DNA of 62,586 nt, filler included, from Globobulimina sp. (taxonomy: Eukaryota): NCBI GenBank assembly GCA_003354225.1. It is 39 parts of 39 records of this genome, joined end to end, with 100 filler letters (N's around TTAATTAATTAA, not from the genome) between each part and the next. Parts side by side here need not be neighbours in the genome. Positions count along the whole stretch, not along the records: positions 53,051 to 54,556 come from PIVH01015593.1; 38 more parts are not named here. The stretch is one strand, 5' to 3'. The position numbers were made by a program, and so were the translations under genes. The notes below the pieces were generated by a model. The model made no database searches, had not been told where the DNA came from, and saw only the letters and a list, made by a program, of their open reading frames with translations. Below, piece after piece: positions 1 to 62,586 of the stretch. Position 1 is the stretch's first letter, and each line of letters opens with the position of its first letter.

Positions 1-1
1 A

Positions 2-616
2 AATCTGTATACTCAAATATCATATAATACAACAATCACACAATTACATAAACAAATTCGATATCAATGGAGTGACGTTTGGGCGCACAGAAATACGCGA
101 TCTTCTCAAGACAGCTATAAAATGTACAGTGCAAACCCCTCCCTCCACAATAAACTAAATAGAATAATAAAACATTTGAATAAAGACGAATCATCAATGA
201 TTAATAGAATCATTTCAGGACATATTGAATTAAATAATTTCCTATTTAAACATAAATTTACTGATACTGATAAAACAATAATTGATTCCCCAAATTGTAA
301 GCAATGCGATTTAAATAAAAAAGAAACCATTCTCCATTATTTTAGTAAATGTCCCAGATATAATAACCAACGTAATCGCCTAATCCAGTCACTCAGAATA
401 ATATGGAACGATTTTAGTAATGGAGGACGCATCTGTTTAGATGAGTTATTCTATCCATACACTATACGACGACCACCTGACATTGAGAAGGAACTAGATA
501 TTTTTACTCAAGTTGGAATCTGGAAAAAACTTCTTCAATTTGTAAAAGAAACTAAAAGATTCAGCTACCTGTACCAAGTGAACCTAATGAATTTATCTCC
601 GATCATATCGGATTAA
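2..616 (+). mobile_element. 3' end of a non-LTR retrotransposon pol ORF (C-terminal CCHC zinc-binding region), 5'-partial
   Basis: Frame is open from the contig start. RIISGHIELNNFLFKHK...SPNCKQC...ETILHYFSKCPRYNNQR matches the CxxC...HxxxxC motif at the C-terminus of LINE pol proteins. Confidence 0.75.
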
Positions 617-1110
617 GGGATCTATTGTACATTTGTACTAGATCCAAATATTTTTATTTACCTTTGTTCATTGGCCTCACCTCCAAATAAAAGGGCCTAT
701 ATCCATGTTGTGTGTGTACTATTTATTTAGTGTTCCCTACTTGTGTATAAGGTGGAATCTTTAATTGATTTCTTAGTGTTTTGAAGAAAAAAAAAATCAA
801 GGTATTGTGATATCGATAGAAATCAAGGAAAACAGAAAACAAATCAAAATAATAGCCCACCAACCAATGGCAAGTGATGATACACCAATCGCGGCACAAA
901 AAATTGTCTAAATAGAGCCTAGATTTCATAAATAGTTTTTGTGTTCAAATTAAAATAAAAATTAAATTCAAAGTAATTCAATACATAATTAACAAAATAA
1001 TAATTAATTAAAAAGATAGCAGAGAAAAAAAGAAGAAAGGGCATATATTAAAAATTAAAAAATTAAAAAAAAAGAAAGTCATAGATTCATAATAGACGTC
1101 GACGTTAATG

Positions 1111-1509
1111 TTACAAACTAACCAATGTCTTAACGGATGAATCCGATGCAACTCTTTGTAACTTCATCGCCAATGATTCATTCATAACTTCTTCATACTT
1201 TATATCCAATGACAAGAGCGACCGATCAGGAATGTGTATTTTCGATGGTATTCGTCGACGATTATTCTCATTATTCTTGTTATTATATCCTACATCGATA
1301 TCATTCAAATAAATATCCACAATTTTATTCTCTTCCAAACTGTCGCCGCTGCCGCCACTCAGACTGCTTTCATTTGACTCGTTCGAATCATGCGAGGTTT
1401 CATCAATAAACATCACTTCCACTCCATCATCGCAGTTATAATTCGCTGCATCGGTGTCGATGGTAATCAATTCTTTCTGTATAATCTCAATTAATTCATT
1501 TTGATTTGC
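1111..1509 (-). CDS. C-terminal fragment of an acidic, low-complexity hypothetical protein
   Basis: ORF 1111..1470 runs toward the contig edge; no recognisable motif. Confidence 0.4.
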   Translation of the reverse strand, partial: ANQNELIEIIQKELITIDTDAANYNCDDGVEVMFIDETSHDSNESNESSLSGGSGDSLEENKIVDIYLNDIDVGYNNKNNENNRRRIPSKIHIPDRSLLSLDIKYEEVMNESLAMKLQRVASDSSVKTLVSL

Positions 1510-1609
1510 NNNNNNNNNNNNNNNNNNNNNNNNNNNNNNNNNNNNNNNNNNNNTTAATTAATTAANNNNNNNNNNNNNNNNNNNNNNNNNNNNNNNNNNN
1601 NNNNNNNNN
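1510..1609. other. Artificial contig linker N44-TTAATTAATTAA-N44 (first of 38; recurs about every 1.6 kb up to 60981-61080)
   Basis: Identical 100-nt spacer with stops in all six frames. The intervening segments decrease monotonically from 1509 to 1506 bp. Confidence 0.99.
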
Positions 1610-1658
1610 TACAAAGATTTTATTCTTTATCACGCGCACAAATCACACAAGCAAAAAT

Positions 1659-3116
1659 TTACTTATTTGTACGAGACAAACATTGTTGTCTGGCGTCTTG
1701 CAATATTTTAACTAATTTTTTATTTTTTTTTTCGTTAACAATATCAATCGCACTTTTACCATTTGCATTTTTGACATCAATATATAGTAATTTTGATTTA
1801 AAATTATCACCAAATGCATCTAATAAATATTCAACATTTGCAATTTTACCTCTTTGACAACAAACCATTAATGGCGTCATGTTATTTGGTTTATTAAATG
1901 TAGTAATAATGCTTTGTATCTTCTCTTCGTTTTCCGTATTCAATTCTTGACAAATGAATTCCATATGTTTTACATTATTCCAACATGCAAAATGAAACAA
2001 ATTCCATCCATTATTATCAGCATCAAATACAATATTACGAATTAATTCTCCTTCTACATCTTTACTGTGACTGTCATTCAATTCTTTAATTTTACTTAAT
2101 ATCAGTTTGCCAATCGGAACAACGCTCGTTTTAAACGAATAATGTAATGCATTCATACCGTTTTTATCCTTAACATTAATATATTTTAATAACGCAATCT
2201 TATCTGTGTTAATATTATCAAATAATAAATTCAATGTATCAGTTTGCTTCGCTCCGCTAAGATGGCATGCACACATTAATATAGTTTTATTCTCAATATC
2301 TAGTTCATTCAAAATAATATGCGATACATCAATATTATTTTTCTTATATATACTAATTACACATTGTGCTTTTGCATAGGAAGTATACGCAGCACATACG
2401 GACATAAATCGTTTGTTCACTATTTTAATTAACTCGTTTTTATTATGAATTGCATCACACAAAAATGCAAACACTGGAATCTCACGAATAGAATCAATAC
2501 AATCAATGCATGGTTTCATTAATGCATTCATTTGTGCTGAATTCAATCCATTTGTAATATGTGCCAATAATTCACTTTTTAATTGATACGCCGTACAAAT
2601 CAATTTAAACACTGTATCACCGGCATTATTTTTTTGATTTAAATATTTGAATTTCAACTCAGTATTTGCTATTAAATCAAATATGAATTCTAAAATATCC
2701 CATCCTTTATTGGCAGCATAATGTAATGCAGACCAACCATTCGAATCTTTTTTATCCAACGCAGCGCAAACATTTTCATGGTATCTCCCATCATCGCCCA
2801 CTATTTCTTTTGATAATAAACTTTTAACGACATGAAAATGTCTATATTTACAATATTCCATCAAACACGAAAAGTTTTTGTCTTTGAATACTGTATTTTT
2901 TAAGACCCATTTGGTTAATTTAACATTGTTATTCCTGCACGAATAATATAACACGCCTTGATCGCCTGGGTCGTCATAACCGTCTGTGTTTTGCAAGTCT
3001 TCTTTAAAATAATTTGTCACGCTTTTTGGGTATAATTTCATTAATATTTCCAAAATTTGAGTTGAATTCGCTTCAATCGCATAACCAATCGGTGCATGGC
3101 CGACATCATCGCATAA
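1659..3116 (-). CDS. Ankyrin-repeat protein, 5'-partial
   Basis: Repeated ankyrin motifs DSNGWSALHYAA, DKNGMNALHYS, DNNGWNLFHFAC, NNMTPLMVCC, NANGKSAIDIV. Frame open to the contig edge (LCDDVGHAPIGYA). Confidence 0.9.
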   Translation of the reverse strand, partial: LCDDVGHAPIGYAIEANSTQILEILMKLYPKSVTNYFKEDLQNTDGYDDPGDQGVLYYSCRNNNVKLTKWVLKNTVFKDKNFSCLMEYCKYRHFHVVKSLLSKEIVGDDGRYHENVCAALDKKDSNGWSALHYAANKGWDILEFIFDLIANTELKFKYLNQKNNAGDTVFKLICTAYQLKSELLAHITNGLNSAQMNALMKPCIDCIDSIREIPVFAFLCDAIHNKNELIKIVNKRFMSVCAAYTSYAKAQCVISIYKKNNIDVSHIILNELDIENKTILMCACHLSGAKQTDTLNLLFDNINTDKIALLKYINVKDKNGMNALHYSFKTSVVPIGKLILSKIKELNDSHSKDVEGELIRNIVFDADNNGWNLFHFACWNNVKHMEFICQELNTENEEKIQSIITTFNKPNNMTPLMVCCQRGKIANVEYLLDAFGDNFKSKLLYIDVKNANGKSAIDIVNEKKNKKLVKILQDARQQCLSRTNK

Positions 3117-3219
3117 ATNNNNNNNNNNNNNNNNNNNNNNNNNNNNNNNNNNNNNNNNNNNNTTAATTAATTAANNNNNNNNNNNNNNNNNNNNNNNNNN
3201 NNNNNNNNNNNNNNNNNNT

Positions 3220-4434
3220 GATTTTTTTAATGGCCACACAAAGACAACAAAAGAAACAGATAAAAACATAAAAAAGCTCGACATAAATATGTACTTCAAC
3301 CAATTTCGACGCGCATTAAACGAGCAACAATATAAATTATTGCATGATTTAGAGAGTACTGAAGAGAAAGAGTACGAATTAATTATTGATAAACACGAAA
3401 TATTATCGCAAATTAAGCAATTTGGTTCTATCCAAAGCCGAACAACGCATACAAATAACAATTCTGTCATCATTCATTCTGATATCGATAATGAGCTAAA
3501 GAGCGATGATGCAATGGATTCGAATCCTAAAATGGAAACAATGGCTATGAAAAAGAAGTTGATTTTGGGCCAAATCCAGCAAAAAACCATGGATAAATTA
3601 GATATGATCATATTAATGGAAAAAGAGGCAAACGCAAAATCAAAGCAAGCCGACGCGTTACGGCAAGAAGTTGACGAAGGACTCAAATATATCACTGAAC
3701 GAAGGAAAATAATCAACGATAAAATTGCGATCGCTACGCCTGAGCTACGGAAGGCAAAACTAGCTGTTTCTGGTATCGATCCCAGGGACATCAATGAGAT
3801 AAAAACACTCAAATCTCCACCAACTGTGATTGAAAAGGTCATCACTGCGACCGTTATGATCTTAGGTTTGTTGTGCTGCATTGTTGCAAGCTCATGTTTT
3901 TTTCTTCAAAGTTTTTCACTCAAACCCATGTCGCCATTTTCATCACTTACTTCAGGGCATAAGATTAAGCAATGGAGGGATGTTCAGAAATTGTTGAGTT
4001 ATAAGTTTAAACCGCAATTAATGAATTTTGATACCTATACGCTCACAAAAGCAACGCGACAGAAAGTGTATCAGAGATATGCAGGGAAAGAAGATTTCAC
4101 TTTTTCACGCGTATATTCTGCGAGTAAAGTATGTGGGAATTTGGTGTTGTGGGTACTGTCGCAAATTAATTATTCGCGAATGTTGGATGTTATCATCCCG
4201 TTGGAAAAGGAAGTTAAGAAATTGAAAAGAAAAAGTGAAAAAAAAGAGAAATTGATGAAAGAGTTAATAAGAATTGTAAAGGAGTTGGAAGTTAACATTG
4301 AACTCTATACAACGGAATGCGATCAAATGATTGATCATATCATAAAAAGTACGGACGATGAATTAAAGCAATTTAGTGAGAAACTACAACCATTAAATAA
4401 AAAATTCAATCAATTATTAAATAAATGTATGTAA
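3220..4434 (+). CDS. Coiled-coil protein containing a cytoplasmic dynein stalk + microtubule-binding domain, without AAA domains; in-frame 90-nt intron 3866-3955; 5'-partial
   Basis: ATPELRKAKLAVSGIDPRDINEIKTLKSPPTVIEKVITATVMILG/HKIKQWRDVQK...ASKVCGNLVLWVLSQINYSRMLDVIIPLEKEV follows the dynein heavy chain CC1-MTBD-CC2 pattern. Removing GTTTGT...TTCAG restores ILG-HKI. Confidence 0.85.
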   Translation, partial: DFFNGHTKTTKETDKNIKKLDINMYFNQFRRALNEQQYKLLHDLESTEEKEYELIIDKHEILSQIKQFGSIQSRTTHTNNNSVIIHSDIDNELKSDDAMDSNPKMETMAMKKKLILGQIQQKTMDKLDMIILMEKEANAKSKQADALRQEVDEGLKYITERRKIINDKIAIATPELRKAKLAVSGIDPRDINEIKTLKSPPTVIEKVITATVMILGLLCCIVASSCFFLQSFSLKPMSPFSSLTSGHKIKQWRDVQKLLSYKFKPQLMNFDTYTLTKATRQKVYQRYAGKEDFTFSRVYSASKVCGNLVLWVLSQINYSRMLDVIIPLEKEVKKLKRKSEKKEKLMKELIRIVKELEVNIELYTTECDQMIDHIIKSTDDELKQFSEKLQPLNKKFNQLLNKCM

Positions 4435-4827
4435 ATATAAAGAAATATATAATATAATATATATATATATCAATATATTGCTTGGTTATCAATATCTGCA
4501 CTGTCATTTTTCTATATTGTTTTTTTTATGTTTGAACGTTACGCCATTTGCCTATGTTATTGTATTTGCTATATCTATTTCGTTTATTGTACCTTTAATT
4601 ATTTTTCTAAAAAAGCACAGTTTTTCATTGCTACTTTTTTAAATAATCAATCTCTACATTTCATCATGGCGACGCTTGTAAAAGATCTGAACTCTTCTGT
4701 GATGACAGGAGTGTCATCTTTTGGAGNNNNNNNNNNNNNNNNNNNNNNNNNNNNNNNNNNNNNNNNNNNNTTAATTAATTAANNNNNNNNNNNNNNNNNN
4801 NNNNNNNNNNNNNNNNNNNNNNNNNNC

Positions 4828-5358
4828 TTTTCAATCAAAGAGATTGACATTGCTGTTGTACCGGATGTTGGTACTTTGGCAAGAATGCCAAAACAAATTG
4901 GAAATGCATCATTATTGCGAGAACTTGCATATTCTGGAAGGATATTTAAATCTGATGAAGCATTGCAATTAGGTTTAATTAGTCGTATTTTTGATACAGG
5001 GGATTTACTAAGGAGTGGTGCATTGGATATGTGTAAAGAAATTGCATCAAAATCACCTGTTGCAATTCGGTAAGTCTTTATATAACATGTCAGATTTAAA
5101 TATTTGTATATTTTTGACAATGACATAACTATTATTAAAGCATAGGCATATTCATATTGTCAAGAATATGAAATCTGACATGTTTATAAATTAAGAGGAA
5201 TTAAATATATGTTTAATTATGAAATGTCTGGTAAATCGCCAAGAGAGTTACAAAAAATGATACAAATATTAAATGGAAGTTTATTGCAAACAGATGATAT
5301 CACAAAAGCAGGAATGGCTTTTTTCGCGAAAAAGAAACCTACATTCTCCAAATTATAA
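4828..5358 (+). CDS. ECH1: Delta(3,5)-delta(2,4)-dienoyl-CoA isomerase (crotonase family), 3' part, with PTS1; intron 5070-5195
   Basis: FSIKEIDIAVVPDVGTLARMPKQIGN..LLRELAYSGR. The spliced product continues SPVAIRGIKYMFNY and ends KKPTFSKL*. Confidence 0.88.
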
Positions 5359-5538
5359 ACAATTGCAAACATATGAAAGCTATTTTGATTTCTTGTTGAT
5401 GGGATTTAAAACTACAAAGTACAAACATGTACAAAGAAAAGACCTTTTTTAGACATGAAAATCTTTTAACTGCAAACAGGGCAAGATTCACAAATGATAA
5501 TACGTTTTAATTGAACATAAAGACAATGTGTAATAATT

Positions 5539-6334
5539 TCATCGTCTTTTAACCATATTTTTAATCAATTTATTGAGTTTATTTAAGCCTCCAGCATCAG
5601 AGAAATTTGTTCCATTGATACTCTTTATCATCTCATTTAATTGAGCTTCTTTTTTAGATTTTAATTCTTTTTTTAATTTGGACAATTCAACTTTTTTTGA
5701 ATAATGTTGCGAATGATTCAATTTTTTCAATGCTTCTCTCTCTTCATTTAACACCGCATATTGATCAGCAAAAAAATGCTGAATCGATTTTGTTTTCGTT
5801 TCTAAATCGTTTCGTAAGAGTTGAAATTTCTTCTTATATTCCTCATAATAATTACGCAAATACTCTTTTTCTAATTTTTTGGCCTCAGAGTGGACGCGTT
5901 CAATTGCTATTTCTTCGTCAGATTTTTGTCGAATTGTTTTAAGAATCAATTCTCTCTCTAACTTATTTTCCATTTTTTCCAACCATCTTAAATCCGAACG
6001 GATTTTCTCTTTTTGTTGTTTTTGAATGATTCGAATCAAACGATTTTCATCCAAATGATTTTTATTTACATAATTTTTCAAATTCTTTCTATTCTTTTTT
6101 TTATGTTTCATCGAATATTTATATAATTTATCATTTTTATGTTGCAAACTTAATTTTGAACTTAATATTTGTCGATATATTTGTTCCTCCGTTTTTCTTT
6201 TTTTGTTAGTCGAAGAAGACAGCGTTGTGGCGGACGTTGGTCGACGTAATTTTCGCATATGTTTGTTATTTCTAGTTTTTTTCTTACGTTTTGGTTTTAT
6301 GTAACTTGGTGAGGCTGATGGTGAGGTCGTAGTT
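5539..6334 (-). CDS. Lysine-rich coiled-coil protein resembling the CEP95 C-terminus, 5'-partial
   Basis: KSDEEIAIERVHSEAKKLEKEYLR...SIQHFFADQYAVLNEE...LSKLKKELKSK resembles the remembered CEP95 pattern EE..F..L..E...SMENYYKDQFSLLAE. Confidence 0.5.
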
Positions 6335-6434
6335 NNNNNNNNNNNNNNNNNNNNNNNNNNNNNNNNNNNNNNNNNNNNTTAATTAATTAANNNNNNNNNN
6401 NNNNNNNNNNNNNNNNNNNNNNNNNNNNNNNNNN

Positions 6435-7471
6435 CAGTATCTGTACGTGTTGGATCACGTGGTGTTGGATGTTTCAAATATAAATGTTATTTGGAATGCA
6501 ATACATACTAAAACATGAGAGCTCAGATTTATGATTAAATGCAACCACAGAGACAAACGATGAAGAGCCCAATGTTTTCAATACTGAAATAACTGCTTGT
6601 TTGGCAATATCCAAACGTTGGCTGTCTTTCATAGATCCGGATCGATCAATGAGAAGAATAACATCCTTTGGCCCACTCGCTGCGGAAACATACCAAGGTC
6701 GGAATCTTGGATCGTATGAGGAATAGGCTCCATTTGTATCTCTCACATTTTCCACACCCGGATATACCCGAAATACTCCATTGATTGTACCAAAATACAT
6801 TTGACAGTATTCTTCATTCCCTTTAGCATCAATACAATAATTATCATATAAATCAATCATTATATCTTCCAGTAACACAGATATCTGTATGTGTTATTTA
6901 ATAACATGTGAACATTAAAAACAAATATTCAAATAACTTGAGCGTCTTTTTGAATATTTTCGTTGTTGTAATCTATTCCGTTTGGCAATTTATAGGTTGA
7001 TTGGGATAAAGAAACTGCATTTCCATACACTGCATTATATTCCACATCGTGTGGTAAATATGCATCACGTTCAGTATTGCCTGAAAATTTTAGTTGGTCG
7101 AAATCTGGAATAGATTCAATGTCTGAATCATAATCATACGCATATTTGATGCATGACTGTTGAATTGTGGCTGTCAGATTTTTGAGAAACGAAGCTCGAA
7201 GATTTAATTTCTTATCCAGCCGATCAATTATTTGTTTTGTTATAATGGATGTATCCTCAATATCGTCTTCAAAATGGTTGGCAAATGAGGCGATAAAATC
7301 TTGTATTCCATACGCTTGATTGCTACATTTATCACCGCCAACAGAGAGGCCACCACAAAACAATGACTTTATTTCAGTGCTAAATTCTTGAATGTATTTG
7401 CTTATGTTTTGAGATTCAGTAAATTGAATTACAAATAAGCCTAATGACACAAGGTGAAAAACTGAAGACAT
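6435..7471 (-). CDS. Secreted alpha2-delta/CACHD1-like VWA protein; introns 6885-6937 and 6441-6508; 3'-partial
   Basis: N-terminal signal peptide; YFGTINGVFRVYPG, YDPRFRPWYVSAASGPKDVILLIDRSGSM (MIDAS DxSxS). GT-AG introns join the frames. Confidence 0.85.
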
Positions 7472-7696
7472 TCTCCTTGGAAGAACTAGAGCGGAGAAAA
7501 CTGTGTTTATTTATCTACCCGGGATGTTCAAGCGATCGTTGAGGATGGAGCCAGGCTTATATCCTTTGCTGAATGTTCCCCCACTACTATTTAGCGTAAA
7601 CTAATAAAACGAAAACGGTCGGAGTGTAGCGGAATCAAAAGGGAACAAAAATATTACGTAATATTTCGGTATTCGGTAATCAATGGTATTTTGGTA

Positions 7697-7942
7697 TTAC
7701 GTAATATTATCTACAACGACATAGTCCTCTTCTATGTCATTATTCACTGTTTGTGTTTGTGACCATGGCCAATACATCGTCTTTGTTCGATGACGGAAAT
7801 GTGAATTAACTATAATCTCAGGAAGTTTTTTAACAATGTGTTTTGACTGCGCAATAGTGCGGGCAGTATAAATTGTATCTCCAAATAAATTCGCTAACTC
7901 AGCACCCGCAACAGCAGGCACAGCAGCAGCACCGCCAAACCA
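7697..7942 (-). CDS. C-terminal fragment of a hypothetical protein
   Basis: Short ORF open at the contig edge. Confidence 0.35.
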   Translation of the reverse strand, partial: WFGGAAAVPAVAGAELANLFGDTIYTARTIAQSKHIVKKLPEIIVNSHFRHRTKTMYWPWSQTQTVNNDIEEDYVVVDNIT

Positions 7943-8042
7943 NNNNNNNNNNNNNNNNNNNNNNNNNNNNNNNNNNNNNNNNNNNNTTAATTAATTAANN
8001 NNNNNNNNNNNNNNNNNNNNNNNNNNNNNNNNNNNNNNNNNN

Positions 8043-9451
8043 TTGGTATTTGGCAATGTTCTCAATAATAATTTACTTAATTCATCGTGAACATAGCTAC
8101 GGATATCTTGATATTCGGCACATTCTGTCAATTTGCTTGTTTTTATTGTAATGTCATAATTTCCTTTGTTATTCGCAGCAGACAACAGCTCATAATTTTT
8201 GTTTTGAAAATGTGTTTTGTGAGATTGGAAAATTTTGTCCGTTAAATCCTGATCTAATGCCACGTCGACAAATAAAACCTGTCTCATCGCGGAGGTGTTG
8301 AGTATGTATTCGCTCTCCGCTGTCAATTCGATGAGTAATTGGCTCAAATATAATGATGAGATGTCTATGCTATTCATAATATGAACGGATGTGCATTTTG
8401 TAAATAGTTTAGCGATTTTTGTAAATGATATAACGTGTTCGGCAGAGAAAAAACAGTCATACAATGATATTGAATCCATATTAAATGCATTTATGTCAAT
8501 GGAAATTTCTTTTTTTTGTTTGCAAAAAGATTTAAATATATTTTTAACATATAATGGCAATGCTTTGTGTTGGCACAAACTATTTACAATGCAGACATCG
8601 TTTTGATTTATGTCCTCTGACATTCGACCGTTTATGGCATCGTCCAACGTTGTTAATGCTTTGATGAATAATTTGTGGCTTTTATGGGTTTGGATATGCG
8701 TCATATTGCATATTTGCAATGGATACAAGCCGCCAAAAAATAACTTTTCATTTTCATTGGAATGGTAACTAAACAGACAGCAATCAATATACTTCAAACC
8801 ACCTAAAAAATGCGAGCTATGCTGCTGTAATTCTAATATAAATCCATTTTCATGCTTCATTTTATTCACTGAACTTACAGCAACTGGCAACTGACCGGTC
8901 GTCGATGTCGGACTGCAGAATTTCAGCGAAAAATTGCTAAAATAATTCTCATTTAACTCACAAGAGTCAGTCACCAAATAATAATAAAATTTGTCGCCAC
9001 TTTCTAATGAATTACCAAAGCATTCGACAGCTTCTATTAAATACCTACAAAAATTCCAGTATTCATGTATTTTATTATTACTTTGCATTTTGAAGGTTTG
9101 TCGAAGTCCATCATGCAATTTTTGATAGTCACAATAAAAAACAATGCATATGCTGTGATGTAGTGAGATTGCGGCATTTTCTTTGATGTTATATTTTTTA
9201 CATAAAATATGGCCACTACTTTTCATTGATTTTATCACATCGGATTTTATGTATTTTTTTGCTTTGTTCAAACTGATTTTGAATTGATTTCGAGGCAATG
9301 CACAAATTTTATTGTTCAGGATTTCGTCTTTTAAGCTTTGATATTTTTTGCTCTTTTTTCTCTCAATATTATTTTCTTTATTTTCAGAGCCAAAATAACA
9401 ACGATTTCCTAATTCATAATGCGTTATTACTGGACATTGGTCATCGGACAT
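8043..9451 (-). CDS. Divergent ADP-ribosyltransferase-like (ARTC/R-S-E-type) domain protein, partial
   Basis: CIVFYCDY, LIEAVECFG, PTSTT, GFILEL, SNENEKLFFGG. Homologous by eye to 59777..60979. Confidence 0.55.
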
Positions 9452-9829
9452 AATCGATGACTGAGCATCTAAAATAAAAATATTTTTGTATATATAGACT
9501 ACAGTTTGTCAAAAATGCATCCCATTCGCAGGCAGTGTTGGATTTGAGCANNNNNNNNNNNNNNNNNNNNNNNNNNNNNNNNNNNNNNNNNNNNTTAATT
9601 AATTAANNNNNNNNNNNNNNNNNNNNNNNNNNNNNNNNNNNNNNNNNNNNAAAACAAAAGTATAGGGTGAGAGTCTTTGCAAAACATGGTGTCCCTGCTT
9701 ATGTTTTGATACGTGATATCAGCAATTAGTTAATTTATTCATTGTTAATTATCGACAATTTGCTAGTCGAACATTGATAATAAACAGGTAAATTTAAGCT
9801 GTTTTTCGGGATATTGTTTTCAACAAACC

Positions 9830-11158
9830 ATGGGCGCAACCTGCTGTTCATGTGGTCCACATACAACACCAACCACCAACAAAAAAAGAAAGCAGCCAGC
9901 AACACTCGATGAAACATTTGATTCTCAATCAGACAGTGATTCTGAATTTAGTATGGCTACAGACAACCTTTTAAATGCAGAAGAAAGTGAGGCAGAGATG
10001 ACGCCGGCTGCTCCACACACAATGTATCAAAAAGAAAAGGCAGAAAATGGATTTAAAGATGCTGTCCAAAATGGAAACGATTCTTTAGGTAAATTCCATT
10101 CGTCTTCATCAACCATATCTGATGTACATGTACTTCTATTTAGTAATGCATTTTGTGCAGGAATATCCTGAATTGGATCTCTTGCAATTAACATTTACAA
10201 ATGGCGACAATGCGTTGCAAGTCGCTGTCAACAACAAAAGCTACAATCTCGTATTATATTTATTAAACAACGGCGTATCAGTTTAGTTTACTTATACACT
10301 CTCAAATTACCACTCAATCCAATCCCAACCAACGTATTCCATTACAGCCAAACACGCAAAATAAGAAAAATGGAGAGACGGCGTTGCATACAGCAGTACG
10401 AAAACGTGACGTCAAAGTTGTGGCATTTCTATGCAAACATCGAGCCGGTTAATTTAATTTGTTATATCCATAAGTACTGCATAACCAATATCCGAATATA
10501 TAGACGTCAACATTACCAACAATGCGTATGAAACGCCGCTAACCATAGCTGCCGACAATCGCGACGACGATATCATAGAGCTCTTAGCGCCCGACACCCA
10601 AATTGAGATTAGAGAGAGACTCGTATCCTATGAGCCCGATGAGGCTGCGCCAAATTATAACAGTCTTAACACATTCAGGGACCCCAAATTTATGCACGAC
10701 GCTGTTGCTGATATATTGAGTGCCGACAGTCCCGATCGACACGAACACCAAGACCGCAGCAAAAGTGCCTGCTAAAGGCAACGAGAACGCTGCAGCGCTA
10801 TATACGAAGAGTATGGGTATTAATGAGTACGTTTCGTTTGAGCAGAAACTCGATGCTTCCGAGAAATTGAAAATGGAGTCAATGCGGGTGGCGCGGTCCA
10901 ATCCTTTCAGTAAATTGCGGCGCAACAATACGAAGAAAGCGTTGTCGGAGATGCACGAACTTACGACGGCGAGGGGCGGCTTACCAGAGTTGGCGGCCTG
11001 GTTAGAAAAAAAACAAAGTTCCATTCCGTATCAGTGGCAGAAAAGGTGGGTCGTGGTGAAGGGCTCGCATTTGTTATGGAGCGATAAGCAGAGAGTTATT
11101 CATAATGCAAAGGATCGCGCCGAGCGGAGGAAGTTTAACAATCATTTGAACATTATGA
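9830..11158 (+). CDS. N-acylated ankyrin + PH domain protein (three introns; one unexplained frame change near 10717-10800), 3'-partial
   Basis: MGATCCSC is a myristoyl/palmitoyl motif. Spliced exons give NGDNALQVAV, NGETALHTAV, AYETPLTIAA. PH start is AAWLEKKQSSIPYQWQKRWVVVKGSHLLWS. Confidence 0.8.
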
Positions 11159-11305
11159 NNNNNNNNNNNNNNNNNNNNNNNNNNNNNNNNNNNNNNNNNN
11201 NNTTAATTAATTAANNNNNNNNNNNNNNNNNNNNNNNNNNNNNNNNNNNNNNNNNNNNCAAACAACTAATTCAATTATTTACTATACGACGAAACTGGCT
11301 TAAAT

Positions 11306-12728
11306 ATGACCAAAATCATTCTAACCATCAACATAGACTTAGAAAAGGTATATAACGAAGAATATGACAACAATTATAATCGCAAGGTATTAGGGCCAAT
11401 ACAACCGGTCAGACTGCCCTTACTTATCAATGTACAGCCAACTCATTCCTTATTTATCCCCGATTCGGATCAAGATACACATGATTTTGCCTTTGAATTT
11501 GATAGCGATGAAGAGCAGCAACGCACCGATTCCACCGAATCATCCCCATTACCCACCATAAGCATCACCAGTGCCAGCAGCCTGCATTACATTCATAGCC
11601 CTAAAAAAGAAAAGAAAAAAACTCCGAGTTAAGCAAATATCATGTTTATATACATTATAATTAACACAAGTAACCATAAAAGGGGGCAAAATTAAAAGGA
11701 AGCATAAAAAGAGCGCGTCCACCTCCAAACTCAATACCACTGCGATATTGACGCGACAGCGAACGCGCACTGCAGAACTGGCAGAAGTGGAGCGGTATTA
11801 TGCAGTGTCTCGCTCTCACATTGACACTGAGCACAAACCGCACAAAAGGAAGCAGGTTGCAATGGGTCATGCGGAACAGAAGAAATCGAGTCAGGTCGAG
11901 CTGGGATTTAAGAATAAATATGACAGCATCAGCAAGATAACACCGGACGAATTGGAGATATTGGCGCGAAAATTAATAAATAATAACCAATATAACGAGG
12001 TGTACAATGATGCGAATTACATTGGTTTTGGTGGTAAACATGGCCGAAGGAATAAATCCAAAAATTATATCCATCCCAAGAATAAAATTAAACGCAACCA
12101 ACATAACCATTTATTGCAAAGTAATGTGGAACGCAAATCTGAGTCTGTCACGTTTGGGTTGCAATTAATTAACTCCATCAAACAAATTACGACCAATCTG
12201 CAGCAGTTAATGATGACTTTCAGTGATGGTTTAAATGATTTGTTGCGAATATGTCAACAATTTATTGAGTTGGTCGTGGCCCCACTCCCCAGACAGGTTT
12301 ATAATGATTACAGTGACAAGATATTGCAGTATACGGATCTGGTCAAGATGGTGGATGAAATGAGCAGCAATTTCTACGATTCGTCGCAGAATTTGCAAGA
12401 GAACATACCTTCTTTGCAAAATGTATTGCAGTCGAATGTAAGTGACCGCATCAGTCAGTATCAGGCGTATACAAAGGACATGAAAGCGGCAGACAATGAT
12501 ATAAAGTCATTGCAGACTCACTGTGATAGGACATTGCGGCGGCTTTTTCGGGAAATACCGAGACCTCTGATACCGAGCGAAGGCGAGATTGAGTTATTGA
12601 GGAAAAAATCATTGAAACAACATAAGGGAATACGTGTATTTGGCGAGCATTATGTTGCGAGTAACAGTAATGAGCATATTTGCCGCGCTGTACCTTCAAA
12701 AATCAGAGCAGGTATAAAGCATTTTTGA
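11306..12728 (+). CDS. Hypothetical protein (two ORFs probably joined by an intron near 11630-11670), coiled-coil C-terminal half
   Basis: Same-strand ORFs separated by a short AT-rich segment; no family motif recognised. Confidence 0.45.
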
Positions 12729-12866
12729 TTTCTGACAGTCACTTCACTGTTTTTTTTTGTTGCTTGNNNNNNNNNNNNNNNNNNNNNNNNNNNNNNNNNN
12801 NNNNNNNNNNTTAATTAATTAANNNNNNNNNNNNNNNNNNNNNNNNNNNNNNNNNNNNNNNNNNNN

Positions 12867-14007
12867 TTCGCATGTCAGTCCTGGATTATAGACTGTGCGA
12901 AAGCCATTGGTAGCAACTTGCAGAAATTGGTTGTACGATCTGTTTGCATTATTGTTGGCAAAGTCAGGTTTGTATGGTTTCTGTAGGATGGGCTCATCTT
13001 CTTCGGAATAGAACTGCAGATGATTGACACCATATTGGGCCGCTGGGAAAATCATTGGATTATTTTCCCATTTGTTGCCATCGATGCTCTCAGTTTCGCA
13101 AATGGTAAAGAAAGCTCGCTTTGGCTTCACTCCCCAACCACAATTGAGAGAACGATTCATGGAAGATCCGATCGGAATCTGGAAACGGTTCATGGTCGTC
13201 TGAGTGTATGGAAATTTGGCGAGATGTTTTTTTGGGTAATTTTCCAATTGTTCGCATACTGAGTCATGAAACAAGATGCGCCGAACATGCACCTTGCAGC
13301 TATCAATGATGATCTTGTATTTGTCTTGAACTCCTTCTGTACGAATGAGACAATATTCGTCGCTGGTGCATCTCATTTTTATCTGTACAGATGTTTTGGG
13401 TGGTAGAAACCGCTTGGATGTGAACACATTATGGTTTAGCCGGCCATAAAGTTGAAGAACTTTGCTTTTTTCGATGTACATATGCCGACTCTCAGGAATA
13501 GCGGCTGGATACTGGTAATCTTTAGACCAAACATTTGACATTTTCATAGTGTCATACTGAAACTGCTCATCATAATCAATAAGATTGTGGAGTAAAGCAG
13601 TTTGTGGATGGAACGTGCCAATATCTCCTACTCCGACTTCATTGATCAACACATCAACACTTGAAAACAGTGCATTGAAAAAATCGTTGGTTGGTTGGAT
13701 CTTTTCTCTGTCATCTTCGGTTAGATTCTGGCCATTCTCTTTAACGACTCTCAACTGGATCTCCACAAAGAAGTTGCTCAGATCTGTACCAAGCTCATTA
13801 GAATGTGGAATCGTAAAGTGGCTGCGTCCAGGGTCTGCAAATATTTAAATATTTAAATTTAATCTTATCAAAAATTAACTCACCACTTGGTGTCAAATCT
13901 TGGTACTCTTTAAAATAAACTCTTTTGACTGTCTCATCTTGATTGTCAACGGAAAGCAAGTCATAGTCCTTGATAGAATCATCAGTACCACGTGAACGTT
14001 TTGCCAT
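12867..14007 (-). CDS. Polinton/adintovirus-type major capsid protein with a 49-nt intron (13835-13883), 3'-partial
   Basis: Spliced sequence DYDLLSVDNQDETVKRVYFKEYQDLTPSDPGRSHFTIP...DLSNFFVEIQLRVV, PTNDFFNALFSSVDVLIN, LYGRLNHNVF...LPPKTSVQIKM, KIIIDSCKVHVRR, PKRAFF follows Polinton PY capsid motifs in order. Confidence 0.82.
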
Positions 14008-14099
14008 TTTGACAGGGAAAAACCGCAACTCACTAGGTGATAATAAGCGAGAATGACAAAGTTGTCAAAATTCTCATGGTTATACTGCCCTGGTCGACG

Positions 14100-14137
14100 C
14101 TGATTGGCTAGTTTAGTTGTCACGTGACTCTGATTGG
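14100..14137 (-). promoter_or_regulatory. Candidate Pol II promoter: two CCAATCAG boxes flanking the palindromic E-box GTCACGTGAC
   Basis: CCAATCAG on the minus strand at 14100-14107 and 14130-14137; GTCACGTGAC at 14119-14128; about 93 nt upstream of the capsid ATG. Confidence 0.5.
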
Positions 14138-14373
14138 ACCACCGAAAGTTGCACGATGACGTCATTAATGTCAGTTACATCTTCTCCATCCAGATCTTTC
14201 AAGTGGATTTCGATTTCTTGATATCGTCCAATTTGAGTAGGAACTTTGGGTCGTGTGAATTTCTGTATTCCATATGTCAATGACAACACTTTCGCGAAAC
14301 TTTTTCCCAATGGTTGACGATCACAGAGATTGCAGCAGATTATCAGAGGCACATGGAGTGATAGAAATGCCTT
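14113..14373 (-). CDS. Polinton-type minor capsid (penton/PX) C-terminus, 5'-partial
   Basis: LIICCNLCDRQPLG...VL...YQEIEIHLKDLDGEDV...VIVQL fits the penton C-terminal pattern; lies directly upstream of the major capsid gene. Confidence 0.62.
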   Translation of the reverse strand, partial: KAFLSLHVPLIICCNLCDRQPLGKSFAKVLSLTYGIQKFTRPKVPTQIGRYQEIEIHLKDLDGEDVTDINDVIVQLSVVQSESRDN

Positions 14374-14474
14374 CNNNNNNNNNNNNNNNNNNNNNNNNNN
14401 NNNNNNNNNNNNNNNNNNTTAATTAATTAANNNNNNNNNNNNNNNNNNNNNNNNNNNNNNNNNNNNNNNNNNNN

Positions 14475-15661
14475 GCATCAAACCATTGTCCGGCTTGTGG
14501 TGCATTTTGGACTGATTCATCCGAACCACAATGTAAATCATAATTTTTCGCGGATCTATCACTTGTACCATCCGATTCGCCGGGAACTTTGGCCCAAACA
14601 AAGGCATCAACATTACTTAAACCCGTGGACGAGGTGGAAGTGGATGGAAAATGGCCAAAACCACTATTTGCAATATTACACCATTGACAACACGGATCAC
14701 CACACGACTCAGCCTCTGCTTTCCTGCAATCTGGCACACCATTTCGAGAGGTATCCGTGATCCAATATTTCCCGCTGATGCCGGCCTGTTGCATATAACC
14801 ATCCAAATATCGCATATAAATGGCTTCATTCACACAGTCATTATAATTCTCTTTCAATTTACATGGATCCGACTGATCCGAGGTCGATCCCAATGGCTGA
14901 TAATTGGCGGTATTCGATACAAAGCCACGAATCGTATTCACTCCACCTGTGATTTATATATATATTTAATGCGATTTTGCGTATAATTACATTATATTAC
15001 CTGCAGTTTGTAAGACGCTTTTAATAATTAGCGAGAATTTTTGCGCATTGTCTGGCCATCCTAACCAACCGCCGTGCGCTGCATCGACATACTGGACCAC
15101 ATTTGGGAGGGCATGCAACTTCTGAATGGCATACGGAATACAAGTCATATATGCAGTTTGTGCCTGGACGCATTTCGCCACATTCATATTTGTGGCGAGA
15201 TTGGGTAAAGAATCGGGCTCAATGATGGCTACAATGGTCAATTTGCTGTATTTGGAATTGCTAAGGATGCTTACAATGGGATCGATATACTGACTTTTAT
15301 ACTGTTGGATGCCTTGCGTGCACGCATTGTCTGCACAGCTAATCTCGCCGTTGGACGCAGCTGCCGAGCAATCCCGGTCTGGTACATCATAAACAATAAT
15401 CTGCACCACAGTTTTGCCCGATTGTGCCGCTGCGCCATCCAGCACCGTGGTTAAATTCTTAATGCGAGAGATTGAATCGATCCAATAAAACACAGGCACA
15501 TTTTGATATTTTTTAAGCAAGGTGGCTTTGTCCGGATGCGCATTGATGGATCCTTGCACTTCCTTGACATAGGTTTGTTGGATATATACTGTTGCGCCTG
15601 AATACGGATTTTGACCCAACGCTAAACTCACCAAGAAAGCTGCTGCTAAGATAAACAACAT
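14475..15661 (-). CDS. Secreted glycoside hydrolase family 6 (cellobiohydrolase II-like); intron 14947-15000; 3'-partial
   Basis: Signal peptide; IVYDVPDRDCSAAASNGE, IIEPDSLPNLATN, YVDAAHGGWLGWPDN, GFVSNTANY, DTSRNG, DAFVWAKVPGESDGTS, APQAGQWF. Confidence 0.95.
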
Positions 15662-16082
15662 TGTCGTTTTTCGATTTGCTTTGATTTGTTGTGAAAGGTT
15701 GATTTTGGTTTTGGTTGAAAACTTTCTCAATAAATCATTTCTTCGATGAACCACCGTTGTACTCCGAGAGTCGCAGATAATGTACATTCTTTTTTGACAG
15801 TTGCTTTAATGGTATGTATTATATTGATGGTTATCAGGTCCTTTGGATGGAAATTACAAAGTGAAGTAAATGGCAATATAATAAACTATAAATTGGTGGA
15901 TCGCAATTTAAGATATTGTTTACATTTTATTTATTGGATCTGCCTTTTGCTGCAATGGCAGTGAATTGATTTATAAATATTTNNNNNNNNNNNNNNNNNN
16001 NNNNNNNNNNNNNNNNNNNNNNNNNNTTAATTAATTAANNNNNNNNNNNNNNNNNNNNNNNNNNNNNNNNNNNNNNNNNNNN

Positions 16083-17590
16083 AGCAATCATGGACATGAA
16101 CCTGATCCTGAAATTATCGAACTAACTGAAGAAATTCGACAAAAAATGTCAACACCAAATATTCAAATAATATACGCAGATGAAACAAAGGAAGCATCAG
16201 AGGTCAATTTAATCGATAAATTGCATGGTTGTGGTGCTATATCAATTAATATTTGCGGTTGGTATAAAATAAGAATATATTTGCATTATTGGATCTGGCA
16301 AATACCATTCTTATTAATTAATATTTTATTGTTTTGCATATGGCGTATTACCGACATAACTGACATTGCTTCGGGAATTGGCTTCTTTGCGGTTGGAACA
16401 GTATTAATGTCCGCATTAATCAGAGATAGAATGTTTTTATGGCTGATTTACTATTTAGTAAAGAGAGCAGTTTGTTGCTCAGATTATGCTCGCTATCATT
16501 TGTCGCGAATCGCAGATTGTATCGGTGGACTACATTCATCATTGGGTCTTGTTCTGCATTCGAAAATTCATAAAAACGTTTTGTTTCCAAAATAACTTAA
16601 CGGAAAAACAAAAAGTTATTATGGATTTTGCATGTCATAAAAAGTAATAATATGTTAACATAACTTTTTTATTCAACAGGCGTAACAGCACTTATTTGGA
16701 ACAGTATATACGCGCGAAATATGTTTTTCCTTCAACGCAAAGAATGGAATGTTATATCCGGCACAGCTTTGGGTTTACCATTGCTATTATCTTTGATATG
16801 CATCTCAGCCGCACCATGTCTCAGATATTATTATCATAACTCATTTGAAGTAATACATCGTTATTTAAATTGGTTAGCTGTGCAATTATTATTGCTGCAT
16901 ATTGGTTTTGTGAATTACAAACATTCATTCCTGCGGTCACCAACAATATTGGCCATATGTTTGCTGATTTTAACCATTTATCCATGGATCATTATCCATA
17001 GAATTGCAGGGAAAAATGTCGAAATTATAGCGTCCACATCGGGCGTTTCGACAGCATTTATTTTTCCAATATGGTCTCCAATGGGCGCAGTATGTAAAAT
17101 ATCGTTAAATTGTCGTGAATTTCACGTAATGGGTATCACGCCATTGCCGTTTGATAAAAGTAAAGGGGGCCATCGCTCATTGGTTTTGATCAAATCGTTG
17201 GGAGATTGGTCGCATTCGGTAGTTAGAAAATCATTAATTACCATCGGATCGACTCATTCAATGCAGCATGGTTTGCAAAGTAAACATTTTTGGATACATC
17301 GCATTAAAGCACCAAATTTTTCTCAGGGATTATTTAATTGGAATCGCGTTTTTGCACTGGCCACTGGCGCTGGCATAGCACCATTGATTCCATATGTTGT
17401 CAATACTAAACATTTTCAGAAATTACAAATCTCACTGTTGTGGGTTGCAAGGGATCATTCAACTAATTATCCACAATTTATTGTTGACATTTTAAAGCCT
17501 TTACCAAATGTGGTTTTGTGGGATACTACGAAACGGAAAAGACCAAATCTGCCATTATTAACTATGGAGAAAGTGAAAGAGTTTGATGCT
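16083..17590 (+). CDS. Ferric reductase-like membrane protein with FAD/NAD-binding (FNR-like) domain; intron about 16546-16679; partial
   Basis: Several TM helices with conserved His (IGGLHSS, HNSFEVIHRY, LLLHI), EFHVMG, KSLGDWS, ALATGAGIAP. Confidence 0.75.
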
Positions 17591-18208
17591 NNNNNNNNNN
17601 NNNNNNNNNNNNNNNNNNNNNNNNNNNNNNNNNNTTAATTAATTAANNNNNNNNNNNNNNNNNNNNNNNNNNNNNNNNNNNNNNNNNNNNTGTTTCAGCA
17701 CAGACTCTGCCACTTTCCTAAAACGAATGTTTTCAGGATTCAAATATTTGTCTACTAATTCCGTGGATGTTAGCCATTGATAGATGTGACTTAATAAATC
17801 GTCTGAACCCATTCATCGGCTCTTGTTACTGCATGAACTCATTGATAGAATGTTTAATATCATTATAATGATAATACATTTGGTGAACATCGAATTGAAT
17901 GAGGTATAGGTACCAACTTTTAATGCTTGATTTTGTTTACTTATAAATCAAAACTAAGTGACTTTGAAATAAAGTGCGAGGAGATCCATCTGAGAAAAGA
18001 TAGTTTTTAGACATTTTGGGAAAACTGCAAAACAAAACCACCAAAGCCATACAAATAGTTATCATTAAAAATCGATGGATATAAAATGCATTTATTTGCT
18101 ATTGTATTTTTACAATGTATACAATGCATAAAACGGATTACAAAACATTTATACGACACAAAACATGCTTTGTACACTACTTTGCATATTAATATAGAGC
18201 TTCCTTTC

Positions 18209-18760
18209 CTAGACTGCAGCTGATGTCTCTTTGGACTCGTCATTAATTTCTGACGTATCCCTCCCTTCGCCAATTACCGCATACCATGCAACTATACACT
18301 TTGCATCTATTTTGGTACACAATTTTCTATAATAACTAGTAAAATATGAATATGATAATAATACACATACAAAATCAACAAAAATACTAATTAATTGCGC
18401 CAAATTCCGCGCATATCCAATGAATATATTATCTGTACTGGCTTTTAAAAACAACAAAATGCCATAAAAAAAAATAAATATCAAACAAGTGACAGTCAAT
18501 ATTGTACTCCGAGTGATAATACCTATAAACAAATGACTTTTAGACAGATTTTTATAGATTTTAAGCAGTTTATATATGAATAATGCCACCAAATAGAATG
18601 TAAACAAGAAAAACAACAAAAGCAATGTTAAAAATATTATCACACCAAACACAGTGTTCGTAGATAATGCAACCACACAATATCCGATTAAAAAGGGCAC
18701 AATCACAGCAAGAACGATATAGGAATATACTGAACATGCACTTAATGCGAACTGCTGTCT
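18209..18760 (-). CDS. Multi-pass membrane protein fragment (GPCR-like helices)
   Basis: Four hydrophobic helices and a C-terminal YYRKLCTKIDAKC amphipathic tail; the 5' structure is unclear. Confidence 0.5.
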   Translation of the reverse strand, partial: RQQFALSACSVYSYIVLAVIVPFLIGYCVVALSTNTVFGVIIFLTLLLLFFLFTFYLVALFIYKLLKIYKNLSKSHLFIGIITRSTILTVTCLIFIFFYGILLFLKASTDNIFIGYARNLAQLISIFVDFVCVLLSYSYFTSYYRKLCTKIDAKCIVAWYAVIGEGRDTSEINDESKETSAAV

Positions 18761-18892
18761 CTTATAATAAATAAAAATGTTTCAAAAACGGTTCTAAAGT
18801 AGTCTGGATCATCGAAACCAACTTTAAATCAACATATCCTGGCACCATATCATTAAAACAAACGGCAACATCACACAAGAAACACACACAAA

Positions 18893-19198
18893 TTATACTA
18901 AATTTGCATCAATGATTGGAGCCCATATTTGTAACTGTTTAATTTGGAATTCTTGTCCATTTGTTAGCGATGGACTGTTAAACGTGTCGCACTTTACTGT
19001 TCGCCCAAAATTAAACTCATAATCAAAATAAATCGCGGGGCATTCACCAGCTCCAATAGTTACTGCATCTGTATCATTCCTAAAAAAATATTTTTTATAT
19101 CCAGAACCTTTATAAATCATTAATTCATTTTTATCTTTGTCTTTTATGTCGTTATTATGCATATAATTAAACACAAAGCAATCAATGGTCCCTTTATA
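18893..19198 (-). CDS. TLDc domain C-terminus, 5'-partial
   Basis: CFVF...VTIGAGECPAIYFDYEFNFGRTVKCDTFNSPSL...FQIKQLQIW is the TLDc signature. Confidence 0.88.
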   Translation of the reverse strand, partial: YKGTIDCFVFNYMHNNDIKDKDKNELMIYKGSGYKKYFFRNDTDAVTIGAGECPAIYFDYEFNFGRTVKCDTFNSPSLTNGQEFQIKQLQIWAPIIDANLV

Positions 19199-19425
19199 NN
19201 NNNNNNNNNNNNNNNNNNNNNNNNNNNNNNNNNNNNNNNNNNTTAATTAATTAANNNNNNNNNNNNNNNNNNNNNNNNNNNNNNNNNNNNNNNNNNNNAT
19301 GAGGTCCGATGGTATTGATAATGACAAAATCACCACTTACAGAAACAGACATAGTTATAATATTATATGTGTGTTGAAAAATATCTTTTCAATCACTCAC
19401 AAAACAAATTATAATAATACTCACA

Positions 19426-20806
19426 GTGCATGTAATCTATGATAGATTCGATTCCATAAACACCGGATTACTGCCAAAGAATGCTGTCCACGTTGGAAAT
19501 GGTATTAAAATGCAACGACTGAACTGGATTCCATTGCATGTTAAGACCATAAAAAATTCCATATGGCAACATATTGACCGTACAAAGATAGAATATGACC
19601 ATCAACACTTTGAGAAACATTTTCAAACAACACAAAGACCACAAGTTACGCTTACAATCTCTGCAGAAGCAGGCATTCGTAGTTACAATTTGCACGATTT
19701 AGAGCTTGATCATAAAGAAAATTGTAACAGATCTTTTGTATCAAACAAACGAAGAACTGACGTTACGATTGGACTAAGAAAATTAAATTTAAGTATCAAA
19801 CAAATACGTGATGCATTGCATAATATGGACGAACGGATACTGACAACAGAAAGGTTAGATTTATTGTTATCAATTATACCAACAATGGATGAACAATTCC
19901 AAGCGAAAAATATGTTCTCCGCTCAATTCACTGAGTATGGAACAGTTGAACAATTATTTTTTGCTCTTTGTGACTTTGTGGACTTTCGGCAAAGATTAAA
20001 ATTATGGATATTTAAGCAGAATGCTTATGAAATGTATCGAGTGATAGTGGATCAATATAAAATAATCGGAAAAGCATCTGATAAAGTTAGGCATTCTCGG
20101 AAATTGAAATTATTGCTGACAATTATATTAATGCTTGGTAATCATATGAACAGTGGGTCAGATGCAGCGGGCATATATGGGTTTGAGTTGGCTGCGTTAA
20201 CTAAATTGAAAGAGGTACGATCACCATTAAATAAACAATCTTTGTTAACGTATATTTATCGATTTTGTGATGAAAGATACCCGAATGTGTTAAATGTGAT
20301 TGATGGATCCGGATTATATCCGTACGTTAAACGAGCAGCGATGTTGGATAGACCAGCTTTGAGACGATTATGTGATTCGTTTTTGCAATGTATGGAAGAG
20401 GTAAAATGTTTGATCGGTTTGGATGATGATGAAAGATATAATATTGATGATAGATTTATTGCTGTAATGACACAATTTTATCAAACTGCATGGTGTTGGA
20501 CAAGAAGACTTAATATGACTATGCGATATGGGATGGTTTGCATTAAACGCGTACTCAAAAAATATCTGTTTACTGGATCAAATGCATTGTTTTTCAAAAT
20601 ATGGTATGTGTTTTTGAATGATTTAAAAGTTGCCAAACGAAGATTGGTTGATTTGGAAGAAGAGAAATATAAAAATGGTTCAAACTATAAAACAGAATTG
20701 CATGCAAGCAGTGGAATTTTAAAAGCTTTGGAGCAAAGATGGAGATTTCGGAAACATGATACGTTTTTAAAACAACATATTGCAAATTATCCAGGTGTTA
20801 CTATTG
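19426..20806 (+). CDS. Formin FH2 domain protein, partial
   Basis: KMQRLNWIPL..SIW, RRTDVTIGLRKL, ILMLGNHMNSG...IYGFELAALTKLKEVRS...SLLTYI. Confidence 0.9.
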
Positions 20807-22938
20807 NNNNNNNNNNNNNNNNNNNNNNNNNNNNNNNNNNNNNNNNNNNNTTAATTAATTAANNNNNNNNNNNNNNNNNNNNNNNNNNNNNNNNNNNNNN
20901 NNNNNNAGATGAATGTATTTTTAAACTCGGTGAATGAATAACGGCAGATTTGATGTATTTTTAAACTTAATTATGAATTATGATTAAATTATGAATTGCC
21001 AGTTGCATTCAATTTGATATTCATTTCTTAACATATTTGAAAAGAACCAAGTTAGCCTAATTGACTTTGGCTTTCTGCAAAAAGGAACAGTTTTCCAATT
21101 TTCAGTTGTCCCAAATTTTCTGGCAGTAACATTGTAATTCAAAACATGGCTTTGCCCAACAGTCTCTTCTAGCTGTACAGTGGTGTATCGGATAAGATGC
21201 AGACGCTATGACCAAAAATTTCAATATAGTAGTGGGACAACATTCGGCTTAAAATATAAATAACAAACAGTTACAATATTAAAAACAAGTGCGAGATTGG
21301 TTGCTTCAAACATACAAACATGCCAACAATGTATATTAACATCCCGATCTCCCTCTGCGTTGGAAGAGGACCTCAATCAAACTGGTGCAGGTTCTAACAC
21401 GAAGCCGCTTTCCAATGCGTAAAATAATGATGTATGCCAACACCATATACCAATACATCTTTTACACCAGTTTTAATGCGGTATTTTAACGGGCATAGCA
21501 CTATAAATAACCCTAAATTCCAATGGCTTCAAAAACTTCAGTGCAAGGATAACACATCTCATTCAATTAGAAAAGATTTCTAAAGAAGAGAGTATCCGAG
21601 CAGTGCGATGAAAAACACCACACAATTCCTTAACTGCTCCAAGCAAACAACCAGCACCAACCATAACTGAACAGGAAAATATCGCTGCTCAAATCACAAT
21701 GAAAAAACACGAAAAAGCCATAGCAAATAACCTAAAAAAATCCAACTAAAACACGTGCAGGCAAACAAAACCATGGAGTGTCTCTCCAGCTGCAATCCGC
21801 CATCATCGCGGTACTAATAAACGTGATGTAAAATAATAGCCGAGAGGTGGCGTGTTGTCGGCCACCTAATGTATAATTCAATGTCCCAATCACATTGTAA
21901 ATTAGTTACAATTGCATTGGGCATGCATTTTCGGTCTCAAAATTATACACGCCATATAATAATACACGTAAACCAGCTGCCTAGAATCCAACGGGCTTAC
22001 TCAGCAACAACAGTTGTGCAGTTATGATCTGCCTGCAACGTATCTTACTTTCAATGTTCAGGTACCGACCAGAGCCTAAAAGTGATGATCCAAGGGATCT
22101 TTACACGTGACGGATTCCCGGTCACATGGTTGAGGAAGATGAGAGAGGAGTGGAAGTGAAGTTTACTGATGCCTATATATGCTTTTCTGTTGGATTTCAA
22201 GTTGGCGATACTTCCTTGTTGAAAGCATGAGTTTTAAAAAGTTTTTCCACTGCAAACACACTAAACATCCTTCTCCTTTTTCTTACATTTTCGTAAGGTG
22301 TGGCATGATAAATGTTTGTTAGTGCAAACACATACGATACAGCCAAAAATAAATGGGTAAACCAACAAATCCACAAAATACATAACCAAACGCAATATGC
22401 GTCCAAACATTACGNNNNNNNNNNNNNNNNNNNNNNNNNNNNNNNNNNNNNNNNNNNNTTAATTAATTAANNNNNNNNNNNNNNNNNNNNNNNNNNNNNN
22501 NNNNNNNNNNNNNNCCTCGCACGGGAAATGGCAGATGTAAGGGTTGAATTTCGCGGCGGTGAGAGCCTCTCCCGGCTTCACTGATTTATCCAACGAAATC
22601 ACCTTGTTCACTAAATCAACTCTAATGCCGCTGTGAAATGAGTCCACGAGCTGGCAGCAATATGCACCCAACTTGAAGCTGCTCACGTCATGCTGTACCA
22701 GGCTCTGCGAGAACAGGTCGAAATAATATTTATTAAAAGTGTGTGTTTGGACTGATCAACCTGCATCTGATTACCATTGATACTGTTAACTTTCTCTTTT
22801 GTTTTGTGATTCACCCAAAATTGCAGGAGATATTTATTTAACGATATATTCAGATAGATAACCCATCACTGTATACTGAATATTTCTCTTACATTTCCAA
22901 CGATAATGGTCTACATTTGTCAGTTTTTCAACTTAAAG

Positions 22939-24022
22939 ATGTTTTTCCTACTTTGGACAGTTCTCAATGCTAAGCTTGCTTTATGCAGGCCAACAGTAGG
23001 TATTATACGATGGGATGCGTGGAATCTAGTGAATGGGAGTTATGATGAAATATCTTATTATCTTCACAGGTATGTTAGTGGAATATATATTTTTGTATCA
23101 ATACTTTTCAATATTAAAATAAACAGAGATATGAGTCCAGAACACTGGCATTATAAATTACCATTTTTTGTAGAAATATTATCTCCAAATAATATATCAT
23201 TTAATAATAATCAACAATCACACATCGATCAAGAGATTCAATATGCTCACTCTGCAGGCATTGGTAACTTATATCTACTGTGCATTCCATATTTTTTCCA
23301 GCTTGTTTCACATTAACTGACCAATAAAAAACAAGTTGGAAAATAACATTATTAATTGTATATTAGATTATTTTGCATTTGATACATATTGCAAATATGG
23401 AAAAAACTGTGCAACGAATTCGTCGCTGTGTCGATTTTATTCTAACACAACAAGTTATGATTACTGTCCAGAAGATCCAACGTATGCATTGGATTTATAT
23501 TTAAACTCAACATATAAAAATTTGGTGAATTTTAGCTTTGTTTTATTGGGTTCACGTAAAAATGCTCAAATTTATGTTGATTTCATGAAACAAGATACAT
23601 TTCAAACTGTAATGGGCAATCGACCGTTGATTTATTTATTTCAATTCTCTGACGAAGAAGCAAATGACTGCGGTGGATGGAATGTTGCACAAAATGCGTT
23701 TAATAATATCAGAAACTTAGCAATCTCGAATGGATTAAATAATCCATATTTTGTGCTGATGGACTTTAATGTACAAACTGCTCATAAAAATGCTGTGAAA
23801 TTAGCATTTGATGCGATAAGTACGTATGCATTGCCTGGTGGCACAAACCCAGAAGGCGCTCCATTTAGTGAACACGCGGAAGCAGCAAAGAATTGGTGGA
23901 ATAGTGCTGCAGCAAATAACTATAAAATGGTGCCGTTGATCCCAACAGGTTTTTATTTATAAATTAAAATAATATTAATATTATATTATGTTTTATTTTA
24001 TTTTAGGATGGTTCATGGGTTC
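22939..24022 (+). CDS. Secreted glycoside hydrolase-like TIM-barrel protein (GH99/GH71-like) with at least 3 introns, 3'-partial
   Basis: Signal peptide; TVGIIRWDAW, MSPEHWHYKLPFF, IDQEIQYAHSAGI/DYFAFD, FQTVMGNRPLIYLF, PLIPTGW. Confidence 0.6.
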
Positions 24023-24280
24023 NNNNNNNNNNNNNNNNNNNNNNNNNNNNNNNNNNNNNNNNNNNNTTAATTAATTAANNNNNNNNNNNNNNNNNNNNNN
24101 NNNNNNNNNNNNNNNNNNNNNNCCGCTATCGTAGTTTAAAAATCCAATCTCGGCTAGAAGTGACTGTAAAGGTGACATGCTTTCGAATGTTTAACCTCCG
24201 AACTTAATTGGCAGTAGTCAATTGAATTAAATAAAAAGATTTATATTTAAGAAAGTTAAAAGGAAAACCAACATTAATTC

Positions 24281-25231
24281 ATGCACGCTTTATCTCCAAC
24301 ACCTTCTTTTACTTCGTATACCAATCATACAACAAACCACCTGAACCTAACAAAATCCGCAGGCATTGTTTCCACAAACAGCATACGTAAATCATCATTA
24401 ATTGTTCCTATGGCGCACATAAATTCAAATCATTTGCTTATTAAAGCCCAGCAAAATCTTACAGTCTCTGTCATGGAAAATTCATTTCCAATATTTTTAT
24501 ATCAAATGTTATTATTTGAAGAATTTGAGAGTGTCTCATCAAAATGGTACGCCACATTAGGTGTAAATACAACAGCTCCTTTCACAGGAGTTAAACTATC
24601 ACATAATGCCATACGTTTTTTATATAACACAACAACACAAAGAAACAGTGTCAGTGAAAGCGACCGTGAAGAGAGCTCGTCTTCGTCGTGGTATACTTTT
24701 GACCCGGACGAGCAGTTTAGTATTAGATTTAAGAATGGTGAACCAGAAGAATATAGAATCAAAATATATATTTCGTTCCTTTATACATTTACTACAAAGC
24801 AATCAAAAGAAGTATTGTCGATATTATCATTATATGAAAAATCCAAAGTTTTAAATGAACGGGACTCAAAATATATCTATCGTTCCTTAAAAGTTTATGA
24901 TATCGTGATTGAAGAACAATGTGATTTAAATAAAATGTTAAAAGAAACATTAGATCTCATCAATAATTGCCACATTTCAAGCAACAAATATGAAAATCTT
25001 TTATATGGATTTGTCAGACTATATTTGGTTGACAATAAAGAAATAATACATTTTATTAATATAATTTACGAATTTACTATTGATCCGTTTACAATTTACG
25101 AATTTACTATAGTGTATAATATCCGAAAACGATTGGAAAAATACAAAAAAAAACACATAAAACAGGAATCCGTGCAACAGTTCAAGATGTACTTTATTCA
25201 TATAAAAACCTGGTTGATTCAACAAAAATAA
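24281..25231 (+). CDS. Hypothetical protein
   Basis: 316-aa uninterrupted ORF in AT-rich DNA; no motif recognised. Confidence 0.5.
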   Translation: MHALSPTPSFTSYTNHTTNHLNLTKSAGIVSTNSIRKSSLIVPMAHINSNHLLIKAQQNLTVSVMENSFPIFLYQMLLFEEFESVSSKWYATLGVNTTAPFTGVKLSHNAIRFLYNTTTQRNSVSESDREESSSSSWYTFDPDEQFSIRFKNGEPEEYRIKIYISFLYTFTTKQSKEVLSILSLYEKSKVLNERDSKYIYRSLKVYDIVIEEQCDLNKMLKETLDLINNCHISSNKYENLLYGFVRLYLVDNKEIIHFINIIYEFTIDPFTIYEFTIVYNIRKRLEKYKKKHIKQESVQQFKMYFIHIKTWLIQQK

Positions 25232-25355
25232 AAATGTTAAATACATGCTCTTTTCTTTTTAGTAAACAATACTTTTCCAAAAACACGTTTTTCGTCTAGT
25301 TCACTAACGTTTTTGTAGAATCTGTTTAAATTAAAATTATATTTTTCATGTCAGC

Positions 25356-25630
25356 ATGTTCAAAACCAATCAGAAAAAAAGAAAAGGAAACAGTTCATCT
25401 GATTCAAACCCACCACGAAAAAAAAGAAAAGTTACAAATAAATTGTTCCAGACATTTGTTACAAAAAACAAATACCCAAAAATAAACAGTTTAATCCACC
25501 CAAATTCGGCAATCTCCCATCAAAAGCAATCAATCCCAAACCATCATCAACCTCATCCACAACAACGACTTCATCAAAACAACACAAATCATCATCAAAA
25601 CCGCCATCTAAACCCAACAAACGCAACAAA
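25356..25630 (+). CDS. N-terminus of a nuclear protein with an SV40-like NLS and a His/Gln/Asn-rich region
   Basis: KKRK...PPRKKRKV; open to the contig edge. Confidence 0.45.
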
Positions 25631-25826
25631 NNNNNNNNNNNNNNNNNNNNNNNNNNNNNNNNNNNNNNNNNNNNTTAATTAATTAANNNNNNNNNNNNNN
25701 NNNNNNNNNNNNNNNNNNNNNNNNNNNNNNACATCAAGTTTGTTTTTTTTGTGCAATGACATCAAGACGTTATTTATTAATCCATACGAAGAAGATGAAC
25801 AAATTCAACAAAAAGGATTTGATCCA

Positions 25827-26511
25827 TCATCTGAATTTCACAGTGATTAAATGTCGATCATTTGTAATCCCATATTGTCCTAATGTCGCCTGAGTTTTTT
25901 TTTATTTTTTTTTTCATAAAATTTCATGTGTATATGCATACATTATCTGGTAATACTTTTGCTTTTGCAATGATGTAAATGTATTCAATGGCAGTGCCAA
26001 CCCCAGATTCCGCTTTATATAATTCTTTGACTCTTCGAATGGTTGTATTGGCATTTACTTTGTGTGGTATTTTCCAATATTTACTCTGCCCAAATAATTG
26101 CAATTCAAATACTTTTTGTTCCTCTTCTTTAACCGCTGCCGGTGATGCTGATAAACCAACAATGTTTACCCAATCCATTAAATCTTTACTGCTCCATTTC
26201 TTGATTGGTTTGTCTCTCCAAGTCATTTCTTGATTTGATGTTGCAAATTTGCCTTGTTTTGCATTTTTAAATTCACGATACACTCTATTTGTTAAATTCA
26301 CGATATATTGTTGTAACTCAAATGAATCCATCAAATCCTTTCCTGACTGTAGCTCCATCCAATCCTCTCCAGTGCACCCCGTTGATTCTATTGCTTCAGC
26401 CATTGTTTTTTGCCAATTTTCAGACAATCCAATGCTTTTGATCCAATCTAATAAATCTCGGTTTGACCATTCTTCGACATTTCTATTTTTATATGGTTCA
26501 CAATATGCCAT
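25827..26511 (-). CDS. SAM domain + ubiquitin-like domain protein; intron 25890-25941
   Basis: VEEWSNRDLLDWIKSIGL...GCTGEDWMEL (SAM); VNANTTIRRVKELY...KVLPDN/ATLGQYGI (Ubl). Confidence 0.7.
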
Positions 26512-26577
26512 TCAAGTAGACAGTGCACTGAAAAGAAAACTTTTGCTAAATCTGTACATTTATAATATAAAATCAAT

Positions 26578-27238
26578 TTACATCAAATATGTTTTATGTG
26601 AGAGATTGAATCGTTTTGTTCTCTCTACACATTGAGCAATTGAAATAAGCTGATCGTTTTGAGTTCCTTTTTTCCATTCAATTATTTCAAGTAAGTCATT
26701 TTCATCAAATAATGTAAATGCTGGTGTCAATATTTTACATTGCTTCAAACAAAGCGTTTCTCCCTTTTCTGCACCATGATAAATTGTCAAATCATCATTT
26801 TCAAAATCAAATAGCATTATAAATGTACTGTTGCTGTCAAATACATTTTCGTATTGATAATTTAATTCCGTTCCATAATCATCAGTTGTTTCATCATAAA
26901 ATTCCAATCGATCTTCCTGTAATGGAGCATATAAACCAACCGAATAATATTTATTTTCGTTTCTCCCAATACATTCATCATAATTCATATCCATTCGACA
27001 TGACACATATCCAAACATAAATCCTTTTGATAAACAGTTTATTTTCATTGTGATTGAATATTTATTTTGATTTTTTTCATTGCAAATTGGTGTTCTAAAT
27101 AAGCAGGAGCCATACCCAAATTTCGTAGTTTTTGTTACAGTTCTTCGATTTATAAACTTCAAACATTTGCTAAATCTATATTCAGTATTACAAAATAAAG
27201 CATTTTTTGGATATAGATATTGATAATGTAAAATAATT
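26578..27238 (-). CDS. SPRY/B30.2-like domain protein, 5'-partial
   Basis: Beta-rich: YSITMKIN..GFMFGYV...FIMLFDFENDDLTIY...LTPAFTL. Confidence 0.55.
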
Positions 27239-27384
27239 NNNNNNNNNNNNNNNNNNNNNNNNNNNNNNNNNNNNNNNNNNNNTTAATTAATTAANNNNNN
27301 NNNNNNNNNNNNNNNNNNNNNNNNNNNNNNNNNNNNNNTGTTATAAACAGGGTCAAAGATGTGTAGGATGGTCGTGCGTAAAGG

Positions 27385-28321
27385 GTTAATACTCCGGTAA
27401 AAGCTGGAACAACTTGGACACAAGAAATAGTGGCGCAAATATTATACAATGGGCAATATCAAAGTATGTTAGGCGTAGAAACAGTTTTGGAATTTTCAGT
27501 CTGGCCCGCTTTGGCTGCAATACCTAGAGACGTGACAATAAATATTTTATCCCAGCAATTAGAGAATGAAAAAGTACCAAGACGAATCATTAAGGTATTC
27601 TCATCTAATTTGCTAAGTTTTATATCTCAATTATTCCTTAATTCAGACACATGACCCAATTGAAACTATGCCATTTAACCCGCAAAGTAAATATATTTTT
27701 GTTGGGAGAGATTACAGAGATATTATATGGTCATTATACAATCATTTTTCATTATATTCAGATGTTTTATTGAATATAATGTGTGGGAAAAAAGAGTATG
27801 AATTTACAGAAATAGCTTTATTTAATATTAATACTAAACCGAATTTTGAGGATGGCTCGTTTACAGAGTATGACCTTTGGAATATGATGTTAACGCAGCC
27901 ACAGCCGGATGACGGCACTGTGGATGGCTTCCCGTTTGGGTCTCAATTACTGATTGTTGGAAGTTGGTGGAATGTTCACAATCTGCCAAATATAAAACTG
28001 ATTCATTATAATAATTTAAAAGAAGATTTAGCTGCAAGTATGAGAGAGATCGCACAATTTTTAGAATTGGAAATTGATGAAAATAATATTCAAACATTTA
28101 TTGCAAACTGTTCTATTGAAGCGATGAGAAACAAACAAAACCCGTTGGGTCCAATGATGAACTCACTTTTTACTCAACCAAAGAGATTTTTTAATAAAGG
28201 AGTAAACAATCGATGGGCGAGTGTCTTAACAGAGGAAGATATCCAAAATTATAGAGATTTAGCAAGGGTTTATCTGGATGACGATGGCATACATTGGTTG
28301 GAAACTGGTAAATTTATTTGA
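27385..28321 (+). CDS. Aryl sulfotransferase (Sulfotransfer_1); intron 27595-27646; 5' end missing
   Basis: 5'-PSB PVKAGTTWTQEIV; RIIK/THDP after splicing; YIFVGRDYRDIIWSLYNH (3'-PB); FFNKGVNNRW. Confidence 0.9.
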
Positions 28322-28416
28322 TTGCCCTTATCTGACTTATCTGTTGAAACGTAATAAATTTAGTCATTTGAAAAAAATTGAAACTGTTTTCGAGCTCACT
28401 AGTCAGTGTACGCACA

Positions 28417-28846
28417 ATGGCCTACATATTCAAGTTTGCAGGAAATACTGATGTTGTGGATGAATCATTGCAAAACGATATCGCAGCCTTGAATAATATT
28501 CCAGTTAAAAAATGTTCATATTTAATATCATCCTCCTTATCATTTGCAGCCAAACTAAATACAATGACAATGGATGATGTGGTTGATGGATTATCCTTGG
28601 ATATCGCGGAAAAATTGGAATTAAAATCAAAATCATTAAAACGTGTATTAAAGTCATTATTATTATTTGTATCTGGTGCAATTAAATATAATTTATCCGT
28701 TTCATCGGTTGAAGCAGATTTAACTGAATTTGGTTTGGATGAGGATCATATCTCTGTATTTTCGAAATCATGGAATGTGGAATATGTAAAATTGAATAGA
28801 TCCGCAATTCAATCATCATTGAAAATAAATGAAGTGATTGATATGG
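28417..28846 (+). CDS. COMMD7: COMM domain protein 7-like, 3'-partial
   Basis: LKSLLLFVSGAIKYNLSVSSVEADLTEFGLDEDH...W....L.RSAIQSSLKINEVIDM matches the COMMD7 pattern. Confidence 0.72.
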
Positions 28847-28964
28847 NNNNNNNNNNNNNNNNNNNNNNNNNNNNNNNNNNNNNNNNNNNNTTAATTAATT
28901 AANNNNNNNNNNNNNNNNNNNNNNNNNNNNNNNNNNNNNNNNNNNNTAAAAAGAAAAACATATA

Positions 28965-30441
28965 ATGACGATTATATTTTGTAAAGTTTGCAAGACACCA
29001 AGATATCGACAAGTCGAGGGAGTCGATGAAACAGAAGCATTAATCGACGACACCCATACTCCTTTATTAGCCCGTGATGAAAAATACTTATTAGCCTCAT
29101 CAGTAACAAGCAGCAATGAAATTAACACCACCAAAAAAACGTTGTTAGGAATGGTTGTCGTAGCAATTGGCACTGCATTATTTTGTAGCGTTGGCGCCAT
29201 TGTTCAAAATCACGGCGGATCTGTCTTGCAATTGATGTTAGGCAGATACGTAACGCAAAACGTAATAGCTTGGATTGTTTGGTTTACCAATCCATGCAAA
29301 TTGAGAAATAATTCCACTTGCAACCATTGGTACGGTGAGAAAAAATACCGCGTAAATATCTGGGTTCGTGGCTTCTTAACATTTTGCACTACATTCTTTT
29401 GGTGGAGAGGTCTTGAATTAGTGCCTTTGGGTTTGTCCTATATATAATATATGCATATAAACAGATATATAAATCCTTGCACTCCACAAACAACCCAAAG
29501 GTGATGGAGAAGCCATTTTATTCTTATCCCCCATAACCACCATCATCGCAGCTCGTTTTTTATTGGGTGAGAAATTGCCGAAGACATTTTTTTTCACGTT
29601 GCTGATGACCGTGTCGGGCCTGATATTTATATGTCAACCAACTGTAATATTTGGATCTGATAACGAAGTGGCATTATCCTGGAAAGGCATCCTGTTTTTG
29701 ATCGGCACAGTGATCGCCTGGACGGCCTGTTGTGTGTTGGTGCGCACTGCAAAAAGCGCGCACTGGTTACAGTTAGAGATTGTGGCCAGCGCTCAATCGG
29801 TATTTCTATGGTGTCCAGCAATCATTGTAATTAACAGATTGTTGGTGCATTCGGACGGTTTGAGCGGTGGGGACTGGGATTATTCATTGAATACATTCAT
29901 TGTGATGATAATTATCGGGTTTTTAGGATTTTGTGCATTAATGTTCAATGTGATTGGCTATCAAATCGGCGAAGCCACAAAAGTGGCATATATGGAATAT
30001 TTGTTAAATAAAATTCTTTTCATAGATAATATGCGTTTTTATATATGTCCGTGTTAACCATTATGAAAACTATGAATTTTATTTAACAAATATTTGTGTC
30101 ATGCCAGGGATTTAGTTTTTGCGTTTTTGTATCAATGGTTGTATTTTGAAGACATACCGACGTATTGGGAGATTATTGGCTGTTGTATGTTGCTAAGTAC
30201 GTGTATGATCCATATGGGTGAAGAATATTATCGTTATATGACAGCAAAAACATGTGTGGCTGCCGCAAGTACCAATGAAGGCATTATGAGTAACAGTGCC
30301 AATGAAATGCAGCCGTTATTATCTAAATCAACCGCAGAGACGGCATTAGCATCAGTGCAATATTTGCAATTTATAAATGGGATGAATATATTTAAAAATA
30401 GTGATTCTGCAGATACAGATTCGGATAGTTATACTGAGTGA
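28965..30441 (+). CDS. EamA/DMT family transporter (SLC35G-like), two introns
   Basis: About 10 TM helices; WVRGFL...VPLG/DGEAILFLSP...FLLGEK, GYQIGEATKVAYMEYL/DLVFAFLYQWLYFEDIP. Confidence 0.88.
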
Positions 30442-30554
30442 ACTTTATATATAGNNNNNNNNNNNNNNNNNNNNNNNNNNNNNNNNNNNNNNNNNNNNTT
30501 AATTAATTAANNNNNNNNNNNNNNNNNNNNNNNNNNNNNNNNNNNNNNNNNNNN

Positions 30555-32061
30555 TTTGCGTATAATACGGGATCCGGCATAGTTTACAAACATTGTCCAA
30601 CACATTGGAGACAAACGGGACGCCGCAATAATACATTTCAATTTGGATGTCTTCATTAAAATTGTAATTGGAGCCAATCTGAATTTGTTGCTTCGAATTC
30701 TTATTTTCATTTTTCTTCACTTTGTGCGGATCGAAGGAATATTTCTCGCTCAATTCGGGCGACAATTTGCTGCGTTTGGCGTTCTCGTAAAAAACTTTCA
30801 AATTATGATGGTACAAAATATGCGGAATGGACAAATAATGCAAAATATCGTACTCCATTTCGCGCAAAATGTCGTCCGCTTTGATTTCCATCTCGATTTT
30901 CTCTTTTTTCTTTTCCGCCGCATAATATTTCACCATCTCCTCCATATTCGGGATCAGATTGATGTTACTCGGCAACAGCTTGCATTCCACCGTCAAGTCC
31001 TCCATCTCCACGAACAATAACTGCAAATTGGTGCAAATATAGTTAAACAGCGACTTGCTCGAAGTGGCGAAAATGATATGCGTCGGATACGGCATCTTCT
31101 TCTCATAGCCGTGCGCCTGCAAATAGGTCAAATACTCGATCTGGTACGCAATGCCCTCGTCGCACGCGATCAAATATTGAATGTATTTCTCGCCGCAAAA
31201 CCGCTCCGATCGGACATTGCGCACTAATTTGTTGTAAATGCTGTTGCTCCGATACGGCCCTCGCAAGATCGGCGCGCATTCATTGTCCAAAATGGACTCT
31301 AAAAAGTTGAAGTTCCAGCGGACGCGTTCCATGCCGTTCGAGAGCGTATTATTGCGGTGGACGCGCATTATGCAACCAATCGAATTGTAATTGTTTTTAC
31401 TAAAAAAGATGGCCGGACGGCTAAAACGCACTTTTTTGTTGCACGAAATGTAGAAAATGTCGCCCGGCAAGATCTGGCACGCCGTGTTGACGTACAACAG
31501 TTTGAATTGGTGGTCGATGGGAATCACATTGAAATCCGTACTCTCGATCCGCTTCTCTTTGTTGCTCAAAAACAGCACGCGGTCCAACAAAAACAGCAAA
31601 ACAAACACCGACAAAACGTAATAAACGCCGACGTACTCCAAATCGGAGTAAAATGCAAACAAATAGACGACGGCCGACAGGATATGCAAACATTTGTGTC
31701 TCTTTTTGTTTACTCCATAATCAAAGCTCGCGTTACACAAAACCGACTTGCATTTATTGCAGCATTTATCGTCGATGCTGTCGTACGACACCGCGTAATG
31801 ACTGAAATAAGAGCCACCGCAATTACTCAGCACCAACGCGCAGACACTCGCCAACAGCAACGCTACGCGCACCAAATCGGCATACTCCTCGTACTCCAAA
31901 ACCGCGTAATTCTGCCGCCAATCGCCGCCAATCAACGCACACAAAACATGCAGCAAACTGCAGAAAATTAGGCCAAAATAGGCCAGCAACAAATGAATGT
32001 GTTTGTAGCCCAACAAATTGTCCAAAACGAGGCGCACAATGCACAGCTGGCGCAATCTGCC
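30555..32061 (-). CDS. Divergent NADPH oxidase/ferric reductase-like protein, partial
   Basis: TM region followed by PGDIFYISC, ILRGPY, and C-terminal MYYCGVPFV. The canonical HPF and GxGxT motifs are degenerate. Confidence 0.55.
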
Positions 32062-32375
32062 NNNNNNNNNNNNNNNNNNNNNNNNNNNNNNNNNNNNNNN
32101 NNNNNTTAATTAATTAANNNNNNNNNNNNNNNNNNNNNNNNNNNNNNNNNNNNNNNNNNNNTTCACATGGAGCATGGAGCTCTTTCACAATAACAAAAGG
32201 AGCATAGACTATTGGAGAATTAATGGTCTATTATCATTATATGATTATTAGGATTAAAATAGAAGAAGATTTATGTATGGAAAACCAGCAGCAAGCGTAA
32301 ACAATAAATATTGTTTTTCACAAACAAGACCGGGGCTAAACCCTTAAATAAAAATAAAGTTAATTTTGACGCAAG

Positions 32376-33194
32376 ATGTCAACACCCAACAAACGTGTGT
32401 CTCAAATATTGAATCATATCTCAGTGGCAACAAAGAATTTGTGTCATGTATTAATCACTGGATGTTCACGAGGCATTGGTTATGGTTTAGCACAGTATAT
32501 GTTAACGAAGCGAGCGAAATATTTTGTCATTGCCACTTGTCGTTCACCAAATAAATCATCAAAATTGCAATCATTAATTGATAGATTTCCAGGTCGTGCT
32601 GCTCTGATCGATATTGACATATCATGTGAAAAGTCAGTGATTGAATCCGTTGGAAAAGTATCACAAATTACGGATAAAATCGATATTTTAATTAATAATG
32701 CCGGTATATCGACATCTAATCATCCACACGAAAATATATTGGACTTTAATGCCACAGAAATGAGCAATATTTTACAAACGAATGTTGTTGGACCTGCTAT
32801 AATGTTTAAATATTATTATCCGTTGTTAATGAAAAATGGGTCAAAAGTGATCAATATATCATCAGCTTCGGGATCACTTGATATGTCATATATGTTTCAG
32901 AAATTTGACAGTCCCACTAAAAAAACAATGACATCGTACAGTATTAGCAAGGCAGCATTGAACATGTTAATGCGATGCGAGGCAGCACAGATTGGATTGA
33001 AAGATAATATTATTGTTATGTGCATTGCTCCGGGTTGGGTTAGTACTGATTTAGGCACAAGTTTTGGAAAAAGGAAAGCAAAGTTGACTGTGTTTGAATC
33101 CTGTGAGGCGATGGTTCAATTAATTGAAAATGCGACAATGTCGAAACATAACGGAATGTTTTATAATCATAAACATCAACAATTGCCATGGTAA
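32376..33194 (+). CDS. Short-chain dehydrogenase/reductase (C-factor/sniffer-like) with a PTS2-like N-terminus
   Basis: TGCSRGIG, DILINNAG, NISS, YSISK, APGWVSTDLG, terminal LPW; RVSQILNHI at residues 7-15. Confidence 0.92.
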   Translation: MSTPNKRVSQILNHISVATKNLCHVLITGCSRGIGYGLAQYMLTKRAKYFVIATCRSPNKSSKLQSLIDRFPGRAALIDIDISCEKSVIESVGKVSQITDKIDILINNAGISTSNHPHENILDFNATEMSNILQTNVVGPAIMFKYYYPLLMKNGSKVINISSASGSLDMSYMFQKFDSPTKKTMTSYSISKAALNMLMRCEAAQIGLKDNIIVMCIAPGWVSTDLGTSFGKRKAKLTVFESCEAMVQLIENATMSKHNGMFYNHKHQQLPW

Positions 33195-33338
33195 CAAACT
33201 CGTGTTAACAACATTGACCTTTGTTTAGTGACAAACCACAAAAGGAAATATATATAAACAATAATCAAAATTAAACACATTATACATCGGCCATCTTTAA
33301 CGATTCATAGTTTTTTTCAACTAAGCCTTAGTTAGATC

Positions 33339-33668
33339 ATGAACCTTAATAGAAAGCTATCGGACTCGTCATCATCATCAAATTCTGCAGACCTTGCAGT
33401 ACCTCCAAGTCCTCCGCCTCATAATGAAATAGATGACACTGATACGCAGAGCGTGGTGAAATCTATATTTCCTCGATTGCAGCCTCCATCCATTTTACGT
33501 CTGCATGACGGCGACGACTTAAAATCCACCATCTCGCAAGGCATGAAAATATATATATTGCATCGCACCGCATATCACATGCAACATTACAAATTTATCC
33601 AGGCATATCGCAATATGCGAGTAATATATCCATGAGGGCGCTGACTAAAATTAGAGCTTCAGACACTA
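33339..33668 (+). CDS. N-terminus of a hypothetical protein, probable GC-AG intron 33541-33602
   Basis: Splicing keeps the frame open to the contig end (QGISQYASNISMRALTKIRASDT). Confidence 0.45.
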
Positions 33669-34325
33669 NNNNNNNNNNNNNNNNNNNNNNNNNNNNNNNN
33701 NNNNNNNNNNNNTTAATTAATTAANNNNNNNNNNNNNNNNNNNNNNNNNNNNNNNNNNNNNNNNNNNNAATACAATTAAGATTTTTATATATGTATATTA
33801 AAAAATAGATTTTGAATTTGCAAAAATATTGATTTCTAAATCCAGTAAAAAAATCTACATTTTTTTTTATGTGTGAAAAATATAAATAGAATTTATTTTT
33901 TAGGAAATTCTTGTTTTTTAAAAAATCAAGTTTATAAAAATATCCATAAAAAACTTTGCATTTTTGAGAATTGACACCAAAAAAATTCTAGATCGTAAAA
34001 TGTGGGTCACTCATCGCCAAGGGGATTCTGCAAACGCTTGTATGGGATATGCTCTTGAGAATGTGTAACTAAGCATTTTCGGAAGGCGTTACTTCAATTA
34101 CAGTCTAACTTCTTTTAGATTGGCGATCCTAAATATGGTTTCCATTAATGAATTTCATCTAAGAATCTCGACGACGAAACAGAAATCACATTTGTGACAA
34201 TCTAAAATCGACTCGTCCCGATTTACTTTTTCAAGAATCGACATTTCTTGAAACAGCCCAAAAAGCAATGGATATTGATATGGAAGATGTAGAATGAGTT
34301 TATGAAGGAAAATGAACAGAAAAAT

Positions 34326-34402
34326 GGTCACCTAGCTCAATTGGCAGAGCATTGGTTTGAAAGGATAGAAACCAATTGGATGTAGGTTCGATACGGTGAG
34401 AG
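34326..34402 (+). pseudogene. tRNA-like pseudogene (Phe-GAA-like) with a broken T-stem
   Basis: GGTCACC-TA-GCTC AATTGGCA GAGC D-arm, TTGGT/ACCAA anticodon stem with GAA plus a 7-nt insert, GGTTCGAT; the 3' strand of the T-stem is missing. Confidence 0.55.
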
Positions 34403-34664
34403 GAATGTGATGGAATGGAATGAAACGCAAACGGGCTAAATCCCCAGAACTAATTTTTTGAGCACATAAATGGGCGAAATCCCAGAACGATCCTTGCAAC
34501 GAGAAAATAATTAATATCCAAACAAAAGTTTCTCGCCAAAAGTTCCTCGCCACATCTTAAAAACATAGACCAACACAACAATTTTGTACAATATGCACTA
34601 CATAGCAATAGTCAGCAAATGTTTTGTAAATCACCATTTTGGAATATTATGTGTATTTTCAAAG

Positions 34665-34793
34665 TCAAATGAATGTATGATTGTTGCATAATCGTTCTGA
34701 AATTGTGGTATTAATCGACTGTCCTTTGGCCAAACAGTGCTCTAAATAAGCATGTTGGGCAAAAGGTAGTAGAATACTATTATGCTGTTCCAT
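34665..34793 (-). pseudogene. Truncated N-terminus of a bacterial tyrosine recombinase-like gene
   Basis: Shine-Dalgarno GAGGAGGTG 4 nt before an ATG that overlaps the upstream gene; AYLEHCLAKGQSINT resembles a Xer/integrase N-terminus; stops after 42 aa. Confidence 0.45.
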
Positions 34794-35275
34794 AAATCAC
34801 CTCCTCAATATCAAGCTGGAAACTAATATCGATCCCTACTTTATTGAAACTGCGCCCTAATTTCATCTTAGTAAATTTTGATAAACTCAAGTCATGACAA
34901 ATAATAACTTGAGATGGCTTTTTACTTGCGATAGCTACGCAATCACCTGAGCTTAAGTCGAAACCGGCATTAGCAGCGATGATGCCACCTCTTAGTACTA
35001 AAGACATAGATATCGCTTTTAGGGGGTTATCAAAAAGGTAGAACAAATTGTCACATTGACATCCATCTAAATTAAATATTTTCGGCGCCTCCCCGCAAGC
35101 CCAATACGAAGAAAGTGCACTTCGACGCGGCCTATCAATGCGTTCACCATAAAACCCGGTTAATTCCCCATGCTGTATCAAAGGCACAGTAATACAGGCG
35201 TTCAGTGCCTCATGGCCATAGGGTTTTAACAGCCTTAAACGACGGAGTGAACCACGGATCATTCTTCCTTCATTA
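34780..35275 (-). CDS. Bacterial integrative-element DNA primase-like protein (degenerate Toprim), 5'-partial
   Basis: IRGSLRRLRLLKPYGHEALNACITVPL...GELTGFYGERI resembles the 'G.L...GHE.F.G...VP....G.....YGR.I' motif of proteobacterial element primases. Confidence 0.55.
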
Positions 35276-35542
35276 NNNNNNNNNNNNNNNNNNNNNNNNN
35301 NNNNNNNNNNNNNNNNNNNTTAATTAATTAANNNNNNNNNNNNNNNNNNNNNNNNNNNNNNNNNNNNNNNNNNNNATTATTCAACTGCTAATGTTACTAT
35401 AAATAACTGAAACAATGAAACCATATCGAGAGTTATGAAAAGTCAACTTATTCAGTCAGTCAGTCAGTCAGTCAGTCATTAGTTAGTCATTAGTTAGTCA
35501 TCCTTGCACATCACTAAACCAATCATCCTTCCACAACTTCCA

Positions 35543-36882
35543 ATGCCTAAAAATGCAAACATGGTGAAGAAGGCGAACGAAGATGCAAGTCGTAAACTTG
35601 CGATTAAAGGCACAGGATTGTGGTCGAAAGGCGTTATTGATCATACACTGAAAAAGGGATTAATCAAAACGGCAAAATTATATGGCATTAAAATTAAAGT
35701 TAATGATAAATGGGTGGCTATAACAAATGCAAATAGCGTAAAAGATATTAGACAGAGAGTGTATCAATGGAACAGGGCAAATCCAAGGAAAAAGAAATTA
35801 AAACCAAGGTCAAAGGCAAAGCCAAAGAAGGTGTTGAAAAAAGGACAAAATGCAAAGAAATCAGACGAATATAACGATGACGACGACGACGAATATTACA
35901 CAGATTCATCAGCCGACGACGAATTGTTAAGCTCCTCCTCATCAGCAGACAATGGAAATAATAATGAATCAGAAGATTCGACCGATGATGAAGTGATGGT
36001 TTGCGCATACGATGGAACGAATGAATTACATCCATTGCCTGCTATAAGTACTGCTATGACTCAGGTGATGACTCAGGTCGAACAATCAATCGGATTGAAT
36101 AGTTTAGTATATATATTTTTAAATTATATTAAAACATATTTAAACATATTAAAACATATTTAAACATATTTATAAACAAATAATATAACAGTTAATGACG
36201 AAGAAACTACCGAGGCCAAAAACGTAAGTAAAAATATGAACACTTTGGCGCAATATTACAATCAAAAATATTACCATCAAAAACATAAAAGAATTATATC
36301 AAAAATATTAAATCCAGACATATTAAATCAAGACATATTAAATCAAGTATCACCCGACGAATTTGTTGATACGGATACGGAACGGAGTGCAATGCAGCAA
36401 AGTGATGTTGATTCTGCGAATACGCGGGCCGGTAATAATACTGCGAATATGCGTAATGATATTGGTGGAGTAGGTATTATTGATAATGGAGTTGATCCAA
36501 GCAACGAAATGGATGTTGACCAGATCGACGAAATGGGTGTAAATATGATTGATAAGATTGCGCAGAATACCATCCCATTCCTCACTATTCCTATCATTCC
36601 CTTACCAGAAATATCAATGATTGCCACCACCAAACCGTCGACAAACACCATATCAAATAAATCTGTATTTGTGCCTCCCTTACAACCAATATCAATGATA
36701 CCACAAATTCCCTTACAACCAATATCAATGATTGCCACCACCAAACCGTCGACAAACACCACTAAACCGTCGACAAACACCACCAAACCGTCGACAGTAT
36801 CTGTGCCTCTATCAACCACACCAAATACAAATAACGTGAAGAAGGTACCAATGGTAATTGATAGTACTGGCGAATCGCAACA
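35543..36882 (+). CDS. Low-complexity protein (basic N-terminus, acidic tract, TTKPSTN repeats); intron 36102-36191; 3'-partial
   Basis: Two ORFs joined in frame by a GTTTAG...AACAG intron containing AAACATATT repeats. Confidence 0.5.
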
Positions 36883-37004
36883 NNNNNNNNNNNNNNNNNN
36901 NNNNNNNNNNNNNNNNNNNNNNNNNNTTAATTAATTAANNNNNNNNNNNNNNNNNNNNNNNNNNNNNNNNNNNNNNNNNNNNTATTTATTTAAAACATTT
37001 AATT

Positions 37005-37875
37005 ATGCAAAGTTGCGCATTAACAAGACAGCAATTATTAGAATGTGACTTTAATTCTGGTCTACGATATGTTTGGAGCGATGTACAGGATAAAGTTACG
37101 CAAATATTAGCTTTGGGCTTCTCTAGAAATGAAGCATTGGAAGCAATTATGGTCACTGACAACAAACAAGTCGAGTTGGTATGTAATGTTTTATTGCGAA
37201 TCTGCGTATTATTTATTTGTTTATTTGTTTTAGGCGGCACAATATTTATTAACTGACGAAGAAACACGAAAAATGGAATATGAACGAGCGAAGAGGCAAA
37301 GAAATCAAAGTGTTCCACCCAACCGTCATTGGACTATTATTGAGCGCATCAAAGAGGAGAAAAACCAGAAATTAGATTGGCAAAAGAAGAGTGGCAATGA
37401 GCTGTTGTTAGAGATTCAGAAATTGAAAGGGCGGTTGAACTCAATCCGTCGGAAACGCTTAGAGTTAGAAAAGAGAAGGGACGAAATCGCAAAGTCATCG
37501 CGTTTGACATTGTATAAAGAATATATGCGGGGAATAGTGGCCGAGGAAGAAATAAATACGGCAGAATTGACCCATATGGATCGGTACAAAACCCAAAGGA
37601 AAATAAATGAGGAGGACCATATGAACACTTTAAAAGCACTCAATTATAACAATGAAAGCTTTGATGCATTAAAATCGTACGAAGATGTGACTACGAATGA
37701 GGATGAATGTGTTGTTTGTTATGAGCCGCCCAAAGACCATATGATTCTGCCCTGTAATCATGTTTGTCTTTGTCCTGAATGTGCCGAGGAGAATTTCCCT
37801 GCTCCTCATACTGGACAAAAATGTCCACTCTGTTCAAAGGATATAGAGAAAGTTAAACAAGTCTATTATTTTTAG
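37005..37875 (+). CDS. UBA + coiled-coil + C-terminal RING-HC E3 ligase; intron near 37179-37232
   Basis: ALGFSRNEALEAIMVTDNKQVEL/AAQYLL (UBA); CVVCYEPPKDHMILPCNHVCLCPEC...CPLC. Confidence 0.85.
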
Positions 37876-40196
37876 ATTGCAATGTATTCTTTTCTTTTCT
37901 TTTTATTTCATTGTGTTGTGCTGTTTTGTTTAAATTCAACTGATCAACTTTATGGTGCGCGACTATCCTACGAATAGCTATAAAATGATTAAAATCAGAT
38001 GCAAAGCAATGAGCGGATCCTTCTAAGTTCTAAATGGAGATGGACAAAATAAGTAATATTACAGCATGCACTCAGCACCGGATGTGACAGGAAATAGTTT
38101 CAAGTAAAGATCATTTATAAAATTGGATACTATCAATTTAGGAATAAAAATGATTCGTTAAATATCAATTTGTGAAAAATATGGTATGGACAGAATTGCA
38201 AAGTTGTATTGTTTTTGTAAATAATTGGTAACAATTAAAAGCATATGAATCATAATTTGATAATTTCGGCAAAAGTATGTAATAAATATTGAAGAGAATT
38301 TATGTGTGACAGTGTCGAATGAATACAAATGGATATTATCAGAGCTATTAGTTGAAAATATTAAGAATTCCGCATTTAACGGCTGTTTTACTTTTGGTGG
38401 TTTTGATTTTTATGTAAACACAAATGATGATATTTATATTGTTGATGTGCAGCACATTATGCGTTACATTTAACAAATATATAAACAAANNNNNNNNNNN
38501 NNNNNNNNNNNNNNNNNNNNNNNNNNNNNNNNNTTAATTAATTAANNNNNNNNNNNNNNNNNNNNNNNNNNNNNNNNNNNNNNNNNNNNAGGCATGGGCA
38601 AATTAAAGCAGGCATTTGGAGAGGAACCAACCTTGTTGGGCCACAAGGGCATCTAAAGTGCACTGGATGCCTGGCCCAAGATCAATTATTGATGTTCTAC
38701 CCCCTGCAAGCCAAAAAGGTAGTTACGAGGCGTCGTAGTACTATCACATTGATTCCAGTCTCCACCATATTAGTCATTTACAAGAATTAGAATATGGATT
38801 GGATTGTAGTCCAAAGAATTCAAGAACAAGGATGGGGCAAACAAGATTAGGTACAAAGGAGAGCTACACCGATGAGAAGAAAGGCGGACAGATGGAGCAT
38901 TTCAGCATTGAAAACCTGTGGCAATGACACTTCAGCAGGAAAGGAATGACAGTAATGATTAGTAGTAGTTATGCTCATAAAGCAAAATTTGCCCGGTACC
39001 CTATTTTTTGGAGAAGGGGGGGGAACTGTCATTGGTGATTCCAGTTTTTGTAGTATTAGATATAAGTAATAAACGAAGGTGCTTTTATGTTTTGTGTTTC
39101 GTTGCATGTTTTGTTGCATGTTGTTTAGAATTCTTGCATGGTTTGAAGCTTAAAATAAGTGGTCAGCTTAAGGTAAGTAATGACACAAGGCAACCAAGAG
39201 CATTCGGATCAACGTCAATGAAGAGACCCATCAGTTCATCACTCGGTAAAATCGTATCAAATAAGCTACCAACTTATATCACAATTCTTTGGCTTTAATA
39301 AATTTAAATTGTCCCCTTAGGACATCATTAAAACAATCGATTGGTACCCTCGATTGGTAACATAGATGGTGGATAAGTTTATTTTTATTTTTAGTCAGGA
39401 ATTTGATTAAATCGATTCTATTTTCAGTTCGGAAGCACTATGCAATCGTCCAGAGGTATGGCAAGAAGCGAAAAGCAAAAGGAGGAGCAGGAAGGCATGT
39501 AATATCAAGTGCCTTGAATTACACTTCGCGACCAACAAAACCGCTCCGCGTATTGTCGATGCGTCCCTGCCAATAATCAAATAAAAGACGATCAATTGAT
39601 GTGCAGGACAAATGCCAACATGAAGTGATTACGCTATAAAAGACCATGGTAGCGGCTAAATTCCGGACAAATTAGACGTCATTCCATGCGACGCCAGGCC
39701 TTTTCTGCGACACTTTGCCATATTATTATGGACAGATATATTTGCATACTATCGTCGTGCAGTGCCTTTTCGAACTGTAAATAGTACGACTACTTTTTGA
39801 TACATATTATCATTCTTGATATTAGATCTTGACTGTTATTGGTTGGCGTTTAGTGCTCATATTTGTGTATATAAAGAAAGTCATCGATCTTGCAGGTACA
39901 CCTTTTACTCAGCATTAGTGTAGTATTTACTAAGTGAGCCGATTATATCTATTCATTGCTCTCGGCATCGCAGACCTGCTCTTCATCATTCTAACAGTGT
40001 GGTGTGAGTTATCTGCCAGCGTGTGAAGACCGTGAATTGAGTTCTAGAGTCCTTCGCCATTGGTAACATCACTCACTTGCATCATACTGTTACAGTNNNN
40101 NNNNNNNNNNNNNNNNNNNNNNNNNNNNNNNNNNNNNNNNTTAATTAATTAANNNNNNNNNNNNNNNNNNNNNNNNNNNNNNNNNNNNNNNNNNNN

Positions 40197-41367
40197 AAAT
40201 TGTTTGGTTCGCAAGAATTTGGTATATCCATATCACAGCATCCAATATAAACTGCATTGTCACACCATTTCATATCTGCGATAGATGCGGTCAGTGCAGA
40301 TTCGATACATTGGCAATTGATGCAATTCGGTATTGCTGCTTGGTTTGAATATCGATTATCTGTGTTATATACAACTGCAACATTGCCTTGATTCAGTTGC
40401 AGCAAAGCAGTTAAATTTCCATGTCCAATGCCATAGATTTGGAGTTGTGACAGATCTGTTATATTATGGCCAAAATTATAAATCTCAAAATATTGTTCAT
40501 TGTTGGCTCCATTCAGTTGGATCTCTGTTATTTTAATCAATGGCCGGTCTGCGTAGTAAATTAATATATATATTCTATGCCGCCTGCAAAGTGCAACATT
40601 GTTTTACTAAACGTGGACATGTAATGGCTTCCATAGACGGCACAAAATCAGAGAGCTGAGCTGCGTCGGTGACGGAGGTTATTAATCCTTGGTAGTTTTG
40701 CTCGGATGAACCGACGCATGTTAATGGATATTTGTTGAAGTGCCCGATTGCTATGATATATGTTGCTATTTCTGTGGGAGTAAAATTAAGGTTTATATAT
40801 TATTAAATTGGATATATTATGGAACAAACCATTCGATCGCATGTTTATTTTGCACGGGGATTGCTTGAATTGCTGTGATGCGAAAATGATTAATATTTTA
40901 CGGGTTTGTGCGGAGGAAGAGGCAGTAAATAAATGTAAGGCATTTTGTAATGATAATTGTAGATAGAAATGAGACTGAGATGTTTGTCGAAGATCAGGTA
41001 ATGTGAATTGTATGGTGTTTGAAAGTGGTTCTTCGTCGAATGATAATGTGAGGGTGGAGGTAATCGATGTATTTGCGGTTTGTAATATTGCTGTACGGGT
41101 TGTGGTGAATGATGGAGAGCCATAATATAATAAATCAGACGCAAATTGTGTGGAATATGCCCATTGTTGCCAAGTCATTGAGGAATCGAATATAAATACT
41201 ATATCTTGATCCCATTGTACTTGACCACAAATGCAATCTGAGTCTGCAGTGAATGTACAATATCCATCCAACTCACATGTAATTCTGCTCAGATTAGAAC
41301 ATTGTGATTGAGTGTAAGTAATCATTAACGACATTAAGAGTAATACTTTTAGGAAAGAGGGTGACAT
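40197..41367 (-). CDS. Secreted protein with a degenerate VWA domain and a lamin-tail-like domain, multi-exon, 3'-partial
   Basis: Signal peptide; QDIVFIFDSS...RKILIIFAS (VWA); IKITEIQLNG...QYFEIYN (LTD). Confidence 0.65.
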
Positions 41368-41803
41368 TAGGTGTTATATAATAAACCTTTTCTCTCAACA
41401 CATCACAAAACAGTTCATCCTTATTTTCAATTCACTTGCAGTCAGTGGGAGAAACCACATAATAAAAGGGCAAGTTTTGCCTGCGTAATACCCAAAATGT
41501 CTGCAGCCAAACCACAGGTCCGATGCTTATATTCGTGTCCGTGAAGATAACATGTTTGTATATTCAGGCCACATTCAGTGATAAGTTGGAGGACGAGAAT
41601 GAATATCGAGTTTCATGGACGATTGGTTCAAAATGTTTGGTTTATTCGGAGGTGGCAAGTGAATGGATATTGGGTGAAGTAATACGAATATTCATGGCTA
41701 ATGNNNNNNNNNNNNNNNNNNNNNNNNNNNNNNNNNNNNNNNNNNNNTTAATTAATTAANNNNNNNNNNNNNNNNNNNNNNNNNNNNNNNNNNNNNNNNN
41801 NNN

Positions 41804-42636
41804 ATGTCGAGCATTTAATGTTAAACATGAAAACGCTTGGAGGCGCAGTTCGAAAACCTCCACAAAGCTGTTCCACACCACCAAAAGCTCCACATTGCAG
41901 ATCCGCAATAAATGAGCCTGCAATTATCGATCCTAAATTAATTAAAACTGTATGGGACAATCACTGTATTTTAGAACATTTCAAATTGACGAAAATGAAA
42001 ATATGACACTCGAATAATGCGGTAATTTCAATCAATAATAACCAAAATAATTACGATGAATTATTGTTGATCAAACAAAACATTTTCAAGTATCATTCGA
42101 TTATCCCTTATTCACAAAAATATATTTACAATTTTCAATCATTTCAAACGCCGCCTTTTGCCAAAAATATAGCAAAACTCGGCAAAAATTGTGTCATCGA
42201 TAATATTGACATCGATAAATACATAAAACAATTGAAAAACAGCTCAGCTTCGATCAAACGGCAAACAACAACTCATTGCAAATCGTTGCCGTTAAATGAA
42301 ATCGTCAAAAAAGCCGCATATAAATCCTTCAATGATAAAATGGACATTTTTTATAAGAAAATCAAAAAACATTATCAAAAAAAAATACACCGCCAACTTA
42401 ATTTTAATCAATCTATGAAATTCCAATTCGATCAATTCCAAGCAAAGAATTATGTTTTTGTCGAATTAGACAAAAATATGGGATTAGAAATAATGCATAA
42501 AAGCCAATTATTAGAGTCTTCATACAAAATATTAGATGGCGAGAATTTTATCACTTTATCTCAAGAAGAACAAGAAATTTCTGGTTGTCTTATCAGACAA
42601 ATTTATAAATTCTATCGTGAATTTGATAGAACGTAA
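41804..42636 (+). pseudogene. Degenerate Penelope-like retroelement ORF (region N-terminal to the RT core)
   Basis: One frame broken by TGA at 42004; VFVELDKNMGLEIMHK...KILDGENF resembles the PLE 'ADKN.G..I' motif. Confidence 0.5.
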
Positions 42637-42732
42637 ACTTTGAATGTGGGATAACTTTCAAACACAAGCATAAATCACCCGCGTTCTCTCCAGGTTTTTC
42701 GCCCACATTCAAAGTACCTTTTCGCCCACATT

Positions 42733-43310
42733 AACTCCTCAAAAATCGCATATTTTATCCACAAATAAATGTACCTTTTCCAGTACCGTTTGTCCGAAAT
42801 AATAGGCGGAGTTTGGGCGATGGCTCGCTCGTAAATCTCCCGAATTTGATCGAAATGCCCCGAATCCAACGCATTCTCTTCCAATCGGATATAATCGAAC
42901 CACAAATTATAATTCTTGGCATTATCAACCAATTCCTGCTCATATTCCATGCGCTTCTTTTGCAAAATCACCATATCGATGCTCTCTTTGTTGCCGTACC
43001 GTTTCTCGAATAGCATATATTCATTATACAGTTCGTACGCTTTATATTTGGCGATGTGGTCCAAGGAATATTTATAAATAATTCGCGCCCTCTCATACTC
43101 TTTGCAGTGGATCTCGAAGTTGGCGAAGGAGCTATAAAATAAAGTGGATAACTCATCAGAATCCAGCTCATTTATGCCCCGTTCATAGATCTTTCGAGCA
43201 AACACTGCCGAACCACTATGTTTATACTCCAATTCCGCGTATTTAATGTACACTTTTTCGTCGTTTGTGGCGTTTTTGGATAAGTATCGGTCATAAATTA
43301 GTCGACAACG
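42733..43310 (-). CDS. CRNKL1: Crooked neck-like splicing factor (HAT repeats), internal fragment truncated at a rearranged junction
   Basis: KEYERARIIYKYSLDHI, FEKRYGNKESIDMVILQKKRMEYE, NYNLWFDYIRLEE, REIYERAIAQTPP, WKRYIYLWIKYAIFEEL. Confidence 0.93.
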
Positions 43311-43571
43311 NNNNNNNNNNNNNNNNNNNNNNNNNNNNNNNNNNNNNNNNNNNNTTAATTAATTAANNNNNNNNNNNNNNNNNNNNNNNNNNNNNNNNNN
43401 NNNNNNNNNNGCAGCTGTATGCCATTATTTTCAAGGTTCCGGAACTAAAACTAAAACTAATTACACAGGTTGGAAGAGTTTCCTACAAGATAATCCTGAC
43501 CGACTTAAAAAAAAATAAAATCATATACTTTTTACCAGCTGTAAATCATAACAAATAATTTATTTTCCTGA

Positions 43572-44917
43572 ATGACAAATACTGAAAACAATCCAAATAA
43601 ATACTACGAAGAGCAACGTAATAAATTTACAGCGGCATTTCTTGAGGTAAATAAAAAGATCCGGTTAATCTCATTAATTAGAATTATTGTTTTTATAACA
43701 ATCGCTGTTGGTATATACATCACAGTTGCAAATGGACATGAAATACTTGCAATTATGTTTACTTGTGGGATTGGCGTTTTTATCTATTTGGTTAGGGTAC
43801 ATGGCGATTTAGAGAGAAAAAAGGTTTGGAATCAAACACTTATTGATATAAATAATGATGAGTTAAAACTGCTGGAGCGTAATACTGAAAACATGGATAA
43901 TGGTTCTGAGTTTTTACAATCAGCGCATCCCTACAATGAAGATCTCGACATTTTTGGTAATAGGTCGTTGTTCCAGTTAATTAACCGAACTGCCACAACA
44001 AATGGAAGAATTGACTTAGCTAACAGACTAAACAAACTGGTAACCGATGATATAATTCTCAAAATTCGTCAACAGGCAATTTCCGAATTAAGCGATAAAC
44101 CTGAGTGGAGACAAAGTTTTCAGGCTGTCGGAAGGATTTTCCATGAAAAACAAAATGATTTAAAAGGGTTATTAGAATGGTCCCTTACTTCGGAATCTAA
44201 ATTTAACACCTTCTTTTATCGGGCAATGTTAATTATCAACCCATTGATAGGGTTTGGGATATTAACACTTATTGAATTGCAGATACTTACAATTAGTGCG
44301 TTTTTATGGTTCTTGTTACTTCCAGTTTTAGTTGTGGGAACTAAGCTAGGTGTATTGAATAAAATACATGTTCAGGTTAGTAAAAAATCAGGGCTTCTGT
44401 TAAAATATGCCAAACTGTTTACGTTAATTACACATGAAGGATTTAATTCGGATTTGATAAATGATATTAAAGAGAATATAACAGGCGAACACTCGGCTCA
44501 CATTGCAGTTAATAGTCTGGCAAAAATCACTAAATCGATGGATTACAGGCTAAACATGCTTGTAGGAGTATTTTTAAATGTTTTCTTTTTGTGGGATATA
44601 AGGCAGGCAATTAAAATTGAGAAGTGGAAAAAGCGCAATGCTACTTACATGGAGAACTGGTTTAATCAGCTCTCTGCCATGGATGAATTACAATCGTTCG
44701 CCGGGTTTGCTTATAATTTCCCTAAATCAATATTTCCTGAGTTTAGTAATAAAGAATTTGAATTTAATGCGTTAAATGTCTCTCACCCTTTTATCTCACA
44801 AAATGAAAGTATTGGCAATGATATTATTGTTGATGGATGGAAGCAGTTTCATATAATTACAGGAGCAAATATGGCCGGGAAAAGTACTTATCTGAGAACT
44901 GTTGGAGTTAACATGGT
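43572..44917 (+). CDS. Bacterial MutS-related protein (N-terminal TM helices, MutS domain V ATPase), Bacteroidota-like, 3'-partial
   Basis: HPYNEDLDIFGNRSLFQLINRTAT..G, HPFI, IITGANMAGKSTYLRTVGVN; no introns. Confidence 0.9.
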
Positions 44918-45017
44918 NNNNNNNNNNNNNNNNNNNNNNNNNNNNNNNNNNNNNNNNNNNNTTAATTAATTAANNNNNNNNNNNNNNNNNNNNNNNNNNN
45001 NNNNNNNNNNNNNNNNN

Positions 45018-46233
45018 GTGATATAGATGGTGATGCAGATGGATTTTGAGTTGGCGATGCCGCGGTATTCAACCCACTGACATTCATACAAAATAATGAC
45101 TGCTGCCCATCATTACATAAACAAGGAAAACTACCATTTTTACCCACATCCCAGGTTCCATTATATTTCAAACACATAATTTCATAAAAAAATAACAATA
45201 GATTGCTCTGGAAATCATCAATATTTTCTTTAAGATGTGCATCATGTCTGTTACCCATAAAAATACACACTTTCGTTATTTCATCGCAATTATGTTCCCA
45301 CGGTGTTGCTGTGGCACATTTCAAGCTTCGATCTGAATCAAATTGCCGCGCTGATATTGTAGCAATGCTCTCAAAGGTTACACCTTGATCACAATGGTTC
45401 CAATCCAACCATTTCTTATATTCCTCATACAAACTGGTACAATTTTCCTCAAATGAATCGATTTTCAAATTGCCATTACATTTTTGTTTGTGACAACATC
45501 CAGTTACTTTGACAAAATTGTCCTTGTCACCATGTTGAAAGAAAATAGGTACTGATTTGTGCAAATATGGATCATCACTCATCTGCAGTTTCACATCATT
45601 TACATCGTAAATAAAGCCTAAAAGTGGGGCAAACGCGGTGATGGGAAGGAAATCTTGACCCATTGCATAGGACCATGCCATTTCATCAGCCATAAAACCG
45701 CCATTTGACATTCCTGTGACAAATAATTGAATATTATCGGCAGTGATACTCATTATATCGCTAAATAATATGCTAATATTTGCAATGGACGATGCGATTA
45801 CATTTTCAATAAATTCTAAGTCGTTTACATTTTGAGCAACACCCTCGCCACAACAATATATTCCATTCCATGAGTTATCATTATGTAAACCAACCGGCGC
45901 TATGACAATAAATCCATACTGTTCAGCATAAATATGTAATTTGGTTAATTTTTTTACAAATTCATAAATGTCATTACCGAATCCATGTAATGCCACAATG
46001 ATTGGAAGTGGAAGCAATGTTCGTGTGTGTTCATCATTGCTTACATTGTTGGAATTCATTGAAAAGAACCGTAAATATGATTCTTTACTGCATACAAATG
46101 ACGGGATATACATTGTAGATGTTCTATTCTCAAAATCATACGTTTGTATGTCACCGCATTTTCTTTGAATGTCGGTACATTGTTTGGGATGTATCAAAAA
46201 TAAAAGCATCAAGAAGCTAATCTTTGACACCAT
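45018..46233 (-). CDS. Secreted PHB-depolymerase/feruloyl esterase-like alpha/beta hydrolase (LpqC-type), 3'-partial
   Basis: Signal peptide; PIIVALHGFG, SWNGIYCCG...NDLEFI, VTGMSNGGFMA, QHGDKD, followed by a Ser/Pro/Thr linker. Confidence 0.85.
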
Positions 46234-46625
46234 GGTGATTTAATATGTTTTGACTGCAAAAAAAAACTACACTAAATATTCGCATCATTTTAATCAAAGC
46301 GCAGCCGAACCAGAACTGGATCTTTAACCAACATTGCAGTGAACCGAGCAAACTAATACATACATAATGAGTACGTTACTTATTTTTATCCTCGCACATT
46401 TTTACAGATCGCACGCACCAAAAAACAACCCACACAAACATAGGCACACCGCCACCCTTCTTTTCATCAGAACCAATACAAAATCTGCAGCCTGGAGGTG
46501 GATCCAAATCATTACCAGCCCCATNNNNNNNNNNNNNNNNNNNNNNNNNNNNNNNNNNNNNNNNNNNNTTAATTAATTAANNNNNNNNNNNNNNNNNNNN
46601 NNNNNNNNNNNNNNNNNNNNNNNNG

Positions 46626-46725
46626 TGGTTTTCAACCTAGTATTCGAAGTTGACCTAGTATTCGATGACCTAGGTCAACTTCGAATACTAGGTTGAAAAC
46701 CAATCTAGCTAACCAAAAACTTTGC
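46626..46725. mobile_element. Palindromic MITE-like repeat, family A copy 1
   Basis: Perfect 33-bp inverted repeat 46626-46658/46670-46702; 35 bp identical to 56311-56345. Confidence 0.75.
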
Positions 46726-46920
46726 TAATCGTTGAAACTTTGAAAATCTTGAATTTCTGTGAAAACACGTTTTATCAAACAAGATAAAAACGTTGCTGAA
46801 AAGTAGCGCAATTAATTTTATGAAGGTCCGTGATGGACGAGTCAATGCTTGTAATAGTATTCCTGTGATCATTGTTTATGACGTATTTGATACTAAAATT
46901 ATTTAATATAATTACAATAT

Positions 46921-48096
46921 TTACAATTTATGCGACCATATGGCAAAATAAAGGCTTCCAGTTAACACAACACCACCCAATATATTCCCCAATGTCACAG
47001 GAATTTGATTCCAAACCCACCATTCACCAAAAGTATAAATATCACATTCATACACCAAACCCGCAGGTAATAAAAATAAATTTACAATGGAATGTTCGAA
47101 ACCTAAGCAAATAAATATCGCGATGGGTATATACATAGCAAATATTTTACCAACGGTTGATCGACTCGAAAAACTTAATAATACGCCCATTGTCACCATC
47201 CAATTACATAATATCCCATCAAACACTGCTCCAAACCACCCGCCAAGTCCTCCAGTTCTATGATATTTCATTACTTTATCCCCAGACACATCACACAGAG
47301 CAGCTTTGAATTCTTCATATCTCGGCAACTCCGCTGGATCTGCCTCACCAAAATGAGTCATGCCACCCCATAAAATAAATAAATACAACAATGCGCCCAG
47401 AAAATTACCACAATATACAACAATCCAATTAATTAATATCATTCCAACAGATATACCTTCTTTGAATTTAATATTATATTTGTCAGACAAATACGCCATG
47501 GGTAGTAAGGCAAAATTGCCAGTGGCTAAATCATTGCCCATTAATATCAACATCACAAAACCTGTTGGAAATAATAACGTTGCGGATATTTTGTCCCAAC
47601 CTGCGGACAAAGCATATACAGTTAAGCTAATACTAAATCCCAAGTAAGCACCTGACACAATGCAAATTTGTGTTGACAGCACGAGAAAGAAAGTGAATAT
47701 ACATTATACAGTACCTGACATCATTGCTTTCAATACAATGCGAAATATGTCCGGATAGACACGCCTAGTCATTGTTGACTGAGCTTTTTTAATTCCAATT
47801 TGTATGGCGGACTGCACGTTGTCTAATGGCGAAACATAATCAAATGAAGGTTGTTGATGAATGCATGTTGCTGAGCAGAGGCTTTTGCTTGACGGTGATA
47901 TGGATGATGCGGTCAAGAAACGTTGAGGCTGAGCGAGTTCAATTAAGTCGCTTTTTTCATCGTCTTTTTTTATCTGCTTTTTTTTCATCATTCTCTGTAT
48001 GATTTCTTTCAATGATTCATTTTCTTGTTGTAATTGTGTATTGTCTTCATTACCTGCCTTTTTCTGGGGTAATAACGGTGTGAATTGGCCTGACAT
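46921..48096 (-). CDS. Formate/nitrite transporter (FNT family); intron 47652-47714; complete
   Basis: KAMMS/GAYLGF, LLFPTGFVMLILMGNDLATGNF, NWIVVYCGNFLG, GILCNWMVTMG, GFEHSIVNLF, NQIPVTLGNILGG. Confidence 0.93.
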
Positions 48097-48480
48097 GGTA
48101 TAGCTCAACTGATTAAACGTTTTTTTTTTTGNNNNNNNNNNNNNNNNNNNNNNNNNNNNNNNNNNNNNNNNNNNNTTAATTAATTAANNNNNNNNNNNNN
48201 NNNNNNNNNNNNNNNNNNNNNNNNNNNNNNNATCGACATTTAGTGAAATTTACCTTTTTTGAAGTTTTGAAGAAATTGCATTTTTTCAAGTTTTAAAGCT
48301 TTTTCAAAAATCAAGATATTTACATTTTTTGCAAATTCAATAAAAAAAAAAGGGATAGATGCGTTCGAAAATGGTAATACATAAAAACCAGTGGCTAAAT
48401 AGTAAATATATTGTCTAGTTGATTCAGCGGTTTCAATAATATTTCTCCGTATACCTAGTGTATAAATGTTACAGTAATGT

Positions 48481-48669
48481 TCCCGATAAGAACTACACAT
48501 ATGATCCTAATCATATATATGACTTATGATAATATATTTAATAAAAAGGATAATATATTTCCCAAGAATACATATATGATCTTATATGTTCCCTTGACGT
48601 CCACCATTTATTAAATACTATCCTAAGTCATATATATGATTAGGATCATATGTGTAGTTCTTATCGGGA
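48481..48669. mobile_element. MITE-like element with perfect 46-bp terminal inverted repeats (family B)
   Basis: TCCCGATAAGAACTACACATATGATCCTAATCATATATATGACTTA at 48481-48526 and its exact reverse complement at 48624-48669. Confidence 0.8.
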
Positions 48670-48804
48670 TGGTAAATAATAAAAAAAATGATATTTAAAA
48701 AAAAATACAAAAAACACAACATAAACCACTGACAAACAGACACACATTCAGTGAGAACAACAAGGAGTATTTAAGACATTTTTTATCTTTATATAATAAG
48801 GATA

Positions 48805-49689
48805 ATGGCGGCCAAACAAGTACCTCTCACTTTGTTTGAGAGATCACGACCTTATCTAATGGTTCTCATGGGAATAGGCTCTTTCTCTGCAGCTAAATGG
48901 CAACACATGAGAAAAGAAAAAAAAGTTGAATATTTAACATTGATGGAACAACGTTTATCATGCGATGCCGTTGCATGTCCAAACTCATTAACAACTCATG
49001 AAATAAATAATGACTATAAATTTAAGAAAGTATTCATTTCTGGCGATATCAATCCAAGTAATAATATTATAATAAGTCCGAGAAAACCGCCATATTCCGC
49101 AAGAATTAAAAATATAAATCTCAATGATCCCAAAGAATTGGGCGGTTATATTTATTCACCAATTATAACTGAATCAGGTGATATGGTGATAGTTAATCAA
49201 GGATGGATTCCAAAAGAACAGTTACCATCAAACGATACGAAGTCAACAATATCTGTTCGTAATTATTATGAAGGATTAATAACACCGTTGAAAAATATAC
49301 CTAAATTTGTAAAAGATGCAGCAAAGTTTAATGTAAATGATAATATTTGGCCATTTATGGATAATGAACTTTTAAAACAAAGATATGGTACACAACAACA
49401 TGGAGATAAGAAGGGATTTGTTGTGATTGATGTCTTGAAGCCAGAGAATGAAATTGGAACTTATCCGCATAGAGTACAAAGCAATGATTTATTGATGGTT
49501 AATATACCTCCAATGCAACATGCTGTGTATGTGTGGCTAATGTGTTGCACAGGAATTGCATGCGCCTATTATTCTTATTATTTCTTTAAAAATCCAAGAA
49601 GTATTAAAAAAATCAATTCACTGCTTTATAAGCGAAAAGTCTCTCAATTGAACGCACAAAGACACAAAATTGATAAAAAACAGTTGTGA
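48805..49689 (+). CDS. SURF1: SURF1/Shy1 cytochrome c oxidase assembly protein
   Basis: TM then KWQHMRKEKK; YKFKKVFISG; GGYIYSP...VIVNQGWIP; QHAVYVWL before the C-terminal TM. Confidence 0.85.
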   Translation: MAAKQVPLTLFERSRPYLMVLMGIGSFSAAKWQHMRKEKKVEYLTLMEQRLSCDAVACPNSLTTHEINNDYKFKKVFISGDINPSNNIIISPRKPPYSARIKNINLNDPKELGGYIYSPIITESGDMVIVNQGWIPKEQLPSNDTKSTISVRNYYEGLITPLKNIPKFVKDAAKFNVNDNIWPFMDNELLKQRYGTQQHGDKKGFVVIDVLKPENEIGTYPHRVQSNDLLMVNIPPMQHAVYVWLMCCTGIACAYYSYYFFKNPRSIKKINSLLYKRKVSQLNAQRHKIDKKQL

Positions 49690-49838
49690 AATATAGTACA
49701 AATCTAATTTTAGAAAAAAATGGAAAATTCTAATTGTTNNNNNNNNNNNNNNNNNNNNNNNNNNNNNNNNNNNNNNNNNNNNTTAATTAATTAANNNNNN
49801 NNNNNNNNNNNNNNNNNNNNNNNNNNNNNNNNNNNNNN

Positions 49839-51201
49839 TTTAACCAAAGCTGAATATAAAACATTCGCAAAAACTGTGAAATTATTACATTGCATGAAAG
49901 ACTCAAACGACATTCAGCAATTCCAACAAAATATTATCACACCTTTTATTTACTTATTTGCTGCTGAAAACCGACAATATTTACTACATTCATTATCATC
50001 CATAATTCCTTCTGTATATAAGCGACATTATAAGCAGAAAATACGTGCGCACATAAAAAGTAAAACCAAAAAAAATGAATTATCATCGCAGGAATGGCAT
50101 TGTACGGAGTGTAATATGTGTAATATGTCATCGTTATTGAACTGCGAAGGATGCTTGAAACCAAAATCAAAATCAAGTAACAATATGATTGTAAATGGTG
50201 CTGCATTACAGCGAATATCCGGTGTTGACAGTGAGAGATTGGGATATAAATTGGATGCATTACGGGAGAGATTAAAAGCTAAATATAACATTCGTCAGTT
50301 ACACTATGTATTCAGTCAGCCCATACTGGATTTATTGGGTAGATATGCACCGATTGAAGTTGCACAATTGGGATACTTTGATATTCCGCCCATGAAAATA
50401 GATCAATATGGCAGTGAGATTGTGAATGTAATTAAGGAATATTTGCATGAGAATGAGATTGTGAGTCCATTTTTAAGGCCACGTAAAGTGGGCTCGAGGC
50501 ATTTGCAACCACCAATGTTTGGGAAAAGACATAGAAATTATAATTATAATATGGAGCTGGATGGAACTGATAGTGGTTGTAAATATTGCTGCAATTTATT
50601 TGATATTAATGTGATTGCTGCGCATCAGAGAGAGTGTGTAATGAGGCATATTGGTTCAAATTTAGCTGGGAATTCGAAGGAGATAATTATTATTGATGAT
50701 GATTGTGAGGATAATGAAACTAATAAACAAAAGGAGGTGGAAAAAGCAATTGAAATTGATATGGATGAGAAAGTTGCAATGGATGTTAATATGAATGATA
50801 ATATAGATGCGAATGAGAAGGAATTTTTAGCATTGCCTGCGTTAGAGAGAGTTGATCGCGGTGAGAATAAAAATAATAATAATGGAGAGAGAGAGGATGG
50901 AAATGTAAATATAAATTATTTTGATGGAATTGATGATGTTATGTTTACTCAAATTATTATGGAGGAAAAAAAATGTAATGAAAATAAAATAAATGAAGAA
51001 AATGAGAATGATGATGGATATGTGAATGATAATGAAATGTTACAATGTTTGGAGAGAACGGAGGAAAGGATAAAAAATAAAAATAATATTAAAAACAAAT
51101 TACAGGCAAAGAAATTAAAATTACATGAATTGAAACAACAGGAATTCAATGTGGAAGGTGAAGTTCGTGATTTGGAAAGAAAATTGCTTGATTTTAGTTG
51201 A
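49839..51201 (+). CDS. RanBP2-type zinc finger + HRDC-like + UBZ-like zinc finger protein, 5'-partial
   Basis: WHCTECNMCN...CEGC; LDALRERL...YVFSQPILDLL...KIDQYGSEIVNVI; CKYCCNLF...AAHQREC. Confidence 0.65.
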
Positions 51202-51444
51202 GATTGCTTTGTTTTCGGTTTGAATTTATTTTTACTGTGTATTTTGATTCTGCATTTTAGCTATTTTCGTAAAATCGTTACCTTTTTGAAAATCTTTTCT
51301 GAAAATGTTCTTGGAAAACGTTTCTGAAAATGTATGAAAATGTTNNNNNNNNNNNNNNNNNNNNNNNNNNNNNNNNNNNNNNNNNNNNTTAATTAATTAA
51401 NNNNNNNNNNNNNNNNNNNNNNNNNNNNNNNNNNNNNNNNNNNN

Positions 51445-52769
51445 TTCTGAAGGGCTATCTGCGGAAACTTCAGCCAAAGGACAGCAACAACAAGATAGCA
51501 GCCGAAATATTAGAAACGTGCGGATTATATTGTTTCTCATTGGATGAGTTTAAGGAGTTAAGATCGTCCGGTTTGAGGAAACAAATTAAACAAAATAAAA
51601 TCCTGCAGAAGTTCTCAAAAAAAACGTGTATAATCGGAGCAGATAACACCACCATTCATTACACCTCGAAACACAAACAATACATTATTGGCACACGAAA
51701 TATTTCCGCATCGTCGGGTGTACATTTTTGGAAATTCGCATTAAATGCAAACAACTCGAAATGTGCAGTTGCAGTCAGTTTGATGTACAACAAACATTCA
51801 AATGCGATCGGAGTGGGACCACGTCTCACAATCAGCGAATTGCCACAATTGGATGACGTCCCGCTATGTATTGAAATGTATTTTAATTCGAGTAGTTCCA
51901 CACTCATATACTCAGTGAATGAGATCCGCCAAAAACCAATAAAAGTCGAACAAGTCAGACATAGCAAATATAGAATGTTTGTCTCACTGAATGGCGTTGC
52001 TAAGAATTCAATTATCAATGTACAGCTAATTAGTTATCAATCGTCAGAAATATGTTTCCGTGTTCTGAACAACAAAAAGAATGAGTATGATCCTGATGAA
52101 GTGGCCAAAGTGTGTATGGATTATGCGGAGTTAAGTTACAATTTGCAAACAAAACTGACATATACAAAAAAAGCATTAGCTTTTTATCCGAAACACGATT
52201 TATGGAATTCAATGTACATTGCATTGTTGATGAAATTGCAAAGTTATCAGCAAGCATATAAGTATGTGGTTGGTTGCGGTGAAGGTCAGTTAGGAATCGC
52301 TAATTTGGCCGCACATTTTGAAGAGGAAAAGGACTTTAAGAAAGCCAGCGAATTATATGAGTTATTGGACAGTTCTACGATGAATGAAGGATGCAGTTGT
52401 TTGATAGTCGGAATGTGTAAACAAAAGAATGGCGAATATAAGAAAGCATTGAAACTGTTTTATCAACAAATGGATCACAGAAATGAAGATTCCAATGCTT
52501 ATAAAACAGTTTGCCAAACACATATTGGTTGTGTTCATTATGAATTGCTGGATTTTGTGTTTTGTTTAAAAGCATTGATGCATTTGGAGGATGAACAGTC
52601 ATTTCTATATTTTACACAACAACTTACTGATAATCATGATAAGAAAGTTGATTTTTGTATTTTTTTAGATAAAGCCAGATGTTTTAATGCTGCACAGTTT
52701 GAGATGAATCAACATAGTTACAACACCAAAATGGAAATGCTTATTAATGCAATGTGTGAAGTTGTGTGA
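51445..52769 (+). CDS. SPRY-like + TPR-like repeat protein, 5'-partial
   Basis: IIGTRNISASSGVHFWKF (SPRY start); helical repeats FKKASELYE, YKKALKLFY. Confidence 0.6.
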
Positions 52770-53050
52770 TTTAATTGTTGTGTATTTTTGTTCTTCGCAA
52801 GCAAAGTTTGACATTTCTTGTAGGTTTTTGTCCGATCAATTAATCAACACTTAGCCTCCGATTTAACCCAATCCCAACTCGCCACTGTTGAATCTGAAGA
52901 GTAAAAAACTGATCAAAAAAATAACACAGATTCAAACTGTTATCTTTTGGNNNNNNNNNNNNNNNNNNNNNNNNNNNNNNNNNNNNNNNNNNNNTTAATT
53001 AATTAANNNNNNNNNNNNNNNNNNNNNNNNNNNNNNNNNNNNNNNNNNNN

Positions 53051-54221
53051 TACATAATAAAATCGATCTCTTTATAACTGCTGGAACTAGTTTTAATGTT
53101 TGAAACCAATCTAAATCTGCCACGCCATTCCTTAATGAATAAATGTACGCCGAATAAATGCCAAATCTATACCATAACACATAAATATTATTGACAATAA
53201 AACGTATAAACAACCACATAATACCAAATATAACCAATCCCATCACACTTAATAAAATCACAGATTGCAAACTAAAATTTGCGTGTAATATTTTCGGACT
53301 TTCTAAGCAATGCGACCAAATAACGCGGTGTGAACTGAAGTCACTGCCCCCAGGCCTTTTTGATATAACATAATAAATACGATAATAAAAATGGACTTGT
53401 TCTGGTGCTAAACCGCTAGCTGTCCATAGCACTGGTACTGCTTTCCTGGAATGTCTGGCTCCCATTCTAACTTTCAAATACTCCAACAATGCATAATCGT
53501 ACTTCACAGATACGGGTTTTAACTCCCTTACTTCAGAGAGGAAGCACCCTTGAATATAAACCCAAGAGTGAGTTATAAGCCATAGTAATGCAGCAAAAAA
53601 TATAATGTCTATGATATATACACCCAAATAATGACACGGAAATATACTAAACACTTCGACACGGAAAAAGGCACCAAAATAATAATAAAAATACCAATCA
53701 TAATCAATGTTCAACACTACCAGTTCAGGATAATAACCACGAATAAAATGCGGTCCTCTAAAACTAAAACAGACCATAAAATGCTGTTTACAATGTCGAC
53801 CGATGCTAAAAAGCTCATAGATCAATGACCATAATAAAGCGTCAAAGATATACTCTTGGCGAACGAACAAAAAATCTATCGGTTGTTGAAAATAACCGCC
53901 TAACGAGTTCCCCATATCGGTTGGTCCAAACCAATGCACGTTATATCCATAAAGGACTAATATTATTATATAAAAATAGCACAAGATTATAGTGCTGGTT
54001 TGTTTAATCTCTCTAAACCTCGTAAAGAGGTATTTGGATTTTTTGGAATCCACTGAAATGTTGATAAATGTGAATGTGCAGTTTAATGTTGATAAAAATG
54101 ACCAATAAAGTAATAATATAACAGAGCGAGGCCAGGGCAATGCATAATAAGCACCTCCTGCAATGCATGCTCCCGTTACAAATAAATAAACACAAAAAGT
54201 AAACTCTGTCATTGAAAGCAT
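53051..54221 (-). CDS. Hydrophobic multi-pass ORFan; complete 408 aa when the contig is circularised (continues 54437->54382)
   Basis: Intronless F/Y/I/L/W-rich ORF; reads through the terminal overlap to end ...ILLCSESYGLFPVRWWRYDIFG*. Confidence 0.7.
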
Positions 54222-54556
54222 GAAGAGTGAAAGGGAAAGTTTTTTAATGATAAAACATCAAAAAAACTTTTAACACAAAAACGAAACACACCGACAACAC
54301 AATAAAACAAAACACATCAAACAATGGGCACAAACTAAACATAAATCACGTCAATAAACTAGATTTTAATCCAAGCACCAATTAACCAAAAATATCATAC
54401 CGCCACCAACGTACTGGAAACAATCCATATGATTCACTACATAATAAAATCGATCTCTTTATAACTGCTGGAACTAGTTTTAATGTTTGAAACCAATCTA
54501 AATCTGCCACGCCATTCCTTAATGAATAAATGTACGCCGAATAAATGCCAAATCTA
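53051..54556. repeat. Exact 119-bp terminal direct repeat: circular or tandem unit of 1387 bp
   Basis: 53051-53169 is identical to 54438-54556, flush with both contig ends. Confidence 0.95.
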
Positions 54557-54884
54557 NNNNNNNNNNNNNNNNNNNNNNNNNNNNNNNNNNNNNNNNNNNN
54601 TTAATTAATTAANNNNNNNNNNNNNNNNNNNNNNNNNNNNNNNNNNNNNNNNNNNNATGATCAAACGGAAGAGGAGTCCGATTATGCTAATGATGATATG
54701 TAGGAACTAATTCGTATTATATTGTTTGTTTACAATCAAACTAATTTCTTTGATCATGAAATATTGCTTGTTTAATTTTTATATACATCTGACAGTGCTT
54801 ATATTTGGTTTATAATATATATACCACGAGGTTTTTTTTCTTCAGAACTTAATACTTGGCACAGACAACACTTGCATTTGAATC

Positions 54885-55577
54885 ATGGGAAACAACTGTA
54901 ATTTAGGATGCCTTGTAGGCGCTAGATATCCATCTCGAAATAATATTAAAACAGTGATGCTCGGTACAAGTGATGTAGGCAAAACGAGTATTTTATATAC
55001 ATTAAAATTGGGAGAATTAATAGATAGTAAATCAACAATTGGATTTAATGTAGAAACAATTGATTATAAAAATACAAGTTTAGCAGTTTGGGATATCGGA
55101 GGCAGAGCAGATTTAATACCTATTTGGAAGTATTATTATCCAAATTGTCAATTTATTATTTGGGTTACCGATCTGTCAAAAATTTATAAAATTCCTAATA
55201 TGAATAAGTGTAAACATCTCATCAATGGATATGTAAACCAATTACAATATGCCTTAAATATTCCAAAACGTGTTCTAAATATTGTTATGAAATATGTGTT
55301 TGTGGACCATGGCTATGTTAAAGAAAAACAATTATTGCAGGATACATTGAGGAATGAGGACTTGGCAAGTTGTCCATTGCTGGTTTATGGCAACAAAAAA
55401 GATGTTGCAGATAATATCTCTGAAAATGATATCATTCATAATTTAGGATTGAACACCATCTCAAATCGGGAATGGCATGTTCAAAAATGTTGTTGTGTCA
55501 CAGGAGATGGATTGTACGAAGGACTTGATTTGTTATTGCAACATTGCCCGAAGCAACATTGTCCGAGAATATGTTGA
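54885..55577 (+). CDS. Arf/Arl-family small GTPase with an insertion of about 40 aa
   Basis: MGN start; GTSDVGKTS, STIGFNVET, WDIGGR, NKKD, TGDGLYEGL. Confidence 0.9.
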   Translation: MGNNCNLGCLVGARYPSRNNIKTVMLGTSDVGKTSILYTLKLGELIDSKSTIGFNVETIDYKNTSLAVWDIGGRADLIPIWKYYYPNCQFIIWVTDLSKIYKIPNMNKCKHLINGYVNQLQYALNIPKRVLNIVMKYVFVDHGYVKEKQLLQDTLRNEDLASCPLLVYGNKKDVADNISENDIIHNLGLNTISNREWHVQKCCCVTGDGLYEGLDLLLQHCPKQHCPRIC

Positions 55578-55639
55578 CAAAGAATTGAAGTTTATATTTA
55601 CTTAAAAAGTTTAATTAAAAAAAAACAATTTATAAATCA

Positions 55640-56032
55640 TTAACAAAACATGTCTCTTCCAGTCAATAAATGTCCACTTTTATTTGCATATTTTGCACAT
55701 TGATCCATAACAATTGCTCTTAATTTACGTATTTTATTTGTTGCAAATAATTCAACAAAGGATGGACAAAAATCAATCAAAACATTACCAAATGAGATTA
55801 ATGTTTCAGTCAAATAATCCAAATCAGAAACAGATAGAAATAAATATCCATTATTTCCAGCATACTCACATTGTTGTAATACTGCAGCGGACAATGATGA
55901 AATTAAATTGCCAGTCTCTAAATATTTAATATTATCCACAAATGGCATATTTGCATTGAAATCCTGTTTTTTTTCATCGTTATCTTGCAATAAATTCGAA
56001 GTATAAATTTTCCGAATTTGAGGGATTTCCAT
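55640..56032 (-). CDS. Hypothetical protein
   Basis: 130-aa ORF converging on the Arf gene. Confidence 0.4.
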   Translation of the reverse strand: MEIPQIRKIYTSNLLQDNDEKKQDFNANMPFVDNIKYLETGNLISSLSAAVLQQCEYAGNNGYLFLSVSDLDYLTETLISFGNVLIDFCPSFVELFATNKIRKLRAIVMDQCAKYANKSGHLLTGRDMFC

Positions 56033-56262
56033 TTCATCATAATTTTGAACATAATGGCCGCGAGATATTAAATCTAAACAGATTACTTTTTGTGGTCGAA
56101 AATGAAATAAAACAAACTCCGAAATACAATAATTATAATTTGAGGGTACATTTGGTGCATAANNNNNNNNNNNNNNNNNNNNNNNNNNNNNNNNNNNNNN
56201 NNNNNNTTAATTAATTAANNNNNNNNNNNNNNNNNNNNNNNNNNNNNNNNNNNNNNNNNNNN

Positions 56263-56369
56263 TTTTGTGTTAGCTAGAGTGGTTTTCAACTTTGAATACT
56301 AGGATTCGAAACCTAGGTCAACTTCGAATACTAGGTTGAAAACCACTCTAGCTAACCCAAAAACCTTGC
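56263..56369. mobile_element. Palindromic MITE-like repeat, family A copy 2
   Basis: Perfect 22-bp inverted repeats GTTAGCTAGAGTGGTTTTCAAC (56269-56290 / 56335-56356). Confidence 0.75.
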
Positions 56370-56667
56370 CAATTACAAAAGAAGTGTTTAGAAGTTTAAG
56401 CCTAAAAAGTCAATCCACCCTCTTATTACTCCTTTGATTCACTGATTGATACAGCAGGAATGAAATCAGTTATTATTTTTTATGGTATCAATGTGGCCAT
56501 CGTAGCATTGAAAGGAGATATGACATGGCGGGCGTTTCTGTGAAGACTTGCTCTTAAAAGAGGCTCTTGTAATGTCTTCATGTTTTTTGACTAAATGTTT
56601 GTTAACTACTTAAATTTACAACACATTCAATGTATGCGCAAGGATATAATGATTATACAATATAGAG

Positions 56668-57211
56668 TTATTTTTCTGTGCATTTTTCGTCATGTCCATA
56701 GTTTACATAATTTACATAAGTTCCGTAGTCACTTTCGCCGCGATCTGTATAATATCCATCCAATTCACAGTCCCCATAATATTCGGGTTGGGTGTAAAAT
56801 ATTTGTTTTCTTTTACGTTTTTCTTTCTTTTGCACCTTCTCTTTGTTTGGCACCTTTTCTTCCTCAGATGCAGACTCATCCTTTTTTATTCAAAAATTGT
56901 CGCAAGAAAAGTCTACACAACATATAATATATGTGTCGATCCAAAAAAAAACACACTTTATTGATTGCAGCTGTTCTTTGCTGTATTTGTTTTTCAATCA
57001 ATAATTCATCTCTTTCTTTATTGAATTCATCTCTTTCTTTATTGAATTCATCTCTTTCTTTATTGAATTCATCACTTTCTTTATTGAATTCATCTCTTTC
57101 TTTATTGAATTCATCTCTTTCTTTATTGAATTCATCTCTTTCTTTATAGAATTCATCTCTTTCTTTTTGTAATTCAGAATTTGTTTGGGTTGTACCTATA
57201 CAAGAGCCCAT
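56668..57211 (-). CDS. N-acylated small coiled-coil protein with heptad repeats, probable intron near 56881-56957
   Basis: MGSCIGT start; (KERDEFN)n; second exon DESASEEEKVPNKEK... Confidence 0.55.
57003..57167. repeat. 21-bp coding tandem repeat, about 8 copies
   Basis: AATTCATCTCTTTCTTTATTG units with single-base variants. Confidence 0.92.
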
Positions 57212-57868
57212 GAGGTAAGATTTGTGTTTAATGTTAAGAAAAACTTTCAGAAAAAAATCAAATTTCATTTTGCATCAAAGTGTTCCTATTGATATTAAAA
57301 ACGGAAAACCAAATCCGAATAATTGGGATATTCCATATGGGTTCTTACCATTTGGTGAGTGGTGCACTGCGGATCATTTTAATTCTATGCAAATTATGAT
57401 TGATTTGTATTATTGTGGTTAGTCTGGATAATGACACATCTGCTGTTAACCACAAAAACTGCATATTTTGAATTCGAGGGATATCTCTATCGATCAAAAT
57501 ATCGTAACAAAACGGCACTGCAACCTTTCATTTCTTGTGCTTTATCAATTTGTGCCATCATTTTTAATGTGTTTGTATTATATATATCACTCTATCTTCA
57601 GTAATGATAAGGTGTATGCAGATAAAAATTTAACATTCATGGATTTCAATGATAAGTATATCATTTGAAAGCTCTAATCGAGCTAGTTCATATGGTATTG
57701 AATATATGGAAATCCGCTGATTAGATTTAATTATATTGGTCAAAATGTATTCTAATGGACAAATACATNNNNNNNNNNNNNNNNNNNNNNNNNNNNNNNN
57801 NNNNNNNNNNNNTTAATTAATTAANNNNNNNNNNNNNNNNNNNNNNNNNNNNNNNNNNNNNNNNNNNN

Positions 57869-57988
57869 AAATGGGGTAAAACGCATATATGGGGGCAATT
57901 TAATTGTATAATTTAATAACTCTTTGGTTTTTAACCCCCGCACATTAATTTCTGGCGCATTTTGTAAATCATTAATTGCTTGTTCCAT
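57869..57988 (-). CDS. Start of a gene immediately downstream of the SNF2 helicase
   Basis: MEQAINDLQNAPEINVRGLKTKELLNY..., open to the contig edge, 47 nt after the helicase stop. Confidence 0.5.
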
Positions 57989-58035
57989 CTATATATATAT
58001 ATTAATATGATATATTATTCTTAAATATATTATAT

Positions 58036-59373
58036 TTAATTCAATATTCTTAATATTTTTTCTTTATTTAATTTCCAAATAATTTTAAGTTCAGCGCTTG
58101 AATATGTTTTTTTAGTGTGAGTTTTCTTTGCAGGTTTACGTTTTATTCTTGGTTTATCTGGTGTTGGTACTTCACCATCATATTTTTCATCCATTTCATC
58201 TGTTTTAAACCCAGGTTTACGTGTTTTTTTCTTAGGTGTTTTCGCTTTAGGTGTTTTTTTCTTAGGTGTTAATTTAATAGATAATCTTCTAACTGCAGGT
58301 CCTTGCGCCATTAATTTATTAACTAAATCGGATAACTTAATTGCGTTAATTGATACCAGATTTGGTTTTGTATCATTTTTCAAAGAATCAAATATAGTTA
58401 GTTTCCCTACACCCTTAGCAATCATTAATTCCTCTATTGTGTTCTTAACGATTAGTCTATATGTATGAACTTTCTTTGTTTGGCCAATTCGCAGAGCGCG
58501 CGCAATTGCTTGATTTTCTAATGCAGAATTCCACCACGTATCAGTAAGTATGATATGATTAGCCTGTGTCAAATTTAATCCCTCGGCACCAATTTTATAA
58601 TTCATTATTAATACGTTATCGGTTTTACTCTTCTTCCATAGATCTATCTTATCTAATCGTTGATTAATATTATCACCAGATTTTACCATTGTATTTTTGT
58701 ATGGTAATTTATCCGAGACTATTTGCAGAAATGAAGTAAATGCACCAAAAATTATAACTTTCTCTTTTCGTTCAGTAATCATTTTAATGATTTTTATGAT
58801 TTCATCATATTTTTCGTTGTCAAATGGTATATTACTAATATCTATATCATCACAATTTTCCAAACCACTCAATGTTAGTGGTACAGTCCCTTGAACCTTT
58901 ATCGCGTCATCAACTGCTGATTTTAAATACATACATATCTCTTTAAATCCCTTAATCGATTTTTCATTTAATGATAATAAATGTGGGTCTAATGTAGCTT
59001 GTCGTAGCCGTGTGATAGCGGCAAATACTTTTGTTACTGACAATTGGTGTTGTTGAAACATAATAAATTTTGTAACAAAGTCTTCAGCATATATACGGTA
59101 TATCAATAATTGCATAGCTGACATATTAACTTTTATTACGTGTTCTTTAGAATCCGGTAATTTTACCTTAGCTTGTTCATAATTTAATTGATAAAATAAG
59201 CTAAATAAACTTGGTGGGATTTTTTGTCTGGGCCATTTCGCAAAATTATCAAATCCTCTTACGCTTATTAATTGTAATAATGCAATTAATTCGGATTGAT
59301 TATTTCTAATTGGTGTTCCGCTTAAACCAATGAAAAAGTCATGTGGTAATGCAAAAACAGATTTAAATATTGA
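58036..59373 (-). CDS. SNF2-family helicase (RAD5/16-like without RING), 5'-partial, possibly from a large DNA virus
   Basis: LSGTPIRNN..EL, ITRLRQA, KVIIFGAFTSFL, GAEGLNLTQANHIILTDTWWNSALENQAIARALRIGQ. Confidence 0.9.
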   Translation of the reverse strand, partial: SIFKSVFALPHDFFIGLSGTPIRNNQSELIALLQLISVRGFDNFAKWPRQKIPPSLFSLFYQLNYEQAKVKLPDSKEHVIKVNMSAMQLLIYRIYAEDFVTKFIMFQQHQLSVTKVFAAITRLRQATLDPHLLSLNEKSIKGFKEICMYLKSAVDDAIKVQGTVPLTLSGLENCDDIDISNIPFDNEKYDEIIKIIKMITERKEKVIIFGAFTSFLQIVSDKLPYKNTMVKSGDNINQRLDKIDLWKKSKTDNVLIMNYKIGAEGLNLTQANHIILTDTWWNSALENQAIARALRIGQTKKVHTYRLIVKNTIEELMIAKGVGKLTIFDSLKNDTKPNLVSINAIKLSDLVNKLMAQGPAVRRLSIKLTPKKKTPKAKTPKKKTRKPGFKTDEMDEKYDGEVPTPDKPRIKRKPAKKTHTKKTYSSAELKIIWKLNKEKILRILN

Positions 59374-59776
59374 TNNNNNNNNNNNNNNNNNNNNNNNNNN
59401 NNNNNNNNNNNNNNNNNNTTAATTAATTAANNNNNNNNNNNNNNNNNNNNNNNNNNNNNNNNNNNNNNNNNNNNTGTTTTGCCTAACAAAAAAAACAATA
59501 TTCAACTACACTGTGTTTACATAAAAAGTAGTGGTTAAACAGTAAATATACTGTTTGTCTATTTGTTTTTTCAGAGAAAAACAGTGGAAGAGGATATTGT
59601 TTTTTTGATAGGCAAAACATGGGGTACCCAAAAATTTTTTGATAGATCTCTTCTTTGATCCTTCAAAATGGCTTTGAATATATTCAGAAACAGTCAGATT
59701 TATTAATCCAACAGCAAGCAAACAAACAAATAGTTGTGTAACAAAATAGCAAATAAAATTAAGAGTTGCTTCAATA

Positions 59777-60980
59777 TCATTCATTAAAACATATTGATAA
59801 AACATCAGTATCACTTTTTAAATGATGTGAGATGATGATTTTTGGTGAATATTCATCAATATTAACGATATTTGTATATTCATCATATAACCAACTTGCT
59901 ATGTATTTATTAGAGACCCTATCTCTTGCTCTCTTTACTAATAATATAATTTCTTTTAATTTATTATTTTCGGTATTGAATATTTTTGAACAACATGATA
60001 CAAATTGAGATACATCAAATTTATTCTCTGTTGTTGTACATTGATCGTCGTTTATCTTTAAAGTACAAACATTTGGAAATATTCTTGTAAGCCGTTCTAA
60101 ATTTAACACATTTCCTCCTTTATAAAATATATTACCTTTCAAATTTTTAAATATTTTCTTTATAAAATCAGTATTCAAAATAATAACATTTCTCTCATTA
60201 CAAAAATACGAAAACAATCTATTAATATATTCTGGTAAACGTTCATTATCTTTATCCTCCAATAAACCTTCAATTAATTTATTTATTATAAAATTATCTG
60301 TTTTTGTATCATTAGTTCCTCGCGGTTTTCCTCCATTAATCATTGTCTCAAAATGAGACAAAGCTTGACAAAATCTTTGCAAATTGTTCCATTTTCCTTC
60401 AACACGTAATTTTATGCTATATACTCTGATCGGAAATGCGCCGCCAAAAAATGTACGTTCTTGCTCCGGATATGATGAAAGTAAGTGAGAATCGAAATAT
60501 TTTAAGCGAGTACCAAACAGTACATTTGCCTCCCTTAATTCTATTATAATTCCAGAGTCTTTGGCGAAATTTATTGCAATCTCTTGTGCTGTGGTTGTTG
60601 ATGTTGGACCATTCAATCTGATAAGAAACGATTGTAATAATAATGGTGACATTCCACAATAAAATGACATTCCCTCTGCTTTATCAATTTTATTTCCATA
60701 CAACTCAATACATTCTCGCAATAATCTACCCCAATTTGCAAATACCGCATTTCGTTGTTTAATCAATGACAATTTCTCGTTTCTGGTAATTGATCGAAAA
60801 CTCTCTGTGAACTTTCTTGATAACTCTGTGTAATCGGTATATAATATAATGCTTAAAACGTGACCGATTCTAATTACTGAACCTTTTTGTATTCCATAAT
60901 GATAAATAATATCTAATTTTTCATTTGATTTCATTTTTTTTATCGCTTGGGTCTGTACATATTTTGTAGCTTTGTGCATT
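59777..60980 (-). CDS. Divergent ADP-ribosyltransferase-like (ARTC/R-S-E-type) domain protein, 5'-partial
   Basis: SIILYTDY, LRECIELYG, FYCGMS, GPTSTT...AINFA, GIIIEL, SSYPEQERTFFGG. Confidence 0.6.
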
Positions 60981-61080
60981 NNNNNNNNNNNNNNNNNNNN
61001 NNNNNNNNNNNNNNNNNNNNNNNNTTAATTAATTAANNNNNNNNNNNNNNNNNNNNNNNNNNNNNNNNNNNNNNNNNNNN

Positions 61081-61148
61081 ACACTGGAATATTGACTCAA
61101 ATGAGCTCAGCGCTTGGCGCTGAGTTCAGTTGAGTCAATTGGAAGTGT
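61081..61148. repeat. Imperfect long hairpin
   Basis: ATTGACTCAA.TGAGCTCAGCGC-TTG-GCGCTGAGTTCA.TTGAGTCAAT with outer ACACT/AGTGT. Confidence 0.8.
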
Positions 61149-61254
61149 ACAAGGTGTGGCTGAGATGTTATCTTCAAATTTGCAATAAAATAAGTTAATT
61201 TAAATTTTACATTATATAAGTTGTTTGTATATAATATTTTCGACTAGACGAATA

Positions 61255-61415
61255 ACATGTACAAAATATTAACCTAGTAATATTTTGTACATGTGCATTT
61301 TCAAACATGTACAAAATATTAACCAAGTAATATTGTGTACATGTTTTAAAATTATAACATTAGTCCAGTCTAATAACATGTACAAAATATTAATCAAGTA
61401 ATATTTTGTACATGT
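61255..61415. repeat. Three copies of a 40-bp palindrome
   Basis: ACATGTACAAAATATTA-N6-TAATATTTTGTACATGT at 61255, 61305 (one mismatch) and 61376. Confidence 0.9.
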
Positions 61416-61624
61416 TTCTGATATTTCGGTGTATACTATATATATATATATATATATTCTTTCAGAGACTACGCCATGCTTTTTGATTTTCTGTCAAATT
61501 GGAAAAATGAGAAATTTGACAAGTGAAAACATTTGGGCCATGGAGGAGTTGGCCGTACTGTCAAATTGTCAAATCGTTTTTGTCAATTTGTCAAAAAAAT
61601 AGCGGACCAAACCCTTAAACAAAA

Positions 61625-62395
61625 TTAGGCCCAGCCATACAAAAGCATTGGTTTACCACATTTCTTAAAGTATTCTTTCGTATAATTACGTTTCAGAGCG
61701 GCTATATCTTGACGTGAAGGGAATTTATCATTGTTTATTTGATCACGGCTATGAAACTCAACATAAAATGCGTCAATTAAACAGGCAGCTTTCGTCTCAT
61801 AGATCATTTTATCCAAAATCCTGTATTCAGCTCCTTCAATGTCGATCTTTAATATGACGTAATTTGACTCATCAACTGTATCCATGATCCATTTAGCTCC
61901 ATCAATCGAAGAGACACTAATTGGTGTCACACCTTCAGCTCTTGCATTTTCTGCAAATATTGACGAGCCACCATTCAGCCTGCCAATTTGTATTATTTTT
62001 ATCAAATTGCTTACTTTTATCAATGTAAAAAACAAATGACGAATTAGAGGAAATCCAAACTATATTTTGAAATATTTTTATTTTTGGGTTGGAATCACTT
62101 AAATTCTTTAAATAAACCAAATGTAGCAATGGACTGGCTTCAAATAAATAAAACTCATCAAAATTGTTTACTTCAGGACGCGATATCAATCTCATTTTAT
62201 CGTATGAATTTCCACAGTTTGCTCCCCAATCAACAAATATCTTTTTTCTTTTCATCTGTTGTTGCAAGCTTGTCATTATAATTGGATCTCGATCGACAAT
62301 GACATTATTGGCATACATTTGTTGTGAAATGATATGAGTAATAATAACACAAATGCCAGCATCAACAATCCAATTCCAAACATCGTTACTTTCAT
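61625..62395 (-). pseudogene. FkbM-family SAM methyltransferase with a signal anchor, split by two frame changes
   Basis: Anchor MFGIGLLMLAFVLLLLI, KIFVDWGANCGNS..FYLFEASP, and GGSSIF...VILKIDIEGAEY...FYVEFH do not lie in one continuous frame. Confidence 0.75.
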
Positions 62396-62586
62396 ACTTG
62401 CGTTGTGATACTTGTAAGGTATTAAGACTCCATGATCCGGAAATGTTATCACAGCTGCCAGTGGTGGGGGAAATGATGTATGGTATAAACTGTAAACAAC
62501 TTGGAATTAGTAAAACATATTGAATCCCCGTCTGATTTATGCGTTGAATTGCAAATTAAATTTGGGTTTAAAAGCAAATTCAAAAA

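Follow-up and report, generated by a model that had tools for sequence, protein, structure and literature searches.

Passive microtubule cross-linkers of the PRC1/Ase1/MAP65 type combine a dimerisation rod, a folded microtubule-binding domain and a basic disordered tail. The dynein heavy chain itself is split in some basidiomycete fungi, where both parts carry AAA domains and a single motor is rebuilt from them. The dynein stalk and its microtubule-binding domain (MTBD) have also been engineered onto a non-motor base, and this SRS-MTBD fusion is reported to decorate microtubules without ATP, so that the module is able to act by itself (3err; 10.1101/590786). Coils of TRIM proteins are described as antiparallel dimers (PMC8251876). 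Foraminiferal pseudopodia are reported to contain bundled microtubules (PMC2111848), and foraminiferal microtubules to be built partly of divergent tubulins (PMC5455982) and to be convertible to helical filaments (PMC4990898).

Structure of the stalk gene

The window, the whole stretch of DNA analysed here, comprises 62,586 nucleotides from Globobulimina sp. (GCA_003354225.1), filler included, and joins 39 contigs of ∼1.5 kb through N linkers; the assembly itself is in 48,370 pieces. One contig, C15562 (PIVH01015562.1, positions 3219 to 4726, 1,508 bases), carries the 3′ portion of a gene that is spliced and encodes a dynein-type stalk. Its frame (3220 to 4434) is open from the 5′ edge of the contig to a TAA at 4432 to 4434, and joining the exons after removal of a 90-nt intron unites both halves of the MTBD. 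Contigs from 4 public runs (of 10 listed) were aligned to C15562; those named below are X1, X2, X3 and X6. The features of the locus are as follows.

3220-3865, plus strand: upstream coding exon (coil, linker, CC1 and the MTBD up to the intron), cut at its 5′ end and without a start codon; X2 covers 3219-3863 with 3 differences
3232-3435, plus strand: TRIM/B-box-C-terminal-like coil with a short helix, a probable dimerisation rod judging from profile matches, lengths and the homodimer model of the relative P0002
3436-3537, plus strand: polar/acidic low-complexity linker, from the sequence; the matching residues 315-357 of P0002 are modelled at pLDDT <50
3538-3738, plus strand: CC1 stalk helix, from PDB matches and alignment; helix 361-437 in the P0002 model
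3739-4200, plus strand: dynein MTBD from the first stalk proline to the second, 124 aa once spliced, with 44% identity to the MTBD of the genome's own dynein-1
3778-3783, plus strand: Asp-Pro at the mouse K3298/K3299 site in helix H1, from the alignment
3866-3955, plus strand: intron of 90 nt, GT..AG, in frame and free of stops; skipped in X2 and X3, spanned in X1
3956-4434, plus strand: last coding exon (remainder of the MTBD, CC2, tail and TAA), from the sequence and X2
4117-4119, plus strand: Ser at the mouse R3382 / Dictyostelium R3469 site in helix H6, from the alignment
4201-4332, plus strand: CC2 stalk helix, from PDB matches, alignment and the P0002 model
4333-4431, plus strand: C-terminal helix particular to the family, standing where a heavy chain has the rest of CC2 and AAA5, and kept in relatives; the helix of the P0002 model runs to residue 624
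4435-4665, plus strand: AT-rich 3′ UTR or spacer, 22% GC; X2 is colinear over 3954-4628
4666-4726, plus strand: start of a neighbouring lipin (phosphatidate phosphatase) gene, separate from the stalk gene, from the overlap with contig C10507

The frame matches the Pfam MT family (PF12777) at 30.4 bits (cut-off 24), and its top PDB matches are the cytoplasmic dynein-1 stalks 3wuq and 5ayh (E 3e-17), in two pieces with the intron exactly between them. Both stalk prolines are kept (codons at 3739 and 4198). No AAA family is matched by Pfam on the frame, and the place of AAA4 before CC1 is occupied by the coil and linker. The PDB matches stop at QMI; the 33 residues that follow are un-dynein-like, yet conserved among motor-less relatives. 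In these respects the initial annotation, which described a full CC1-MTBD-CC2 segment of cytoplasmic-dynein type with both prolines, a coil and linker upstream instead of AAA4, and a loss of similarity at QMI, was accurate. It likewise placed correctly the stop at 4434, the AT-rich spacer behind it and a new ATG near 4666, and it was right that the frame is intact and has an intron of its own.

Splicing is seen directly, since X2 and X3 drop precisely the 90-nt intron and X1 retains it. From the spliced joint, X2 and X3 are taken to be cDNA; no run is recorded as RNA, and an intronless DNA copy is conceivable because the paralog C29258 lacks an intron there. The earlier suggestion that GTATGT just before the stop (4427) might be a donor fails, as the sole public contig that crosses it, one of run X2, stays colinear with the genome between 3954 and 4628, across both the hexamer and the stop, although six in-contig AG sites could be joined to it on paper. 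The 3′ end of this X2 contig is presumably library adapter rather than the end of a transcript. At the other end, a second X2 contig extends 284 nt 5′ of C15562, so that the gene starts beyond C15562; the start codon lies outside the window, and a DNA search for an overlapping 5′ contig of the same genome found none.

The last 138 nt of C15562 (4589 to 4726) match the end of C10507 (L036) at 98%, and C10507, which bears Lipin_N, Lipin_mid and LNS2, together with C15562 supplies the start of the lipin gene. Because this gene begins at 4666, there is no space for AAA5 after the stalk. The mismatches in the overlap suggest two alleles separated by the assembler. Elsewhere in the window, the preceding unlinked contig encodes an ankyrin-repeat protein (1659 to 3118, minus strand), the following unlinked contigs hold a piece of an enoyl-CoA hydratase (4828 to 5070) and a VWA-domain piece (6477 to 6893), and positions 2 to 616 resemble, by eye, the C-terminus of a retroelement protein, with no Pfam match.

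The coil of C15562 is 68 residues long, compared with 104 to 109 between the same anchors in five paralogs, a difference of ∼38 residues. This shortening is real, because X1 and X2 have it too, as does X6, which is more diverged (38 differences over 3219 to 3665).

The foraminiferal family and its origin

The motor-less architecture described initially stands, and the C15562 gene is no isolated oddity: it is a member of a conserved foraminiferal family of motor-less stalk proteins. Within the same genome, the close paralogs are C4319, C7513, C29258, C3529 and the N-terminal piece C24484, and C3661 and C194 are more distant. C4319 and C7513 yield complete gene models (586 and 599 aa) and carry an intron at the same site (217 and 172 nt, respectively); C29258 (L002, 318 to 902) has none where three other copies do. 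The first stalk proline is replaced by Arg in C7513 (L005), whose MTBD has a net charge of -1. A protein search returned 9 relatives among 4,159 candidates (48-62% identity), labelled Nonionella stella, Bolivina argentea, Ammonia sp. and a cluster that includes Elphidium margaritaceum, along with further 2.1-2.2-kb contigs; full-length relatives are thus present in transcriptomes of these four genera as well as in this genome. Further relatives came from a profile search and from a subfamily C query (23 matches). All labelled members of the three subfamilies, A to C, are foraminifera (one label is cut before the organism name).

Full-length relatives measure ∼530 to 690 aa, begin with a basic disordered N-terminus and carry no AAA domain. 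The scan for flanking AAA domains, proposed at the outset, found none in the C15562 frame or in any of 10 full-length members by Pfam, compared with AAA_9 in 7/7 heavy-chain pieces; MT is the only dynein family found in all 10, and RING, B-box, filamin and NHL domains have no Pfam match in them either. Among 37 tallied relatives, 31 end 13 to 36 residues past the stalk, the others being 4 that are cut short, 1 heavy-chain fragment and 1 stalk-less protein. A search for a fused long form among proteins of 1100 to 3140 aa gave 3 matches (27-31% identity), all ordinary heavy chains, which is weak evidence. The genome also holds seven contigs with AAA-flanked stalks and has axonemal-type dyneins, and C786 is its intact cytoplasmic dynein-1 (AAA4-stalk-AAA5-AAA6). 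The family is apparently undescribed: no account of it was found in the papers searched, which hold few subscription titles; the supplements of the Reticulomyxa genome paper and of broad dynein surveys may list such genes.

Several members depart from the common plan. The second stalk proline is absent in 3/3 subfamily B rows. Subfamily C (C3661 = L033, 1213 to 1450; P0026, P0027) has a conserved small helical N-terminal domain, SAM-like by impression only; neither this domain nor the coil of the family matches a Pfam family. A lone divergent MTBD-like frame without a clear stalk (Pfam MT, 34.9 bits) occupies 1481 to 2089 on the minus strand of C6041 (L037), adjoining a zinc-knuckle gene on the opposite strand.

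The origin of the stalk was traced in an LG+G4 tree of 61 hand-chosen rows out of 154 stalk rows (230 columns), in which heavy chains were labelled by BLAST to those of the same genome, C786 being the one checked against PDB, and which holds no named radiolarian or cercozoan sequence. The 26 rows of subfamilies A (which includes the C15562 gene), B and C group as a single clade (97/93). Inside dynein-1, this clade is sister to C786 together with three stalk fragments that lie in other foraminiferal proteins (100/99), and the stalk therefore derives from the lineage's own dynein-1 gene. The borrowing seems to have happened more than once. Further fragments of stalk or MTBD that are close to the own dynein-1 occur in C12933 (L011, 694 to 1701), C21039 (L013, 2 to 1042), P0031, P0034, P0037, P0038, P0039 and P0056, where they sit in unrelated foraminiferal proteins, some of them broken by a short repeated motif; these look like separate, more recent borrowings. 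Among stalk-only proteins that are unlabelled or come from outside foraminifera, Gefionella okellyi P0041 carries two tandem stalks and groups with dynein-2-like rows, P0107 (1,150 aa) has four MT stretches, and P0087 has an MTBD divided by a long basic insert, all three with no AAA domain by Pfam. Because of the two-stalk Gefionella protein and the four-MT protein, stalk reuse is, on sequence grounds, a recurrent event across protists.

The MTBD of C15562 is under purifying selection, with dN/dS of 0.05 to 0.08 against three paralogs; these values are rough, as dS (1.7 to 3.3) is near saturation. The region ahead of the stalk gives 0.37 against C4319.

Predicted fold and the tubulin-facing surface

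Structurally, the family was modelled through its full-length member P0002 (AlphaFold2, 11 sequences, mean pLDDT 60). The model predicts 209 disordered residues, a helix at 217 to 283, a short helix at 305 to 315, a loose linker and then the stalk, made up of CC1, the helices of the MTBD, and a CC2 that continues to the C-terminus. Foldseek ranks 5ayh, a dynein stalk, first for this model (E 2e-12, TM 0.75 on target). The first 160 residues of relatives carry a net charge of +24 to +36 in 6/7 cases and +5 in the seventh; a basic N-terminus in the C15562 copy is inferred from these paralogs.

The coil had been likened to B-box-associated coils, a weak resemblance near noise level: a profile of five paralogs matches the TRIM3 coil (8amr, E 7e-4) and the Brat coil (6j9r, E 9e-4), and also the unrelated YjbJ (E 1.6e-3). 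ESM Atlas returns best matches of 0.90 to 0.91 without names, followed by ARA70/SPATS2-like proteins at 0.84 to 0.89, which are a lead only, the ARA70 match to the coil being below cut-off; a single-protein search of the genome with the coil gave 4 matches. Modelled as a homodimer, P0002 residues 205 to 322 score 0.66 (best control 0.00), with predicted antiparallel contacts, at least 97% of contacts agreeing between runs and pLDDT of at least 80. The mark for a dimer was reached by 21/30 pairs and 0/23 single chains in a microbial benchmark, and by 17/29 pairs (1/7 where there was no older solved relative) and 0/30 single chains among eukaryotes. As TRIM coils have already been solved, the pass may reflect structures that the predictor had learned. 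The ∼38 coil residues absent in C15562 pair in this model, which was made with the relative P0002.

For the tubulin-facing surface, 49 rows were aligned and mouse residue numbers were mapped onto them by hand. This mapping uses the two-residue human-mouse numbering offset; the named residues land on the right types. In dynein, K3298, K3299, R3306, R3342 and R3382 are reported at the tubulin interface (PMC4987762, PMC6125590, 10.1101/590786), and Dictyostelium E3390 and R3469/K3472 form two salt bridges in the strong state (PMC4298687). Across the 26 rows of subfamilies A, B and C, the E3304 site (Dictyostelium E3390) is always Glu, the R3306 site is always basic, and the Dictyostelium K3472 site is K/R in 25. 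The R3382 site, on the other hand, is basic in none of 17 A and B rows (Glu in 11, Ser in C15562), compared with 7/9 C rows and 18/20 dynein-1 rows; P0191, an early-branching member found later, has Lys there. The K3299 site is Pro in 13/14 A rows and keeps its Lys in 9/9 C rows; in C15562, K3298/K3299 are replaced by Asp-Pro, followed by Arg, where the own dynein-1 has Asn-Lys. The E3289 site, at which a change to Lys is reported to make dynein runs longer, is Lys in C15562 and in 9/13 A rows covering it. The net charge of the MTBD is positive in 13/14 A rows and stands at +11 in C15562, compared with +12 in the own dynein-1.

By sequence, this is a tubulin interface that is recoded, not erased, and the loss of the Arg in H6 and of the Lys pair in H1 counts against strong canonical binding. 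The genome contains 64 Tubulin_C matches, a large expansion of canonical and divergent alpha and beta types, of which 30 were examined and 25 were readable. No compensating charge swap was seen in alpha-tubulin, the Arg and the acidic cluster being kept in all 11 H11-H12 stretches read.

Proposed function and relation to known systems

The best reading, which we hold with modest confidence, is that these proteins are ATP-independent dimeric microtubule binders or cross-bridges, that is, passive MAPs. The role put forward initially, a reused module acting as a MAP, tether or dynein competitor, is plausible but tempered by the replaced H6 and H1 residues of subfamily A. The gene arose by duplication of the stalk-MTBD part of the foraminiferal dynein-1 gene and its fusion to an N-terminal region made up of a basic disordered stretch and a TRIM-like coil, giving a non-motor protein of ∼600 residues. 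Two chains would pair antiparallel through the coil, as modelled on the relative. The dimer would then present a pair of stalk-MTBD arms, which would bind the tubulin lattice, and a pair of basic tails, which would hold the acidic C-termini of tubulin. Binding would be independent of ATP because no AAA ring cycles the register of the stalk. With the Arg of H6 and the Lys pair of H1 lost, a single MTBD of subfamily A probably binds weakly and diffusively, and the avidity of two heads and two tails may compensate. The outcome would be bundling, spacing or tethering of microtubules, most likely in reticulopodia; this location is inferred, in a genome that also has axonemal-type dyneins.

The subfamily A MTBD could instead have been retuned to foraminifera-specific tubulin (alpha2/beta2, free dimers or helical filaments), making the protein a chaperone or switch of the conversion of microtubules to helical filaments rather than a bundler. 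We consider this unlikely. The interface replacements are conserved, non-random and under purifying selection; the MTBD is reported to sit on the intradimer interface (10.1101/590786), and helical filaments are thought to lack longitudinal between-dimer contacts and to retain the lateral ones (PMC4990898). Retarian alpha2/beta2 tubulins are described with altered surface sites, possibly MAP-binding (PMC5455982), and this genome has the 64 Tubulin_C matches noted above. However, the H11-H12 stretch that dynein reads is mostly unchanged in the tubulins read, and nothing ties the stalk protein to helical filaments.

A role as motor regulator, either as a roadblock or competitor on the dynein/kinesin footprint or as a sink for stalk-binding factors that tunes reticulopodial transport, is distinctly unlikely. 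The footprint is shared with dynein by descent, subfamily C keeps Lys at the H6 site in 7/9 rows and K3299 throughout, and fast bidirectional microtubule-based transport is reported in Reticulomyxa (PMC13371060); yet the weakened MTBD of subfamily A would be a poor competitor, and cross-bridging better accounts for the dimer rod and the basic tail.

We regard as very unlikely the idea that the subfamily A stalk-MTBD has ceased to bind tubulin and serves as a rigid arm with a new partner at its tip, leaving microtubule or nucleic-acid binding to the basic tail alone. The charge reversal at the H6 site, the Pro in H1 and the one paralog MTBD at net charge -1 point that way, whereas the retained E3304, R3306 and K3472 sites, the positive net charge of nearly all A rows and the unchanged stalk fold point the other.

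That the family is functional and the C15562 copy alone is decaying is highly improbable. This copy has a short coil and a 5′ end out of view, lacks the coil residues noted above, shows the elevated pre-stalk ratio and has the second-longest end branch among the subfamily A copies of its own genome; but the coil deletions preserve the reading frame, the intron is spliced out, the MTBD of the copy is strongly constrained, and an equally short coil is found in the more diverged X6. Finally, a piece of a dynein heavy chain, whether an exon misplaced by an assembly or splicing error or half of a motor whose remainder is supplied in trans, is largely refuted despite the 5′ end beyond the contig, the GTATGT ahead of the stop and the fragmented assembly, given that the donor is read through into the sequence before a lipin gene, that the MTBD is just 44% identical to that of an intact dynein-1 with its own stalk between AAA4 and AAA5, that complete relatives lack AAA domains, and that the long-protein search yielded ordinary heavy chains only (3; weak evidence).

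If the proposed binding holds, the protein would work like a passive cross-linking MAP. The dynein stalk-MTBD is regarded as a motor component, and its natural, conserved and motor-free use would be a new route to a MAP. The family supplies small, expressible, named candidates for organisers of foraminiferal pseudopodial microtubules, and its subfamilies would form a natural affinity series at positions studied by mutagenesis (R3382, K3298/K3299 and E3289), one that would test the grip of the MTBD when the register of the stalk is not set by an AAA ring. The interface change weakens the simple MAP reading, yet raises the experimental appeal of the family. A broader and rather speculative proposal, unlikely as it stands, is that the foraminiferal stalk family comprises lineage-specific non-motor tubulin binders in affinity-tuned subfamilies, of which A would read foraminifera-specific tubulin states and be among the factors that bundle reticulopodial microtubules or gate the conversion to helical filaments.

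By the domain content described above, the product of the stalk gene is neither a dynein heavy chain nor a TRIM protein. Like cytoplasmic dynein-1 (PF12777; 5ayh, 3wuq, 3err, 6rzb), it has the CC1-MTBD-CC2 fold, both prolines, E3304 and several basic interface sites, and its MTBD of 124 residues lacks the axonemal flap. Unlike the heavy chain, which has a tail and linker and spans ∼4,000 to 4,600 aa, the motor-less proteins are without tail, linker and AAA ring and end ∼30 residues past the stalk; unlike the dynein-1 interface, that of subfamily A has its H6 Arg and H1 Lys pair replaced. The coil may resemble those of TRIM-NHL proteins (TRIM3, 8amr; Drosophila Brat, 6j9r) and NCOA4/ARA70, going by a weak profile match (below cut-off for ARA70) and the antiparallel dimer predicted for P0002, but is about half as long and, by Pfam, comes without RING, B-box, filamin or NHL domains. 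As in the split dynein of basidiomycetes, parts of dynein lie in separate genes, but here they carry no AAA domain and coexist with an intact dynein-1. The family would follow the design logic of PRC1/Ase1/MAP65, with no sequence or fold kinship found and a binding domain that is dynein's own. Like the SRS-MTBD fusions, it places a stalk-MTBD on a non-motor base; whereas those are artificial and locked in register, the base here is a natural one, in a foraminiferal protein.

Follow-up and report, generated by a model that had tools for sequence, protein, structure and literature searches.

A short contig of the foraminifer Globobulimina sp. (GenBank assembly GCA_003354225.1, record PIVH01015593.1) that closes on itself raises the question of whether its single gene sits on a free DNA circle or is repeated head to tail on a chromosome. 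The window, by which we mean the whole 62,586-base stretch of DNA that was analyzed, is not one locus. It consists of 39 contigs of 1506-1509 nt each, sorted by size and separated by N/TTAATTAATTAA spacers, and the finding described here concerns exactly one of them, at positions 53051-54556 (1,506 nt). The original prediction had proposed either a one-gene minicircle, possibly organellar, or a collapsed tandem gene array. The head-to-tail adjacency on which this proposal was based is real, so that one of the two, minicircle or collapsed array, holds, but the organellar version of the minicircle was not supported by the analysis of genetic code, GC content, RSCU, four-fold skew and protein families. 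We consider a collapsed nuclear tandem gene array to be likelier than a free DNA minicircle, with a probability that we place slightly above even.

Closure of the contig into a 1,387-nt unit

The first and last 119 nt of the contig are identical, as originally reported: the left copy (53051-53169), which encodes approximately residues 351-390 on the minus strand, equals the right copy (54438-54556). Among the 39 contigs of the window, this one alone has ends that overlap directly by at least 12 nt, and no 16-mer is common to it and the other 38. Removal of one copy of the overlap leaves a unit of 1,387 nt, and 119 nt would be the terminal overlap of a cycle in a de Bruijn graph, whose length equals the largest k used or is shorter by one. 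The numbers initially given for the closure were all correct: 1,227 coding nt and a 160-nt noncoding region add up to 1,387, and the minus-strand ORF crosses the junction to a TAA stop codon.

The interior of the contig, read on the minus strand, contains residues 351-408, the stop codon, 160 nt, an ATG and residues 1-390. From 54556 down to 54100, the C-terminus, the stop, the 160 nt and the ATG thus follow each other as the end of one gene copy and the start of the next. Contigs of two runs, X1 and X2, the latter having a different organism label and coming from a different study, were placed on the unit at 80% likeness. One contig of X1 (record 1, 763 nt, k=31) matches 53051-53578 and 54203-54437 with 0 differences and "goes back 1387", thereby running from the stop through the spacer into the start codon. 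This record was probably built from the same reads as the contig and is thus a second assembly and not a second sample. Since it joins stop, spacer and start with 0 differences, there is at least one true copy-to-copy junction. Furthermore, the alignment of the relative P0001 (see below) continues through the residues coded at the other end of the contig, which indicates that the continuation of the ORF reflects genuine gene continuity. The 1,387-base unit really does join head to tail. A joint in record 2 of X1 ("goes back 1296") was considered as a second head-to-tail junction and rejected; in it, the C-terminal coding part of a paralogue is contiguous with its own stop and the first part of its own spacer.

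The ORF and its predicted product

The ORF comprises 408 codons plus the stop (1,227 nt) and is located on the minus strand. It begins with the ATG at 54221-54219 and runs down to 53051 (residues 1-390, 53051-54221); after closure of the contig, it resumes at 54437 and encodes residues 391-408, followed by the TAA stop at 54384-54382 (54382-54437). The corresponding stop-to-stop frame has 420 codons, compared with a mean of 83 and a maximum of 152 for the longest open frame in 300 shuffles of the unit, so that the ORF is not due to chance. Five hydrophobic stretches were identified (residues 1-28, 34-53, 71-98, 188-225 and 311-350), two of which are long enough for two helices each. AlphaFold2 returned all-helical models of low confidence (pLDDT of 45.1 for the single sequence and 40.4 for a 3-row alignment), and the VIA wide fold search with the single-sequence model reached a best Z of 6.8, for generic helical hairpins, with no match at a Z of at least 8, and is thus uninformative about the fold. 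The 408-aa product is probably a polytopic membrane protein of a family restricted to foraminifera.

This protein could not be linked to a known family. Pfam contained no significant match, the best being YmiC with an E of 0.064, which is below the cut-off of that family; NCBIfam gave no match to the 408-aa product, PDB sequences gave nothing below an E of 1.3, and the ESM Atlas gave no usable match. An MBOAT-like motif that we believed to recognize at around residues 288-300 was dropped, as there was no Pfam MBOAT match even at E <= 10. The initial statement that no Rep, RT or capsid motif could be recognized agrees with Pfam, NCBIfam, plasmid and phage searches, in which none of these families was found.

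When 1.84 billion representatives were scanned exhaustively with HMMER, only two relatives were identified, P0001 (E 1.6e-54) and P0002 (E 1.5e-05), which correspond to EukProt UN03606 and UN09362. Both are named Globobulimina turgida, a benthic foraminifer, and form part of a transcriptome set. P0001 matches residues 253-389 at 76% identity and has in common with the C-terminus of the ORF the motif PVRWWRYD-x-FG and the same C-terminal end, and P0002 matches residues 2-33 at 87% identity. Both are members of the protein family of the ORF product but are fragments of 155 and 87 aa, respectively, without annotation or genomic context. The term ORFan used in the original prediction was nearly right, except that these two partial relatives exist in one foraminiferal transcriptome. 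In P0002, the frame extends upstream of the shared start by 57 open codons, a region in which the window is interrupted by stops. The idea that these 57 residues correspond to the C-terminal end of another copy followed by a translated spacer, which would demonstrate head-to-tail order in Globobulimina RNA, was not supported: the local alignment score in the matching frame was reached by 55 of 500 shuffles, so that the similarity to the spacer of the window is not significant. A word-based protein search added no relative: none of 1,934 candidates of similar length scored, and of 212 shorter ones only P0001 did so. Neither metagenome scans, conducted with the protein and with a degenerate pattern of the most conserved N-terminal block, nor searches of viral contigs, plasmids and phages revealed a relative. 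The EukProt G. turgida set presumably derives from poly-A-selected material, namely, the Globobulimina libraries that were made with oligo(dT) or poly-A beads. The preparation of these libraries is described in an excerpt of the corresponding article (PMC6783311).

Composition, genetic code and spacer

The coding strand of the unit contains 561 T, 351 A, 282 G and 193 C. These counts agree with the T/G skew noted initially, but the skew disappears at the 140 four-fold degenerate sites of the ORF (T-A skew of -0.02, G-C skew of 0.00), and the organellar look disappears with it. The T/G richness therefore stems from the content in L, F, I, Y, V and W and not from a replicon-type mutational bias. 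All 14 Trp codons are TGG and none is TGA, as claimed, and the doubt then expressed about a TGA=Trp code was well founded, since the ORF uses the standard code. The GC content of the contig is 0.34, compared with 0.28-0.45 for the other contigs of the window, and the GC3 of the ORF is 0.32, compared with 0.19-0.65 for its neighbours. Its RSCU correlates with that of 6,559 pooled codons from 16 neighbour ORFs with an r of 0.83, which equals the median of the neighbours themselves (0.83), whereas the other two, wrong frames reach 0.60 and 0.65. The genes of the neighbouring contigs are of ordinary eukaryotic kinds (Arf, ankyrin, dynein stalk, FH2 and SNF2). No match to cox, cob, nad, atp or photosystem families was found in Pfam (E <= 10), PDB sequences or the 1.84 billion representatives. 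The gene has a nuclear rather than an organellar appearance and looks foraminiferal, in view of the G. turgida names of its two relatives and of the Bolivina and Nonionella hits of the formin on a neighbouring contig (see below); the simplest reading is that it belongs to the same foraminiferal nuclear-type genome as its neighbours.

The spacer that separates the stop of each copy from the ATG of the following one (54222-54381, minus strand, 160 nt) is T/G-rich, as had been stated, with 84 T, 31 G, 28 A and 17 C. It includes an A/T-rich hairpin of 14 paired positions (54236-54270, minus strand) that ends 15 nt upstream of the ATG. Folded as DNA, the spacer reaches -10 kcal/mol (z of -2.7), and 2 of 200 shuffles fold as well; a general repeat scan found no inverted repeats. 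The spacer would have to hold both 3'-end and 5'-start signals. A scan for bacterial promoters and terminators, which is not relevant to a eukaryote, gave counts that were not above those of shuffles. Rfam contained no matching ribozyme or RNA family, and the only sub-threshold match was a Histone3 3' stem-loop at 54031-54077 (+), antisense within the ORF (19.8 bits, with the gathering score at 34 and an E of 0.023), which is most likely due to chance.

Evidence for a diverged multi-copy family

Fifty contigs of X1 were placed on the unit, of which 13 had an identity of at least 99%, 6 of 95-99%, 16 of 90-95% and 15 of less than 90%. The corresponding numbers for the 22 contigs placed from X2 were 1, 2, 9 and 10. 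The placed contigs concentrate on two coding blocks, 53459-53560 and 53918-54223; for most of the spacer, coverage comes from X1 alone, and X2 covers nothing at 53051-53305 or 54275-54556. Taken together, the contigs of X1 and X2 indicate that two organisms possess numerous paralogues whose conserved blocks are located within the ORF, and the many contigs that are 80-99% alike point to a diverged multi-copy family. Two other runs of the sample of X1 contributed little: one 31-nt piece came from X3 and none from X4, which does not prove that the unit is missing from them. The X1 contigs that match exactly have word depths of 5.1-14.9, which are contig depths and not copy numbers and lack a single-copy reference.

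Of the 31 sites among the rows listed at which the unit differs from its paralogues, 13 are first, 9 are second and 9 are third positions of a codon, a weak count that was made by hand on the 40 listed rows minus 9 indel-ridden rows at 53337-53356. Several of the paralogue alignments also contain gaps of 1-2 nt. The lack of an excess at third (synonymous) positions and these small gaps suggest that some members may be pseudogenes, or that the alignments are poor.

A collapsed tandem array as the preferred explanation

According to the explanation that we prefer, a nuclear foraminiferal gene for a lineage-restricted polytopic membrane protein of 408 aa would be repeated head to tail in a tandem array, with units of 1,387 bp that are identical or almost so and that consist of the ORF and the 160-nt spacer. 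The copies would be located on a chromosome, and the spacer would provide both transcript-end and promoter signals. A de Bruijn assembler would have merged the identical units into one cycle and printed an overlap of length k at both ends. Tandem amplification and concerted evolution may keep neighbouring copies identical and raise dosage, and the protein itself may be an integral membrane component belonging to a diversifying, foraminifer-specific family.

Collapsed tandem arrays of protein genes are known, such as the histone or trypanosomatid arrays. The present unit is like them in that a complete gene and a short spacer follow each other head to tail, neighbours are identical, and the cycle has a k-length overlap. 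It differs from them in that the gene is not a member of any known family, the spacer has only 160 nt, no flank is seen and diverged paralogues exist beside the identical copies. The observations that support the array are the head-to-tail adjacency, the nuclear-type codon usage, the lack of any replication or mobility gene in the Pfam, NCBIfam, plasmid and phage searches, the existence of a paralogous family and the transcripts in a relative, which presumably come from poly-A-based libraries. Foraminiferal DNA is tandem-repeat-rich: an excerpt on Astrammina reports repeats of >100 bp in 184 (6.7%) of the eukaryotic contigs (PMC3079666).

Other observations argue against an array. The cycle closed without a branch into unique DNA, no chromosomal flank was seen and, among the matches listed for the X1/X2 placement, no loose end was found at the junction. 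In addition, a spacer of 160 nt would be very short for a terminator/poly-A site and a promoter in a large-genome organism. A perfectly closed cycle would need several identical copies, or else a circle, and a cycle at the level of sequence is equally produced by an array. If the array is real, the closed contig is an ordinary assembly signature. Even so, the gene would represent a previously undescribed, expressed, multi-copy membrane-protein family that has so far been seen only in foraminiferal data, and foraminiferal genomes have barely been explored.

Circular DNA and other alternatives

A possible but clearly less probable alternative is that the 1,387-bp unit is one member of the family in the form of extrachromosomal circular DNA, that is, a minicircle or eccDNA that is nuclear or of unspecified compartment. 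Such a circle could be maintained as such, or it could be excised by recombination from a tandem array, with both forms coexisting. EccDNA commonly arises from tandem repeats, and tandem arrays shed unit-length circles, which implies that array and circle forms may coexist. In favour of a circle, the cycle closed without a flank in two assemblies at different k, the contig is the only one of its kind among the 39, and the unit is approximately mRNA-sized, with only 160 nt of non-coding DNA that hold the A/T hairpin. This hairpin is also the only candidate structure for a replication function. Against a circle, the searches revealed neither a replication gene nor a recognizable origin, codon usage and GC content are indistinguishable from those of the chromosomal-type neighbours, the spacer is not common to any other contig of the window, and cycles of such a size in short-read assemblies are usually due to repeat collapse. 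The unit resembles eccDNA or small polydisperse circular DNA in having the size of one repeat unit, no replication gene and a chromosomal-type composition. However, small polydisperse circles are usually heterogeneous by-products and not a defined genetic element, and the present unit forms a cycle at the level of sequence only. In summary of these comparisons, the closest parallel to the unit is a collapsed tandem gene array or eccDNA derived from such an array.

Foraminifera are described, in an excerpt of the source, as undergoing extensive endoreplication and chromatin extrusion (PMC11606643), a setting in which excised circles would be plausible. It is doubtful, though conceivable, that some family members reside on one-gene circles of ~1.4 kb, with a control region of 160 nt, that are replicated by the host and perhaps made or amplified in endoreplication cycles. 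Gene-sized circles of foraminifera would then be the circular counterpart of the nanochromosomes of ciliates. If the circular reading were true, Rhizaria would gain their first reported gene-sized element of a circular, chromosome-like kind, and it would bear on how foraminifera handle gene dosage during endoreplication. As judged by title and the start of the abstract, none of the literature matches listed describes foraminiferal minicircles.

We consider it unlikely that the closure arose from a minimal duplication or a mis-closure, in which two adjacent copies, or paralogues with an identical 119-mer, lost their flanks or had them pruned, so that the word cycle would overstate the repeat. 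The conserved blocks of the paralogues do invite graph tangles, and the exact-match X1 contigs are broken at these blocks, as illustrated by records 1, 4 and 6 with 763, 451 and 112 nt, respectively. Nevertheless, no branch interrupts the assembly of the full 1,506 nt at a k of ~119, record 1 of X1 crosses stop, spacer and start with 0 differences, and two copies with flanks should break the contig at the points of entry and exit.

An organellar origin, in which the unit would be a mitochondrial one-gene minichromosome with a very diverged respiratory-chain subunit, is highly improbable. The small unit, its single hydrophobic protein rich in F, Y, I and W and the T-rich coding strand are the features that speak for it. 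Organellar one-gene minicircles are well known, with plastid minicircles of 2-3 kb in dinoflagellates and mitochondrial cox minicircles of ~1.6-1.7 kb in dicyemids, and like the present unit they combine one membrane-protein gene with one non-coding region in a unit of 1-3 kb. Unlike them, the unit has no canonical organelle gene and uses the standard code with nuclear-type codon usage, and it shares no non-coding core with the 38 other contigs of the window. The resemblance is thus one of size only, as the testable defining features of these minicircles were not found. The 14 TGG and 0 TGA codons, the mid-range GC content of 0.34, the nuclear-type RSCU, the missing four-fold skew and the lack of a match to the cox, cob, nad or atp families also argue against an organelle, and many diverged paralogues are not expected of an organellar gene. 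According to excerpts of a study on foraminiferal mitochondria, their genomes are circular-mapping molecules of 46-50 kb with 14 known protein genes, whose ORFs were checked with table 4 and which have a much lower GC content and a far higher coverage than nuclear contigs (PMC10127745), a description that differs from the present unit in size, code and GC content.

The kinetoplast offers another comparison. The unit falls into the size class of kinetoplast minicircles (~1-1.4 kb) and, like them, belongs to a heterogeneous family with conserved blocks. Kinetoplast minicircles encode guide RNAs, have no long ORF and carry a 12-nt universal minicircle sequence, whereas the present unit has an ORF of 408 codons with the conserved blocks inside it. 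With up to 2 mismatches, the 12-nt sequence had 0 matches in the contig, and all 5 matches in the window were elsewhere.

The least probable alternative, to which we attach next to no weight, is a circular RNA replicon or viroid-like element caught in the data: transcripts are the only known form of the relatives, X2 is tentatively taken to be RNA and the type of run X1 is not recorded, but the absence of an Rfam ribozyme match, of a polymerase and of an Oblin-like protein, the host-type codon usage, and unequal counts, on the plus strand, of A and T (561 against 351) and of C and G (282 against 193), which should exclude a rod-like self-complementary genome, set the unit apart from viroid-like and Obelisk-like RNAs.

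Neighbouring contigs

Several observations were made on the other contigs of the window. The 17 stop-to-stop frames of at least 300 codons that are listed for it include many that span a whole contig, and these contig-long open frames imply that the data are either very intron-poor coding DNA or transcript-like. One neighbour ORF has an RSCU that correlates with the pool with an r of only 0.01. The contig at 30555-32061 is an outlier, with a GC content of 0.446, an open frame of 502 codons, a GC3 of 0.65 and a third-position T-A skew of 0.39; its frame had no Pfam match at 1e-5, and it may come from another organism. The contig that precedes the closed one carries a 409-aa ORF (51540-52769, +) without a Pfam family at E <= 0.001, an unannotated protein of foraminiferal type. 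The contig that follows it encodes a complete Arf-family GTPase of 230 aa (54885-55577, +), which was matched in two stretches (Arf, E 3.5e-44) and appears to have an insertion relative to the 174-position profile. Finally, a fragment of an FH2 formin is encoded at 19378-20805 (+); its best hits, with 42-43% identity, are from Bolivina argentea, and Nonionella stella is found in the same cluster, so that its nearest relatives are from rotaliid foraminifera.
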